A stretch of 63,642 bases of DNA, the filler included. It is 5 parts of 5 records of this genome, joined end to end, with 100 filler letters (N's around TTAATTAATTAA, not from the genome) between each part and the next. Parts side by side here need not be neighbours in the genome. Positions count along the whole stretch, not along the records: positions 50,247 to 58,294 come from SRR20825010_6719; 4 more parts are not named here. One strand, 5' to 3'. Below are positions 1 through 63,642 of the stretch, one piece after another; position 1 is the first letter of the stretch; each line of letters starts with the position of its first letter. The notes below the pieces were generated by a model. It was not told where the DNA came from and did not search any database. It saw only the letters and a program-made list of their open reading frames with translations. A program made the position numbers and the translations under genes.

Positions 1-279
1 CTCGACCGGGTTCCTTCAGCCGCGGAACTCCATGCTGTACTCGCCGACCATTACGGCGCGATTGAGGGCGGTGTAGTGAAGGTCGCCCCACTCGCCGCAA
101 TCGAACGCACGGCGGATATCGATCCCGAGACCCACAACGACACCAACACGATGACGCTGCACGTCTTTGCCAACGACGCCCGAGCGCAGGCGCTGCTCAT
201 TGCCGTCTATGACAATCTCGGCAAGGGCGCTTCAGGTGCAGCGGTGCAGAACATGGATCTGATGTTAAAAGGACTTTGA
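1..279 (+). CDS. argC: N-acetyl-gamma-glutamyl-phosphate reductase, C-terminal part (5' truncated)
   Basis: Frame is open from base 1 (LDRVPSAAELHAVLADHY...) and ends with the ArgC signature YDNLGKGASGAAVQNMDLM. Confidence 0.92.
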   Translation, partial: LDRVPSAAELHAVLADHYGAIEGGVVKVAPLAAIERTADIDPETHNDTNTMTLHVFANDARAQALLIAVYDNLGKGASGAAVQNMDLMLKGL

Positions 280-301
280 GCTTCTGCTCATGGCAAGAAT
301 G

Positions 302-331
302 AAGGCGCGCCCCGACAGACGCGCCTTTTTT
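302..331. terminator. Rho-independent terminator between convergent argC and ctaA
   Basis: AAGGCGCG / CGCGCCTT stem followed by a T run. Confidence 0.75.
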
Positions 332-351
332 ATTTGGTCGTTTATCTGAAA

Positions 352-1494
352 TTATACGGCGGCGTAGACCTCGTCCTCGTCACGTTTGCGGTGTGACGGT
401 TCAGGGAGAGGATAAGGCCCCTTGGTCGCGCGCCAGTGAGCGCAGGCGAAGAAAAGCACGACAAGCGCCACCCCCTGATGCGTGAGCGCCACGTCGATGG
501 GCACGACCATGATAAGGGTTATGATGCCGATGGCGGCCTGCGCCAACACCAGAATCCCAAAGAGGATGGTGCGGCGTGCATGTGGCGTCCCCGGTTCCCG
601 CCGGATCACGAACACGATCTGCCAGAGCGCGAGGACCAGAAGCGCATAGGCGCCGAGCCTGTGTACAAATTGCACCATTTTCGGGTTCTCGAAGAAATTG
701 ATCCAGGCCGGCGTCTGCGCAAACAGTCCGCCCGGCACCAGCGCGCCGTCCATCAGCGGCCAGGTGTTGTAGGTCATTCCGGCGCGCAGACCGGCGACAA
801 GACCGCCTAGGTAAATCTGGAACAGCACCGCGATCACCATCCAGCCGGCGAAGCGGCGCACACCTTCCTCCGCCCTGCCGGTGGAGTGCGGCGCAAGGCC
901 ACGAGCGACCAGCGCCGTAGCGGCGAAGATGAGGCAGGCGATGGTGAGGTGCGTGGCAAGCCTGTACTGGCTCACATCGACCCGGTCCACCAGGCCGGAG
1001 GCGACCATCCACCAGCCGACCGCACCCTGCAGGCCACCCAGCGCCAGAATGCCAAGAAGCTTCGGCTTCAGGCTGTTCTCGAGCCGCCCAGTCAACCAGA
1101 AAAAGGCCAACGGCAGCGCAAAAACAAAACCAACACCGCGCGCTAGCAGCCGATGCGCCCACTCCCACCAGAAGATGGTCTTGAAATCATCGAGGCTCAT
1201 GCCCTTGTTGACCTGCTGGTATTCAGGAATCTGGCGGTATTTCTCCAGTTCCTCCTGCCATTCGGCCTCGCTCAGTGGCGGGATGATACCATGAATCGGT
1301 TTCCACTCCGTGATGGAGAGGCCCGATTCCGTCAGCCGGGTCGCTCCGCCGACGATTACCAGGGCGAACAGCGTCAAAAGCACAAAATAAAGCCAGAAGC
1401 GCACGAATTTGCGGTTGCGCAAAAGAGTCTCCTGCGAGACATCTGCCCTTGCAGCACTGGAAGCGGTCATATCCACAGCGTCAGCCATCGTCAT
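352..1494 (-). CDS. ctaA: Heme A synthase (COX15/CtaA)
   Basis: [34 protein letters not shown] and QFVHR motifs, with many TM helices. Start placed at ATG 1494; 1488 is also possible. Confidence 0.93.
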
Positions 1495-1637
1495 TTTGGA
1501 AGTTGACCGTTGGTGAACCAAAGCCCTCTGACTTGCAAGTCGAACCACCCTTTGCGCGACAAGCCGTCGCGCCACGTCAGTTGCGTGATTGCATCCCCTC
1601 TTCCCGCGCTCTATGAGACGAGCAAAAGGTGTTTGTC

Positions 1638-1853
1638 ATGCCCGTACGTCTGCGAAAATTCATTGGCATGGTCGCGCTCGTCGCGCTTGTAGCCATTTAC
1701 GCCATCTTATCGACCGCGATTGCTGTCGCTCAGTTGGCTCAGTCAGGCCCATTGATCCACCTTGCCTATTTCTTCCTGACCGGACTGCTCTGGACCATCC
1801 CGGCCATGTTCATCATCCGCTGGATGATCGGCAAGCCCGAGCGCGACGCCTGA
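1638..1853 (+). CDS. DUF2842-like small membrane protein
   Basis: MPVRLRKFIG...YFFLTGLLWTIPAMFIIRWM, two TM segments, usual neighbour of ctaA in Rhizobiales. Confidence 0.8.
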   Translation: MPVRLRKFIGMVALVALVAIYAILSTAIAVAQLAQSGPLIHLAYFFLTGLLWTIPAMFIIRWMIGKPERDA

Positions 1854-1934
1854 ACCGTCGATTATTCCTTCACCTTTTATCGCTACACAGAAACGGCGCT
1901 GCCGGAAAGGCGGCTTCGATGACAGCGATGGAAG

Positions 1935-3119
1935 ATGACGTTTGCCAGGCAGCCAGAGCGTGTTCCTCCCGCCGGCATGAAAGGCGGGAATGGTCTCAGC
2001 GTTGAAGTGTGCGATGCCAGCGCTGCGGTTCTGCAGCGCTACCGCGAGGACTGCGCCGAGGCCTGCTTCATGCCCGCCCAAAGCCCCGACTGGGTGTCAG
2101 CGTGGACCAGACACACGCCTCATCCTTCAATCATCGTGCGCCTTTGCGACGGGCAGGGACACTTGCTGAGCCTTGCGCTCGAGGTCGTTCAGAAGGGCCG
2201 CTTTCGCATCGCCCGTTTCATAGGCGACCGTCACGCCAACGGTAATTTTCCCGCCCTTCACGTTCGGCTTCGCGACGGTTTTCCCAAAACACATCTCACC
2301 GCGCTGCGCGATGGCATCCGGCAAGCCCGGCCGGAGATCGACGTTCTGGTTCTCGAACGACAACTGCGTGAGTGCGCCGGTCAGGACAATCCCCTGCTGG
2401 GCTGGCCGCATAGCGACAGTCCCAATGTCTCGCTTGCGGTCAACCTGGACGGGGGCTTTGATGCGGTGCTCGCGCGTTCCAGTGGCAAGCGGAAGCGAAA
2501 GCAGCATCGCTCTCAGGCACGTAAACTGGAGGCTGCCGGTAAGGTGGAGCGCCGTCTCGCCCGTTCACGCGCCGAAGCTGAAGTGATGCTTAACGCCTTC
2601 TTTGACATGAAGGCGCACCGCTTCGCCCAGATGGGCATTCAGAATGTTTTTGCACCTGACGCGGTGAAAAACGCGTTTCGCACACTGTTTGGTGATGCGG
2701 CTGAGACGCAAGATCCGCGCTTTGTGCTTCACGGGCTTGAAGTGGCCGGAAAACTCCGTGCCGTAACAGGCTCAAGCCGCACGGGCGATCGCCTAGTCTG
2801 CGAGTTCAGTTCAATCGCGGACGATGAACTGACCGATGCCAGCCCCGGCCGTTTCCTCTTCTATGAGAACATTCAGGAAGCGTGTTCGGAAGGGCTGAAA
2901 ATCTATGATTTCAGCGTTGGCGACGAGTACTACAAACGTCTGTGGTGCGATCTGGAAACCATCCAGTTCGACACATTCGTTCCGCTTACCGGGAAGGGCC
3001 GCGTCCTGGCCTCCGGACTGTCCGCTGCCGCGCGCGCCAAGCATCTGATCAACAACAATCCCAGGCTCTGGCGGCTGGCAAATGCACTGCGGCGCCAGCT
3101 TGGCTCAGCACATCGCTGA
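1935..3119 (+). CDS. GNAT acetyltransferase, CelD/BcsL family (polysaccharide modification)
   Basis: QSPDWVSAW, SPGRFLF and YDFSVGDEYYKRLW motifs. Confidence 0.85.
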   Translation: MTFARQPERVPPAGMKGGNGLSVEVCDASAAVLQRYREDCAEACFMPAQSPDWVSAWTRHTPHPSIIVRLCDGQGHLLSLALEVVQKGRFRIARFIGDRHANGNFPALHVRLRDGFPKTHLTALRDGIRQARPEIDVLVLERQLRECAGQDNPLLGWPHSDSPNVSLAVNLDGGFDAVLARSSGKRKRKQHRSQARKLEAAGKVERRLARSRAEAEVMLNAFFDMKAHRFAQMGIQNVFAPDAVKNAFRTLFGDAAETQDPRFVLHGLEVAGKLRAVTGSSRTGDRLVCEFSSIADDELTDASPGRFLFYENIQEACSEGLKIYDFSVGDEYYKRLWCDLETIQFDTFVPLTGKGRVLASGLSAAARAKHLINNNPRLWRLANALRRQLGSAHR

Positions 3120-3134
3120 GCCTCGCCGAGAGGA

Positions 3135-5303
3135 TCAGGCCGCGTCGCGCCCGGGAGGCGCAGGCGGCATGCTGTAGCCGGCAGGTGAAACCAGGATTGG
3201 CGCGTCGACTCCGCTGTCGCGGAGTTCGTCCAGCATCTCCAGAACGAGATCGCCTTCGTCCGGGTCGATCATGCTGACAAGCACTTCCGTATCGGACGAG
3301 AGCAGACGACGGATCGCCTGCGCATCCGTCGGCCCGCATTCGACGATGACGACATCGTAGGCGGCCGACAATGATTCCATGATGATGGGCAACCGGTCCG
3401 CCGCGCGCATGGCGCGCTGCGGGTCAGCCGTGCCGACGGGAATGATATGGCACTCCGAAAAGAGATCCGTATGGATCACGTCGGCAAACTGCGATTCGGA
3501 AGCGAGAAGGTTGGTGATCCCGGCATAGGCGACACTTTCAAGCATCGGCAAAGAGGCAGCGCCCGAAGCAGTGAGATCGAGAAGCAGAACGCGCAGGCCG
3601 GAATCGGCCACATCCCGCGCGACCAAAACCGATGCCGCGGCAGCCTCATCGCCTTCGGGAGAGATAAACAATGCGCGCGTTGCGCCGCCGGTCACCAGTC
3701 TTTCGGATGCCTGTTCGATGTCGATCTCACCGTAGCGTGCCACGCGCTTCCGCTCATGCTGCTCTTCCGGTTCTGGGAGGGGAGCGGAAACCACTTTTCT
3801 GGCAGGTGGCGCTTTCGGAGCCTGCGGCTTTGGCATATCGACCTCGACCAATGGCTCAGCACGCGGCATTCGTGCGGTCGCAGGCACCGGAGCAGCAACA
3901 CCGGCGGTCGGGCGCATGGCGCGACCACTAAACAGCTCCTGCAGCAATGTGATGATGGCCATGATCAGCAGCGAGGCGACAAAGGCGGCAACCGTGATCG
4001 GCATGATTTTCGGGAAATATGGCTCGCTTGGCGTGATGGCACGCGAAAAGATCCGGACATCCGCGGGCAGATAATTGCGGTCGCTGCGAGACGCCGCCTC
4101 ACGATAGCGTGTCAGATAGGATTCGAGCAGTTCGCGCTGCGCCGTGGCTTCCCGCTCCAGTGCGCGAAGTTCCACCTGTTCTTCTTCAGCAACAGCAGAC
4201 GCTGCCTTCAGACGATTGAGTTCGGCCGTCAGTTCTTCCTCGCGCCGTTGCGCCGTTGCGGCTTCGGCCTCGAAACCAGCCAGCACCTTGTTGGCCTCGC
4301 TCCTGATCTGTGCGTCGAAATCGGCGAGTTGCGAACGCAGGGCGCGAATGCGTGGATGATTGCCAAGCAACGTCGTGGAAAGGTCGGCGATTTGCGCGTT
4401 GAGTTCCACCTGACGTTCACGCAAGCGCTGAATAAGCGGCGATGCCATGACTTCAGGCAGGGTTTCTACGGGAGCGCCACTTTCCAGTGCGCTGCGCACG
4501 GAATCTGCCTGCGCTGTCGCCGCGGAACGATTGGCGCGGGTGCGAGACAGCTCGCTAGACAGTTCAGCAAGCTGCTGCGTGGCCAGCACGGTGTTGTTCT
4601 GACCGAGCAGGAGATCGGACTGCGCCCGGTACTCTGCGACACGGGCTTCGGCTTCTTTCACGCGCTCGCGCAGATCCTGGATTTCCGGTTCCAGCCACTG
4701 GGTCGCACTGGTGTTCGACTGAAGCTTCGCTTCGCTCTGCATCGCGACGTAGGCGTCTGCCACAGCGTTCGGAATTTCAGCCGCAAGCTTGGGATCCTCA
4801 GAAGAAAACTCGATAACAATGACGCGTGAGTTCTCGACCCGGTAGACGGTGAGGCGCTCGCGGAACGCGCGTAGAACCTTTTCTTCCTGTGTTCCTTCGA
4901 CCGGAGCGCTCTTGATGCCCGCCATCACGAGCAAGCCGGACAGAAAGGAACCCCCGCCGCCTTCAAACTCGCCGCGATTGGCAAGATTGTATTGCTCGGC
5001 GACGCTGGTGAGGATTTCGGTGGAGGTGATGAGTTCCACCTGGCTTGCCACGCCCTCCCCGTCAAGAATTGGCCGGTCTCCATCGTTCACGCCCTGCGGG
5101 CGCGTGTATACGGATTCGCGGGTCTCAATCAGAAGCCGCGTCTGGGAGCGGTATTGCGGTGTGACGGTATAGGTAACGGCAAAAACCAGTCCGGTGATGA
5201 CAAGCGCGGCGAAGAGAATGCGCGGCCATTTGCGCCGGACACCGGCAAAAAGCCGGCTCAGGTCCACATCCACGTCACCATGCGCGATCTGATCGCTGTT
5301 CAT
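3135..5303 (-). CDS. Polysaccharide co-polymerase, ExoP/GumC/Wzc-like, with degenerate kinase domain
   Basis: N-terminal TM, long coiled coil with HPRIRAL, PSEPYFPK plus second TM, and a C-terminal CpsD-like domain lacking a canonical Walker A. GGGAG RBS precedes ATG 5303. Confidence 0.88.
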   Translation of the reverse strand: MNSDQIAHGDVDVDLSRLFAGVRRKWPRILFAALVITGLVFAVTYTVTPQYRSQTRLLIETRESVYTRPQGVNDGDRPILDGEGVASQVELITSTEILTSVAEQYNLANRGEFEGGGGSFLSGLLVMAGIKSAPVEGTQEEKVLRAFRERLTVYRVENSRVIVIEFSSEDPKLAAEIPNAVADAYVAMQSEAKLQSNTSATQWLEPEIQDLRERVKEAEARVAEYRAQSDLLLGQNNTVLATQQLAELSSELSRTRANRSAATAQADSVRSALESGAPVETLPEVMASPLIQRLRERQVELNAQIADLSTTLLGNHPRIRALRSQLADFDAQIRSEANKVLAGFEAEAATAQRREEELTAELNRLKAASAVAEEEQVELRALEREATAQRELLESYLTRYREAASRSDRNYLPADVRIFSRAITPSEPYFPKIMPITVAAFVASLLIMAIITLLQELFSGRAMRPTAGVAAPVPATARMPRAEPLVEVDMPKPQAPKAPPARKVVSAPLPEPEEQHERKRVARYGEIDIEQASERLVTGGATRALFISPEGDEAAAASVLVARDVADSGLRVLLLDLTASGAASLPMLESVAYAGITNLLASESQFADVIHTDLFSECHIIPVGTADPQRAMRAADRLPIIMESLSAAYDVVIVECGPTDAQAIRRLLSSDTEVLVSMIDPDEGDLVLEMLDELRDSGVDAPILVSPAGYSMPPAPPGRDAA

Positions 5304-5459
5304 CCAGTTGGCTCCCAATCTGCTTGCCGCCAAGGTAAACGGGCATAGTAACCAGCCGGTTAAAGCTGCGCGTCAGCCGTTCAAGGGCAAACGCATGCGC
5401 GTTATGGGGGTATAAGGCGCAGCTTTACCCGACATTAACCCTAACGGATGGATAAAACG

Positions 5460-5559
5460 NNNNNNNNNNNNNNNNNNNNNNNNNNNNNNNNNNNNNNNNN
5501 NNNTTAATTAATTAANNNNNNNNNNNNNNNNNNNNNNNNNNNNNNNNNNNNNNNNNNNN
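5460..5559. other. Artificial contig spacer
   Basis: 100-nt N run containing TTAATTAATTAA; composition and apparent taxon change across it. Confidence 0.98.
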
Positions 5560-6108
5560 CCTTAGTTCATTGCGAAGGCGAAACTGCATGGCCAAAGCCA
5601 GTTCAACACCGCCAGCACCACCACCCACCACAGCAATGGTGGTTTTTCCCGCATGGGTTTTTACCCGCTCCAGCAAGCTGACCCAGCGTTCATTGAACTT
5701 CGCAATCGGTTTGACTGGCACTGCATTTTCCAGGGCGCCGGGTACCAGTTGCACCTGCGGCGTGCTGCCAATGTTGATGGACAGCGCGTCGTAAGCCACA
5801 GGCGGGCGGTTCTTGCAAATTACCTTTTGATTGGCACGGTCAATGCCCACCACTTCGTCTTTGAACAAGCGGGCACCCGCAAAGGCGCACAGCCGGCCCA
5901 AGTCGATGTGTACGTCGTCGTAGCTGTAGTGGCCAGCAATGTAACCGGGCAGCATGCCGGAATAGGGCGTGTGAATGTCGGTGCAAATCAGCGTTAATCG
6001 CACGCCAGGCCAGGGTTTCATGCCAAACATGCGCAGCACACCCACATGGCTGTGGCCACCGCCCACCAGCACAATGTCGCGAAGGATGGGTTGATCAGAT
6101 GTTTGCAT
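5560..6108 (-). CDS. Pyridine nucleotide-disulfide oxidoreductase of the type fused N-terminally to SelD (probable selenide, water dikinase fusion; 3' truncated)
   Basis: DIVLVGGGHSH, TPYSGMLPGYIAGHY and VVGGGAGGVEL motifs; overlaps the senB stop. The SelD domain itself is not visible because the contig ends. Confidence 0.82.
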
Positions 6109-7162
6109 GATGTACTTCTATTTCAGAATTGTTGTTCGATGTGGCTCGTTGTACGAGTCGAATTAACTGGTTTTGTTCGTTTTCCGGGGCAAATAATTTT
6201 GCCCGCTCGGCGCACTGGTTCTTCAGCTTGGTGTACAAACTAGCCTTACCCGGTGGCAAGGGTTTCGGATTCACAATGTCTTCCTGCAATTGCGTCAGCA
6301 CATTGGCCAGTGCATGTGAATTGCCCAGTGGAAAGTAACCGGGGTAGCCAGCGCCCAGCATGCCGATGTTGCCATCAATGTAGCTGGCCACAACCGGGGT
6401 GCCGCTGCACACCGCTTCCATGATCACATGCGCACCGCCTTCCATTTTGCTGGCATGTACCAGCACATGTGCACGTTGAATGCGTGTGCGGGTGGCGCCG
6501 TGCGGCTGGTTGCCCAGCCACCGGTAGTTAGGGCATGCCTGCATGGTTTCTTCGGCGGCCTGTGCCAGTTCGGTATCCAGTGGCCCACCAATGTGGTCGA
6601 TGTAAATGTCGCCATAACCGCGCAGCAGCACTGCTGCTTCCATCAGGGTTTGGGGCATTTTCTCATCTCGCAGGTGGCCCACCATCACTACCTTCAAGCG
6701 GCGCTTGGCCTTGGTCAACGTTTTGCGCGACGTGGTGGATTGAAAGATAACGGTAGTTTTGGCCTGCAGGGTTTCGCTAAGTTTCTCGACCCCTTTTTCT
6801 TGCAACACAATCAAATGTTGCGCCAGTTCAAGTGACTTTTGCGCAGTTTCGTCAGTTTCAATGTCGCGGTACAGGTCGGTGCCGGTCAGCGCCAGTATCA
6901 AGCCGGGACTTCCTTGACCTTCAACACCCCGGCTTTGCGCCCAGGCTGCGATTGAATCGGCCGAACGCCGTGCGTGCAGTGCGACCATGGCCACATCGCG
7001 CTCGGTGGCGGGCGTGTTTCCCCACTGTTTAACAATGCGAACATCAAATGAATTGGACAGAAACTGTTGCCAGCGGCGGGCGGTTTGCCAGTTGCCGTTG
7101 TTGGAATCAGCCAAGGCGGGGCTTACGATGACAATGGATGGTTTAATCAAGACAACAGCCAC
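6095..7162 (-). CDS. senB: Selenoneine biosynthesis selenosugar synthase SenB (GT4-like)
   Basis: IVSPALADSNNGNWQTARRW, ALHARRSA, LTGTDLYRD, VGHLRDEK and SKMEGGAHVIMEA motifs; coupled to the SelD-associated gene. Confidence 0.9.
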   Translation of the reverse strand: MAVVLIKPSIVIVSPALADSNNGNWQTARRWQQFLSNSFDVRIVKQWGNTPATERDVAMVALHARRSADSIAAWAQSRGVEGQGSPGLILALTGTDLYRDIETDETAQKSLELAQHLIVLQEKGVEKLSETLQAKTTVIFQSTTSRKTLTKAKRRLKVVMVGHLRDEKMPQTLMEAAVLLRGYGDIYIDHIGGPLDTELAQAAEETMQACPNYRWLGNQPHGATRTRIQRAHVLVHASKMEGGAHVIMEAVCSGTPVVASYIDGNIGMLGAGYPGYFPLGNSHALANVLTQLQEDIVNPKPLPPGKASLYTKLKNQCAERAKLFAPENEQNQLIRLVQRATSNNNSEIEVHHANI

Positions 7163-7266
7163 TTAAATTGAAAGGAACGGTTCGGGGTGCAAAGCACCCA
7201 AGGTGGTACACTGCGAGCCTAAAGCAGTTTACACGATCCAACCCGCCCTTCACCGCGAGAACCCGC

Positions 7267-8460
7267 ATGCAATCAGCCCAAGAAACCCCTGTAATTCAAT
7301 GGACCAAGGGCGATGAAACCTTCAGTGCGCGCTGGCAATCAGAACGAAACCTGGCTGTGCCCGGCAAGGTGATGCTGGCCGACGACACACTGACAGCCGA
7401 CATGGCCTATCGCCTGGCTTGCGAAGGTACTGTGTTTCTGTGGCAAAGCGATTTCCAGAATGCCCGCCAGTTGATGCAGGCTTTGGTTCGCCGGGTGGAC
7501 AAGAACGCAGAACACAAGAAAGGCAAAGCTGCCAAGTCTGGCAAGGACAATGTGGAGTACCCGCAGAAATTTCACCTGTACCGGCAGGCACAAGCCCAGC
7601 GCGCGCGTATTTTGGGTTCAATCCTGATCCCCTTCAATGCCGATTACAGCATTTCGCTGCGCCGTGCTCCCGATGTGTTGGCTGCCTGTTCCGAAGCCTG
7701 GGGCGAGCCGCAAGCCGATGGCCCAATGATCGTGACCTCGCTGCGTGAAATGATGGGTGTGGTGGGTGCGCATGAATGGCGCAAAAAGGGTGTGGAAGTT
7801 TCCGCGCTGGGCGATCCCCCAAGCAACCGCATTCATCCGTATTACGGCGTGTTTTCGCCGGTGCGGGGTGAATATGTTGATTTGGTGTTGAAAGCGCCCT
7901 TGCCCAAGGCCTGCGAGGTTAACGGTTCAGCAGTCGATGTGGGCACGGGCACTGGTGTGTTGGCCGCGGTGCTGGCCCAGCGCTGGTTGAGCAATATTGT
8001 GGCCACCGACAACGACCCACGTGCACTGGAATGTGCCCGGTTCAACATTCAAAACCTTGGCATGGCCAAGCAGGTGGCGGTGGTACAGGCTGACCTGTTT
8101 CCAGAAAACAAAGCCGACTTGATTGTGTGCAACCCACCCTGGTTGCCGGGCAAGCCCACTTCACCGATTGAACGTGCCATTTACGATGAAAACAGCGGCA
8201 TGCTGAAAGCGTACCTGGCAGGTTTGGCGGTGCATTTAAATGCGGGCGGCGAAGGGTGGCTGATATTGTCTGATTTGGCTGAACACCTGAAACTGCGCAC
8301 GCGTGAAGAATTGCTGGGCTGGATCGAGCTGGCAGGTTTGAAAGTGCTTGCTCGAATTGATGCCAAGCCAAAACACGGCAAGGCGTTTGATGCCAATGAT
8401 GCCCTGTTTGACGCACGGTCTAAGGAAGTGACCAGTTTGTGGCGACTTGCTGCGGTTTGA
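7267..8460 (+). CDS. Class I SAM-dependent methyltransferase (MTS/HemK-like)
   Basis: DVGTGTG SAM-binding motif, CNPPW, and IHPYYGVFSPVRGEY. Confidence 0.85.
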   Translation: MQSAQETPVIQWTKGDETFSARWQSERNLAVPGKVMLADDTLTADMAYRLACEGTVFLWQSDFQNARQLMQALVRRVDKNAEHKKGKAAKSGKDNVEYPQKFHLYRQAQAQRARILGSILIPFNADYSISLRRAPDVLAACSEAWGEPQADGPMIVTSLREMMGVVGAHEWRKKGVEVSALGDPPSNRIHPYYGVFSPVRGEYVDLVLKAPLPKACEVNGSAVDVGTGTGVLAAVLAQRWLSNIVATDNDPRALECARFNIQNLGMAKQVAVVQADLFPENKADLIVCNPPWLPGKPTSPIERAIYDENSGMLKAYLAGLAVHLNAGGEGWLILSDLAEHLKLRTREELLGWIELAGLKVLARIDAKPKHGKAFDANDALFDARSKEVTSLWRLAAV

Positions 8461-8505
8461 ATGTAGTGCAGTGCGGAATCAAGTAACCCACTGCCGAGCA
8501 GGCGC

Positions 8506-9477
8506 TTAAGCTTTCGCCCAAAACACCGCAAATTTCTGCTCAGGGTCGGTGTACGCCTTGCACGCTACAAACCCGGCCCGTGTCAGCAAATCCTCAAACC
8601 CGGTCAGGGTCCACTTGTAGGAATTCTCGGTGTGAATGCGCTCGCCTTCTACAAACGGCCGTTCGCCGCCGTCCCACGTCACCACCACATCCCGCAGTGC
8701 TTCAAGGTGCATTTCAATGCGGTTCAATTCCGTGTTGTACAGGCCAATGTGCTTCCAGTCTTCCAGTTTGAAGTTGGTGCCAGCCAGCGTGTTGAAGTGC
8801 AGCAGCATGTTGCGGTTAAACGCCGCTGTAACACCTAGCGCATCGTCGTATGCAGCTTCCAGCACAGCTTTGCTTTTCACCAGGTCAACGCCGATCAACA
8901 GGCCGCCCCCTTCAGTGTTCGCGCACACGCCGTGCACCTGCTTCAAAAACAGCAGTGCTTCTTCGGGCGTGAAATTGCCGATGCTGGAACCGGGATAGAA
9001 CATCACCCGTGGCTGGGCCGGGTTCAGCGCCAGGCTTGCGGGCAGGCTCAGTTCACTGGAAAAGTCCATGCCCACGCCTGCCATTTCCAGTTCCGGGAAC
9101 TGGCGCTGCAGACATTCCAGCGCGCCTTTCAAAAAATCCACTGAAATGTCGACCGCAATGTATCGCTTGGGCTGAAACACGCTGAACAGTTTTGCTGCCT
9201 TTTCGCAGTTGCCAGCTCCCAAGTCGATGAACGCCGACCCGGTGGCCACATGTTTGGCCATGTCGTGACCATGCATGCTGAAAACAAGCGCTTCGGTGCG
9301 GGTGGGGTAGTACTCGGGAATGCAGGTAATGGCTTCGAATAACTTCGACCCCAGCTCGTCGTACAGATACTTGGGCGAGGTGTGCGCCTTGGTGGCGCGC
9401 AAACCGCTCAGCAATTCTTCGCGAATGTGCTCGGTCTGGCCTTGGTAAATCTGGATGAACTGTGGGGTGGGTGTCAT
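8506..9477 (-). CDS. egtD: L-histidine N-alpha-methyltransferase
   Basis: SPKYLYDELGSKLFEAIT..PEYYPTRTE, PGSSIGNF, AYDDALGVTAAFN and IHTENSYK. Confidence 0.94.
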   Translation of the reverse strand: MTPTPQFIQIYQGQTEHIREELLSGLRATKAHTSPKYLYDELGSKLFEAITCIPEYYPTRTEALVFSMHGHDMAKHVATGSAFIDLGAGNCEKAAKLFSVFQPKRYIAVDISVDFLKGALECLQRQFPELEMAGVGMDFSSELSLPASLALNPAQPRVMFYPGSSIGNFTPEEALLFLKQVHGVCANTEGGGLLIGVDLVKSKAVLEAAYDDALGVTAAFNRNMLLHFNTLAGTNFKLEDWKHIGLYNTELNRIEMHLEALRDVVVTWDGGERPFVEGERIHTENSYKWTLTGFEDLLTRAGFVACKAYTDPEQKFAVFWAKA

Positions 9478-9615
9478 ATTTCGTCAGCGTAATAATGAAA
9501 TGGGCAGTAATCAAAAAGCTGCCACGAGTCTACACAAGGATTGTGCCTTATTTTCTCACCTATACTTAAATTCCCGTCATCTGGCGACGGTGTTTTAACG
9601 AACAAGGAGCTTAAA

Positions 9616-10485
9616 ATGATCAGCTTTTCCCCTTCCCGTACTTTTAAATGTTTGATGACTTGCGCCATGATCGGCTTGGCCGGATTAGCGCATGCGGAAC
9701 AGGTGTTCAGAGTCACCGCCATACCGGACGAATCCCCCACCGAACTGGCCCGCAAGGCCGCGCCCTTGATGAAATACCTCTCTGACAAACTCGGCATGAA
9801 AGTCGAGTACACACCCGTAACGGATTACGCCGCCTCTGTCGAAGCGCTGGCGAACAAACAAGTGGACATGGCCTGGTTTGGCGGTTTCACGTTTGTTCAG
9901 GCCAATGTACGCTCCAATGGCCAGGTGATCCCGCTGATTCAACGTGCTGAAGACGAGCAATTCAAGTCGGTCTTCATCACCAACAACCCCAAGGTAAAGT
10001 CGTTGAGCGACCTCAAAGGCAAAAGCGTTGCCTTCGGGTCGCCTTCCAGCACCTCCGGGCACTTGATGCCCCGCAGCTACCTGAACACCGTGGTCAAAAT
10101 TGACCCGGACAAAGATTTCAAACGTGTGTCGTTTTCTGGCGCGCACGATGCCACCATTGCCGCTGTGGCCGCTGGCAAAGTGGATGCAGGCGCATTGAAC
10201 ATTTCTGTGTGGGAAAAGTTTGTTGCAGATAAAAAAGTAGACCCTGCCAAGGTGCGCGTGATTTACACCACCCCGGCGTATTACGATTACAACTGGACCG
10301 TACACAGCGGTGTGCCAGCGGAAACCCGCAAGAAGATTGTGGACGCTTTCCTGTCGCTGGATCCGTCAACGCCCCAGGGCAAGGAAATTCTTGAATTGCA
10401 ACGCGCAACCAAATTCATTCCCACCAAAGTGGATAACTATGCCGGCATTGAAAGCGCCGCACGTGCGGCGGGCCTGCTGAAGTGA
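9616..10485 (+). CDS. PhnD-family substrate-binding protein, putative selenate-binding clade
   Basis: AAGGAG RBS, signal peptide, AIPDESPTEL, AWFGGFT, STSGHLMPR and SGAHDAT; selenium gene context. Confidence 0.85.
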   Translation: MISFSPSRTFKCLMTCAMIGLAGLAHAEQVFRVTAIPDESPTELARKAAPLMKYLSDKLGMKVEYTPVTDYAASVEALANKQVDMAWFGGFTFVQANVRSNGQVIPLIQRAEDEQFKSVFITNNPKVKSLSDLKGKSVAFGSPSSTSGHLMPRSYLNTVVKIDPDKDFKRVSFSGAHDATIAAVAAGKVDAGALNISVWEKFVADKKVDPAKVRVIYTTPAYYDYNWTVHSGVPAETRKKIVDAFLSLDPSTPQGKEILELQRATKFIPTKVDNYAGIESAARAAGLLK

Positions 10486-11312
10486 TCATTGAACTGCAGC
10501 AAATTGCTGGCCGCCACCCGGCGGCTGGCCGCGACACGCCCCCCGCGCTGAAGAACGTCAGTTTTTCAGTGCAGGCGGGCGAGCAGGTCGCCATCATCGG
10601 TCCTTCCGGTGCCGGGAAAACGACCTTGTTGCACCTGTTGGCCTGCGCGCTTGAACCCGCAGGTGGCAAGGTGTTGCTCGACAACACCAACCCCTGGGGT
10701 TTGGGTAAACGCGGGCTTCGCAATGTGCGCCGCAATCTGTTTTTGGCACCCCAAGTGCCACCTTTGCCCCCGCGGCAACGCGTGGTTACGGCGGTGTTGG
10801 CAGGCAAGCTACCGCACATGGGCTTGTGGACCAGCTTGCGAAGTTTGTTTTACCCCATTGACACGGGTGCTGCGCATGCAGCGCTGGCACGTTTTGATTT
10901 GTCCGAGAAATTGTTCGAGCGGGTTGACCGGCTTTCTGGCGGTGAACGCCAGCGAGTCGGCCTGGCGCGCGGTTTGGTGTCGGGTGCAAACATGTTTCTG
11001 GTAGACGAACCTTTGTCCGCCCTGGACCCCGCGCGGGCGGAACAAGCCATGAAAACCCTGGCTGAAGTTGCACGGGAACAGGGCGCTACATTGATTTCCA
11101 CGCTGCACCAGGTGGACATGGCGCTGAAGCATTTTCCAAGAATTATTGGTTTGCGTGATGGTGAAGTGGTATTTGACCTACCCGCCAGCGAAGTAACGGA
11201 ACAACGACTGATTGATTTGTATGCCCAGCATCTGGATGAACTGACTGGCCCCGCACCGGAACGCTCGCCGACGCAGAAAAAACCCGCGCCAGTGGCGATG
11301 AATTGCAGGTGA
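10482..11312 (+). CDS. PhnC-like ABC ATP-binding protein
   Basis: GPSGAGKT, LSGGERQRV, LVDEP and STLH; GTGA overlap with the upstream gene. Confidence 0.92.
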   Translation: MIIELQQIAGRHPAAGRDTPPALKNVSFSVQAGEQVAIIGPSGAGKTTLLHLLACALEPAGGKVLLDNTNPWGLGKRGLRNVRRNLFLAPQVPPLPPRQRVVTAVLAGKLPHMGLWTSLRSLFYPIDTGAAHAALARFDLSEKLFERVDRLSGGERQRVGLARGLVSGANMFLVDEPLSALDPARAEQAMKTLAEVAREQGATLISTLHQVDMALKHFPRIIGLRDGEVVFDLPASEVTEQRLIDLYAQHLDELTGPAPERSPTQKKPAPVAMNCR

Positions 11313-11316
11313 ACGG

Positions 11317-12159
11317 ATGAGTAGTGTGTCTGCAAGCAGCAAAAACCCAGCACTGCGGGACCCGGCGTGGTCCATGCGGGTGTTCTGGTTTTTGGCTGCC
11401 ATTGTGTTGGTGTGGCCGATGTTTCAGCTCACCGAGTTTCGCCCCTGGATACTGCTGGACGAGGACAACCTTCGCCCAACATTAAATTTTCTGGGCGACA
11501 TGGTCCCCCCGAAAACTGATCCTGAGTTTTTGACCATGGTGGCCAAAGAGGCCTGGCGCACAGTGGCCATTGCCACCGCGGGCTTGGCCCTGGCTTGGCT
11601 ACTGGCCGTTCCCATTGCCTTGTTGTCGGTGCGGGTCATTTCCATTTCCGCCATTTCTGGTCGCATGGCCCCTGTGCCTGCAGTGCTTCGTCAGCTGGTG
11701 CGCTGGGTGGCCATTGTGCTGCGCAGTGTGCCTGAATTGATCTGGGCGCTGGTGTTTGTGCGGGTGGTTGGCTTGGGCCCCACCTCTGGGGTGTTGGCCA
11801 TTGCACTGACCTACGGCGGCATGTTGGGCAAGGTGTATGCCGATATTCTGGAATCGGGCGATGTCCATGTGTCGCAAAATTTGTTGCGCAATGGTAGCGG
11901 TCGTTTGCAGGCATTTTTCTATGGTGCCTTGCCCCAGAACGCAGCGGAATTGGCCAGCTACACCGTGTACCGCTGGGAATGTGCCATTCGCTCTTCGGCG
12001 GTATTGGGGTTTGTGGGGGCGGGCGGTTTGGGCCAACAGCTGGATTCGTCCATGAAAATGTTTGCCGGTGGCGAAGTGGGCACCATGTTGCTGGTGTTTG
12101 TATTTCTGGTCTGGTTGGCTGACCGTGTCAGCAGTTGGTTGCGGAGCGCACTGGCATGA
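11317..12159 (+). CDS. PhnE/PtxC-like ABC permease
   Basis: LRSVPELIWAL and YRWECAIRSSAVLGFVGAGGLG. Confidence 0.9.
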   Translation: MSSVSASSKNPALRDPAWSMRVFWFLAAIVLVWPMFQLTEFRPWILLDEDNLRPTLNFLGDMVPPKTDPEFLTMVAKEAWRTVAIATAGLALAWLLAVPIALLSVRVISISAISGRMAPVPAVLRQLVRWVAIVLRSVPELIWALVFVRVVGLGPTSGVLAIALTYGGMLGKVYADILESGDVHVSQNLLRNGSGRLQAFFYGALPQNAAELASYTVYRWECAIRSSAVLGFVGAGGLGQQLDSSMKMFAGGEVGTMLLVFVFLVWLADRVSSWLRSALA

Positions 12160-12980
12160 GCACACCCATGAATGATTCTGCCCCGAAATTGCCAACGCCA
12201 ATGTTCGATGCGCGTTGCAAGTCTTGCTGGATGGTGTTCGGTTTGCTCGTGTTGGTGGCTCTAAGTTTCTGGAGCCTGGACCTGCAGTGGGAGCGTTTTG
12301 CATCCATGGATGCAATGGCGCGCATGGGCAAGTTCATCGGCGAACTGCTGAGCCCGAATTTTGAAGCGGCATTTGTTGCCAAAGTGGCCTGGGCCACTGT
12401 TGAAACCCTGGCCATGTCCGCATTGGGCACTTTGCTTGCGGCCATTTTTGGTTTGCTGTGGGCTTTGCCCGCCAGCAAAACTTATGCAGAAGACCCCGCG
12501 CGTTGGCGCACCTTAAGCCGTGGTGTCTTGAATGTGTTGCGCAGCATTCCCGAATTGGTGTGGGCCGCCTTGTTGCTGATCGCAGTAGGGCTGGGGCCAT
12601 TCGCAGGCACTTTCGCATTGGCCTTGCACACCACGGGGGTGTTGGGGCGTTTGTTTGCGGAAAGTATTGAAAACGCGACGGACCAACCCGCATTTGCGTT
12701 GCGCGCACGGGGTGTGGGTTCAGTGGTGGTGTTTTGGTATGCCACGTTTCCGCAAGTATTGCCGCAATTAATCAGCTATACCCTGTACCGCTGGGAAAAC
12801 AACATTCGCGCAGCCGCTGTGCTGGGTGTGGTGGGCGCAGGCGGACTGGGGCAAATGTTGTCGTATCACATGGGGCTTTTTCAGATGGCCGAGACCGGCA
12901 CCGTGTTGTTGTCGATGATGGTTCTGGTGGCGTTGGTGGATGTACTTAGCTACTTCAGCCGAACCAGATTGATGAATTAA
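12156..12980 (+). CDS. Second PhnE/PtxC-like ABC permease
   Basis: LRSIPELVWA and YRWENNIRAAAVLGVVGAGGLG; ATGA overlap at 12156-12159. Confidence 0.9.
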   Translation: MSTPMNDSAPKLPTPMFDARCKSCWMVFGLLVLVALSFWSLDLQWERFASMDAMARMGKFIGELLSPNFEAAFVAKVAWATVETLAMSALGTLLAAIFGLLWALPASKTYAEDPARWRTLSRGVLNVLRSIPELVWAALLLIAVGLGPFAGTFALALHTTGVLGRLFAESIENATDQPAFALRARGVGSVVVFWYATFPQVLPQLISYTLYRWENNIRAAAVLGVVGAGGLGQMLSYHMGLFQMAETGTVLLSMMVLVALVDVLSYFSRTRLMN

Positions 12981-13035
12981 CACGCGTGGTGTGTTGATCA
13001 ATCTGGTCCCAAAAGGGATTTCAACTTCCGGGGGT

Positions 13036-13641
13036 TCAGCTTCCGGTTTTTCCTGCTGCCTGAACCTCGGCGGCTTGTTCTTCACCGCTCTTGTAATGCG
13101 GCACGCGCACTACCAAGCGTTTGGCACGCTGAATAAAACTGTTGTTGCCTTTCACTTCCTGTTCCCAGTATTCATCGGCCAGGGCGATGTTCTTTTCCAG
13201 TTCCAGTTCAAAAGCAGCTTGTGATACTTTGCCACCAAAGATATACAACTTGCCGTCGACTACTTTGAAGTCGCTGGCATTGCCGCCCCACGGGATGCCA
13301 AACATGATGCCGTTGGCGCAATAGCCGCCGTACTGGGGCATGAATTTTTCGGGTTCCGCATCAAACATCGCTTTGTGTTCCGCGCTGGAGAAGTGAAAGT
13401 CCACATCCTGATGCTTGCTGGTGTATTGGGCGTTGCCCTGCACATAAGCATTTTGTGTGAAGTAAGCCACAACGTCAGCACCAAACAGCATCAGGCGATC
13501 CGCGCCTTCCATTTCCGCCGCGTTGACCGGGCTCAGGTCGCTGGCCGGGTTTTGGGCTGTCATTGCGCTGCAACCGCTCAGGCCAATAATCAAACTGCCT
13601 GCAATCAGTGCCTTGTGTGTGCGTAAAAATTTCAAAACCAT
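13036..13641 (-). CDS. YHS-domain (seleno)protein family lipoprotein, Cys form
   Basis: Lipobox LSGC, GADVVAYF, FSSAEHKAMF..EPEKFMPQYGGYCA and VVDGKLY; AGGAG RBS. Confidence 0.85.
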   Translation of the reverse strand: MVLKFLRTHKALIAGSLIIGLSGCSAMTAQNPASDLSPVNAAEMEGADRLMLFGADVVAYFTQNAYVQGNAQYTSKHQDVDFHFSSAEHKAMFDAEPEKFMPQYGGYCANGIMFGIPWGGNASDFKVVDGKLYIFGGKVSQAAFELELEKNIALADEYWEQEVKGNNSFIQRAKRLVVRVPHYKSGEEQAAEVQAAGKTGS

Positions 13642-13661
13642 TCTCCTGTACTAAAATTGAT

Positions 13662-15020
13662 TCAAGTTGATGAACTGACCTGCGCGCGCGGAAACAGTTC
13701 CGCTGAATCCGGAATTGTGTCCATGGTCATTTCCCGCGCGTCTTCGAAATACGGTGTGGGCCAGCCCAATATGGCGCTGGCTTGTTCACAGCGCATGCGC
13801 AAGTGGCGTGCATTGTCGCCACCCAGGTGCATGATGCCGTAGCGGTAGCTGCGCAGCCATTTGAAATCGCGCTGCAGTTCTTTGGTGTCTTTGGGGTATT
13901 CAAACAAAACTGCGTCGGGAAACGTTTTCCAGAAGGTGTTGCGTTGCATGAAGCTGGGAAAGCCCACTGCAACCTGTTGTTCAAACGAACGATACACAAA
14001 GCTGGCCGCCGCCCCTGCCGTGGGCGCTGCTTTGCCTAGGGTGGCAGGGTCCACGTTGTGGGCCAGTGCAAATGCGATTTCATGCAAATCGATGCCATCC
14101 ACACGCAAATACAAGTCAGAAAACTGCGACGCCATGCGCGGGTTGAATTCGATCACGGTGATTTTGTCGCTGGATTCATCGTGGAAAAACTCCATGTTGA
14201 ACAGGCCGTGGTTAAACCCTACAGCCTCAAGAAACCGCCGGGCAATGTCGTGCGCGCGATCTTGTACCTCGTCGTTCAATTTGCTGGGGTACTCAAAGCG
14301 CATGAATGCGTCTGTGTTGGGGTACATCACTTCATCAACCACACCCAGCTTTCGGACCTGGCCACGCCACACATAACCATCCAGGTTGTACTGGCGGCCC
14401 CGCATGGGTGCTTCCAGCATCAGGCTGTGGGCAGTGCCCGCTTCAGGCAGGCGTTTTTTGGCAACGCGCTCAAATGGCTCAACCAGATGTTTGATGACCC
14501 ACAATTCCCATGGGCCAAAGCGTGTGTGGGCGTGCAGTTCCTGTTCGCTGCGAACTTGCCTGGACAGCACCGAGAAAGCTGCCTTCACGGGTTTTACAAA
14601 TTGCGGGTACTCAATGTTTTTGGGCACTGGGCCGCCATAGGCTGCATCAAGCCGGGCAAACGGCAAATTCGCTTCAGGGGCAACCCGTTCAAGAACTTCG
14701 CGGGCATACAGTTTGTGCTGGCAAGCCAGAATGGCCTTCACCGGTGTGCCGGGCCACCCCATTTTTTCTGCCAACAGGGCGGCACTCAAGGCGCCAAATT
14801 GCTCGTGGTTGGACGAAACTGCTTTAGCGCCAGTCAGTTTGGCCAGCACAGCCGCCTTGGCGACAAAGCGTTCGGTGTCGAACCAAAGCAGGCGCGCATT
14901 GCTTGGAAACGTGAACAGGTCAAAGCCGGACACCACGCTGGGCCAATTTGACTGATGTCGTTTTGCGCCTTGTTCATCCCAGTCGTAATTGAACAGCAGC
15001 AGTGTTTTTGGGTGTGGCAT
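13662..15020 (-). CDS. ATP-grasp domain protein
   Basis: QHKLYAR, YPQFVKPVKAAFS and GLFNMEFF...IEFNPR. Confidence 0.85.
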   Translation of the reverse strand: MPHPKTLLLFNYDWDEQGAKRHQSNWPSVVSGFDLFTFPSNARLLWFDTERFVAKAAVLAKLTGAKAVSSNHEQFGALSAALLAEKMGWPGTPVKAILACQHKLYAREVLERVAPEANLPFARLDAAYGGPVPKNIEYPQFVKPVKAAFSVLSRQVRSEQELHAHTRFGPWELWVIKHLVEPFERVAKKRLPEAGTAHSLMLEAPMRGRQYNLDGYVWRGQVRKLGVVDEVMYPNTDAFMRFEYPSKLNDEVQDRAHDIARRFLEAVGFNHGLFNMEFFHDESSDKITVIEFNPRMASQFSDLYLRVDGIDLHEIAFALAHNVDPATLGKAAPTAGAAASFVYRSFEQQVAVGFPSFMQRNTFWKTFPDAVLFEYPKDTKELQRDFKWLRSYRYGIMHLGGDNARHLRMRCEQASAILGWPTPYFEDAREMTMDTIPDSAELFPRAQVSSST

Positions 15021-15072
15021 GTTGGGCGTGTTGTCTCGCAGCAGGGCTATTTTTCTGGCGGCTCATAAAACG

Positions 15073-15876
15073 TTATTGAATGTCGTTGAGTGACCAGTCG
15101 TAATCGCTATACACAATCGGCAGTGATTTGGATGCGATTCTATCGATTATTTCCGGTGAGTCGCTCATGTCCTTCGCCCATTTGGCAAACACATCTTTCA
15201 CTTCCTTGAAGCCTTGATGACCTTTCTCAAAGTCTTCGGCAAACCATTTGAAAATCGGGCTGATTTGAAGTTCACCGTTTTTCACGCGGTTGCGGCTGGG
15301 GTCGGCCACAAAGCGGCGCATGCCATCGTTCAGTTGCGCATTCAATTGGTTGGCAGTAAAGGCCTCGTTGCGCAGGGCGGGGCAACCAATGCTGGCGCAA
15401 TTCACAGCCGCGTGAACGCGGGGGTCGTTGTAGCGGGGGCGTAGTTGTTCGTGTTCAATCCAGTCCAGGTGGTGCTTTTTGCCCAGCAGTGTAAAAAATT
15501 CCTGCTTCCAGGGGCTGCTGAACACGCCGCCAATTTCCTTGATGGACTTGATTTTCGGGTACTTTGTCAAAATCAGCTCAATGGTGAAGCCATTGTAGGC
15601 ATTGATCAAAAATGCCATTTGCTGGTTTTTGTTGAATGCATTGAATTCGGTTTGGCTTACCGCAGACCATTGACTCAGCACTTGCTTCAGGGTTTCCCGG
15701 TCTTTCTGAAAGCCAGCGTAGTCCACCCGCGATTGTTTGTTGTCTGGCATCCACTTCACGTGTTTTTGCAGCAAGGCATTCCACGTGCTGTAGTTGTGGT
15801 CAAAATCGGCTGAAAAGCCAGGGTTGCTGAATAAAAGTGCAAACAGCAGGAAAAAACGTTGGAAGGCTTTCAGCAT
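15073..15876 (-). CDS. DUF547 domain secreted protein
   Basis: Signal peptide, AFLINAYN, DPRVHAAVNCASIGCP, IFKWFAEDF and YDWSLN. Confidence 0.88.
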   Translation of the reverse strand: MLKAFQRFFLLFALLFSNPGFSADFDHNYSTWNALLQKHVKWMPDNKQSRVDYAGFQKDRETLKQVLSQWSAVSQTEFNAFNKNQQMAFLINAYNGFTIELILTKYPKIKSIKEIGGVFSSPWKQEFFTLLGKKHHLDWIEHEQLRPRYNDPRVHAAVNCASIGCPALRNEAFTANQLNAQLNDGMRRFVADPSRNRVKNGELQISPIFKWFAEDFEKGHQGFKEVKDVFAKWAKDMSDSPEIIDRIASKSLPIVYSDYDWSLNDIQ

Positions 15877-15995
15877 GGCGTTTTTGTTTGGAATGTGAAG
15901 TGACAGTTGGAGTGTACGCAGGCCTGACAAGTTCAACGGCCAACATGATGCTATTCGCTTCACTTGCCAATTTGGTTACACGGCACGCCGACTGA

Positions 15996-16379
15996 TCAGG
16001 GCACTTGTTGTTCCATGCGCGTCATGAAGTGTTCAATCGCGTCTGTAAATCGCTGGCCATGCCCGGCTTTCTCTGCCGCGTAAATTCTTCCGGGGGCCTT
16101 CATTGCAAGTTGTTCTGGCAGGTCGGGGTCGGAAGATTGAACAATAACGGGTGTGTGTTCACAGTACTCAAGTAAAAACTGTGCGGTACTTTCTGCCTTG
16201 GAGTCGCCGACATTCAGGTCTGAAATAAGCAGTTGGCAGTTGCTGTTGGACGCTTTTAACTGGGCCAGGCTTCGGAAATAGCGCACTTCGGCGCGGTCTT
16301 CCAGCAGGCGTGTTAAATGAGTTTCCAGCACAAAGCGGTGCATCTCAAAGTCTTCGAGGCAAAAAATTACGGGTTTCAT
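15996..16379 (-). CDS. Single-domain response regulator receiver
   Basis: LED acidic pocket, LISDL phospho-Asp, VIVQS and EK motifs. Confidence 0.72.
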   Translation of the reverse strand: MKPVIFCLEDFEMHRFVLETHLTRLLEDRAEVRYFRSLAQLKASNSNCQLLISDLNVGDSKAESTAQFLLEYCEHTPVIVQSSDPDLPEQLAMKAPGRIYAAEKAGHGQRFTDAIEHFMTRMEQQVP

Positions 16380-16637
16380 GCAGTTGACCGGACAGAACAG
16401 TAACTTTTACATGCTACGAGAAACTGGGTGAGGGTGAGAAATTCTGGCATTTCTCATCCCTCACTATGGGGTTGCCATCCAGTAAACTCAGCGGGTTTTC
16501 AAGCGTTTATCACTAGATCCGGGGACTTACACCACTGTGTTTTAGCGCGTACATTGGTGGTGAGGTATCCGCTTAAATCGGTAGTCCGTTCAGGAGAAGA
16601 TTTTGCGCGCAGTATCAACCACCGGATTGATCGATTC

Positions 16638-17624
16638 ATGAATAAACGATGCACAGTTTTTGCGTTTGGAATCGTGTTTTTTTTCTTCGGTGTTCATGCC
16701 AGGGCCGAGAACACTGACAGTGATTTGCCTGTGTGGTTACAAGAGAAGTTCGAGCCGGTGCATTACGACCTGACTCGTTTTGTCGACAACACAGCCCGCA
16801 ACCTTGATCAGTTTTTTGGTACCGAAGACAGTTTTTTCGTCGAGAACCAGTCTTTTTTGCGTGTGGCTCTGGATCAACGCCTGCAACCAGGTGAGTCCAA
16901 GCTGGACCCCAGCGTGCGTTTTCGTGTGGATCTGCCCACCACCAAAAAACGACTGCGCCTGATCATCGAAAGCGATATTGAAGAACCTTTGGGGCGGCTG
17001 ACTGAGCAGGGCATTCGGGAAGTACGTGGCGGTGAGCGTTTCGACACCAACAATTCCGCAGTGGGGCTGGAACAACGATCCTCGAAAGACCCCACTCAGG
17101 CCTGGGTTCAAGGCCTGGGCTTGGGGGTGAAGTTTGGCTCGCCACTTGACCCCTATGTTCGGTATTCTGCTGCGCGGCAATGGAATTTCAGCGAAAGCAA
17201 ATGGCAAATCAATTCGCTAAGCCGGGTAACGCAGTTCAATCAGCGGGGCTTGCAGGTTCGCACCAACTTTGATGTCAACAAGCCATTGCAGCAAGATCTT
17301 TCACTGCGGTTTCAAACCTATGTTGAATTTGAGGAAATGCGGGATTCCGTGGTGTTTTCACAGACCGCAGAAATTAACCGGGTTCTTGATTCACGCACCG
17401 CGCTTCGTTACGCCCTGATTGTAGTGGGCGAAGACAGGGGCGAAAACACCATCAAGGACTACGTTCTTCAGGCCTACTTCAGGCGGGATATTCACAAAAA
17501 TATTTTATTTGTGGACATTATTCCCGAAGTTCATTTTCCGACCGAAGGTGGCAGGGACCCCTATCTTGCTTTGACTTTGCGGCTGGAAGCCTTTTTTCGC
17601 GGTAATTTTGGCCGCACACTGTAA
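16638..17624 (+). CDS. Hypothetical exported, probable outer-membrane beta-barrel protein
   Basis: Signal peptide (ARA), amphipathic beta strands, and an aromatic-rich C-terminal strand. Confidence 0.6.
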   Translation: MNKRCTVFAFGIVFFFFGVHARAENTDSDLPVWLQEKFEPVHYDLTRFVDNTARNLDQFFGTEDSFFVENQSFLRVALDQRLQPGESKLDPSVRFRVDLPTTKKRLRLIIESDIEEPLGRLTEQGIREVRGGERFDTNNSAVGLEQRSSKDPTQAWVQGLGLGVKFGSPLDPYVRYSAARQWNFSESKWQINSLSRVTQFNQRGLQVRTNFDVNKPLQQDLSLRFQTYVEFEEMRDSVVFSQTAEINRVLDSRTALRYALIVVGEDRGENTIKDYVLQAYFRRDIHKNILFVDIIPEVHFPTEGGRDPYLALTLRLEAFFRGNFGRTL

Positions 17625-17735
17625 CCAGAACGTGCCTGATTGCGAACACAGAAAGGCAACCGCAACTTAAAGGTGAACCTATAATCCAATGTAAATCTGT
17701 TTTCCGGATTTCACCTGGTTTCTTGAGCTTCATCC

Positions 17736-19395
17736 ATGCCTTCTATTTTTGTACTGTTTGCTTTTGTTTTACTGGTTGTAGGAAGCTATGGTTACACCAA
17801 CCAGCCTGTCCAGGAACCGCCTTGGACAAAGGTCATACCTGGCTTTGCATTTTCGCCGTATCAGGCCGGGCAAAGTCCGCTTGACAACATTGAACCCACG
17901 GTTAGTGACATCACGCGCGACCTGGCCTTGCTGAAAGGCAAAACAAGGGCTGTGCGCACCTACACCGTTGCGGGTGTATTTGGTGATATTCCCCGCCTGG
18001 CCCAACAGCACAATATCAATGTGGCGCTGGGTGCGTGGTTAAGTGCAGATCCAGAAGCCAATACCCAAGAACTTGCAAGGCTTGTCGAGGTTGCCCACAG
18101 CCCACCGCACAACATTGTCCGCATGATTGTGGGCAACGAAACCATTCTGCGCAAAGACCTGAATACGCAGCAGATGATTGCTTATCTGGACCAAGTGCGC
18201 GCGCAAACAGACATTCCCGTCAGTACGGCAGAGCCCTGGCACATCTGGCTCAAGAACCCGGAGCTTGCCGAACACGTGGATTACCTGGCGGTGCATTTGC
18301 TGCCATTCTGGGAAGGAATTGCGCTGGATCAAGCGGTTGACTTCACGATGGACACCTACCAGCGGCTTGCGCAAACGTTTCCAGGCAAGCCCATTGTTAT
18401 TACGGAAGTGGGTTGGCCCAGCCATGGTCGATCGATCAAGCAGGCTGATGCCAGCCAGGCCAATCAGGCCAAGTTTCTCAGGCGTTTTATTCAGCGCGCC
18501 GAGAAAGAGGGCGTACTGTATTACGTGATGGAGGCGTTTGACCAACCCTGGAAGTCTGATATCGAGGGCAGTGTTGGCGGGCATTGGGGTGTGTACAACA
18601 GCGGCCGTGCAGCCAAGTTTGAACCGCAGCAACCTATCATTGCAATTCCGCAATGGAAGCTGCTTGCTGCCGCATCCATCGTCGTGGCGTTGTTGATGAC
18701 CATTTTGTTGTTGATCGACAGCGCTGCATTGCGCCACAGTGGCCGAACATTCCTGATCTTCAACGCCTTTGTGGTGTCGTCGCTCATCATCTATGTGATC
18801 TACGACTTCACTTTGCAATACCACACATGGACCTCGGTGGCGATTTCCGTCTTTTTGCTGTTGGGGGTGGCGGGGGTGTTTGTCATTGTGTTGTCGGAAG
18901 CCCACGAATGGGCCGAAGCCATGTGGTACCGAAGCCGCAGCCGTTTGTTGTCTGTGGTGAAAAGTTTGCCGAGCAACACGTATCAGCCTTTTGTGTCGGT
19001 TCACGTTCCTGCTTATGAAGAGCCACCCGAGATGTTGATTGAAACGCTCAATGCTTTGGCTCGCCTGGATTACCCGAATTTCGAGGTGATCGTGGTTGAC
19101 AACAACACCGTGAACGAGGCCACCTGGCGGCCAGTTCAAGCCCATTGCGAATTGCTTGGCGAGCGGTTTCGTTTTTTTCATGTCAAGCCTTTGGCCGGGT
19201 ACAAGGCAGGCGCATTGAATTATGCGTTGGCACAAACCTGCGAGAAAGCAGAAGTGATTGCAGTGATCGATGCCGATTACAAAGTGTTGCCACACTGGTT
19301 GAAAGATTTGGCACCCCAGTTTGAAAACGCTGAAATAGCCATTGTGCAGGCACCACAAGATTATCGGGATGGTCAGGACAATCCGTTCAAGGCCC
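17736..19395 (+). CDS. ndvB: GH17 plus GT2 cyclic beta-1,3-glucan synthase, NdvB-like (3' truncated)
   Basis: GFAFSPY, VRTY, IVGNE, STAEPWH, HLLPFWEG and ITEVGWPS (GH17); TM block; VSVHVPAYEEPP, KAGALN, DAD and QAPQDY (GT2). Confidence 0.85.
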
Positions 19396-19495
19396 NNNNN
19401 NNNNNNNNNNNNNNNNNNNNNNNNNNNNNNNNNNNNNNNTTAATTAATTAANNNNNNNNNNNNNNNNNNNNNNNNNNNNNNNNNNNNNNNNNNNN
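19396..19495. other. Artificial contig spacer
   Basis: N run containing TTAATTAATTAA. Confidence 0.98.
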
Positions 19496-19914
19496 ATAAT
19501 GAGTCGACCTTCGAATGTACAATTGGTAAACAGCACAGATGAAGTGTTGCGTAGTAAAAGGTCTTTGTTGAATTTTATATGGTGCAAGGGGCTGGCTTGT
19601 CCACGATCCGAAACGTCAAAGTGTACATTAGTTAGCTCTAGCCCTTTGTCGATTACAATGGTGTCCGAATTAACGAAGGTTCTTATAAAACTTCCAAGTG
19701 AGCTACTATAGCCAAAGCGGGTGTCAGTAACTTGGTCATACTTGATAATAGCGTTATCCAGTTTAAAAATGGGGTCTTTCGAATTTTGGATCAACTGAAA
19801 AAACTCAGAGTAAGAGTAGTTTTTAAACTCACTCGTTTGTGAGAATAACCACTGGGAAGCAGACAAAAACAAAAGCAATATGAAGATTGACCTAAAACGA
19901 AGAGGGGTTTGCAT
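19496..19914 (-). CDS. Hypothetical exported protein (3' truncated)
   Basis: MQTPLRFRSIFILLLFLS signal-like N-terminus; frame open to the contig end. Confidence 0.55.
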
Positions 19915-20054
19915 ACAGTAGTTTGTGGTTGTGATGCTTATGGAAAATGTTATTGAATATACCGAAAATGTAGGCGAAATCAATTTTTATTGACTCGTCT
20001 GTGATATTAGACGAGCATGTTGACTGCTGGTTTAGTGTCCAATCAATAGTCTTA

Positions 20055-20405
20055 CTAGGTAAACGTCCAGGCCCAGTAGATTAAAAAGGCTTGAAGGGGA
20101 AGTCTTAGCCAAAGTGCGATAATGTACCATGTCTTTTTAACCTTATTCGTTTGGAGCATATGGATATTGGCTGGGAAAACCCCAATGAGTACAACGATAA
20201 TTCCCCACGCACCAATGGTTTGTGTTGAAGGAAATAGGAGAAGAGTAGCAAAAACGATTTCGAAAACTCCACTCAAATATACCAATGGTAGATGATAGGG
20301 GAGGTAGCGTGGCATAATCCTGAGGTAGACCTTAGGTTTAATGAAGTGCATAATGCCAGCTAAAATGTACATGACACTCATAATATAAAGCGAAGAGTTT
20401 TCCAT
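20055..20405 (-). CDS. DoxX/MauE-like small membrane protein
   Basis: AGIMHF..P..Y..IMP, SGVFE, VFPANI and RLPLQ motifs. Confidence 0.82.
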   Translation of the reverse strand: MENSSLYIMSVMYILAGIMHFIKPKVYLRIMPRYLPYHLPLVYLSGVFEIVFATLLLFPSTQTIGAWGIIVVLIGVFPANIHMLQTNKVKKTWYIIALWLRLPLQAFLIYWAWTFT

Positions 20406-20486
20406 AGTTAGTGTAGCATTCAATTGGCTAAATATAAGTCAAATCAGTTGGGTATCGGCTAAAACTTAAGCTGAAGGAATAAATTG

Positions 20487-21893
20487 CTAAAATAGCCGAC
20501 CTGAAGCATAGTTAATTCCAGCGCTTGAAATATTGAATTTCGAGACCAGTGCAATTACTTTGAGCTGAGCGTCAATTAAGCTGGATTCACGGGAGTTGAC
20601 TAGAAAAAGTGAGCTTTCGCCTGTATCAAATTTAATCTTCTCACCTTCAAGCAAGCGACCGTAGTTAAGTACTGCGTCTTTATAAATCTCTACTTGTTCC
20701 CTTAAGGCAATATGCTCATTGAAATAGCTGAGTACCTTATTCTCTATTTCCAGTTGTTTTTGGCGTTGGCCAAACTGTGTTTGTTGAATTTTATAATTAG
20801 CCAATTGAAGGTTGCCACGCTCTTCTCTCAGGAAGATGGGCAAGCTGAACTCAAGACCCCATTTGTAGCTTTGGCTTGAGAGATTGTTAATGAAGTTGTC
20901 ACCTAGGGGTTCACTTAAGAAGTTATAGTTGAGGTTGAGCTTCGGTTTTATTTTCTCTGCTTTCAACTTTCTTTCAATCTCTAATGAAGACAATTTAAAA
21001 TCATAAAGCTGTAGATCAGGATGAACACCCGGTATAGCATCAACTATAGATTGAAGCGTATTGAAAGAAGTTATATTGCTCAGCTTAATCTCATCGAAAA
21101 GCGGAGGCCTAAGTTCCTCAGTAATCTCTAATGGTGTATTGTTTTCATACCACAAGTAGTTAGAGAGTTCTAGCGTAGCGTTTTGGTAGGCAAGCTTATA
21201 TTCGTTGCGGCCCAATTCTCTGTTTTGAATCTGTATTAGGGCTTCTAGCGTATCTATGGCTGGTTTGTCACCAAGTAGATAGCTGTTTTTTACGGCTTCA
21301 AAACGAGTGGTGGCTAAGTTGACAGATTCTTCAAAAACGTTATACTCATTATAGGCTTGCACCCATTTCCAATATTGCCTGATGGCATCAAAGTAAAGTT
21401 CATTCATCAGTACTTTTTGCTCAGCTATTGTAGAGGAGGCGAAAACTTTGGCTTTTTGTAGCTCGGCCCTGCGCTTATCAATGAATAAACCCTGACCTAG
21501 TGATATTGAAACACCGCCATACCAAAGCCCTCCATTGGGAACTTTATTTTCAGGGTTTAAGTAAACACCTCTGTTCTGTTCAAACCCAGTTTTAAATTCA
21601 ACGCCATACCAAGTTGGGATTTTTAATCCACTGTTCAGAATGCTGTAATACTCCTTTTCGTCAAACTGTTTTTGATCTAAGTTGGCGAATAACTTTGGGT
21701 CAAATCTGCCACGAGCAGCTCGAATAGAACTTTCTCCTTGGTCGATCAACAGCCTGCCTTGCTGTGCAATTGGGTGATAGTTTTCTATATACCAAAGAAG
21801 CTGATCTTGGGTGAATACTTTATTTCCCTCTTGCCCAAAGGCGAAATTATAACAGACTGAGAGTAATAAGATGGTTTTGGTCAATCTTCTCAT
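20487..21893 (-). CDS. TolC-family outer membrane efflux protein
   Basis: Signal peptide, YHP, PKLNLNYN and GESSLFLVNSRE; coupled to hlyD. Confidence 0.9.
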   Translation of the reverse strand: MRRLTKTILLLSVCYNFAFGQEGNKVFTQDQLLWYIENYHPIAQQGRLLIDQGESSIRAARGRFDPKLFANLDQKQFDEKEYYSILNSGLKIPTWYGVEFKTGFEQNRGVYLNPENKVPNGGLWYGGVSISLGQGLFIDKRRAELQKAKVFASSTIAEQKVLMNELYFDAIRQYWKWVQAYNEYNVFEESVNLATTRFEAVKNSYLLGDKPAIDTLEALIQIQNRELGRNEYKLAYQNATLELSNYLWYENNTPLEITEELRPPLFDEIKLSNITSFNTLQSIVDAIPGVHPDLQLYDFKLSSLEIERKLKAEKIKPKLNLNYNFLSEPLGDNFINNLSSQSYKWGLEFSLPIFLREERGNLQLANYKIQQTQFGQRQKQLEIENKVLSYFNEHIALREQVEIYKDAVLNYGRLLEGEKIKFDTGESSLFLVNSRESSLIDAQLKVIALVSKFNISSAGINYASGRLF

Positions 21894-23248
21894 TACTTCT
21901 TTTTTTGGCTTTTGTCCGAGCTGTTTTCTGCAACATAATAGTCTGCTGGAAAGCCATTGAGTTTTCTCCAGATCTCATACCATATCGGTACATCCTTTAG
22001 CAAGGCCATTCCATTGGCACCAGAACCTACGCGTAAACCTTCTGGCCAAGCCTCATCATTATCATCTGGGGCGACCAAAACTCTATACTGTCCGTTCGGA
22101 CTGGCGAAGTTGTCTATGGCCACGACTTCACCTCCGAATGTTCCATATGACAGGTTGGGCCAACCAGAAAAGGCAATAGACGGCCATCCATCGAATATAA
22201 AACGGATGGGTTGACCTTCTCGAATTAGAGGCAAGTCCATAGGTTTTATATAAAGAGAAACCGCCAAATCATATTCAGAGGGCATAATGGTCAGCAGTTG
22301 TTCTCCTTCCTTTAAAGTCTCTCCAATTCCTGATTTAATCGTCTCAGTAATGTATCCGTTTTGTGGAGCGGTAATGTAATGCATACTCATTCTCACAGAA
22401 TAATTCTTATACTGATTCTCCATTTTTGACACTGTTGCTTCTGTATCAAACTTGTTAGACATTGCAGTGTATTTATCCGATTCTGTTTTCGACAGCTTGT
22501 CTCTGTATTGGTTTTCAATAGAGTTTACCTCTACTTTGGCATTAATGAGTTCATTCCTACTGCTGAGTAATTTGTTTTCGGCACTAACCTTCTTGGCTTG
22601 GGTTTCTTGAAGCTTTAATCGAGTGCTTTCCAAATCCGTCAGCGATTTTAAACCGCTTTTATGAAGTTGCTCCATCCTCTCCAATTGGTTTTCGGCAATT
22701 GAATTGTTTGTTTTGGACGCTTGGAAATCAATGCTGTCCGATTGAATCTTGAGTTCTATCTGACGAATATAATTCTCGGCTTGCTCTAGCTTGAGTTCCT
22801 TGGTTTTTAGTAAGGCCTCAATTTGGTTCTCTAAAGCATTTATTTTTCCTGAATAAGAATCTAAGCTTGAAGATTTAGACGTGATTTGATCTTGCGTTCT
22901 AGATAGAAGTTCAGGATCGAAATAATCGTCTTTCACTTCGGATATATAGAGAAGTGTGTCTCCCTTATTCACATAATTGCCCTCTCTTATATACCACTTT
23001 TCTATTCGGCCACTGATAATAGAGTTCACGTTTTGCGGCCTCTGATCGGGCTGCAAAGTAGTGACCACACCTGTCGATCTAATGTTCTGTGTCCAAGGTA
23101 AAAACAAGGCAAGAATAAAAAGGATGAAGAATATAATGATAAGGCGAGTAAAGGTTTTACCAGCATTATAATCCTTTACCATGGCAAACGATCGGAATTT
23201 TGACGTATCAACCTTCCCCTCAATTTTGTTAGGGCTTATGTTTAGCAT
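21893..23248 (-). CDS. HlyD-family membrane fusion protein
   Basis: LPWTQNIRSTG, lipoyl halves (EGNYVNKGD, ITAPQNG), coiled coil, and FDGWPSIAFSGWP. Confidence 0.92.
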   Translation of the reverse strand: MLNISPNKIEGKVDTSKFRSFAMVKDYNAGKTFTRLIIIFFILFILALFLPWTQNIRSTGVVTTLQPDQRPQNVNSIISGRIEKWYIREGNYVNKGDTLLYISEVKDDYFDPELLSRTQDQITSKSSSLDSYSGKINALENQIEALLKTKELKLEQAENYIRQIELKIQSDSIDFQASKTNNSIAENQLERMEQLHKSGLKSLTDLESTRLKLQETQAKKVSAENKLLSSRNELINAKVEVNSIENQYRDKLSKTESDKYTAMSNKFDTEATVSKMENQYKNYSVRMSMHYITAPQNGYITETIKSGIGETLKEGEQLLTIMPSEYDLAVSLYIKPMDLPLIREGQPIRFIFDGWPSIAFSGWPNLSYGTFGGEVVAIDNFASPNGQYRVLVAPDDNDEAWPEGLRVGSGANGMALLKDVPIWYEIWRKLNGFPADYYVAENSSDKSQKKK

Positions 23249-23255
23249 GCTATTG

Positions 23256-24977
23256 TTATTTTTTTGAAAAAACGTTTGAATACCATGGGTAAGTGGTCAT
23301 TGAGGCCACGGTACCTTTGGCAATTATTTCTCCCTTTTCCATAACAATGGTGCGGTCGAATTTATCTGCCACAAACGGGTCGTTGGAAACCGCTATTACG
23401 GTCCAATTCTGAGTGATCAGATAGTCTAAGAATGAGTCTTTATCCTTTTCATTCAATTGATTAAAATCGTCTTCTAAGAGAATCATTTTGAAATTTCCAG
23501 CAATACTTCTGGCCAACATTATCCTTAAAATAATGCTTTGTGGTAGGTTGCGTCCTTCGGGTAATAAGGTCGTGTAATAGCCCTGAGGTATCGCATCTAC
23601 AAAGTCCTTAAGGCCAACTATTTCTGCTACTTGTTGTACTCGGCTCATTGTGATTTCAGGTTTTCCTAAAGAGATGTTCTCGAAAAGGGTTGCGTTGAAA
23701 ATATCACCACGCGTAAGGTTGTCGCCAATAAGCTTATGGAAGTCGGCTTTACACCAATTTGTCAATGGAACTCCTTGGCAGGAAATGGAGCCACTGTATT
23801 CATCGTATAAACCAGAAACAACATGGAGAAGCAGCGATTTACCAGAACCATTAAAGCCTGATAAGCATATTTTTTCTCCTGATTCAATACTCAGGTTTAC
23901 ATTTCTGATGGTATCTTCTTTTAAATAACTGAACCGGTAACCTAAATTGGTGATGTTAATGGATAGGCCCAACTCATCTGATGTATCACCTGGAGTACCG
24001 CTGTCGCTGTCGAGAGGAATGTCTGTTACATTCCCGATTTTTTCAATCGAAGTAAGAACATCATAAATGGTTTCCATACTCAGAATGAGCTTTTCAACAG
24101 AGGTTAATACAAGAATGATAATGATTTCAGCTGCTACGAATTGGCCAATGTTCATTTGCTGATTAATGACGAGAAGGCCACCAATGAGGAGTAAACCAGC
24201 CGTTACCAATACCTTAAAGCCCACTAGGTTAATGTATTGCGTAAGCAAGGTTTTGAAATGGGCTTTTCTTGAGGTCAAGTAGCCTTCTACTACATCGTCC
24301 GTTTTTGATAAGGGTAATGGAGATTGTCCAGCCAGCTTAAAGGTTTCCATGGCACGGGCCAACTCTTCGAGCCAATGCGCCACCATGTATTTGTTCTTAG
24401 ATTCTATAATGCTCGTTTTTAATCCTTTTGGCGCTGTGAATCGAAATATCAAATAAACGACCACCACCAAAAGCAATCCGAACATTATAAAGAATGGGTG
24501 GTAAAGTGAGAGCAGAATTAAGCCAAAAACTACTTGCAGCGTTGCGCTTGAAAAGTCAATCAGAATTTTTGATAAGCCCTTTTGAACTGATAAAGTGTCA
24601 AAAAATCGGTTTGCTAGTTCTGGGATATAAGCGTTTTTTATCGACTCCATTTTCATTCTTGGAATGCGGTAGGCAAACTCAAAAGCGGAGCGTGTGAATA
24701 TTTTTTGCTGGATATTCTCCGTAATGGTGAGCTGCATGATTTGCATTACGCCTGAGGCTATAACTCCAACAATAACGAAAGTGACAAGAATAAACCATGA
24801 AGTAGAGACCTGACCTCCGCTGATCAGGTTGATGATGGCTTGGATCCCTAGCGGTAGAGAAAGCGTGATAATTCCATTGAACAGTGCATATACATATACA
24901 CTCATGATTTCACGCTTATCTACTTTAAGCATGTTCAAGAACCGTTTTACTGGAGAAATACTTATTGCTGGATTCAT
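23256..24977 (-). CDS. T1SS-like ABC transporter (TMD plus degenerate NBD)
   Basis: Six-TM domain with GQFVAAEI and Walker A GFNGSGKS; signature motif and H-loop diverged. Confidence 0.88.
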   Translation of the reverse strand: MNPAISISPVKRFLNMLKVDKREIMSVYVYALFNGIITLSLPLGIQAIINLISGGQVSTSWFILVTFVIVGVIASGVMQIMQLTITENIQQKIFTRSAFEFAYRIPRMKMESIKNAYIPELANRFFDTLSVQKGLSKILIDFSSATLQVVFGLILLSLYHPFFIMFGLLLVVVVYLIFRFTAPKGLKTSIIESKNKYMVAHWLEELARAMETFKLAGQSPLPLSKTDDVVEGYLTSRKAHFKTLLTQYINLVGFKVLVTAGLLLIGGLLVINQQMNIGQFVAAEIIIILVLTSVEKLILSMETIYDVLTSIEKIGNVTDIPLDSDSGTPGDTSDELGLSINITNLGYRFSYLKEDTIRNVNLSIESGEKICLSGFNGSGKSLLLHVVSGLYDEYSGSISCQGVPLTNWCKADFHKLIGDNLTRGDIFNATLFENISLGKPEITMSRVQQVAEIVGLKDFVDAIPQGYYTTLLPEGRNLPQSIILRIMLARSIAGNFKMILLEDDFNQLNEKDKDSFLDYLITQNWTVIAVSNDPFVADKFDRTIVMEKGEIIAKGTVASMTTYPWYSNVFSKK

Positions 24978-25663
24978 TATGGAGTATTTTGCTTAATGGT
25001 TGAAATGGCCATATCAGTATAGAATTGAGCGAGCACAACAGTGTTGTTTGAGATGTCTGTTAAGCTTGGTAGGTGGTCAGCAAAATATTTCTGATGATGA
25101 ATGCCTTCTATGATGGTTGATGTTAAGGTGTTGGCAAACTTGAAATCGGGATTAATGTCTTTAATGATTTCGCTGACTCTGGCCGTTAATCTTTTATAAC
25201 CAGCGTAAAAACCTTCCTTATTTGCGTCATCTACTAATTTGGTTAGGTAGGCTTTAGAAGATTCAGAGATCACGATTTTATTTAGTAAGCCAAGATTAAT
25301 ATGGCCAAACATTTCATTGTCAGGGATGTCTATTGAAACTACTTTAATCGCCACTTTAAGTCGCTCTTCGGCTGATGAGATGTTAGCCGTAGAAAAAACC
25401 AGATGATACTCTAGCCAGCCCCAATACCAAGAAATAAGGTATAAAAGGAGCTTGTGTTTGCTTTCGAAATACCTGTAAATAGAGCTTTCGGTGGTTTCTA
25501 GCCTCAAAGCTAACTTCCTGAAAGTGAAGCTTTCTAAGCCCATTTCATCAATTAACACAATGCTGTTGGCAATTATCTTTTTACCAAGCTCTGATGAATT
25601 TGGATCTTTTAAGAAGATCTTCTCATTTACTTGGATTTGCATTTGGCTGATTAGATTATTCAT
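24977..25663 (-). CDS. TetR/AcrR-family regulator
   Basis: GLESFTFRKLA..TTESSIYRYFESKHKLL helix-turn-helix. Confidence 0.9.
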   Translation of the reverse strand: MNNLISQMQIQVNEKIFLKDPNSSELGKKIIANSIVLIDEMGLESFTFRKLALRLETTESSIYRYFESKHKLLLYLISWYWGWLEYHLVFSTANISSAEERLKVAIKVVSIDIPDNEMFGHINLGLLNKIVISESSKAYLTKLVDDANKEGFYAGYKRLTARVSEIIKDINPDFKFANTLTSTIIEGIHHQKYFADHLPSLTDISNNTVVLAQFYTDMAISTIKQNTP

Positions 25664-25804
25664 ATCGCCAAAACCTAACGCTTACTTTTAGAAAAGGTTT
25701 AAATACTATTGAAATAAAAATTAAAATAAACTTATTCGGTAGTATTACTTTTAATATGAAGTATTTCTTAATTTAAAGACCTTTGAGTTTTCAGGATTAT
25801 GCAT

Positions 25805-25838
25805 AAAAAAAGCAGCCCAACCTTTCGGCTGAGCTGCT
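25805..25838 (-). terminator. Rho-independent terminator after the M1 peptidase
   Basis: AGCAGC/GCTGCT stem with an A run on + (U run on -). Confidence 0.65.
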
Positions 25839-25861
25839 CATTAATTTCTATTCTTAGTAAA

Positions 25862-27775
25862 CTACTTGTTTGTTGTCAGTGAGTTTACCTCCCACTTGTT
25901 GTTACCTCTTTCTACATCGGCCATTCTTCCAGAAGGGTCAATTTCAATTGAAGCAATGTCAGACATTGGTCTGTCAATTGAGAAATTATAAGTAGGGTTT
26001 ACCCAAGCCCAGTCAGGGTGTACAATTCTCTTGTCCTGAGTTTCGGCTGGCTTTTCGCCACGCATCATTCTCAAAGCCATATAGTGTACTTCTTTAGAGC
26101 CGTCTTTGTAAGTAACAACAACATCCATTGGCATTGGCATCATGCCTACTTTTTCTAAAGTAACGTTGGTTTTGTTGCCTTCTCCGCTTACTTCTTTCAC
26201 ACCATAATCAATTGATTTTGTAGTGTAAACGAAGTATTCGTTATACCAATCCAATTCTAATCCAGATACTTTTTCAAAAGATCTCAAAACGTCATTTGGA
26301 TTAGGGTGTTTGAATTTCCAGTCGTCAAAGTAGGCAAGCAAAGCTTTGTCTAAGTTTTCTTGGCCAATTACATAACCCATTTGGCTCATCCAAACGGCAC
26401 CTTTTCCGTAGGCAGAACTGCTATACGCACCATTCAAGTTGTAATGATCAGAGTGAGTGCTCAAAGGCTCTTCTCTTCCGCTTTTCGATAAACCTACGTA
26501 GCTTCTTTGACCTGAATTGTTTCCTAGGTTTTCCAATGTAACTGCTGGCTCAGGTTCGCCTTTAGTATTACGGTTGATGTAGTCCATAATTCTTGTAGAA
26601 GCATATGAAGCAAATCCTTCGTCCATCCAAGGATGAAGTGCTTCGTTGCTGCCTAAAATACCATGGTACCAATCGTGCATTGACTCGTGAACGGTTACGC
26701 CAATTAAGTTGCCTCTTGATCCTGTAATCAATGTAGACATTGGATATTCCATACCACCATCACCGCCTTGAATCACAGAGAATTGCTTGTAAGGATATTC
26801 ACCAAAGTGTTTACTAGCATATTCGAACAACATTTCTGTTTGAGGAATTACTTTCTCCCAGTTCTCATCGTTCTGTCCTTTTTTATGAATGAAGTGAAGT
26901 ACCATCCCATTCTTCATAGTAAGCTTTTGGAGCATGTATTCAGGGTCTGCGGCCCACATGAAATCATGTACATTTGGTGCCACAAAGTGCCAAGTAAGTT
27001 TACCGTCTTCTATTTTTTGATTTACAGTTTCTCCTTCGTTTTCATAGCCATGGCCAATTTCTAGCGGGTTCTGCAAGTAACCTGTTCCTCCAATTAAGTA
27101 ATCTTTGTCAATTTTGATTTTTACATCAAAACTACCCCAAACCCCGTAAAACTCGCGGCCAATGTATTCATCGGCATGCCAGCCTTGATAATCGTATTCT
27201 GCCATTTTAGGAAACCATTGCGCCATTGAGTAACGAACGCCTTCAGCGTTGTCACGACCAGTTCTTCTGATTTGAATAGGAACTTGTGCTTCAAATTCCA
27301 TATCAAAATCAACAGTACTACCCGGAGCAATCGGTTGGTCAAGTTGAACCTCTAAAACAGTCCCTACAACTTCATAATTTACGGCTTTGCCGTTTAATTT
27401 TAATGACTTAATCTTTTGGTATCCAATTTCGTCTTCTTTCAGATTAAATATTCTATCTCTTACTCTTCGGTCTGGATCAGCGATGGTTCTTGATCTCACA
27501 TCCATCATACTCCCCGGCTGAAAAGCGTTGAAGTATAAGTGATAAAACACCTTATCCAATGCGTCAGGTGAGTTGTTGGTGTATTTTACATTTTGGACTC
27601 CTTGATACCTGTTGGTATTAACGTCCATGTCAATCTCCATTTTGTACTCAATGGCTTGTTGCCATCGGTCATTGTCGGCTTTTGTTGCCTCAGCTCCTTT
27701 TCCTTGAGAACAGGCTTGTACACTAAGCACTAGCAAGGCCATGGAAAGGAAGTAACTCCCAAGTTTTTTTGTCAT
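25862..27775 (-). CDS. M1-family metallo-aminopeptidase lipoprotein
   Basis: Lipobox VQAC, GGMEY, HESMH, WMDEG and YGKG. Confidence 0.92.
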   Translation of the reverse strand: MTKKLGSYFLSMALLVLSVQACSQGKGAEATKADNDRWQQAIEYKMEIDMDVNTNRYQGVQNVKYTNNSPDALDKVFYHLYFNAFQPGSMMDVRSRTIADPDRRVRDRIFNLKEDEIGYQKIKSLKLNGKAVNYEVVGTVLEVQLDQPIAPGSTVDFDMEFEAQVPIQIRRTGRDNAEGVRYSMAQWFPKMAEYDYQGWHADEYIGREFYGVWGSFDVKIKIDKDYLIGGTGYLQNPLEIGHGYENEGETVNQKIEDGKLTWHFVAPNVHDFMWAADPEYMLQKLTMKNGMVLHFIHKKGQNDENWEKVIPQTEMLFEYASKHFGEYPYKQFSVIQGGDGGMEYPMSTLITGSRGNLIGVTVHESMHDWYHGILGSNEALHPWMDEGFASYASTRIMDYINRNTKGEPEPAVTLENLGNNSGQRSYVGLSKSGREEPLSTHSDHYNLNGAYSSSAYGKGAVWMSQMGYVIGQENLDKALLAYFDDWKFKHPNPNDVLRSFEKVSGLELDWYNEYFVYTTKSIDYGVKEVSGEGNKTNVTLEKVGMMPMPMDVVVTYKDGSKEVHYMALRMMRGEKPAETQDKRIVHPDWAWVNPTYNFSIDRPMSDIASIEIDPSGRMADVERGNNKWEVNSLTTNK

Positions 27776-27913
27776 CGTCTTTTAAGTTTAAAGATGTAAA
27801 GTATTAAACGCATGGCAGCAGTCCAAAATATTATTTTCGAATGGTAGCGATTTATGTTTTAGGTGCAGTTATCGGGTGTTGAAGTTTCTGCTTTAGAGGG
27901 TGTTTAAGGAAAC

Positions 27914-29998
27914 TTAATTCAATTTATAGCGCACTTGTAGTTTTACTTCCGTACGCTTGTTTCCCGTAATCGTTTCTAAGCCTGATCCAATTTCTTCACG
28001 GTCATAATAGGTTGTTTTGGCTATTCTCGCCCAAAGATCCATTTTACGAAAAGCTCTATACTGTATTAATAGGTAGTTTCGAATTCCTTTACCGCTGTAT
28101 GCTGGAATGGAAAAGGCATAGAGTACATCACGCTCATAAGCATATTGTTTGTTTTGACTTCCTTCTGTATCGAACAATGCCATTCGTCCGCTCAAGGTCC
28201 AATCACCATTTTTATAAACGGCATCTTGAATAAAAGCATAACCCTTGGTTTTGTTAGTTAGCAACTTATACTCGCTGAATTGGACTCTTGACTTAAAACT
28301 AAATCGAATGCCAGAAGCATACTCCCAGTTGATGAGATATTGATCTTTATGGCCTGGTACAACAATATTATTGTTTGAGGTTTCGATGCTGATATTGGTG
28401 TCTTTTAGCTCTCGTCTAAACTGGCCGTATAACTTTATTCGGCTCCCTGGATTGTAATTTAGCCTGAATAAATAATCATGCCCGTTGGAAGGTGTATCAA
28501 CTCCAAACCTTAACCATGGGAAGTGATAAGTGTCATAATAAGCAGTAATATAGAATTTTCGATTCAAGGTGTATTTGATTCCCCAGTAAATACCTTTTTC
28601 ATTAATGTTACGGCTTCCTTCAGCAAAAGAAGATCCTCGAAAAGTATGGAAATTTTTTTGATAAGAGCGAAGGACCATAGCGAATTCCACCCGGGGAGTT
28701 AGGCTGGTGGTGAAACCTCCAACAGCTCCCGATCCGCCACTTTTGGAAATAGCACTTTCTCCAAAAAGTAAGAAATGCTGCCATTGATATTTTCCATACA
28801 TACTCATGTTGAAATTGGATTGGCCTTTAAACTCAAACTGATTGTAAGGTTGATCGCTCCGAAGAATAGGGACGGAGAAATGATTAGTATTAACTGTAAA
28901 GCCTGCTTCGACTCGGTCATTTGGTCTAAAGTTCAGGTTCATTCCGATAATAGTTTCTGCTACCTGCTTCTTGTTGGTCAGTTCCGTAGGCGTCCGGTGC
29001 ATTCCTGTCAGCTGCAAAGCCGAAATGTATTCTTCATACTTGTCTGTATTTCCGCCACTTTGAATATTGGCATCTTGATTTAAATGGGAAATAAATGTAG
29101 TGGCAGTGAGCTTCTTGTGCAATGAATAACTTGCTGCGGCACCTCTTAAAAAGCCACCTTCTAATACTGAAGTATAAGGCTTAACCCCTAAGGTTACTCT
29201 ATTGGCTGTGTTCACCGTTTCGGAACCTTTACCTACACCAAAACCAGCCCCAAAGAGTAGTCCTTGACCAAACTGTAACTGATAGTCTCCAATAATAAGC
29301 TTTTTCCATTTACCTTGGTTTTCGAGCATGAAATGAGCTGACCAAAAATCTGTAAAATAGGTTTTGCCTTTAGGGTTCCACCGAAACTGTTCGCCAGCGT
29401 CTTTCTCAGTGGTAAAGCCAATACTGAAGTCGTTTGGTTTTGATACCCTATACCTAAGGTAGAACTTGTCTGCCGAGCCAGCATAGCGCGAATCGTCTGG
29501 TGAATCCTTTGGGCTGTTGCCTCGTTTTTCATTCAAGATTCGTTCATAGCGAGAAATGAGGTAATTGTTTCGCTCTTCTAAAATGCGTTGAAGTAATGGT
29601 CGCTCGTCAATCAATGCATCTTTCGAATCAACAATGACAAAAGGCTTCAAGCGTTCAATGGTAGCGTAATCAAAACCTTCGATTACTTGAAGTTCATAGA
29701 GCGTAATTAACTTTCCTTTTTGCTCAATGTAGTTTTGTAAGTTTTGAATCTGTATACTAGAAAGAATATATAAACTTTGAAGCGCATATGTGTTGGCGCT
29801 ATTGAGGTTAAGCGGGTTTTGATATAGCGTAAAAAGAGACTCATAGAGGTCTTCATAATTGATGTCTTCGTCTTGGAGATTGAAGAGCTCTTCAATAAAT
29901 GATTCTAGATCAAACCGTTCTTCTTTTTGTGCTAGTGCCTTTCCTTCACAGAGAATTAATGCTGTAATCGTCACTATGAGTAACCGCGTACATTTCAT
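27914..29998 (-). CDS. Helix-hairpin-helix (ComEA-like) domain plus large C-terminal beta-barrel protein
   Basis: Signal peptide, PLNLNSA...LQSLYILS...YELQVIEGFD HhH repeats, EKDAGE, GDYQLQFGQGL and terminal KLQVRYKLN. Confidence 0.8.
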   Translation of the reverse strand: MKCTRLLIVTITALILCEGKALAQKEERFDLESFIEELFNLQDEDINYEDLYESLFTLYQNPLNLNSANTYALQSLYILSSIQIQNLQNYIEQKGKLITLYELQVIEGFDYATIERLKPFVIVDSKDALIDERPLLQRILEERNNYLISRYERILNEKRGNSPKDSPDDSRYAGSADKFYLRYRVSKPNDFSIGFTTEKDAGEQFRWNPKGKTYFTDFWSAHFMLENQGKWKKLIIGDYQLQFGQGLLFGAGFGVGKGSETVNTANRVTLGVKPYTSVLEGGFLRGAAASYSLHKKLTATTFISHLNQDANIQSGGNTDKYEEYISALQLTGMHRTPTELTNKKQVAETIIGMNLNFRPNDRVEAGFTVNTNHFSVPILRSDQPYNQFEFKGQSNFNMSMYGKYQWQHFLLFGESAISKSGGSGAVGGFTTSLTPRVEFAMVLRSYQKNFHTFRGSSFAEGSRNINEKGIYWGIKYTLNRKFYITAYYDTYHFPWLRFGVDTPSNGHDYLFRLNYNPGSRIKLYGQFRRELKDTNISIETSNNNIVVPGHKDQYLINWEYASGIRFSFKSRVQFSEYKLLTNKTKGYAFIQDAVYKNGDWTLSGRMALFDTEGSQNKQYAYERDVLYAFSIPAYSGKGIRNYLLIQYRAFRKMDLWARIAKTTYYDREEIGSGLETITGNKRTEVKLQVRYKLN

Positions 29999-30813
29999 TA
30001 CTCATTGATTTGGAAGGTTAAACCGAAGTTGTGAGTGTGTCCTAATTTTCTGTCAATTCGAATTCCATAATCCAAACCGAAGCGGTTAAGCTGCAAACCT
30101 CCGCCAAAAGAATGAGTGTTGGTTAAGGTGGAAAAACCAGTTCTGGCTTTTATTTTTTCTATTACTTGATATTCCAAGCCAAACTTTAAGTCTGGCTCAA
30201 GGTCAATGTCTTTTTCGCCTTCAATTACTAAAACGATATCTTTTGTAGGGTTATAAGCCATTCCTAAGCTTATTACTGTGGGTACTTTTTCTTTGTTATC
30301 GGCTGAAATAGAAGACTGTGTAAAGTTATAGATGTGTGCTCCAAATCTAAGTTGGGGAGTGAGGTTTGCCACTACACCAATGTCGGAAAGCAGAGTGCCC
30401 CTGCTTCCAAAACCTTCTACACTGTATTGTAGATAGTTTAATTTAAGTCCCAGTCTAATAATTCCGGTTTTTCGGGCAAAGGAAAGGCTTGCCATTTGGC
30501 TATTGAAAATATCATCACCAAACCTAAAAGCTGAGAAACCAATACTGCCTATACCTGTAGGTAATGCGATTCCAGCCGAGACGGTATTAAAAGGAGCAAA
30601 GTCGAAAATGGTTTTGTAGGCAAAAAGGGTGGTCAGTTGTTCTGTGTCCGTTAGGCCGGCTGGATTATTGAATATTGACCAGCTATCATGAAACACTGAA
30701 GATACGCCACCCATACCAAGCGCTCGTGGTCCAATGGGTGCTCGACTGGCCTGCTGTGCGGAAGCATTGAGCGAAAGATAGAATATGAATAAAACTGCAT
30801 AAATAATTTTCAC
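29998..30813 (-). CDS. Outer-membrane beta-barrel, PorV/PorQ/FadL-like
   Basis: GPRALGMGG and FNNPAGL N-terminal motifs, beta strands; TAATG overlap with the HhH gene. Confidence 0.72.
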   Translation of the reverse strand: MKIIYAVLFIFYLSLNASAQQASRAPIGPRALGMGGVSSVFHDSWSIFNNPAGLTDTEQLTTLFAYKTIFDFAPFNTVSAGIALPTGIGSIGFSAFRFGDDIFNSQMASLSFARKTGIIRLGLKLNYLQYSVEGFGSRGTLLSDIGVVANLTPQLRFGAHIYNFTQSSISADNKEKVPTVISLGMAYNPTKDIVLVIEGEKDIDLEPDLKFGLEYQVIEKIKARTGFSTLTNTHSFGGGLQLNRFGLDYGIRIDRKLGHTHNFGLTFQINE

Positions 30814-30894
30814 AAATTAAAAATACAATATTATTAATTAATCCTAAAATGTTTTTATGCTATTTAAAACAGTCTAACAGTGTACTTAATACTC

Positions 30895-32337
30895 TTAAAG
30901 CGCTGACCTGAAATTGACGAAGAAGCCTGTTTGTCTCTGTCGGTTTACACTAAATTCAAAACGTACTACAAAGTCATAATAAGTGACAATGTCTAGCCCA
31001 AGGCCAGCACTAAGCATTAATTCTTTATTGTAGAAGTTGTTGGTGGTAGAACGAATAGGGTCTCCTGCATAACCCATATCCAAAAATGCTTTGAAATAAA
31101 AAGCATAAGGCATGGTTCTAAACTGGTCAATCAGGCTTCTTCTGTTCAGTTCTTGAATGCCAGAGAGGAATTTGTATTTGAGTTCACTTCGATTCGATAT
31201 GAATGCATTACTTTCAACTACATAGCGTTCATATCCACGAATGAAGTCGGGGCGATAACCAAAGCCAGAGCGTAACATGTAAGGAATTTCATCACTGAAA
31301 TTGTAGTAGCCCTCTAGGCTATTTGCCAAATATAGTTTACCTCCCAAGTCAAAGAAATTACTCGTTGAGCCACGAATTGAGAACATATTAAGATCATTGA
31401 AAATCCCCATGCCATAATTGCTGACTTCTCCTCTAAATAAGTTTCCAGAAAGTGGGTAAGCAAAGTAGTCTCGGTTATCCCAAGAGTAAACATAGCTTAG
31501 TCTAAAATACTTCTGCAATGCTTCTCCATTCTGAAAATAGTCTGGGTTTGCATCAGTAATGATTTCGCTAACGCTTGCTCGGCTAAAGCCTGCATCAATG
31601 GAGTGTCGGCTATAAAATGAAGGGCGATAAGTGAGTGTTCCACTCGAAGAGAAAATCCTTCGGTTAATATTGTCCGATTGTTCAAATTGTAGTCGATGGC
31701 CATCGGTATTGGTGGCCACTGTCTTGTTGTTCGCGAAGCTAGTTCTTAACGTAAACCCTAAGGTTTGAGCCTTATTGATATATGGTCGCTGATATTGTAG
31801 TTCGTACTGTTTTGTAAAACCAAATTGAGTTCTTAAAATGAGTTTATCATTTCGGCCTGTAAGGTTGAAATGATAAAGTTGAATTCCATAGTTGACCCTT
31901 GAGAAATCACGTTTTTGGTTCACCCACCATTCCGTAAAATTCCTATCGGCTAGTTTAAAGATCGGGAGGGGGAAAATGTACCAGCGTTCTTGTAATCGAA
32001 TTAATATATCAACTTCAGTGTCGGACATGAAAAGTGGAACGACTTCTACAGTAATAAACAGGCGAGTGTTAATTAACTTTTGCTGACTTAGAACAATCGA
32101 CTGGTTAAATTCCTGAATATTAATTTGGTCACCTTCTTTGAAATCGAGCTCTCTGAGAATGATTTCGGCTTTAGTTTTTTTGTTGCCTGTAATATAGGTT
32201 TTACCTATTTTGATAGAGTCAGAGCTCAGGCTGTCTGTAAAAGGAGTGTTTTGTCCAAAGCCGCGTAGGCTGAGGATACATAAGAAAGTAAAGATAACTA
32301 CCCCCTTTAAACTCTTTTTTACGGTTATTCCGATCAC
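30895..32337 (-). CDS. Omp85 (BamA/TamA-like) protein with a single POTRA domain
   Basis: ITGNKKTKAEIILREL POTRA, ERWYIFP, NLTGRND and IRGYE; GTGA overlap with lgt. Confidence 0.85.
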   Translation of the reverse strand: MIGITVKKSLKGVVIFTFLCILSLRGFGQNTPFTDSLSSDSIKIGKTYITGNKKTKAEIILRELDFKEGDQINIQEFNQSIVLSQQKLINTRLFITVEVVPLFMSDTEVDILIRLQERWYIFPLPIFKLADRNFTEWWVNQKRDFSRVNYGIQLYHFNLTGRNDKLILRTQFGFTKQYELQYQRPYINKAQTLGFTLRTSFANNKTVATNTDGHRLQFEQSDNINRRIFSSSGTLTYRPSFYSRHSIDAGFSRASVSEIITDANPDYFQNGEALQKYFRLSYVYSWDNRDYFAYPLSGNLFRGEVSNYGMGIFNDLNMFSIRGSTSNFFDLGGKLYLANSLEGYYNFSDEIPYMLRSGFGYRPDFIRGYERYVVESNAFISNRSELKYKFLSGIQELNRRSLIDQFRTMPYAFYFKAFLDMGYAGDPIRSTTNNFYNKELMLSAGLGLDIVTYYDFVVRFEFSVNRQRQTGFFVNFRSAL

Positions 32338-33473
32338 TCCTTTTCCTTACCTACTACTATGGAGCGGATTAAAACAAAGCACCCGATAAGCACTAAAGGA
32401 ATGCTCAATATTTGGCCCATATTGTAGGTCATTCCTTCTTCAAACGCCACTTGATTTTCTTTGAAAGTTTCATGAAAGAAACGAAAACCAAATTGCCAAA
32501 TCAGGAAGATTCCAAATAGTAATCCCTCAGGTGTCTTTTCTTTGTATCTGAACCAAATGGCTAGCAGAAGGAAGAATAAGATGAGGGAAGTGGCAGATTC
32601 ATAAAGCTGGGCTGGATGCCTCACAATTCCATAGGTATGGATAGTGGCTGCCCATTGCCTACCATTCGGTGTTAACTCATAATTTAAGGGTTTGCCTAGC
32701 GGTTCTTGGTAATGCTCATTTACTGGGTAGCGCGTAAGCATGGGTTTGAACTCTCTTTCTAACTTGGCTCTTATCTGCTGTTCAGTGCTGCTGGTTCCTT
32801 CAAAAGTTACGCGAATATCTACTGGCACTATTCCTGGTGATAGTTGCTCCGTAACGGTACCTTTGGATGCTTCGGCACGGTCTACACCGTTAATGCCATC
32901 TTCAAAATACATTTCCGCTACACGACCAAATACAACACCGTAGTCGCTATCTGTAGGCTTGCCTACAATTTCGGAATTTACAAAGTTACCCATACGGATG
33001 AAAACTGCTGCTAAAGCTATAGTAATCACAATTCGATCGACAATCCATAGGTAGCTTTGGCCTGCCTTTTTCTGTTTTTTGAACTTGAGTGGAGGAAAGC
33101 CACCTGCCGTAATAAAGTAATTCCTGTATAGGAAAAGGGCCAGTAAAATTAAAGGGACCGCACCGTGGCTTGCCAGACCACCTTCCCAAGTTCTAAAAAA
33201 CATTAGAGGGTCCGCAAAAAAGCGATCGGGTTCGTAAAACAACAAATGGCCTAGACGTGCGCCAATAATAGTAGCCAATACCATATAAACAGTAAGTGTA
33301 TCTACATTCAGTGGGTCTTTACCCTCTTTCTTGAAAATATAGACCATGATTTGGTAGCCTATAATAAATCCAAGCGCAAATAGTACACTATACCAAACTG
33401 GCGGTTGTATTCCCCTGATGATTTCTTTCATAGGGTCCCAAACGATGTAGGAGAGTATTGTCAAGTGGTGCAT
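32334..33473 (-). CDS. lgt: Prolipoprotein diacylglyceryl transferase, with an insertion
   Basis: GARLGH, GLASHGA, RMGNFVNSEIVG, RHPAQLYE and MGQILS. Confidence 0.94.
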   Translation of the reverse strand: MHHLTILSYIVWDPMKEIIRGIQPPVWYSVLFALGFIIGYQIMVYIFKKEGKDPLNVDTLTVYMVLATIIGARLGHLLFYEPDRFFADPLMFFRTWEGGLASHGAVPLILLALFLYRNYFITAGGFPPLKFKKQKKAGQSYLWIVDRIVITIALAAVFIRMGNFVNSEIVGKPTDSDYGVVFGRVAEMYFEDGINGVDRAEASKGTVTEQLSPGIVPVDIRVTFEGTSSTEQQIRAKLEREFKPMLTRYPVNEHYQEPLGKPLNYELTPNGRQWAATIHTYGIVRHPAQLYESATSLILFFLLLAIWFRYKEKTPEGLLFGIFLIWQFGFRFFHETFKENQVAFEEGMTYNMGQILSIPLVLIGCFVLIRSIVVGKEKE

Positions 33474-33477
33474 AGAG

Positions 33478-33485
33478 CAAAGATA
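33478..33485 (-). promoter_or_regulatory. Bacteroidota housekeeping -7 promoter element for lgt
   Basis: TATCTTTG on - matches TAnnTTTG immediately upstream of the ATG. Confidence 0.5.
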
Positions 33486-33610
33486 TAGGAATTAGGAAAA
33501 GGTTTTAGTAAGTATAAACCTTAATCTTTGGAAGAATGGTATAAGCATTAAGAAAAAAGTGGTGAGATTAATTTTATGAAGCAATCTCACTGGCTTTAAA
33601 AAATGGGTTA

Positions 33611-33769
33611 TTATAAGGCGTCAATTTGCTTTAAAAGAGCATCTGCTTCTGCGGTTTTTAGGTCGCTGGCTCTTCGGTTGGTGTGTGATAGCTTATAAGC
33701 TTCATCGATTAGTTTTTTGTATTTGGCTTGAAGCTTTTCCTTTTCTGTTTTCCTTGAAAATAATCCCAT
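33611..33769 (-). CDS. Lacal_2735-family small protein (52 aa, absent from the ORF track)
   Basis: Manual translation MGLFSRKTEKEKLQAKYKKLIDEAYKLSHTNRRASDLKTAEADALLKQIDAL fits the Bacteroidota family pattern. Confidence 0.8.
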   Translation of the reverse strand: MGLFSRKTEKEKLQAKYKKLIDEAYKLSHTNRRASDLKTAEADALLKQIDAL

Positions 33770-33800
33770 GATCAAAGTAACAGTAATTGAATGAGAATGT

Positions 33801-35327
33801 TTAGCGACCTACTTCATCAATCAATTCTCCGTTTTCATACATTTCTATTCTGATAAGTTTTCCGTTTTTCGCATAGATACTCCAGCTACCTTCTTTAATG
33901 CCATTGATTAATTCACCAGCACTTAATTTACGCCCCCTTTCGTCAAAGAATATCCAGTCACCATTGGGGAGACCTTTTTTGTAGGGTCCTTCGGAAAACT
34001 TAGTGCCGTCAGGATAGTAGCTGGTTTTATTGCCTTCACCATTTATCAATGATCCAGAACTGTGTTTGTCTCCATCATCGTCTGTAAATTCAGATACTTT
34101 CATGAGTTTACCCTTCTCATAAGTTTCTTCTAACATGGGTGAGCCATCTTCATGAAAATAGCCCCATAGTCCATCTTTTTCGCCAGCCAAATAACTACCT
34201 ATCGAAGACAGTTCACCGCTTTCATGATAGGTAAACCATTGCCCTTGTTGCTTACCTAATCGGTAATCTCCTTCGGAAGTAAGTTTACCTCTAGGACTAA
34301 AACTTTTCCAGTTACCAACTCTTTGATCACTTTTGTAGCTCCCGAATTCTGAAATCATGCCATTCTCATGGTAGTATTTCCAAACGTCCTCTTTAAGGCC
34401 TAAATTGAATTCACCAGTTTCGGCAATTACTCTATTATCATAATAAGCGATAAAGGTGCTGTCTACAAACCCAAGTCGGTATCGACTTTCACTGGCAACT
34501 TGGCCATTTGGATACCACTCTTTTGATGTGCCTATGGGTTTATCCTTAGCGTAGGTGATCTCGCTAGCCATTCTCCCTGAATCGTGGAAGGTTGTCCAGG
34601 TGCCAACTTTTTCACCATTATCATAGTATTCTTTAATTGAGGGAGAAAACTCACTGAATTCATAATAGAGCCATTCTCCATTTCTTTCACCATAAACAAA
34701 CTGGCCTTTTTCAATCGCGATAGTGCCATCATACTTAACCCAATCACCGTGGAGGTAACCGTCCTTGTAATTGGTTTTAATCATTAATGAGCCATAGGGG
34801 TCGTATTGCTCAAATGAGCCATCGAGCTTTCCTTGCTTGTACTGACTACCAATTTGAAGTGCACCATTGTCGAAATAGCTATTCCAGATTCCTGTTTTAA
34901 AACCATCTTCAAAAGCACCCTTTTCAAAGAGTTGCCCTGAACCATAGTACGATGACCATGCGCCATTAAGTTTTCCTTTTGAGTAATTAGTGATAATCGT
35001 TGATTTCCCTTCTTCGTTGAAGAGCACATAGGCTCCATTTAAAACGTTGTTTTCATATTTGAGTCTGGCCCTTTCTTGTCGATCTAGAAAGATCATCCAA
35101 ATACCGGCTCTTTTACCTTCAACATAATATCCCCTTTGTAAAAAGCTACTATCAGCATTGTACATGGCCCAAAGGCCATCGCGCTTACCTTCCTTTGTTT
35201 TTCCTTCTGCCTTCAAGGAAGTATCATCAGAAGGAAATATAAGTTCATAGTTTTCTTCTTGGGCAATGCCCGAAAAACTTAGAGTAAAGAAGAAAAGGCT
35301 AGAAAGTAATAATTGATGAAAGCGCAT
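33801..35327 (-). CDS. Exported MORN-variant repeat protein (YwqK-like)
   Basis: Signal peptide and many G.W..Y..NG....G.Y..G repeats. Confidence 0.85.
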   Translation of the reverse strand: MRFHQLLLSSLFFFTLSFSGIAQEENYELIFPSDDTSLKAEGKTKEGKRDGLWAMYNADSSFLQRGYYVEGKRAGIWMIFLDRQERARLKYENNVLNGAYVLFNEEGKSTIITNYSKGKLNGAWSSYYGSGQLFEKGAFEDGFKTGIWNSYFDNGALQIGSQYKQGKLDGSFEQYDPYGSLMIKTNYKDGYLHGDWVKYDGTIAIEKGQFVYGERNGEWLYYEFSEFSPSIKEYYDNGEKVGTWTTFHDSGRMASEITYAKDKPIGTSKEWYPNGQVASESRYRLGFVDSTFIAYYDNRVIAETGEFNLGLKEDVWKYYHENGMISEFGSYKSDQRVGNWKSFSPRGKLTSEGDYRLGKQQGQWFTYHESGELSSIGSYLAGEKDGLWGYFHEDGSPMLEETYEKGKLMKVSEFTDDDGDKHSSGSLINGEGNKTSYYPDGTKFSEGPYKKGLPNGDWIFFDERGRKLSAGELINGIKEGSWSIYAKNGKLIRIEMYENGELIDEVGR

Positions 35328-35610
35328 AGAATATATATCGGATTGCATGCAATTGAGTTTCATAAAAAAAATGATTCGGATCTTTCTTCTCAAATATTAC
35401 GCCAATAAATCCCAGATGATTGTGCTATTTGATGTCTTTTAATAAACATTTGAAAGCATTTTTTCAGTTTAGTAGAAACAATGCTTTAAATATCCCCATG
35501 TGGGATGCTCTTAGGCTAACCAGTTAACAATTAAAGGTGTGTTTGGTTCAAAATACGGGAATGAAATTGGGGCTGAAAGGAAGGTAATGAAATGAGAAGA
35601 TTTCCCCTTT

Positions 35611-36609
35611 CTACCAACGGATCAGCGCTGAAGCCCATGTGAAACCACTTCCGAAAGCAGCCAAACAAATCAAGTCTCCTTCTTTAATCTTACCCAGCTC
35701 CCAAGCCTCATTTAATGCAATAGGAATTGAGGCGGCTGTTGTATTCCCATAGTGCATGATATTATTAAACACTTTCTCATTAGGCATGTTCAACTGTTTC
35801 TGAACATAGTTGCTAATCCGTAGGTTGGCTTGATGTGGAACTAAAAGGTCAATATCTTTTGATGATAGGTTATTGGCAGCTAAAGCTTCCGCAATTACTT
35901 CGCTAAAACGCACCACGGCATGTTTAAATACCGCATTTCCATTCATGGTAAGATGAAAAGTAGGCCCTTCAATGAGTTCGGTTGAGAGCCTCACCGTTCT
36001 ACTGCTACCAGGGTCTTTAACGTACAATTCCTCCGCAAAATCACCATCGGCATGAAGATGAGTAGATAGTATTCCGCCTTCGGTTGGTTCAGCCGCTTTT
36101 AGTACAGCTGCCCCAGCGCCATCAGCGAAAATTACCGCACTTGATCTTCCTGCGGTAGACTTGTCAATGGCTGAAGATTGAATTTCGGCCCCCACCACTA
36201 AAATGGTTTTATACATTCCCGTTTTAATGAATTGATCGGCAACGGAAAGTGCATATATAAAACCGCTACAAGCGTTTCGAATATCCAATGCGCCAATGCC
36301 TTGAAGTCCAAGCTCCCTTTGCATCAATACGCCCGATCCAGGGAAAAAATAATCAGGAGTAATAGTGGCAAATACAATGAAATCTACTTCGCTGACCTCT
36401 GTTTTAGCTCTTTCAAGTGCCATTTTCGCAGCTTTGGTTGCCATATTGGACACGGTATCATTCTCTGGATCAAACCACCTGCGTTCTTCAATGCCCGTTC
36501 GCTCTATGATCCATTCATTATTGGTGTCAATGATTTTTTCTAGGTCTTGGTTCGTAACAATATTTTTTGGCACGTAATGGCCTAAACCAACAATTCTGGA
36601 ACTCTTCAT
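35611..36609 (-). CDS. fabH: 3-oxoacyl-ACP synthase III
   Basis: RTGIEERR, ACSGF, PHQAN, GNTTAASIP and GSGFTW. Confidence 0.94.
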   Translation of the reverse strand: MKSSRIVGLGHYVPKNIVTNQDLEKIIDTNNEWIIERTGIEERRWFDPENDTVSNMATKAAKMALERAKTEVSEVDFIVFATITPDYFFPGSGVLMQRELGLQGIGALDIRNACSGFIYALSVADQFIKTGMYKTILVVGAEIQSSAIDKSTAGRSSAVIFADGAGAAVLKAAEPTEGGILSTHLHADGDFAEELYVKDPGSSRTVRLSTELIEGPTFHLTMNGNAVFKHAVVRFSEVIAEALAANNLSSKDIDLLVPHQANLRISNYVQKQLNMPNEKVFNNIMHYGNTTAASIPIALNEAWELGKIKEGDLICLAAFGSGFTWASALIRW

Positions 36610-36823
36610 AGCAATGTTATTTATGGGTACAAAGTAAAGAAATATCCGATAGTTAGAAATTGTTTCCGATAGCTTCCCTCTTTAAAATGAAATTAAGCCC
36701 ATTCATCACAGCATTTGTTGTCCCGCTCGATTCAAAGGAACTTATTCGACCACCCAAATAACGGAAGTAACCAATTGAGTGCAATAGCGTAATGGCTTAC
36801 GGAAGAATTGAATTGTGTAAAAA

Positions 36824-37570
36824 ATGATAAGAATTAATCCAAGCGTATTTTTAGCGCTGGTGTGCGTAATGGCATCTTCGAGTTGCTCGGTGAATGAACC
36901 AACTGCTCAACAAATTTTGGATGTTGCTATTCAAAAACATGGTTACAAATCGAGTGAGGCGCTTGAAATTCAATTTGATTTTCGAGGCAATCACTACAAT
37001 GCTAGAATCTCTGATAAAGGAGATGTATACAAACGTATTTCCTTTGAAAATGGAAATGAATTAGAAGACATATTAACCTCTAATACTCATATTAAAAGAG
37101 TTAATCAAAAAGAGGTTAAGGTGAAAGGAGATTCACTCTCGAATATATTAGCAGGAGATGTCAGGTCTGTAGTCTATTTTGCTTTGTTGCCATATGGAGC
37201 CAACCACGAAGTGATGAGTAAGCACCTCATGCCTTCTATAAAATTAAAAGATGAGACTTATTATAAGGTAGAAGTGACTTATGGTAAGAATGGTGGAGGG
37301 AAAAACTTTGAAAACATATTTGTGTATTGGGTCAACCAAAATACGTATACGATAGATTACTTAGCCTACAGCTACTATATTAACGGTGGGGGGGTAAGGT
37401 TCCGCGAGGCATACAATCGAAGAGAGGTGAACGGACTGTTGCTTCAAGATTACATCAATTACACCATTGATAGCGATTTTCCCGCTCATGAACTTGATTA
37501 CGCTTTCCAAACCAATCAATTAAGAGAGATATCAAGAATTGACCTTGAGAATATTCAGGTGACTCGATAA
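36824..37570 (+). CDS. DUF6503-like lipoprotein
   Basis: Lipobox SSSC, AIQKHG, FDFRG, SVVYFALLPY and YLAYSY..GGVRFR. Confidence 0.7.
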   Translation: MIRINPSVFLALVCVMASSSCSVNEPTAQQILDVAIQKHGYKSSEALEIQFDFRGNHYNARISDKGDVYKRISFENGNELEDILTSNTHIKRVNQKEVKVKGDSLSNILAGDVRSVVYFALLPYGANHEVMSKHLMPSIKLKDETYYKVEVTYGKNGGGKNFENIFVYWVNQNTYTIDYLAYSYYINGGGVRFREAYNRREVNGLLLQDYINYTIDSDFPAHELDYAFQTNQLREISRIDLENIQVTR

Positions 37571-37586
37571 CTCGACCTTGTGCTGA

Positions 37587-38285
37587 TTAACCAAACAAGG
37601 TGAAACTCCCGAATTGATTCGCTGGAGGGGCTTTCTTAAAAAGCTCTGGGCTATCAAATTCTGGGTTGTTTATTTTGGGGCTAATCGAATAGCGGTCTAA
37701 TTGTTTTTCACGATAAGGCGTAATAAAATTAATGACGCTTTCCTCTGTGTTTGATTCGTTCAACCAATCTATCATCAAGTCACTTTTGAGTATAGCTGGC
37801 ATTTCATCCGTAATGTCTTCCACATCTGAATTGGCCTTTGTCGTAATCATCATAAAAGTATGAACCGACTCCCCATTTTCATCTTCAAATTCATCCCACA
37901 ATCCAGCAATACCAAAAGGGCTATTGTCAACTAAATGAAAACGATAGGGTACTTTCTCCTTCTTTGATATACTCTTCCATGCGTAGAAACCATCTGCTAT
38001 GATTACACAACGCTGAGATTTTAGATTTTTCTTCAAACTGGCTTTGTTTAATATTTGATCTACCGGAGCAAATATGAGTTTTTCACTAATGCTATTTTTT
38101 TTTACAAAGGCGGGGTTGATACCCCAATAGAAAAAAGAAAGCCCATCAGGGTTTTCTGCCGTGATTACGGGGAGTAATTTTGTGGGTGAAGCATTGTATT
38201 TTTGTCCGTACTGTTGGGTGACTTCTACATTGAAATATTCTTCAACAATTTTGGCAGAACTAGCAATTGAATAGCTGGATGGCAT
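37587..38285 (-). CDS. SRAP (YedK/HMCES-like) family protein lacking catalytic residues
   Basis: YNASPT, WG, RCVIIADGFYAW, IAGLWD and MPAIL fold motifs; Cys2, Glu and His are replaced. Confidence 0.85.
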   Translation of the reverse strand: MPSSYSIASSAKIVEEYFNVEVTQQYGQKYNASPTKLLPVITAENPDGLSFFYWGINPAFVKKNSISEKLIFAPVDQILNKASLKKNLKSQRCVIIADGFYAWKSISKKEKVPYRFHLVDNSPFGIAGLWDEFEDENGESVHTFMMITTKANSDVEDITDEMPAILKSDLMIDWLNESNTEESVINFITPYREKQLDRYSISPKINNPEFDSPELFKKAPPANQFGSFTLFG

Positions 38286-38458
38286 ATTAAACTTTTTAGA
38301 AATTTAAGGGATCAGGATCATAAATACTAATACTTCGAACCATTCCATACAGGTCTAAGTTGTTGAAGTAGCAGCTTGAAGACTAGCCGATTATAAAATG
38401 ATAACAAAAGCTTAGGGCAATAGGTCATTCAATAATTTGAATATCGGTTGTTTAAAAC

Positions 38459-38466
38459 TATTTTTG
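38459..38466 (+). promoter_or_regulatory. Bacteroidota -7 promoter element for pdhC
   Basis: TATTTTTG matches TAnnTTTG about 20 nt upstream of the ATG. Confidence 0.5.
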
Positions 38467-38488
38467 GGCTCAATTTTTCACAAATCAT

Positions 38489-40117
38489 ATGGCAGAAATC
38501 GTTAGGATGCCGAAAATGAGTGACACCATGGAAGAAGGGGTGATCGCTGTTTGGCATAAAAAAATAGGTGATAAAGTAGAATCAGGGGAGTTAATGGCTG
38601 AAATCGAGACCGATAAAGCAACCATGGACTACGAATCATATAATGAAGGAACCGTATTATACCTTGGGGCTGAAGAAGGTGAGGCCGTTCAAATCAATGG
38701 TATTTTAGCCATTGTAGGAGAAAAGGGCGAGGATTATAAGGCACTTCTGAATGAGTCAAGTGGAAATGGCTCTGAAACTAAAGAAGAAAAACCGGTGGAA
38801 GAGGAAAAAACTGAAGCGATTGATACGAGTAACATCAAAGCGGAAGTGGTGAGGATGCCGAAAATGAGCGACACCATGGAAGAAGGCGTTGTTTCGGCTT
38901 GGCATAAAAAGGTAGGCGATATGGTAGAATCAGGAGAACTGATGGCTGAAATCGAAACCGATAAAGCGACCATGGAATACGAGTCATATAATGACGGAAT
39001 GGTATTGTACCTTGGCGCTAAAGAAGGAGAATCGGTAGCTGTTAATGGTGTTTTAGCCGTTGTTGGTGAGAAAGGTGCTGATTATGAGGCGCTTTTGAAA
39101 GCTGAAGGTCAGTCAGGAGAGACGTCTGAACCAGTTAAGGAAAAAACAACCGAAGCGACTCCAAAGCAAGAGGCCGTAACAACTAAGAAAGAAGAGGTTT
39201 CGGCACGCGCTGAAACAAATAATAACGGAAGAATTAAAGCGTCACCTTTGGCTAAGAGATTAGCTGAAGAAAAAGGAATCAATATTACGGAAGTGAAAGG
39301 TTCTGGGGATGGCGGAAGGATTATAAAGAGAGATGTAGAAGATTTCGTCCCAACTAGAGTTGAACAAACTAAGTCTGCGGCTCCAGCTCAAAAATCATCA
39401 GCACCACAAGTAGAGCTGCCTAAGGTTGTGGGCGAAGAAAGCTTTGAAGAATTTAGAGTTTCGCAAATGCGAAAAACAATCGCTAAGCGTTTAGCTGAAA
39501 GTAAATTCACAGCTCCTCACTTCTACCTTACCATGGAAATCAACATGGACAAGGCGATTGAAGCAAGAGTAAGTATGAATGAAGTTTCACCCGTGAAAAT
39601 TTCATTTAACGACATGGTGATTAAAGCCGCAGCCGCAGCTTTAAGAAAACACCCCCAAGTGAATTCATCTTGGTTGGGCGATAAAATCAGAATCAATCAC
39701 CATATCCATATTGGAGTAGCTGTTGCGGTGGAAGATGGCCTTTTAGTGCCAGTAGTAAGGTTTGCCGACAATAAGCCACTTTCGCACATTGCAGCAGAAG
39801 TGAAACAATTGGGAGCAAAAGCGAAGAGCAAAGAATTACAGCCTGCCGAATGGGAAGGAAATACTTTCACCATTTCTAATTTAGGAATGTTCGGTATTGA
39901 AGAGTTTACGGCCATTATCAATCCGCCAGACGCTTGTATTATGGCTGTTGGTGGAATCAAGCAAACGGCAATCGTCAAAGATGGTCAGTTGGGCATTGGC
40001 AATATGATGAAAGTAACAATGTCATGCGACCATAGGGTTGTTGATGGCGCGGTTGGCTCAGCCTTTTTACAAACCTTTAAATCTTTATTGGAGGATCCAG
40101 TAAGGTTACTGGTTTAG
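38489..40117 (+). CDS. pdhC: Pyruvate dehydrogenase E2 dihydrolipoamide acetyltransferase with two lipoyl domains
   Basis: Two ETDKA lipoyl motifs, [10 protein letters not shown]3-binding domain, and DHRVVDG. Confidence 0.95.
38504..39100 (+). repeat. Internal tandem duplication of the lipoyl domain
   Basis: AGGATGCCGAAAATGAG at 38504 and 38852, a 348-nt offset. Confidence 0.85.
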
Positions 40118-40132
40118 AAACTTATTAAGTTC

Positions 40133-40159
40133 AAGTCCCGTTCTCATACGGGACTTTTT
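40133..40159 (+). terminator. Rho-independent terminator after pdhC
   Basis: AAGTCCCG / CGGGACTT stem plus T run. Confidence 0.75.
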
Positions 40160-40172
40160 ATTTACAACTAAT

Positions 40173-40712
40173 ATGACCAAGATTAGATCAACCACCGTAT
40201 TGGCGGTAAAACATAACGGCTCAATTTCAATTGGGGCTGACGGACAAGCTACGATGGGAAATACCGTAGCTAAGAGTAATGTAAAGAAGATCAGAAAGCT
40301 TCAGGATGGTAAGATAGTGACGGGCTTTGCTGGATCAACCGCTGACGCCTTTACGTTACTTGAAAGGTTTGACGAAAAACTGAGTGCTTACGGGGGTAAT
40401 ATGAAAAGAGCCGCCATAGAATTGGCTAAAGATTGGCGTACCGATCGTTACTTAAGAAAACTTGAGTCCATGCTGATTGTAGCCGATAAGGATGATATCC
40501 TTATTTTATCAGGAACAGGTGATGTTCTGGAACCAGATAACGGTATTGCAGCGATTGGCTCTGGGAGCATGTATGCTCAAGCTGCAGCCCAAGCGCTAAC
40601 AACGCATGCTAAGGATCTAAACAGCTATGAAATTGTTGAAGAGAGCCTTAAAATAGCCGCTGACATCTGTATATATACAAATCACAACTTGATTATAGAG
40701 AAAATTTCTTAA
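40173..40712 (+). CDS. hslV: ATP-dependent protease peptidase subunit
   Basis: [36 protein letters not shown] and ICIYTN. Confidence 0.95.
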
Positions 40713-40801
40713 TTTCGTAATAAGAAAAAAGGTTTTCAGCTACTTAGCTCTGATTTTAACAGGAGAGGGCAGGTGGATGTCAACATTAACGAATTAAGAT
40801 A

Positions 40802-41329
40802 ATGCACACTCATACCTCAAAAATCTTTGTTTTAGTAGCACTGGTTGTCATGAGTAATAGCTGCGTTGATACTCAGATGCCTTCTTATACCGCAGAGAGT
40901 GAGGGAAGACTCCTATTGGGCGCAACAGTGCATTTGGGGAATGGCGAGGTAATTGAAGATGCTGCTTTGGTAATCAAGGATGGATACGTCACCCGATTGG
41001 AGACTGGTGCGTCAGAAAAGTTCGACCTTTCTAAATTTCAAGTAGATCTCTTAAGTTCGGAATATCATATCTATCCTTTTAAGAAAACTGAATTGGGTAA
41101 TTCAGGTATTGTATTGCCTAGAGCGGATGCAAAGCCTTTTAATATCACTATTAGCGAGAGCGAAGCAGAAAAAGGGATTGCTATTGGGGCTGAAGCTGCT
41201 TTATTGATTTGCAAAGGAAGTATAACAGACATCAGTAAGTTTAAGGTAGAATATGTTGTGGATGGCAGGGATAAAATAAAAATACTAGAGCAGTCGGACT
41301 ACAAGGCGAAAGAGAACAACAATCATTAG
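40802..41329 (+). CDS. Lipoprotein resembling the amidohydrolase small beta-sandwich without the TIM barrel
   Basis: Lipobox SNSC; LLGATVHLGNGEVIEDAALVIKDG and GIAIGAEAALLICKG; no HxH motif. Confidence 0.6.
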   Translation: MHTHTSKIFVLVALVVMSNSCVDTQMPSYTAESEGRLLLGATVHLGNGEVIEDAALVIKDGYVTRLETGASEKFDLSKFQVDLLSSEYHIYPFKKTELGNSGIVLPRADAKPFNITISESEAEKGIAIGAEAALLICKGSITDISKFKVEYVVDGRDKIKILEQSDYKAKENNNH

Positions 41330-41354
41330 CCTAAGTCTTGAGTAAATAATATTC

Positions 41355-41385
41355 AAAGAGCTACCAATAGGTAGCTCTTTTTTTT
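41355..41385 (+). terminator. Rho-independent terminator
   Basis: AAAGAGCTACC / GGTAGCTCTTT stem plus T run. Confidence 0.8.
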
Positions 41386-41460
41386 ATTGTCTTATACCTA
41401 AATAAGTTGAACCCGTAGTTTTATTTTTAGAACTGGTTTGTATCTTCTTTACGGAATAAC

Positions 41461-41496
41461 AATTAAAAGGTCACCCAGTTGGGTGACCTTTTAATT
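41461..41496 (-). terminator. Perfect inverted repeat, terminator of the M61 peptidase
   Basis: AATTAAAAGGTCACCC-AGTT-GGGTGACCTTTTAATT, 16-bp arms. Confidence 0.8.
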
Positions 41497-41519
41497 ACCT
41501 TAATTCAAAATATGGGATC

Positions 41520-43427
41520 TCAATTCTTTGGTTCTAACCAAGCCTTCCTTAATTTGAGTTGAGCAGAAGTAGCATGCTCATCAAAGGCCAATGTAAGTGC
41601 TACAGGCACATCGATTTGTTGGTTTGGGGCTGTGAGTGTTATCTCTTTTGGCTCGCCATCTACGGTCCTCATTACTGTTACACTCATGGTTTTTAGTTCT
41701 GGGATTTTCTGAAACTGCCCGCCAAGGAAGTTATTGATTTCTGGTCCAAGCTCAGGAAGCTCGTCACCGTTCATTTTTGTAATAATATCACCGTTTTGTA
41801 ATCCCAGTGCTTTACCCATAGCATCGAGTTTATCTTGATTGCCAATCGCCAACATTCTTTTTCCGTTGTATTCAGCTGCGGCTATGCTTTCTTGGCTGAT
41901 GATTAATGAATATTGCTTTGTTGTACCGCCTTGAATTACATTTACTCCAACTTGAGCCAATACTTCTTCATAGTTGATTGGGGTGTTTCCTGCCACATAA
42001 GTGTTCAAGAATTCACCAACTTCAGGATAGGTCATTGCTATTATCTCACTGAACAATTGATCGTCTTGAAAAGACTTCTCCATGCCGTATTTTTTAGATA
42101 GCCCAGCCATCATGTCTTGTGCTCCATAAGCACCATCAGAAAGTTTTCTAAGCTTGATGTCTAAAGCCATTCCAATTAAGGCACCTTTCATGTACACGTT
42201 ATAGTATTGGTCGGCATACGTGTCTAAAGCGCCAAGGCTTAACTCTGTAAAAGGTAAATCATCTTTGAATTGTGACGAAGTAAGAATCTTATCTCTCATC
42301 ATATCTAAGTATTCTTCTGGGCTAACCAAACCGTATTTCACTTGTACGCTACCTGCAAAATACTCAGTCATTCCTTCATACATCCAAAGGTGTCGCGACA
42401 TTTTTGGGGCGTTAAAATCGAAGCTTCCAATTTCTTCAGAATGAATGGTCAATGGAGTTACGATATGAAAGAACTCGTGTGCGGCAAAATCACGCAGTTG
42501 TTGGTTCATTTGCTGAATGGTTTGCTCTGGCATAAAATAAAGCGAACTGAATGAATGCTCAAGGGCACCAAATGAGGCTACTGGTTGATCTGTGAAGTAG
42601 AAAATAAAAGCATATTTCTCTACAGGTAGTTTTCCGCCAAGGAAAGTACTTTGTGCGGCTAACACTTCCTTAATGCTAGCGGCAATTTCTTTAGCGGACA
42701 CCTTTTTGTTGGGGGAATAACTAGCAACAAGTACTTCTGTATTAGCTACTTTAATAACCGCTGTATCGGCTTTGCTATACATCAACGGGGAGTCAACCAA
42801 ACGATCGTAATCCGATACTTCAAACCTGTCAATTGTACTGTTTACATCAGGAGTAATGAAATCTTGCTTTCTTAATGATCGGCTTAAGCTGGTATTTGTA
42901 GCTTCTGCTTTTAAACCAGTGGCACCATAAAAATTCTTAGGGCGAATAATATTAAGCTCAAAGATTTCTTTTTTCATCCCCTCAAAGTAGCCAAAGAAAC
43001 CGCTTGAGTTTAAAAGGAAATTTTCCCCTTCAGCAATATTGGTTCCCGCAGGTTGGAATATCTCAGCACCCTCTTTTGGGTTATCGTAAGTGTCGTCTAC
43101 CCAATAGCTTATTTTGGTGATTTTCTTTGCATCACTGATTTTCCAAGTGTTGTCATCAAGTCTTTTTACTTCCAGGGGCTCGCCTTTTTTATCAAATGCT
43201 TCAAAATCAGACACCATACGACCGTAATCTGCGATGGCATAAGTACCAGGGATGATTTTTGGTAGGTAGAAAATGATTTCGTTTTGTTTAATTTTTGGAG
43301 GAGCCAGTTCTACATATACTTTATCATCCGACACGCGTGTGAGATCAATAATGTATTTGTATGGCTTAGCGGCCCATGTGAGTGTTGTGAATAGGAGACC
43401 TAAACAGATAAATTTGAGTTTGTTCAT
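41520..43427 (-). CDS. M61-family (glycyl aminopeptidase-like) metallopeptidase with PDZ-like C-terminus
   Basis: IIPGTY, GALEH, HEFFH, WMYEGMTEY, YMKGA and GLQNGDII. Confidence 0.9.
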   Translation of the reverse strand: MNKLKFICLGLLFTTLTWAAKPYKYIIDLTRVSDDKVYVELAPPKIKQNEIIFYLPKIIPGTYAIADYGRMVSDFEAFDKKGEPLEVKRLDDNTWKISDAKKITKISYWVDDTYDNPKEGAEIFQPAGTNIAEGENFLLNSSGFFGYFEGMKKEIFELNIIRPKNFYGATGLKAEATNTSLSRSLRKQDFITPDVNSTIDRFEVSDYDRLVDSPLMYSKADTAVIKVANTEVLVASYSPNKKVSAKEIAASIKEVLAAQSTFLGGKLPVEKYAFIFYFTDQPVASFGALEHSFSSLYFMPEQTIQQMNQQLRDFAAHEFFHIVTPLTIHSEEIGSFDFNAPKMSRHLWMYEGMTEYFAGSVQVKYGLVSPEEYLDMMRDKILTSSQFKDDLPFTELSLGALDTYADQYYNVYMKGALIGMALDIKLRKLSDGAYGAQDMMAGLSKKYGMEKSFQDDQLFSEIIAMTYPEVGEFLNTYVAGNTPINYEEVLAQVGVNVIQGGTTKQYSLIISQESIAAAEYNGKRMLAIGNQDKLDAMGKALGLQNGDIITKMNGDELPELGPEINNFLGGQFQKIPELKTMSVTVMRTVDGEPKEITLTAPNQQIDVPVALTLAFDEHATSAQLKLRKAWLEPKN

Positions 43428-43556
43428 AATGTTGAGTTTAAACACCAGAGGTTTGACATGCTCGGGCATTGATTTATGTTATAACTACAATATTAATGCT
43501 ATTGTGTAAATGGCATTACTCTTAAACAAGAAAAGTACAGATTTTGGTAGTAGGAC

Positions 43557-43590
43557 AAAAAAAAAGACCATCAATCGATAGTCTTTTTTT
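43557..43590 (-). terminator. Terminator after secG
   Basis: A-run-GAC...GTC-T-run inverted repeat. Confidence 0.55.
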
Positions 43591-43605
43591 AAAGTCTTTG
43601 TGTGC

Positions 43606-43956
43606 TTATTGGTTACCCGTTGTGTCAGGGACAGTTTGAGTTTCTGGCGTTACAGGAACAGGTTGTTGCATCGGTATCTCTTGGAGTGCCTTATCTATAT
43701 TAGGGTTATTGGAAAAGTCACTATTTCCATCGTCTACCATCATGCCTGATACCAAGCTGAGGGCTAACAAGGTTAGTGCAAAACCCCAAGTTACTTTTTC
43801 CAGTAAATCAGTTGTCTTCTTTGCTCCAATTACTTGGGTAGCGCCAGCCCCACCGAATTGGCTAGACAAACCGCCACCTTTAGAATTTTGAACCAATACG
43901 ATTAAAATTAAAAGTATGGCAACGATAATGGCAAGGATTATTAATAGCTTAAACAT
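43606..43956 (-). CDS. secG: Preprotein translocase subunit SecG
   Basis: LVQNSKGGGLS..FG and LLEKVTW. Confidence 0.93.
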   Translation of the reverse strand: MFKLLIILAIIVAILLILIVLVQNSKGGGLSSQFGGAGATQVIGAKKTTDLLEKVTWGFALTLLALSLVSGMMVDDGNSDFSNNPNIDKALQEIPMQQPVPVTPETQTVPDTTGNQ

Positions 43957-44785
43957 TCTGTACTTCCTTTATTTTTTGAATTTGGCTCGCAAAGTAAGTT
44001 CTTTTTTCAGGGAATTTCAAGCTTAGTTTTTCATAAATGTCAATAGCCCTGATATATTTTTTCTGTTTCAGTAATAATTTGGCCAGTGTTTCGGTGATGA
44101 ACTCGTCTTTCGACTTCATATGCTTGGCCGCAAGATCTTCTTGAGAGTATTCATTGTCCTCTCTGTTGCCCTTTTTGTTTTCAAAACGAGGTTCATTTTT
44201 GATAAATTTCTCGATCAGTTCAACTTGAGATCTATTGCTTTGCTGTTTTGTCTCTCGTTTGGTCTTTTCTATTTGTTCTTGCCCTTCAAACATCTTGGCC
44301 AACTGGAGTTTGCGCTCTTTGATTTCTAATAAGTCTTGCTCAAGCTGATTAATTTCTTGACTCTGCTGACTTACTACCAGTGGAGCTAAGATTTCTTTTC
44401 GCACCACTTTGTTGTCGGTTTTGACTACAGCATCTTCCTTGGCTTGGTCAACATCAATAGTTGCTGATTCCTGTGTTTTTATGGTTAATGGTTCAGAAGA
44501 TGTATTGATGTTTATTTTAGGTGAAGTATTCTTAGAGACATCTTCAAAGCTTATTTCACCGAGAATTATTTTTTTTAAATGGGCCCTACTAGGAGAATAG
44601 ATCGCTGCTTTTTTTATGAATGCATCTGTTTTAGGATGATTCCTATCTTTTAGTGCTTTAGCTACAAGCACATAGGGTGTTTGAAAGAAAGGATACTTTT
44701 TACGCAGCTCATTCAGGGATTTAATGTCCTTATTGGTGACTTGGTGTAGGTTGCCAAGAAGTTGATTAAACCTTTCTTTATTCAC
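43949..44785 (-). CDS. Conserved Bacteroidota hypothetical protein (TPR-like C-terminus)
   Basis: KYPFFQ..AAIYS N-terminus and TETLAK..QKKY..AI..YEKLSLKFPEKRTYFA C-terminus; GTG start inferred. Confidence 0.75.
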   Translation of the reverse strand: MNKERFNQLLGNLHQVTNKDIKSLNELRKKYPFFQTPYVLVAKALKDRNHPKTDAFIKKAAIYSPSRAHLKKIILGEISFEDVSKNTSPKININTSSEPLTIKTQESATIDVDQAKEDAVVKTDNKVVRKEILAPLVVSQQSQEINQLEQDLLEIKERKLQLAKMFEGQEQIEKTKRETKQQSNRSQVELIEKFIKNEPRFENKKGNREDNEYSQEDLAAKHMKSKDEFITETLAKLLLKQKKYIRAIDIYEKLSLKFPEKRTYFASQIQKIKEVQNV

Positions 44786-44822
44786 TAGTTTTTGTTTTGG
44801 GATGTCTAAAATAGAATGAAAA

Positions 44823-45356
44823 TTACCACTGGGCAACTGACTGTTGGAAAATATCTAAAATAATCTCCTTAAAAATCTGACTTACCAACTCTGGTTCCAC
44901 AGTTGTCAGTGAAGTGGTTTGAGGATCATAGTCAGCGTAAAAGCTAAAGGTACGCTTAAAACTCTCTTCTTCTTTATTCACATTGGTAAAGGCGACTTCT
45001 ACACCTATGGTCAATCTCATTAGACCCGACCTGTCGGCCACATTTTGGTTGCCTGATGATACAACGGCCTGAGGAGCAATATTGTATTGTGAAATTACTC
45101 CTTCAAACTGTAAATCGCCCTTGGAAGGCACTAATTCCAATTTGGTATTGCGCTGAAAATAATCCTTCATGTCTTCGGTAAAGGTCTGTCCCATATTTGG
45201 TAGCCCACCGTCAACCGCATCGTTAAAAAAATTTGCAATGGAAACGGTTTTAGTAGTATTGTAATCTATAGAGGCACCATTAAAACCATAAGAGCAACCA
45301 CAAAGTGTTGAAACCAGTAGGCCCAGACTTATTAAATATGACTTACTCAATTTCAT
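44823..45356 (-). CDS. lptE: LptE-family lipoprotein
   Basis: Lipobox CGC-SYGFNGASI, GDLQFEGVI and a terminal W; conserved position upstream of secG. Confidence 0.8.
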   Translation of the reverse strand: MKLSKSYLISLGLLVSTLCGCSYGFNGASIDYNTTKTVSIANFFNDAVDGGLPNMGQTFTEDMKDYFQRNTKLELVPSKGDLQFEGVISQYNIAPQAVVSSGNQNVADRSGLMRLTIGVEVAFTNVNKEEESFKRTFSFYADYDPQTTSLTTVEPELVSQIFKEIILDIFQQSVAQW

Positions 45357-46620
45357 ATTGCTTGATTTTACGATACAGCGTACGTTCAGAGATTCCTAAA
45401 TCTTTAGCTGCGTATTTTCTTTTATTATTATTCTTTTTCAAGGCTTTTATAATCAGTTCTTGCTCCTTCTTTTCAATGGATAACGACTCGTCTTCCATTT
45501 CATGTGTAATGTCCTCTACTTTATCTTCTTCGTAATCATAGTCGTCAGCAATTGGTTTGGGCTCTAAATAATAACTTTCATTTGTTTGCTTTTCAACTTG
45601 ATCGCTGAGTGGAGAGTTGCCGTCATCATCTATGTTTCTAAAAAGGTTCGGATGGTCACTAATACTCTTTTCGCTTAAATCACCAGACTCCAAAATATCA
45701 TGAACCAATTTCTTGAGTTCAGTCATGTCTTTTTTCATATCGAACAATACCTTGTAGAGCAGGTCTCTTTCACTCAGGCTATCTCCACCTTGGCCATTAT
45801 GTGCTTTGTATAATGCAGGCAAGCTCGACCTGTTTTGCGGCAAATATTTGACCAAAGTTTCAGCAGAAACGTGTCTCTCCATTTCTAGTGCAGAAATTTG
45901 CTCTACTAAATTTTTGAGCTGACGAATATTACCAGGGAAATTATAACGCAAAAGAATGTTTTTGGCTTCGTCATTGAGCTTAATAGATTCTACTCTATAT
46001 TTTTCAGCAAAGTCAGAAGCGAACTTTCTAAAGAGTAAATCAACGTCCGCTCCTCTGTTCCTTAATGGAGGAACAGAAATTGGAACTGTGCTTAATCGAT
46101 AGTATAAATCTTCTCTGAATTTACTGTTGTCAACGGCATCGAGTAAGTCTACATTGGTAGCTGCTACTACTCTCACATCGGTTTTCTGAACTTTGGAAGA
46201 ACCTACTTTGATGAATTCTCCATTTTCTAAAACTCGAAGCAAACGCGCTTGGGTGGACATTGGCATTTCACCAATTTCATCTAAAAAGATAGTGCCCCCG
46301 TCAGTTCCTTCAAAGTAACCTTTTCGGGCATCATATGCCCCTGTAAAGGAGCCTTTTTCGTGACCAAATAGTTCGGAGTCGATAGTGCCTTCAGGAATTG
46401 CCCCACAGTTAATAGCGATAAACTTACCGTGCTTTCTGGGGCTGAGCTGATGAATGATTTTCGAAAACGATTCTTTACCACTACCACTTTCACCAGTAAT
46501 CAATACAGTCATATCGGTAGGGGCTACCTGAGCTGCTACTTGAATGGCGTGGTTTAATTGGGGGCTATTCCCAATAATACCAAACCGTTGTTTTATGCTT
46601 AATATTTCGTTGCTATTCAA
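45343..46620 (-). CDS. Sigma-54-interacting Fis-family regulator without receiver domain
   Basis: GESGSGKE, ELFGHEKGSFTGA, FLDEIGE, FREDLYYRL, FPGNIRQL and a C-terminal HTH. Confidence 0.93.
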   Translation of the reverse strand: MNSNEILSIKQRFGIIGNSPQLNHAIQVAAQVAPTDMTVLITGESGSGKESFSKIIHQLSPRKHGKFIAINCGAIPEGTIDSELFGHEKGSFTGAYDARKGYFEGTDGGTIFLDEIGEMPMSTQARLLRVLENGEFIKVGSSKVQKTDVRVVAATNVDLLDAVDNSKFREDLYYRLSTVPISVPPLRNRGADVDLLFRKFASDFAEKYRVESIKLNDEAKNILLRYNFPGNIRQLKNLVEQISALEMERHVSAETLVKYLPQNRSSLPALYKAHNGQGGDSLSERDLLYKVLFDMKKDMTELKKLVHDILESGDLSEKSISDHPNLFRNIDDDGNSPLSDQVEKQTNESYYLEPKPIADDYDYEEDKVEDITHEMEDESLSIEKKEQELIIKALKKNNNKRKYAAKDLGISERTLYRKIKQYEIE

Positions 46621-46637
46621 AGTATAGGGATTGTGGG

Positions 46638-48107
46638 TTAGTCAACAGATTTTCCTAGTAGTGTGGCGGTTGTGCAGTCATCCACGAATACATTTACATA
46701 GTCTCCTTTCTTGAAGTTCTTTTTAGGAAAGATCACCACTTTATTTGCAGTACTTCTTCCACTAAGGTGTTCTTCGGAACGTTTTGATGTGCCTTCTACT
46801 AGCACCTTATGTACCTTGTTTAGGTCAAGTTTGTTTCGTTCGAATGAATATTTCCGCTGCCTATCGATAATCTCTTGTAGCCTTCTCTTCTTTACTGCCA
46901 ATGGAATATCGTCCTCATATTTTTTGGCAGCCAGCGTGCCGGGTCTTTCAGAATAGAAAAACATATAAGAGAAATCGAATTTTACATAATCCATCAAGGT
47001 TAGCGTGTCCTGATGTTCCTCTTCAGTTTCGCTACAGAAGCCAGCAATCATATCGGAAGATATACCACATTCTTCACCCAGAATTTCTCTAATGGCATCC
47101 ACTCTATTAATGTACCATTCTCGCGTGTAAGTCCTGTTCATCAGCTCTAACACTCTGCTGTTACCGCTTTGTGCAGGCAAATGGATGTAATTACAAATGT
47201 TCTCATACTTTTTCATGGTATGGAGCACTTCGTTGGTAATGTCTTTTGGATGCGAAGTAGAAAAACGAACCCTAAGGTCAGGGGATACTTTGGCCACCAT
47301 TTCAATCAAATTGGCAAAATTGATCACTACTTCGGCTTCGCCTTGTTTTTCCTTTTTCTCCAACCAAGCTTTATTGTTTTCCTCAGGAGACCATTTGTAA
47401 CTATCTACATTTTGGCCCAAGAGTGTTACTTCTCTATACCCTTGATCGAAAAGGTCTTTTGCTTCGCGAACAATTGAATGTGGGTCTCGACTTCTTTCAC
47501 GGCCTCTTGTGAACGGCACTACGCAGAAAGAGCACATATTATCGCAGCCGCGCATGATGGAAATAAATGCGTTAACTCCATTCGAGTTTAACCGAACTGG
47601 AGAAATATCGGCATAAGTTTCTTCTCTTGATAGGAGTGTGTTAATGGCTTTTAAGCCTTCTTCGGCTGAACCGACTAAGGTTGGCAGGTCGCGATAAGCA
47701 TCTGGCCCAACGACAAGGTCGACCAATTTTTCTTCCTCAAGAAGTTTGTCTTTTAGCCTTTCAGCCATGCAGCCCAAGACACCTATGGTGAGTTCAGGCT
47801 TTCTTTTCTTTATTTTATTGAAATCAGTTAATCGTTTTCTAACGGTTAGTTCTGCCTTTTCACGAATGGAGCAGGTGTTCAAAAAGATGACATCGGCTTG
47901 TTCAAATTCAGAGGTCGTGTCATAACCGTTGTCTTTCATTATGGAGCTTACAATCTCGCTATCAGCGAAATTCATTTGGCATCCATAGCTTTCAATGTAG
48001 AGTTTTTTTGCTTTGCCTGTGTTTTCTTCTTTCGAAGTCATCACAGTATCGGTTACTTCCTGATTATTTCTATCTAGAATGTCTATATCCTGAATAACGT
48101 TATCCAT
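46638..48107 (-). CDS. miaB: tRNA-2-methylthio-N6-dimethylallyladenosine synthase
   Basis: [28 protein letters not shown] radical SAM motif, and TRAM domain. Confidence 0.96.
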
Positions 48108-48140
48108 TTACTTCTATCTCTATTCTACAAATTTGAACCG

Positions 48141-48148
48141 CAAATATA
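48141..48148 (-). promoter_or_regulatory. Bacteroidota -7 promoter element for miaB
   Basis: TATATTTG on - matches TAnnTTTG. Confidence 0.5.
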
Positions 48149-48265
48149 AGTGATTTGACTGAAGAAGCGCCAATATGGCAGAGAAGTGTTGGGCTAATGT
48201 GTTTAGGGATTGAAGGGTTGATGTGTTGATGTTTTTAAAAATAATTTTAAGAGATGATCAGTGAA

Positions 48266-48712
48266 TTAGATTTCGTCATATCGTTTGATTAAACGGTCGT
48301 AATCCGAATTTAAATCCAGATGAAAATCATTGTCCGTTTGCTCTAAATCCAGTTGTAGTAATGAAGAAATACCGAATCTGTTTTTGTCGGATAACACGAA
48401 AGAAGTGATGAACCCCTCTTCAGGGTAAATAACTACATCATGAAAAATTTGGAAGAGGCTGATGATTCTGTCGCCATATTCATATTGCATGTCTCGCATG
48501 TCAATCAATATAGCCAAAGGCTTAAAGGTGAGTAATGCCAACCCAATTTTTTGATAAAGAAAATTGCCGTAATGTTCTCCTTGAGAACCATGGCTACACT
48601 TGCCCTTTATTTCGACCCAAAGAATACTTTCTTCCTTATGTTCAAAGATGTCACAGGCAATTTCGGTGCAGGGAAGAATAGAAAGTTCTTGGTGTATGAA
48701 GCTATTTATCAT
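48266..48712 (-). CDS. Hypothetical protein
   Basis: 148-aa ATG ORF filling an intergenic gap; no family recognised. Confidence 0.55.
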   Translation of the reverse strand: MINSFIHQELSILPCTEIACDIFEHKEESILWVEIKGKCSHGSQGEHYGNFLYQKIGLALLTFKPLAILIDMRDMQYEYGDRIISLFQIFHDVVIYPEEGFITSFVLSDKNRFGISSLLQLDLEQTDNDFHLDLNSDYDRLIKRYDEI

Positions 48713-48980
48713 TTGTAATAGTGAGGTGTCATTTTCAAGATAAGATGTTTTTTAAATTAATTGGAACATTAAACCCTTACTGTTGTTGACTAAGTATAAT
48801 GAGCTACGCAAAACATATTAAATATTCGAAAAAGGTTACTTTTTCTAATTCTCGGACCCTTCCTGTGGTCTACTGCGTGTTCGTTAATTAATCTCTGAAA
48901 TCTATTATTGTCGCCACCGAGGTATTCGCCTGGGGCAGTTTGCTATAAGCAATCTTTAAATTCATTTAATAAACACAATC

Positions 48981-49808
48981 ATGAAAGTGCTAGTAATTGG
49001 TGCAGGAAATATGGGCTTAATCTATACGTCCTCCATCGCAAAATCGGGTTATTTAAAAAAGGAAAACCTGATCATCTTCGATAAATCTCTTGAGTTAAGA
49101 GAAACGCTTAAAAAGTCTACAGAAAATTATGAAGTCTACGATAGTCTAGAGGAATGTCTTCCTATAGCGGACATCATTTTTCTGGCGGTAAAACCTTACC
49201 ACAGCGATGAACTCATGCATGAAATGAGGGAAATGATGAATGACCAACAATTGGTGATTTCTATTATGGCAGGGATTACCATTGAAACCATTCAGCAAAG
49301 TTTGGGAATTACAAAAGTGGTGCGCGCCATGCCAAACCTGCCTGCACAAGTGGGTAAGGGAATGACGTCCTATTTGGCAGCACCAGAAGTTTCACGGATT
49401 GAACTGTGGAGAGTCGAAGATTTATTGAATACCACAGGAAAGTCTGTAAGAGTTGATTCTCAGCGCTTTATTGATGCTTCAACAGGTATTTCTGGTTCTG
49501 GGCCAGCTTATGTATTCTATTTCATGGAATCTATGATGGAAGCCGCTAAAAGCATGGGCTTCTCCGATAACGACTCAAAAGTATTGGTTAGCGCGACTTT
49601 CGAAGGAGCCATTGAACTGTTCAATAAGAATAAGCTTTCTGCGAATGGTTGGATGAAAAAAGTGAGCTCAAAAGGAGGTACTACCCAAGCAGCATTAGAC
49701 TCTTTGGATGACAATAATGTGCAACAGTTAATTCACGATGCCGCATATGCTGCCTTTAATAAAGCAATAGAATTAGGGCAAGAAGAAACAGAACTACAAG
49801 TAAAATAG
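48981..49808 (+). CDS. proC: Pyrroline-5-carboxylate reductase
   Basis: IGAGNMG, LAVKP, RAMPN, SGSGPAY and SKGGTT. Confidence 0.94.
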   Translation: MKVLVIGAGNMGLIYTSSIAKSGYLKKENLIIFDKSLELRETLKKSTENYEVYDSLEECLPIADIIFLAVKPYHSDELMHEMREMMNDQQLVISIMAGITIETIQQSLGITKVVRAMPNLPAQVGKGMTSYLAAPEVSRIELWRVEDLLNTTGKSVRVDSQRFIDASTGISGSGPAYVFYFMESMMEAAKSMGFSDNDSKVLVSATFEGAIELFNKNKLSANGWMKKVSSKGGTTQAALDSLDDNNVQQLIHDAAYAAFNKAIELGQEETELQVK

Positions 49809-49810
49809 TC

Positions 49811-50146
49811 GTGGTAAAATCAGGAAAAAAAAGAGTAGTAATAAAAGTAGGTACCAACGTACTGACCAATAAAGACAACCGTATTGTTAGACCTGTAATT
49901 CAGGGGATTGTAAGACAAATAGCAGAACTGTATGAAAGAGACATTCTTTCGGTCTTAATTTCATCAGGGTCTGTCATTGCTGGAAAAGAAATCCTAGGGC
50001 ATTCTAAGATTGAAGATAAGGCTATTAGAAGGCAAGTTTTCTCATCAGTAGGGCAACCGCGGATGATGCGGACCTATTATGAAACCTTCCATGATTACGG
50101 AATGAAGTGTGCGCAAGTATTGGCCACAAAAAGGGATTTTAACCCT
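49811..50146 (+). CDS. proB: Glutamate 5-kinase (3' truncated)
   Basis: VIKVGTNVLT, ISSGSV, VGQ and AQVL. Confidence 0.9.
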
Positions 50147-50246
50147 NNNNNNNNNNNNNNNNNNNNNNNNNNNNNNNNNNNNNNNNNNNNTTAATTAATT
50201 AANNNNNNNNNNNNNNNNNNNNNNNNNNNNNNNNNNNNNNNNNNNN
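50147..50246. other. Artificial contig spacer
   Basis: N run containing TTAATTAATTAA. Confidence 0.98.
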
Positions 50247-50247
50247 A

Positions 50248-50328
50248 AAAGTATCAGGTACGGTAAAAGGTACTATCTTTGCAGGCGTAAAAATCCTAGG
50301 TTGGATATTTAAATACAGTTTAAAATAA
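50248..50328 (+). CDS. C-terminal fragment of a GT2-family glycosyltransferase
   Basis: KVSGTVKGTIFAGVKILGWIFKYSLK-stop, ending just before the next ATG. Confidence 0.65.
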   Translation, partial: KVSGTVKGTIFAGVKILGWIFKYSLK

Positions 50329-50329
50329 T

Positions 50330-51814
50330 ATGGGACTAACAATTACTTACTTTATCATTGCGATTTACAGTATTTCATTACTATTGATATTCTTTTATAG
50401 TCTGGCCCAGCTTAATTTACTGGTCAACTATTTAGGATATAAAAGGAGAAATAAGGAGGCTCCAAAATACAATTTATTGGATCCAAAAGAAATACCATTT
50501 GTTACCATACAACTTCCTATATATAATGAGGAGTATGTAGTAGAGCGTTTATTGGACAATATTTCCAAAATAGAATATCCCATGAGCAAGTTGGAAATCC
50601 AGGTTTTGGACGATTCTACGGACGATTCCGTACATGACACTGCCAAGAGAATAAAAGCGCTTCAGGAAACAGGACTGGATATACAGCATATTAGACGGAC
50701 CAATAGGCAAGGCTATAAGGCAGGTGCCTTAAAGGAAGGTCTGGATATGGCCAAAGGGGAGTTTATTGCCATTTTTGATGCGGATTTCTTGCCTTCCAGT
50801 GATTGGTTGAAGAAAACTGTTATTTATTTTAAAGATCAGGAAATTGGTGTGGTGCAGACAAGATGGGGGCATATAAACAGGGAGTATTCCACTTTGACCC
50901 GTATACAGGCTTTTGCCTTGGATGCCCACTTTACATTGGAACAGGTAGGACGTAATGCCAAAGGACATTTTATAAATTTCAATGGTACCGCTGGTATCTG
51001 GAGAAAAGAATGTATTCTGGATGCTGGTAACTGGGAAGGTGATACCCTGACCGAGGATTTGGATCTTAGCTACCGTGCCCAATTAAAGAATTGGAAGTTT
51101 AAGTATTTGGAGGATGTAGAGACACCTGCAGAACTTCCTGTAGTAATCAGTGCTGCCCGTTCCCAGCAATTTCGTTGGAACAAAGGTGGGGCCGAAAACT
51201 TCAGAAAAACTGTTTGGAGCGTTATTTCTGCCAAGAACATTTCGTTCAAGACCAAGTTTCACGGGGTAATGCACTTGTTGAATAGCTCCATGTTCCTATG
51301 CGTATTTTTGGTGGCACTTTTAAGTATTCCCATGATGTATATAAAGAATACCTATGGTCACTTAGGATGGGTTTTTGAAGCTACCTCCTTCTTTATTCTG
51401 AGTACCGTAATCCTATTCGTTTGTTATTGGTTTACCTATAAGAGTATACAGGGCAGTAGTTTTGATAATTTTGTAGACTATATAAGAATCTTCTTTACGT
51501 TTTTCTCTGTGGCGCTCGGATTTTCTTTGCACAACTCCATTGCGGTCCTGGAAGGGCATATGGGCAAAAGATCTGAGTTTGTCAGGACCCCAAAATTCAA
51601 TTTGAACAGTATAACGGATAGCTGGAAAGGGAATAAATATTTGGCTACCAAACTTTCTCCCAATATGATTTTGGAAGCGGCCCTAATGCTTTACTTCCTT
51701 TTTGGAATGTATAGTGCCATTCCTTTGAACGATTTCGGGCTTTTCCCATTTCATTTCATGTTATTTTTGGGCTTTGGTTATGTATTCTTCAAATCCCTTA
51801 TGGCAAGAGCCTAA
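50330..51814 (+). CDS. Processive GT2 (cellulose synthase-like) glycosyltransferase
   Basis: QLPIYNE, LDDS, KAGAL, FDADF, TEDLD and QQFRW. Confidence 0.92.
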   Translation: MGLTITYFIIAIYSISLLLIFFYSLAQLNLLVNYLGYKRRNKEAPKYNLLDPKEIPFVTIQLPIYNEEYVVERLLDNISKIEYPMSKLEIQVLDDSTDDSVHDTAKRIKALQETGLDIQHIRRTNRQGYKAGALKEGLDMAKGEFIAIFDADFLPSSDWLKKTVIYFKDQEIGVVQTRWGHINREYSTLTRIQAFALDAHFTLEQVGRNAKGHFINFNGTAGIWRKECILDAGNWEGDTLTEDLDLSYRAQLKNWKFKYLEDVETPAELPVVISAARSQQFRWNKGGAENFRKTVWSVISAKNISFKTKFHGVMHLLNSSMFLCVFLVALLSIPMMYIKNTYGHLGWVFEATSFFILSTVILFVCYWFTYKSIQGSSFDNFVDYIRIFFTFFSVALGFSLHNSIAVLEGHMGKRSEFVRTPKFNLNSITDSWKGNKYLATKLSPNMILEAALMLYFLFGMYSAIPLNDFGLFPFHFMLFLGFGYVFFKSLMARA

Positions 51815-51836
51815 ATAAAATTTACAAAAGCTATTT

Positions 51837-51872
51837 AAAAGCCCTGTCCTTTTTAAGGAACAGGGCTTTTTT
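51837..51872 (+). terminator. Rho-independent terminator
   Basis: AAAAGCCCTGT..ACAGGGCTTTTTT. Confidence 0.8.
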
Positions 51873-52104
51873 AATTTTGAAATCCTTGAACAGGTTTAGA
51901 TCCTTAAACCATTAGTTAAGAAAGAGATAGGCCTACTCCAACGCGGTTATTGGAGCTGCTATCTCGGCTACTTACATTCGTGAATTTCAGAAAAACAAGG
52001 GTTTCATTGCCAAAATCAAAATTGAAAGCGCTGTTATTTGATAATTTCATTTAAATTTGGGAGATTGCTGAATTATTAAAGTGACCAAAAACTACCAGAC
52101 TTCT

Positions 52105-53466
52105 ATGATCCAAAGGGCCATTTCTTATTGGAAACTTCACAGGATTCCAATTTTAATGGTGCTGCTTAGTATCCTCTTTTATATTTCCTTTGGTCATCAT
52201 TTGGATCGGACCGATTTTATAAAGCTGCTTTGCCTTTATTTGGGGCTGTTCTTTTTATGCTATAAACTGATTCAGTTTGAAAAATGGAACTTCAAATTTT
52301 TGGCAATTTCCGGAACGATCTTCCGATTAATGCTACTTTTTGCCGAACCCAATCTTTCCCAGGATTTTTATAGATTTATATGGGATGGGCAGTTGATAAA
52401 CAATGGGTTGAGTCCTTATCTTCATCTTCCCAAGGACTTGATAATTCAGAATGGCCAACTTATGCACAATGCTGCAGAATTGGTAAGTGGCATGGGAAGC
52501 CTCAGCGCATCAAATTACAGTAATTATCCTCCATTGAACCAGTTTATTTTTGCCATGTCCACCTGGCTGTCAGGAAAGAGCGTGGTAGGAAGTGTATTGG
52601 TCATGAGGACCGTTATAATTATTTCCGATTTGGGAATTCTGTATTTCGGGCGTAAATTATTGCAGAAGCTCAATAAATCTACCCATCTCATCTTTTGGTA
52701 TTTCCTAAACCCATTGGTTGTTTTGGAACTTACCGGGAATCTGCATTTTGAAGGGGTAATGTTGTTCTTTTTCATATGGTCCATGTATCTTTTATGCAGT
52801 AAAAAATGGCTGTTGGCGGCTATTGTTTATGCGCTATCGATCTCTATAAAATTGGTGCCTTTACTATTTCTGCCCTTGTTTCTAAAATATTTTGGGTTTA
52901 AGAAAAGCATGCTCTTCTATGCTGTTGTGGGTATAACAACCGCACTTTTGGTGCTTCCGTTCTATTCCCCTGATTTTGCCGACAATTATATGGAGACTGT
53001 AGGGCTATGGTTCTCCAATTTTGAATTCAATGCCGGTCTATACAATGCCATAAAAAAGGTGGCTGTAAGTTTTGATGCCAAGCCGTGGGAACTCATCAAG
53101 GATTATGGAAAAATTACACCTATAGTCGTCATTGCCTCTGTGGCCTTGTTTACGTTTTTTAGGGACAATAAAAAGATTTCAAGCCTATTGACTTCCATGT
53201 TGTGGGTGCTGACTATTTATTATTTTCTGTCCGCTACCGTGCACCCCTGGTATATTATTTTCTTGGTGGTCTTAAGCCTGTTTACCGAGTTTAGATTTCC
53301 CTTGGTCTGGTCCTTGACTGTGATATTAAGTTACTGGGCCTATTCCAATGCAGGGTTTAAGGAGAATTATTGGTTGTTATCTGTTGAATATATTGCAGTA
53401 TATGGTTTTATGTTTTATGAAATTGTTAGATTACATAACAAAAAGATACTTTTTAGTAAAAATTGA
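52105..53466 (+). CDS. GT-C membrane mannosyltransferase-like protein (GT87/DUF2029-like)
   Basis: LSQDFYRFIWDG, NYPP, NPL..ELTGNLH, FEFNA and HPWY; polytopic membrane protein. Confidence 0.8.
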   Translation: MIQRAISYWKLHRIPILMVLLSILFYISFGHHLDRTDFIKLLCLYLGLFFLCYKLIQFEKWNFKFLAISGTIFRLMLLFAEPNLSQDFYRFIWDGQLINNGLSPYLHLPKDLIIQNGQLMHNAAELVSGMGSLSASNYSNYPPLNQFIFAMSTWLSGKSVVGSVLVMRTVIIISDLGILYFGRKLLQKLNKSTHLIFWYFLNPLVVLELTGNLHFEGVMLFFFIWSMYLLCSKKWLLAAIVYALSISIKLVPLLFLPLFLKYFGFKKSMLFYAVVGITTALLVLPFYSPDFADNYMETVGLWFSNFEFNAGLYNAIKKVAVSFDAKPWELIKDYGKITPIVVIASVALFTFFRDNKKISSLLTSMLWVLTIYYFLSATVHPWYIIFLVVLSLFTEFRFPLVWSLTVILSYWAYSNAGFKENYWLLSVEYIAVYGFMFYEIVRLHNKKILFSKN

Positions 53467-53497
53467 CACATCAATCCCAATAATTCATTTTTATTTG

Positions 53498-53505
53498 TAC
53501 TTTTG
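53498..53505 (+). promoter_or_regulatory. Bacteroidota -7 promoter element for the leader and arg operon
   Basis: TACTTTTG matches TAnnTTTG, 8 nt upstream of the leader ATG. Confidence 0.6.
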
Positions 53506-53513
53506 ATGGTAGA

Positions 53514-53597
53514 ATGAATAACTCATATTACATACTTAACGTAAACAAGGTGTCCAACCTTGCTTATTCATTTACGCCTACACGTCGTCGCCCGTAA
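53514..53597 (+). CDS. Putative Arg/Pro leader peptide MNNSYYILNVNKVSNLAYSFTPTRRRP
   Basis: 27-codon ORF read by hand, ending CCT ACA CGT CGT CGC CCG TAA, 86 nt upstream of the arg/pro operon. Confidence 0.7.
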   Translation: MNNSYYILNVNKVSNLAYSFTPTRRRP

Positions 53598-53612
53598 GGG
53601 TGCGCTTCTTTT
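53586..53612 (+). terminator. Putative attenuator terminator overlapping the leader's Arg/Pro codons and stop
   Basis: CG(T)CGCCC-GTAA-GGGTGCG hairpin with a GNRA loop, followed by CTTCTTTT. Confidence 0.55.
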
Positions 53613-53683
53613 ATGGAAATAGGTGAGTCCATTTCCCTCTCAAAAAAAATAAATTATAATTTTAATTTTAAAAGCAACATTCA

Positions 53684-54313
53684 ATGAAGATTGTTATTGC
53701 TAACGATTCCCATTTTAAATATGCTGAAGTCATCTGCGAAACCATTGCAGAGTCGGCCAAAGTGCGTGGTACAGGGATAGCCAAGCGTACTCCTGAATAT
53801 ATTCAAAAAAGACTGCATAATGGCAATGCCATTATTGCCCTGGACGGCGATAAGTTTGCCGGTTTCTGTTATATTGAGGTATGGGGACATGAAAAATTTG
53901 TAGCAAATTCGGGTCTTATAGTGCATCCTGATTACAGGAATCAAGGTTTGGCCAAGAAAATAAAGAAAGAGATTTTTGAACTTTCCAGAAGTAAATTTCC
54001 CAATGCCAAAATTTTTGGGATTACAACGGGCTTGGCAGTGATGAAGATGAACTATGAATTGGGCTATAAGCCGGTCACTTTTTCGGAACTTACTACCGAT
54101 CCGGAGTTTTGGAAGGGTTGTCAGACCTGTAAGAATTTCGATATCCTTACCAGGACAGAACAGAAAATGTGTCTTTGTACCGGAATGTTGTACGATCCGG
54201 AAACCAAAGCCAAGGAGGTCCAAAAGGAGCCCAAGGAAAAATTGAATTCCAAAGCCTTTCAAAGATTAAAGAGTATAAAGGAAAGTCTGTTCCTAAATAA
54301 GAAAACAAAGTAG
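53684..54313 (+). CDS. GNAT acetyltransferase, probable short N-acetylglutamate synthase (ArgA function)
   Basis: SAKVRGTGIAKR, ANSGLIV.PDYRNQGLA and FWKGCQTC..CLCT; first gene of the arg operon. Confidence 0.8.
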   Translation: MKIVIANDSHFKYAEVICETIAESAKVRGTGIAKRTPEYIQKRLHNGNAIIALDGDKFAGFCYIEVWGHEKFVANSGLIVHPDYRNQGLAKKIKKEIFELSRSKFPNAKIFGITTGLAVMKMNYELGYKPVTFSELTTDPEFWKGCQTCKNFDILTRTEQKMCLCTGMLYDPETKAKEVQKEPKEKLNSKAFQRLKSIKESLFLNKKTK

Positions 54314-54356
54314 TTGTAAAGTACTGCTGTGAAAATATAAATAATAATAGTTTAGC

Positions 54357-55547
54357 ATGAAGAAATTAGTTTTAGCGTATAGCGGTGGTTTGGATACTTC
54401 CTATTGTGCCAAGTATTTATCAAAGGATCAAGGGTTTGAAGTACATGCCGTAAGTGTAAATACCGGTGGCTTTTCAAAGGAAGAAATAGAGAGCATTCAT
54501 AAAAAGGCCTTGGAACTAGGGGCCACTTCCTACACTTCCATAGATGCTGTAAACACTTTTTATGAAAAGGTAGTAAAGTACTTGATTTTTGGAAATGTAT
54601 TAAAAAACAATACCTATCCCTTATCGGTAAGTGCGGAGCGAATTGTTCAGGCCATTGAAATTGTTAATTACGCCAAAAGAGTTGGTGCCAAATATATTGC
54701 CCACGGTAGTACGGGAGCAGGGAACGATCAGGTTAGGTTTGATATGATCTTCCAGATCATTGCACCGGAGATCGAAATTATTACCCCAATACGTGATAAT
54801 AAATTGGCCAGGGAGGTAGAAATTGAATATTTAAAGCAGAATGGGGTAGATTACCCTTGGGAAAAGGCAAAATACTCCATCAATAGAGGTTTATGGGGTA
54901 CTTCCGTTGGAGGCGAGGAAACACTTACCTCCCACAAGTCCTTACCGGATACTGCCTATCCAAGCCAATTGCAAAAAACAGAACCCACACAGTTGAAACT
55001 TACTTTTCATAAGGGGGAATTAATTGCGTTGGATGGCGATAACGATACCCCTGTGAACAACATCGTAAAATTGGAGGCCATCGCTTCCAAATACGCCATT
55101 GGTAGGGATATCCACGTTGGGGATACCATTATTGGCATTAAAGGTAGGGTAGGGTTTGAAGCCCCTGCTTCCCTGATCATTATCAAGGCCCACCATTTGT
55201 TGGAAAAACACACCTTGACCAAATGGCAACAGTACCAAAAGGAAATGCAAGGTAATTTCTATGGGATGTTGTTGCACGAAGGAAATTATTTGGATGAGGT
55301 TATGCGAAATATCGAAGCATTTTTGACCGATACCCAGAAGAACGTAAGCGGTGATGTCTTTGTTAGCTTGCACCCATATCGTTTTGAACTGGACGGGATA
55401 TCCTCTCCGCACGATCTTATGAACGCCTCCTTTGGCAGCTATGGTGAGATGAACAAAGGATGGTCTGCGGATGATGCCAAAGGCTTTATAAAAATACTTT
55501 CCAATTCCGGAAAAATATACAATCACGTAAATCAGAATAATGATTAA
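54357..55547 (+). CDS. argG: Argininosuccinate synthase
   Basis: LAYSGGLDTS, HGSTGAGNDQVRF and KGRVGFEAP. Confidence 0.96.
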   Translation: MKKLVLAYSGGLDTSYCAKYLSKDQGFEVHAVSVNTGGFSKEEIESIHKKALELGATSYTSIDAVNTFYEKVVKYLIFGNVLKNNTYPLSVSAERIVQAIEIVNYAKRVGAKYIAHGSTGAGNDQVRFDMIFQIIAPEIEIITPIRDNKLAREVEIEYLKQNGVDYPWEKAKYSINRGLWGTSVGGEETLTSHKSLPDTAYPSQLQKTEPTQLKLTFHKGELIALDGDNDTPVNNIVKLEAIASKYAIGRDIHVGDTIIGIKGRVGFEAPASLIIIKAHHLLEKHTLTKWQQYQKEMQGNFYGMLLHEGNYLDEVMRNIEAFLTDTQKNVSGDVFVSLHPYRFELDGISSPHDLMNASFGSYGEMNKGWSADDAKGFIKILSNSGKIYNHVNQNND

Positions 55548-56514
55548 GGCAGGAATTATAGGTGGTTCAGGGTATACTGGTGGGGAACTCATCAGAATTC
55601 TACTTAACCATCCCAATACAACTATAGATTTTGTTTTTAGTACCACTAGGGCGGGTAGAAAGATTACCACGGCCCACCCGGATTTGTTGGGGGTAACCGA
55701 TCTTGTATTTACAGGGGAGATCAATAAGGATGTGGATGTGGTATTTCTATGTCTTGGGCATGGGAACTCCACCAGTTTTTTAAAGGAAAACGAGTTCTCC
55801 AAAGACACCAAAATCATAGATTTAAGTAATGATTTTAGGTTGGAGGCCGATGCCGTTCTAGACGGAAAAACTTTTATTTACGGCTTGCCCGAACTGAAAA
55901 AGGAAGAAATTAAAAAGGCAAAATATATTGCCAACCCAGGTTGTTTTGCTACCGCAATCCAATTGGCGCTTTTACCCTTGGCAAAGGCCCATAAATTGGA
56001 CAGGCCGGTGCATGTCAATGCCGTTACCGGAAGTACAGGGGCGGGGGTAAGCCTTTCGGCTACCTCACATTTTAGCTGGAGGAACAATAACGTATCCTGG
56101 TACAAACCATTTACCCATCAGCACTTAGGGGAAATAAATGAAAGTCTCCACAGTCTTCAGGAAAATACCGGGGAAATTTTCTTCCTGCCAAACAGGGGGA
56201 ATTTTACCAGGGGGATTTTGGCTACGGCCTATACCGATTTTGAAGGGAGTCTGGAAGAGGCCTATGAACTGTACAAGGATTTTTACAAGGATGCGGCTTA
56301 TACCCAAGTGACGGAAGAGGATATCAACCTAAAACAGGTGGTAAATACCAACCAATGTCATATTCATTTGCACAAACACAATAATACCCTGCTGATTACC
56401 TCGGCCATAGACAATTTGTTGAAAGGGGCTTCAGGGCAGGCAGTGCAGAATATGAACTTGGCGTTCGGCTTTAAGGAAACTGAAGGGCTGCAATTAAAAG
56501 CAGGCGTATTTTAA
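55540..56514 (+). CDS. argC: N-acetyl-gamma-glutamyl-phosphate reductase
   Basis: GGSGYTG, ANPGCFAT, GSTGAG, HQHL and DNLLKGASGQAVQN. Confidence 0.96.
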   Translation: MIKAGIIGGSGYTGGELIRILLNHPNTTIDFVFSTTRAGRKITTAHPDLLGVTDLVFTGEINKDVDVVFLCLGHGNSTSFLKENEFSKDTKIIDLSNDFRLEADAVLDGKTFIYGLPELKKEEIKKAKYIANPGCFATAIQLALLPLAKAHKLDRPVHVNAVTGSTGAGVSLSATSHFSWRNNNVSWYKPFTHQHLGEINESLHSLQENTGEIFFLPNRGNFTRGILATAYTDFEGSLEEAYELYKDFYKDAAYTQVTEEDINLKQVVNTNQCHIHLHKHNNTLLITSAIDNLLKGASGQAVQNMNLAFGFKETEGLQLKAGVF

Positions 56515-56624
56515 TGTTGCGGTCCCAATAGGGTTGATGAACATTATTAAAACCTACCAAAAAATAAATTAACCAATCATTGAATTCCCTAGGTTTAGGG
56601 AATGAAGCAAATAACGAATAAGGA

Positions 56625-57419
56625 ATGAAAATAGCTATTATTGGAGCAGGTAATTTAGGTCTTTCCATCGCCAAAGGCATTTTGAGCACTAATGGGGCCA
56701 CTTCCATGGTCCTTACCAAGAGAAATCTTAGTGGGCTTAAGGAAATTGAAAAATATGGAATTGTTACCACTACTACGGATAATAGGGAAGCGGTGGCCAA
56801 ATCGGACATCCTTATTTTTGCGGTACAACCCGGGCAATTTGTAAAGATTTTAGGCGAGGTAAAGGACATCCTTACAGACAAGCATGTTATAATTTCTACC
56901 ATTACCGGTTTTAGTATTGCCAGAATGGAAGAAGTCATTGGGCCGGATCATTATATTATCCGTGCCATGCCCAATACGGCTATTTCCGTGGGCAAATCCA
57001 TGACCTGTATCTGTAGTAATGAGAAAGGTGCCAAGCGGATAGACCTGGCCAAGGCCATTTTTAACCGTATGGGGCATTCCATGCAAATTCCGGAAGACCA
57101 GATGCAGGCCGCTACCGTTATTTGTGCCAGTGGAATTGCGTTTTGGATGCGATTGATACGAGCTACCACCCAAGGGGCTATTCAATTGGGATTCGATGCC
57201 AAGGAAGCACAGGAATTGGCCATGCATACCTGTAATGGGGCTGCTAGTTTGTTGATAGAATCTGACAGTCACCCGGAAAATGAAATAGATAAGGTAACTA
57301 CTCCAAGGGGATGTACCATTTCCGGATTGAACGAAATGGAACACCAAGGGTTAAGCTCCTCCCTGATCAGGGGAATAGTAGCCTCATTTGACAAGATAAA
57401 CGAAATAAAAAAAGGATAA
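56625..57419 (+). CDS. proC: Pyrroline-5-carboxylate reductase
   Basis: IGAGNLG, FAVQP, RAMPN and VTTPRGCT. Confidence 0.9.
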   Translation: MKIAIIGAGNLGLSIAKGILSTNGATSMVLTKRNLSGLKEIEKYGIVTTTTDNREAVAKSDILIFAVQPGQFVKILGEVKDILTDKHVIISTITGFSIARMEEVIGPDHYIIRAMPNTAISVGKSMTCICSNEKGAKRIDLAKAIFNRMGHSMQIPEDQMQAATVICASGIAFWMRLIRATTQGAIQLGFDAKEAQELAMHTCNGAASLLIESDSHPENEIDKVTTPRGCTISGLNEMEHQGLSSSLIRGIVASFDKINEIKKG

Positions 57420-57478
57420 CCTCTACCTTGGACCTGCAAGGTATTTATTCAAGGGAGGTTCATAATACAATATAGAAG

Positions 57479-58294
57479 ATGGAATTATTTGATGTGTACC
57501 CATTATATAACGTTACTCCCGTTTCGGCCAAGGGAATCGTAGTTACCGATGAAAAAGGCCAGGAGTATTTGGATTTTTACGGTGGACATGCCGTAATTTC
57601 CATAGGGCATTCCCATCCGCATTATGTACAAAGATTAAAGGAGCAGTTGGATAAGATCGGTTTTTATAGCAATGCCGTCCAGAATCCTGTTCAGGAGGCC
57701 TTGGCAAATAAACTGGGAAAACTTTCTGGCTGTGAGGATTACAATCTGTTCCTCTGCAATTCTGGGGCAGAGGCCAACGAAAATGCCTTAAAATTGGCAT
57801 CGTTCCAAACAGGGAAATCACGTGTAATTGCCTTTAAACACGGATTCCATGGGAGAACTTCTGCTGCCGTGGCCGCCACGGACAACGAAAAAATAAATGC
57901 CCCCATCAACAAGCAACAAAAGGTAACCATACTTCCTTTCGAGGATTTGGCCGCTTTTAAAAACGAAATTTCCAAAGGGGATGTATGTTGTGTAATTATA
58001 GAGACCATTCAAGGGGTTGGGGGTCTGGATCAGCCGTCCCAGGAGTTTTATCAAAATATAGCTTCATTTTCTAAGGAAAACGGGGCATTGCTGATTGCAG
58101 ACGAGGTGCAATGTGGTTATGGAAGAAGTGGTAAATTTTTTGCCTTCCAACACTACGGCATCAAACCCGATATTATTACCGTAGCCAAGGGAATGGGCAA
58201 CGGATTTCCTATTGGCGGGGTCCTGATCCATGAAAACATCAAGGCTTCCTACGGCATGTTGGGAACCACCTTTGGGGGCAATCATTTGGCATGT
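57479..58294 (+). CDS. argD: Acetylornithine aminotransferase (3' truncated)
   Basis: NSGAEANE, FHGRT, DEVQCG, AKGMGNG and GTTFGGN. Confidence 0.9.
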
Positions 58295-58394
58295 NNNNNN
58301 NNNNNNNNNNNNNNNNNNNNNNNNNNNNNNNNNNNNNNTTAATTAATTAANNNNNNNNNNNNNNNNNNNNNNNNNNNNNNNNNNNNNNNNNNNN
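58295..58394. other. Artificial contig spacer
   Basis: N run containing TTAATTAATTAA. Confidence 0.98.
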
Positions 58395-58395
58395 C

Positions 58396-58896
58396 GCCAG
58401 CGCCTATCTGATCACCATGGCAGAAGGAGCGTCGCTGCATCTTGACCGGCTCAGGACAAGGCATGCCGATTATGATCCCGATGTGCGCGATCGCCTGCTG
58501 GCGGGGGCAATGATCCCGGGCGCCTGGGTGACCAAGGCGCAGAAATTCCGCAGCCTGTTTCGCGCGCAGATGCAGGCGCTGTTCGAAGACGTGGATGTAC
58601 TGATCGCACCTGCAACGCCTTGCGTGGCACCCCGCATCGGCCAGAAGACCTTTGTGCTCGGCGGCAAGGAACTTCCGGTACGGCCCAATCTGGGTATCTT
58701 CACCCAGCCGATATCCTTTATCGGCCTGCCGGTGGTTTCCGTTCCGGTTTGGCTTGAAGGGAGCAGCCTGCCGATTGGCGTTCAGATCATCACAGCGCCG
58801 TGGCGCGAGGACATGGCGCTCCGGGTCGCGGCATGGCTTGAGGAAAACGGCCATGTCGCCGCCCCGGTAGCAAGACTGGAAGAGAAGGCTGCATGA
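58396..58896 (+). CDS. AtzE-family amidase, C-terminal part (5' truncated)
   Basis: EGASLHL.RLR, RDRLLAG, NLGIFTQPISFIGLP and LPIGVQ..APWRED; next to an hpxZ/atzH-like gene. Confidence 0.85.
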   Translation, partial: ASAYLITMAEGASLHLDRLRTRHADYDPDVRDRLLAGAMIPGAWVTKAQKFRSLFRAQMQALFEDVDVLIAPATPCVAPRIGQKTFVLGGKELPVRPNLGIFTQPISFIGLPVVSVPVWLEGSSLPIGVQIITAPWREDMALRVAAWLEENGHVAAPVARLEEKAA

Positions 58897-59654
58897 TGAA
58901 ACAGGGCAAGTGGTCCGGCCGCGACGAGAACAAGGATGCGGTGCGCGGCGAGGTCTGGGATCAGCTGGAAACCGGCGGCTACGCGATGGGGCCGACCTGG
59001 AGCCATATCCCCAACTTCATCGGCGCCGACCAGGCGGCCTGGCATCTGGCGCAGACCGAGGAATGGAAGCGTGCGAAAACGGTCAAGTGCAATCCCGATC
59101 CGCCGCAGATCCCGCTGCGGCTCAGGGCGCTTTACGAGGGCAAGATGCTCTATGCGCCAGTGCCCTATCTGACCCGGGAGTTTCCCTATCTCCGCATTGA
59201 CCCGAAGGCGCTGATCGAAAAGGGCGTCTCCTTCGAACTCGCCGCCACCTCCGAAGGCTACATGATGCACGGCGAACGGATCGGGTTTGAAGAGGTCGAA
59301 CCGCTTGATTTCTGCATTGTCGGCTCGGTTGCCGTGAGCCGCCAGGGCGGACGCACCGGCAAGGGCGCGGGCTTTGCCGATCTTGAGACCGGCATTTTCC
59401 GCGAGCTTGGCATTATCGGGCCGGACACGCCGATAGCGACCACGGTCCATTCCTCGCAACTGGTGCCCGACAACAAGGTCTTCATGATGGCCCACGATTC
59501 CCCGCTCGATTTCGTCGCCACCGAGAAGGAGCTGATCGTCACCGGCAACACCGCCCCCCGGCCCAGGGGCGTGGCCTGGGATTTCGTCCAGGACGACCAG
59601 TTCGAAACCATTCCGTTCCTTCGTGATCTGCGTGACCGGATGACAACCCGATGA
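58893..59654 (+). CDS. 5-formyltetrahydrofolate cyclo-ligase paralogue (COG0212/MTHFSD type)
   Basis: [39 protein letters not shown] and HD.PLD; ATGA overlap. Confidence 0.85.
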
Positions 59655-60034
59655 TCATCAATGATCCGAAGGTGCATGCCGAGGTGATGGCGGTCTTTTC
59701 CCGCTACGAGCGGGCCTTGATCAGCAACGACGTTGCCGTTCTCGACGAGCTGTTCTGGCAAAGCGAACACACGATCCGTTACGGCGGCGGCGAGAACCTC
59801 TATGGCGCGGACGAGATCCTCGCGTTCAGGAATGCACGGCCGTCTTTGGGCCTCGAGCGCAGCCTGTCGCGCACGGTGATAACCACCTACGGCAATGATT
59901 TCGCCACCGCGTCGACATTGTTCGCGCGCGACACCGCGCCTGGCAAGAGCGGGCGCCAGATGCAGACCTGGGTGAGGATGGCCGATGGTTGGCGGGTTGT
60001 GGCCGCACATGTGAGTGTTATAGACACGCCCTGA
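59651..60034 (+). CDS. hpxZ: Oxalurate catabolism protein HpxZ / AtzH-like
   Basis: YERAL..ND..LDELFW, RYG..ENLYG, GRQMQTW and WRVVAAHVS. Confidence 0.88.
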
Positions 60035-60064
60035 CCGAAAGGGCCTCAGGGGAATATCCGCGCA

Positions 60065-60721
60065 ATGCCAACCAGTGCCGAGACCATACGACACGCGCTT
60101 GCGCGGCGCATTGTGAGCGGCGATCTCGAACCCGGAACCGTGCTCGATGAAACCCGTCTGGCAACCGAGTTCAGCGTCTCGCGCACGCCGGTGCGGGAGG
60201 CCCTGCGCAAGCTGGGCGCGACCGGGCTGGTGGTGCAATCATCGCATCGGCGGACGCTTGTCGCCAAGCCTGACGATCAGGAGCTCGCCAACATCTTCTT
60301 CGTCATGGCGCAGCTGGAAACCATGTGCGCCGGTCAGAGCGCGCTGACCATGACCACGCGGCAGCGCAATTTCCTCCAGGCCATGCATGACGAGATGGCA
60401 GCCCTGGTTCGCAGTGGCAGCGGCAAGGACTACACGCTCGCCAACGAAGCCTTTCATTCGGCGATCTACGAAGGAACCGGCAATTCCTACCTGGCGGAGC
60501 TGACCGCCAACACGCGTCTGAGGCTGCAACCGTTCCGGCGGGCACAGTTCGAAACGCCGGGCAGGCTCGCTGCCTCGCATGCCGAGCATTCCGCCGTGGT
60601 CGAAGCCATCATGCGAGCCGATCGTGATGCAGCCGAACAGGCCATGCGCGCCCATATCGGTTATGTCGAGGGCGCCTGGAAGCGGTTCTCCAGCCGGGTT
60701 CAGGAACGGCTGGCGATATAG
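60065..60721 (+). CDS. GntR-family regulator (FCD domain)
   Basis: DETRLATEFSVSRTPVREAL, FH and EH..AMRAH; 3' end overlaps atzF by 22 nt. Confidence 0.9.
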   Translation: MPTSAETIRHALARRIVSGDLEPGTVLDETRLATEFSVSRTPVREALRKLGATGLVVQSSHRRTLVAKPDDQELANIFFVMAQLETMCAGQSALTMTTRQRNFLQAMHDEMAALVRSGSGKDYTLANEAFHSAIYEGTGNSYLAELTANTRLRLQPFRRAQFETPGRLAASHAEHSAVVEAIMRADRDAAEQAMRAHIGYVEGAWKRFSSRVQERLAI

Positions 60722-62451
60722 CTCCGCCAGGATCCGAAGCTGGAGATGTCGGTCGCCTCTTCGATGGCGATGCCTTCCGCAATGAAGCCGTTGACCTGGG
60801 AGCCGTCCTCAAGCCGGACCGTGCCGATGCCGAGCGGAGTCGGTACGCCATCGACGAAGCTGCCGAAGCCGGCGGCACTGAGCGCCCAGACCTCGACCTC
60901 GACAGAGACGCCTTGTGCCGGCGCCAGCCTGACCAGTCCCGGCTTTGGCGGCACTGTGCCTGAAAGCGCATAGAGCGCGTAGTCGGGAGCGGTGCGGGTT
61001 GCTGTGACCAGCCGAGCCTTGCGGCTTGTCAGTTCGTGATTGAGCGGCATTCCGCTCAGATGCGCGCCGACGACGCAGATCAGGAATTCGCCCGGACGGG
61101 AAGCAATTCCGTTTGCCTCGATCACACCGCTTTCGAGCCGCAGGGCCACCCCGGCAAGAAAGGCGTCGGACCCCGCCGGTCCGATCAGGGTGAGCGAAGA
61201 GGGAAGGCCATCGGAGCGTTCACCGGCCGGGACCGAGATCGCCGCCAAGTCGAGCAGATTGACGAAGTTGGTGTAGGTGCCGAGATTTGAATTGAGCTGC
61301 ACCGGATCGGCCTCGACTTCCGCCACGGTGTAGGCCGCCGGAAGCGTCGGCACGGCGAAACAGTCGAGCCGGTCGATGACCGGTGCGACCTGCCGCTTCA
61401 TGTCAGCCAGCTTGTAGATCGCATCGAAGGTGTCCACGGCAGAGATTTTCGAGGCGCCGCTGATGATCTTGTAAGTGACGGGGTGCAGCGCCGAGGGGTT
61501 GCTTTCGATCAGGTTCCTGACAGCATGATAGCGTTCGGCCACCCAGGGGCCTTCATAAAGCAGCCGTGCCACGGCGTGGAACGGTTCGAAATCGATCTCC
61601 TCGATCTCGCCTCCGAGCGCCGCAAGGGTTTCGAGATCGGCCTCGTAAGCGGCCTGTGCGGCGGCATCGCCAAAGAACTGCCGCTGATCGCGCCGTGGAA
61701 CGCCGACGGTGAAAGCTTTGCCCGGCGTAGCCACGCCCGCGCCAGGGAGTTGGCGCGACATGAAATCGGCCGCGTCGTAAGCTTGTGCCACGGAGGCTGC
61801 AAGCGCCGCATCCGCGGTTTTGGCGGCGAAGATCGAGATGGTGTCGAGCGTCCGGCAGGCGGGCATCATGCCGGTTGCCGACAGCATGCCAAGGCTCGGC
61901 TTCAGCCCGACAATCCCGTTGAGACCGGCGGGAATTCTCCCCGAGCCCGCGGTGTCGGTGCCGAGCGAAAAAGCGGCAATGCCGGCGCCGACGGCGACTG
62001 CGGACCCCGAACTCGATCCGCCCGGGATCAGGTCTTCGCGGATGCTGTTGCGCGGAACCCCATAGGGCGAGCGCACGCCAACCAGGCCGGTGGCGAACTG
62101 GTCGAGATTGGTCTTGCCGATACAGATCGCGCCGGCCGCCTCAAGCCTTGCGACCGCGAACGCCGATACCGTTGGTACATATTCGGCTTCCGGGCAGGCG
62201 GCAGTGGTTGGAAGACCGGCCACGTCGATGTTGTCCTTGACCGCGAAGGGCAGGCCAAAGAGCGGCTTTCCGGCCGGACCCTCGGCCTCCAGCCGCTTCG
62301 CATCTGCCAGGCAGTCGGCTTCATTCCGCAAGGTGATGAACATTGCCGGGTCGTTGTAAGCCGCGTGCGCACGGAAGGCATGGGTGACCGCATCGCTTGG
62401 CGACATCGCTTGCCAGAAGGCGAAATTCTTTGCGGTTTTGTGACTGTACAT
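60700..62451 (-). CDS. atzF: Allophanate hydrolase
   Basis: KDNIDV, KTNLDQFATGLVG, GGSSSGS, GTDTAGSGR, LGTYTNFVNLLD and C-terminal VGAHLSGMPLN. Confidence 0.94.
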   Translation of the reverse strand: MYSHKTAKNFAFWQAMSPSDAVTHAFRAHAAYNDPAMFITLRNEADCLADAKRLEAEGPAGKPLFGLPFAVKDNIDVAGLPTTAACPEAEYVPTVSAFAVARLEAAGAICIGKTNLDQFATGLVGVRSPYGVPRNSIREDLIPGGSSSGSAVAVGAGIAAFSLGTDTAGSGRIPAGLNGIVGLKPSLGMLSATGMMPACRTLDTISIFAAKTADAALAASVAQAYDAADFMSRQLPGAGVATPGKAFTVGVPRRDQRQFFGDAAAQAAYEADLETLAALGGEIEEIDFEPFHAVARLLYEGPWVAERYHAVRNLIESNPSALHPVTYKIISGASKISAVDTFDAIYKLADMKRQVAPVIDRLDCFAVPTLPAAYTVAEVEADPVQLNSNLGTYTNFVNLLDLAAISVPAGERSDGLPSSLTLIGPAGSDAFLAGVALRLESGVIEANGIASRPGEFLICVVGAHLSGMPLNHELTSRKARLVTATRTAPDYALYALSGTVPPKPGLVRLAPAQGVSVEVEVWALSAAGFGSFVDGVPTPLGIGTVRLEDGSQVNGFIAEGIAIEEATDISSFGSWRSYIASRS

Positions 62452-62523
62452 GCGGTGTCTGCCCCTTGTCCTGCGTCATTGTTGCATGGTGCCGGCAATT
62501 CCGGCATTGGCGAAATGGAAACA

Positions 62524-62539
62524 AGCAAGACACGCGCCA
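62524..62539 (-). promoter_or_regulatory. Sigma-54 (-24/-12) promoter for atzF
   Basis: TGGCGCGTGTCTTGCT on -, with exact GG-N10-GC spacing, about 70 nt upstream of the ATG. Confidence 0.7.
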
Positions 62540-62772
62540 CATGGCTCTGTTTTTCGCGGAACCTGCCGGCATGAGTGCCGGGAGTCTGCATTGTTTGATG
62601 CTTTGGTGTAGGCAATCCGCAAAGGGCGTCCAAAACCGATCTGGAGCGCTGCGGAACGAATTGTCTGGTGCACGACTGTGCTTGGATACGGCCAACTCCG
62701 AAACGGATTTTGGGGGCGAAAGGCCTGGCTGCGGCTTGCGCGTTCGATGAAGAACCCGGTTGTTTGGATGAT

Positions 62773-62789
62773 TGCCTTTATTTTAGGCG
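62773..62789. promoter_or_regulatory. Putative NtrC-type enhancer site
   Basis: TGCCT-TTATTTT-AGGCG, a 17-bp near-palindrome with an A/T core about 235 nt upstream of the sigma-54 site. Confidence 0.45.
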
Positions 62790-62906
62790 ATTGCAGGCGG
62801 ATTGGGTGATTGCTGATCGCCCCGGCAACAGCCTGACGCCCATGCGAACATTGGCGATGTTCGATCGGTTCAAGGCCGGTGACCGGACCAATCGGTCCGT
62901 CGGCGC

Positions 62907-63626
62907 CTATGGTCGCAGCGCGTCCGCCAACGACAGCGGTGCATTTTTCCGGTTGCTCAAGTCGAGCCCGGAATGCAGATCGACAATATGGCTGCGCATG
63001 ATTTCCTCTGCGGCCGCCGCGTCCCGCCTTTCGAAGGCTTTCATCAGCGCGTGATGGGAGTGGCTTTCGCAGGTCGTGTCGGCCCTGCGCCAGTAAAGCG
63101 CGATGATCAGCGAAGACCGTGAAATCAGCGCGTGGATAAAGCCGGTAAAGACGTCATGTCCGGCAATGTCGGCAATCTTGAGATGGAACCCGCCTGATAG
63201 CGCCAATGCCTGGCCCTTGTCGCCCGCATGCATCGCCGCGTGCTCTTCCTCAATGTGGGCGCGCAAGGCCTCAAGCGATTGATCGCTCATGCGCCTGGCT
63301 GCCATGGCCGCAACCCGGGGTTCGATCAGCCCGCGTGCCTCAAAAACCTCGTGCGCTTCCTTGGGCGTCGGACTGGCGATGAACGCACCGCGGTTTTTCT
63401 CGATGGTGACAAGCTGCGAATGGGCCAGCGCCTGCAGCGCGGAGCGGACGATGGTGCGGCTGACGCCGAAGATCTCGCCGACTTCATCTTCTGAAAGCTT
63501 TGTCCCCGGTGCGATCTTGTGTTCAAGAATGGCGCGCTGCAGGCCGGCAACGACCAGATCCGATCGGCTTGGCAACCCTGCTGTTCCTTGCGGTGCGTCT
63601 TGGGAAGGGCGAAGCACTTTGTTCAC
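62907..63626 (-). CDS. GntR-family regulator (FCD domain)
   Basis: PGTKLSEDEVGEIFGVSRTIVRSAL, NRGAF, FH and HSH. Confidence 0.9.
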   Translation of the reverse strand: MNKVLRPSQDAPQGTAGLPSRSDLVVAGLQRAILEHKIAPGTKLSEDEVGEIFGVSRTIVRSALQALAHSQLVTIEKNRGAFIASPTPKEAHEVFEARGLIEPRVAAMAARRMSDQSLEALRAHIEEEHAAMHAGDKGQALALSGGFHLKIADIAGHDVFTGFIHALISRSSLIIALYWRRADTTCESHSHHALMKAFERRDAAAAEEIMRSHIVDLHSGLDLSNRKNAPLSLADALRP

Positions 63627-63642
63627 TGTTGCATGCCTGGAG

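Follow-up and report, generated by a model that had tools for sequence, protein, structure and literature searches.

A candidate arginine-codon leader-peptide attenuator ahead of an arg/pro operon in Bacteroidia

Arginine biosynthesis is a textbook repressor-controlled pathway, and to our knowledge it is classically without leader-peptide attenuation. Other amino acid operons are governed by the classical attenuators (hisL, trpL and the ilv leaders), in which a short uORF at the start of the transcript carries a run of codons for the product. The accessible part of supplement file 8 of PMC9723704 includes F. psychrophilum leaders of hisG and ilvE, and holds no arginine, argG or argC leader entry. 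Several described uORFs come closer to the element presented here. In speFL (orf34), a hairpin covers the 3′ end of the uORF and Rho terminates just downstream (10.1101/604074, in the portion available), while in cruR a rut site inside the uORF is shielded by a stalled ribosome (PMC12360218, likewise in part). Parts of 10.1101/834739 and PMC1262725 describe mycobacterial poly-Cys sORFs, in which the output is a freed, previously sequestered ribosome-binding site, and a partial text of PMC13009471 describes S. aureus rbfL, a uORF that senses arginine limitation through Arg codons. A literature survey with subscription papers mostly outside its scope yielded no Arg leader of an arginine biosynthesis operon, and the portions available of PMC8632094, PMC7366714 and PMC2965389 make no mention of the element.

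Here we describe a uORF ending in a run of Arg codons, followed by two small hairpins, ahead of an operon for arginine and proline synthesis in marine flavobacteria in which the repressor ArgR was not found. Judged from sequence comparison, the most likely role of this leader would be to turn the operon on during arginine shortage by way of a stalled ribosome.

The locus and its leader reading frame

The window, which is the whole 63,642-nt stretch of DNA analysed, consists of five segments, separated by N gaps, with G+C contents of 60, 54, 39, 40 and 63%. The leader is on the segment at positions 50247-58294, which ends at a scaffold gap (Table 1); the segments flanking it are probably from other organisms. 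A second proC-proB pair is present on the neighbouring segment (48799-50146), and the 30-codon ORF ahead of it (48799-48891) has one Pro and one Arg codon and is no Pro-run leader.

Table 1. Coordinates of the leader and operon features within the window.
Feature	Position	Strand	Basis
Sigma-A −7 box, Bacteroidota TAnnTTTG type, TACTTTTG	53498-53505	+	Sequence
Leader uORF, 27 aa, near-leaderless (5′ UTR of ~4 nt)	53514-53597 (TAA 53595-97)	+	ORF call, 80/80 near loci
Pyrimidine/C-rich tract within the uORF (codons −14 through −3), candidate site of Rho loading	53553-53588	+	YC density
Putative regulatory Arg codons CGT CGT CGC	53583-53591	+	Conservation at −2, −3, −4
Hairpin 1, short stem formed by the final Arg and Pro codons, GUAA loop containing the stop codon	53589-53602	+	Folding, covariation
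U-rich, G-poor linker, with CGCTTCTTTT after hairpin 1	53603-53614	+	Length, composition
Hairpin 2, bulged stem, UGAGU pentaloop	53615-53636	+	Covariation, single copy
Elemental-pause-like site within hairpin 2	G53615 (−10), U53624 (−1), G53625 (+1)	+	Consensus match
GNAT acetyltransferase, operon gene 1, here labelled argA′	53684-54313	+	Pfam GNAT
argG, argC, proC, argD (argD cut by scaffold gap)	54357-58294	+	Gene calls

The operon described in the first-pass annotation (GNAT, argG, argC, proC, argD) was confirmed by gene calls and Pfam, and its TAnnTTTG box followed by an ATG was confirmed in the sequence. The GNAT gene, which is 98% and 96% identical in the window to two Arenibacter records, is labelled argA′ from its position, and argG follows it in nearly all loci examined. 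In relatives, the operon extends through an optional proA-proB pair to argF, argB, argE and argH. Near operons of sufficient extent all include proC, and 25 have both proA and proB. These near loci are the best 80 of 450 confirmed relatives, or 81 with the window, and all 81 have a TAnnTT(T/A)(G/A) box. If the box is taken as −12 to −5, as placed in the accessible part of PMC9723704, transcription is predicted to start at about 53510, 4 bases 5′ of the ATG. As a small correction to the earlier reading, an out-of-frame ATG at 53506 lies upstream of this predicted +1.

Bacteroidota start translation without Shine-Dalgarno pairing. The uORF, which ends in Pro-Thr-Arg-Arg-Arg-Pro-stop in the window and has no hit in a Pfam scan, had been proposed as an Arg-codon leader ORF whose Arg run should be sought by alignment, and both the uORF and the run prove to be kept in relatives. 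All 80 near loci have an ATG-started uORF with an Arg-Pro-stop end, 83-98 nt upstream of the GNAT start, a recurrence well above what chance would give. These uORFs are 22-28 codons long, begin a few bases past the −7 box (mostly with a 5′ UTR of 2-5 nt) and have 2-4 Arg codons at the end. The first ATG at least 2 nt past the promoter box is in frame at 80 of 81 loci, across five lengths (22, 25, 26, 27 and 28 codons); in the sole exception an ATG lies ahead of the predicted +1, and the ATG that follows is the one in frame. A long 5′ hairpin that hides the uORF AUG in the window was considered and set aside as not conserved, since only 47% of the 81 loci have a paired probability that exceeds 0.5. 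The hisG leaders of five related genomes (L278-L282) are His-run uORFs with the same near-leaderless start, which makes translation of the Arg leader layout plausible. The ilvD upstream regions of five genomes offered no useful control leader.

Conservation separates the terminal codons into two kinds. Arg is found at −2 in 81/81 loci, at −3 in 73/81 and at −4 in 74/81, and since CGT and CGC exchange for each other at −3 and −4, these positions are held as arginine. The last two codons, by comparison, are CGC CCG in 81/81 loci with zero synonymous change, and are therefore held as RNA. CGY makes up 291 of 318 uORF Arg codons against 154 of 646 in argA′, in a tally that includes 4 mis-framed rows of 81. 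A non-regulatory reading, in which RNA structure alone is conserved and the Arg codons are a by-product of its CG-rich stem, would account for the RNA-constrained last Arg and Pro codons. We consider it highly improbable, given the conserved start position, the frame kept over five lengths, the synonymous Arg swaps at −3 and −4, and the Arg-ending uORFs of distant relatives, which have unrelated stems and other Arg codons.

The peptide itself also seems to be constrained, as pN/pS is 0.26 at codons −12 to −5 while the N-terminal part has 0.60 (28 pairs selected for an identity of ≥70%), a constraint that a pure codon sensor does not need. TnaC, like the window peptide, ends in Pro-stop. Such a constraint is what a metabolite-sensing arrest peptide of the TnaC/SpeFL type would bring, with a nascent C-terminal F-x-P-x-R-R segment stalling on a free ligand, for example arginine or a pathway intermediate. 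[FY]xxxR is present in 67 of 79 near peptides against 26±4 when shuffled, 33 of the 53 distant peptides have P(x)R against 22±3, and SpeFL stalls with Phe30, Phe31 and Arg34 beside its stop (10.1101/604074, in the part available). The aromatic motif is, however, confined to the near clade and was rejected as a general feature, since the 24 farther and 53 distant peptides show no enrichment of [FY]xxxR (7 versus 6.4 and 17 versus 13.5, respectively). Nor is a sensor conserved at the N-terminus, and the leaders vary in length, in last residue and in where the stop falls. Arg alone is common to the leaders throughout the class, and its number varies as it does in hungry-codon sensors; we regard an arrest peptide as improbable.

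Hairpins, terminator and proline

Both hairpins, including the stop codon in the loop of the first, are present as the first-pass annotation had described them, and the covariation it had proposed to look for was found. The covariation set comprises 47 loci hand-chosen from 111 with the hairpin 2 core, the kinship of which inflates the signal. Over the aligned hairpins, 93% of cells pair, and two-sided changes occur at 5 of 11 counted pairs, a level reached by 0 of 500 shuffles and by none of the slid controls, all of which were lower. Hairpin 1 has a stem of at most 5 bp and a mean energy of −8.3 kcal/mol; C-G is replaced by A-U at one pair in 4 of 47 loci, the inner pair is intact in 47/47 and the outer pair is broken in 21/46. 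Hairpin 2 has two-sided changes at 4 of 6 counted pairs, and its loop reads UGAGU in 76, UGUGU in 3 and UGCGU in 2 of 81 loci. It is single copy in five genomes, barring one match with 2 mismatches. A role of hairpin 2 as a transcription-factor operator was rejected because of this single copy per genome and because its G-U pairs favor RNA. Searches against Rfam gave only three chance matches for the window (E 3-8) and no match at E up to 1 for 20 related loci. The linker between the hairpins is 11-14 nt long in 81/81 loci, with a C/G ratio of 4.7. In the window, the base of hairpin 2 also has an ATG, from which a frame of 24 codons (53613-53687) runs to a stop that overlaps the argA′ start.

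Hairpin 1 with the following CUUCUUUU had been read as an intrinsic terminator that a ribosome held up at hungry Arg or Pro codons would mask, so that both amino acids control the operon. The window's hairpin 1 does pass a terminator scan, as one of 5 terminator-like sites in 1.2 kb. The tract is not conserved, however: in the 8 nt past hairpin 1, at least 6 T are found in 9 of 81 loci (the window among them) and at least 5 in 38 of 81, and no more than 4 T are found past hairpin 2 in 81/81. The stem is likewise short beside the hisG leaders of the same five genomes, which have nearly identical terminators of 11-13 bp followed by U-rich tails. Neither of the two hairpins resembles an intrinsic terminator, and this part of the first-pass annotation is not supported by the aligned sequences. 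Moreover, hairpin 1 would also be opened by a ribosome that has reached the stop codon, and masking could then separate the fed from the starved state only through dwell time. The view that there is no separate antiterminator was borne out, in that constrained folding found none and the 3′ strand of hairpin 1 has no shared partner. Hairpin 2 has a pairing probability of 0.67-0.80 at all modelled ribosome positions. Pairing of the hairpin 1 5′ arm with the GGUG of hairpin 2 was tried and rejected, as it is broken by changes in L094/96/98/99 and L115/118.

The second part of the dual-control reading, sensing of proline through the Pro-stop end, did not hold either. The terminal CCG is synonymously invariant in 81/81 loci and the Pro follows the RNA stem: in 23 farther loci the frame ends in RP-stop at 13, in RT-stop at 2, by loop read-through at 7 and in another register at 1, and the two RT-stop loci are those with a changed stem. 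Pro is the last residue in only 1 of 36 distant leaders, and three loci with RP-stop (L190, L194, L195) precede operons in which the 12 kb retrieved contain no pro gene. Favoring a proline input are the proC gene of all sufficiently extended near operons and the in-frame enrichment of internal Pro codons (165 versus 104±8). Internal Pro codons are, however, no more frequent per near leader in the 25 proAB operons (2.08) than in the 35 without proAB (2.51). Judged against an mgtL-like Pro-codon sensor, the leader has no consecutive Pro codons (Pro-Pro in 0 of 79 near peptides), a stem-bound terminal Pro and no proAB link, and 14 of 53 distant leaders have no Pro among their 12 final codons. Given the in-frame enrichment of internal Pro, a minor Pro input may still exist; the low pN/pS at codons −12 to −5 and the enrichment of P(x)R in distant leaders, both given above, also speak for it. 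A genuine response to Pro nevertheless seems unlikely, and the Pro-rich context probably aids stalling or supplies C-rich RNA. Taken together, an intrinsic terminator under dual Arg/Pro control is very unlikely.

ArgR and the leader across Bacteroidia

The absence of argR had been proposed as a check, and a true ArgR was not found in 84 related Flavobacteriales genomes (5 with named loci and 79 further) by searches with positive controls. The single ArgR hit among the 79 genomes is a WYL/WCX protein and was rejected as a true ArgR. In a class-level sample of 401 genomes, 151 have an argA′ match and 15 a strong ArgR hit. For 11 of these 15 (L258-L268), argR is directly upstream of argA′, where the leader sits elsewhere.

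We compared 49 of the ~135 ArgR-less argA′ loci with 11 ArgR-bearing loci, all counts being non-independent as the loci are kin. With a strict rule that requires 3 Arg within 6 codons, a uORF is found at 17 of 49 ArgR-less loci and 0 of 11 ArgR loci; shuffles give 4.1±2.0 and the reverse strand 11 of 49. Under a looser rule, set after seeing the sequences, an Arg-ending uORF precedes argA′ at 36 of 49 ArgR-less loci and 1 of 11 ArgR loci, against 8.8±2.7 in shuffles (Fisher 1.3e-4 for the contrast, without kinship correction). The strict rule is negative at 40 of 90 order-level loci, some of which have another leader and some none. Distant Arg-ending uORFs have unrelated stems and other Arg codons (AGG, CGA, AGA), and the two-hairpin layout recurs across the class, also with unrelated stems. 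A hairpin with a UNNGY loop is present at 21 of 49 distant loci, compared to 1-3 for four control loop patterns, 6 of 49 on the reverse strand, and 1/11 and 0/11 in ArgR regions; this motif was defined after inspection, and covariation among UNNGY hairpins is partly circular.

Several other arrangements were observed ahead of argA′. In a two-uORF form of farther relatives (L172-L191, L207-L209), uORF1 is at the promoter and ends in an Arg run without Pro. uORF2 follows a U-rich tract, with a TTG, GTG or ATG start near −180, and extends to hairpin 1; the window's single uORF looks like a fusion of the two. A further leader type (L116-L135), for which we would guess a Flavobacterium-like origin, spans about −320 to +4 of argA′. 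In its uORF1, the Arg codons are two isolated CGGs, and a TSPEVR block is conserved. A TTG-started ORF of ~55-63 codons follows, whose end falls at −1 or +4 relative to the argA′ start in 14 of 16 loci; 4 further loci lack the motif. This layout suggests a translational-coupling cascade. Seven loci (L159, L162, L163, L165, L166, L168, L170) have neither an Arg uORF nor ArgR upstream of argA′; they have inverted AAAGATAA...TTATCTTT-like repeats before the argA′-proximal promoter, plus a small divergent ORF, and the repeats are possibly a repressor site. In L154, L155 and L167 (L134-type, genomes of ~0.6 Mb), argA′ and argG form one frame of ~590-650 codons without an upstream Arg uORF.

Pausing, Rho and comparison with described leaders

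Two further features of the leader bear on its possible output. A leader of ~85 nt before the stop codon is short for a Rho site. The pyrimidine-rich tract within the uORF has a YC-dimer density of 0.246, against 0.045 in the 5′ part of the uORF and 0.088 in argA′, and a C/G ratio of 2.27 against 0.99 in argA′, biases that are partly due to Pro, Ser, Phe and Thr codons. The spacer also has more C than G, and Rho is encoded in 5/5 related genomes. Such YC and C-over-G signals are pervasive in random sequence and hence weak predictors, according to the part of PMC13613805 available. The second feature is a match to the elemental pause consensus G−11 G−10 Y−1 G+1, as quoted in the accessible part of 10.1101/604074, a consensus derived from E. 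coli and to be read with the caution that hairpins often begin with G. The match is present within hairpin 2 at 81/81 near loci, 28-31 nt past the stop codon and 34-37 nt past the last Arg codon. G at −10 is kept in 17 of 23 farther loci and in 17 of 25 distant hairpins. In the distant hairpins the Y-G step is two bases deeper in the loop, with Y ahead of G in 25/25, and the distance from the last Arg codon to the pause-like site is 28-38 nt in 21/25. The register thus shifts with the first G of the stem, which suggests, from consensus matching, that a pause sequence rather than the identity of the loop is conserved. The spacing from hairpin 1 to the base of hairpin 2 is 11-13 nt in 75 of 81 loci and is compatible with a hairpin-stabilised pause. 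A pause consensus at the hairpin 2 base itself, found in only 20 of 81 loci, was rejected.

From these features we propose an arginyl-tRNA-sensing leader, whose output would most likely be Rho-dependent premature termination; we give this combination about an even chance. RNA polymerase would pause within hairpin 2, 29 nt past the stop codon, while the ribosome catches up. With arginine present, the ribosome would pass the Arg codons, terminate and depart, leaving the YC-rich tract and the G-poor linker bare, whereupon Rho would load on the exposed tract and terminate transcription in the spacer ahead of argA′, with hairpin 2 capping the 3′ end. With arginine absent, the ribosome would stall on the Arg codons and cover the tract, so that Rho is excluded and the operon is transcribed. 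We offer more tentatively, and with some doubt, the extension that this is a Bacteroidia-wide replacement for ArgR, in which a pause at hairpin 2, about 35 nt past the last Arg codon, would let a shift of 1-3 codons or a difference in dwell time gate Rho loading inside the uORF.

The same Arg-codon sensor could instead act on mRNA cleavage and stability or on argA′ translation, through an endonuclease at the U-rich linker, a protein on the hairpin 2 loop, or re-initiation at an ATG or TTG at the base of hairpin 2. The conserved loop is what a binding site would need, and in Salmonella speF, pausing at Arg codons governs RNase G decay (PMC6386406, as far as available). An ATG or TTG is at the hairpin 2 base in 87 of 88 near loci; read from there, the frame stays open until 12 nt or less from argA′ in 72 of 88, with 24 stops against 53 and 42 in the other frames; the second ORF of the L116-L135 leaders, ending at the argA′ start, also fits control of translation. 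On the other hand, the predicted accessibility of the argA′ start is 0.46-0.49 whatever the modelled ribosome position, and the second ORF terminates in any of the three frames, depending on the locus, and is not retained in 23 farther loci. On balance we find such outputs rather unlikely compared to termination by Rho. Summed over the readings that share the sensor, codon-based sensing of arginine in some form is very probable on the comparative evidence.

If the proposed mechanism is true, a biosynthetic operon would respond to a shortage of charged tRNA via Rho alone, and this would be the first leader-peptide attenuator of arginine biosynthesis that we could find. It would extend attenuation to a new amino acid, explain how a large and abundant group with no detected ArgR could control its arginine pathway, and provide a compact model of ribosome-polymerase-Rho interplay in Bacteroidota. 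The near-exclusive distribution of leader and argR at one locus points to a swap between protein and ribosome sensing in evolution.

Among known systems, the Arg leader would work like a leader-peptide attenuator and yet lacks the terminator and antiterminator that define the classical form. In further contrast to hisL, trpL and the ilv leaders, its putative regulatory codons abut the stop. With speFL it shares the hairpin over the 3′ end of the uORF, Arg codons with a regulatory role, here a proposed one, the lack of an intrinsic terminator and, if the model holds, termination by Rho shortly downstream. speFL is nonetheless an ornithine-induced arrest peptide that targets a decarboxylase, with a HIRRXXH sensor and an internal rare Arg pair, whereas the Arg leader has no sensor motif, a terminal Arg run and a biosynthetic operon as its target, and the likeness is one of layout. 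The proposed polarity is that of cruR and tnaC, in which a stall shields the rut site and release leads to termination, as a biosynthetic operon needs; those leaders rely on nascent-peptide motifs and free ligands (copper, tryptophan), while the signal proposed here is a shortage of charged tRNA-Arg. rbfL, in the part of its description available, also reads arginine limitation but has 8 codons, overlaps the downstream ribosome-binding site, represses at low Arg and targets a biofilm regulator. The mycobacterial poly-Cys sORFs, as far as the available portions of their descriptions go, are alike in being leaderless uORFs with a run of cognate codons near the stop and no terminator; they differ in acting on a sequestered ribosome-binding site, whereas the argA′ start is 47 nt past hairpin 2 and is predicted to be free of sequestration.
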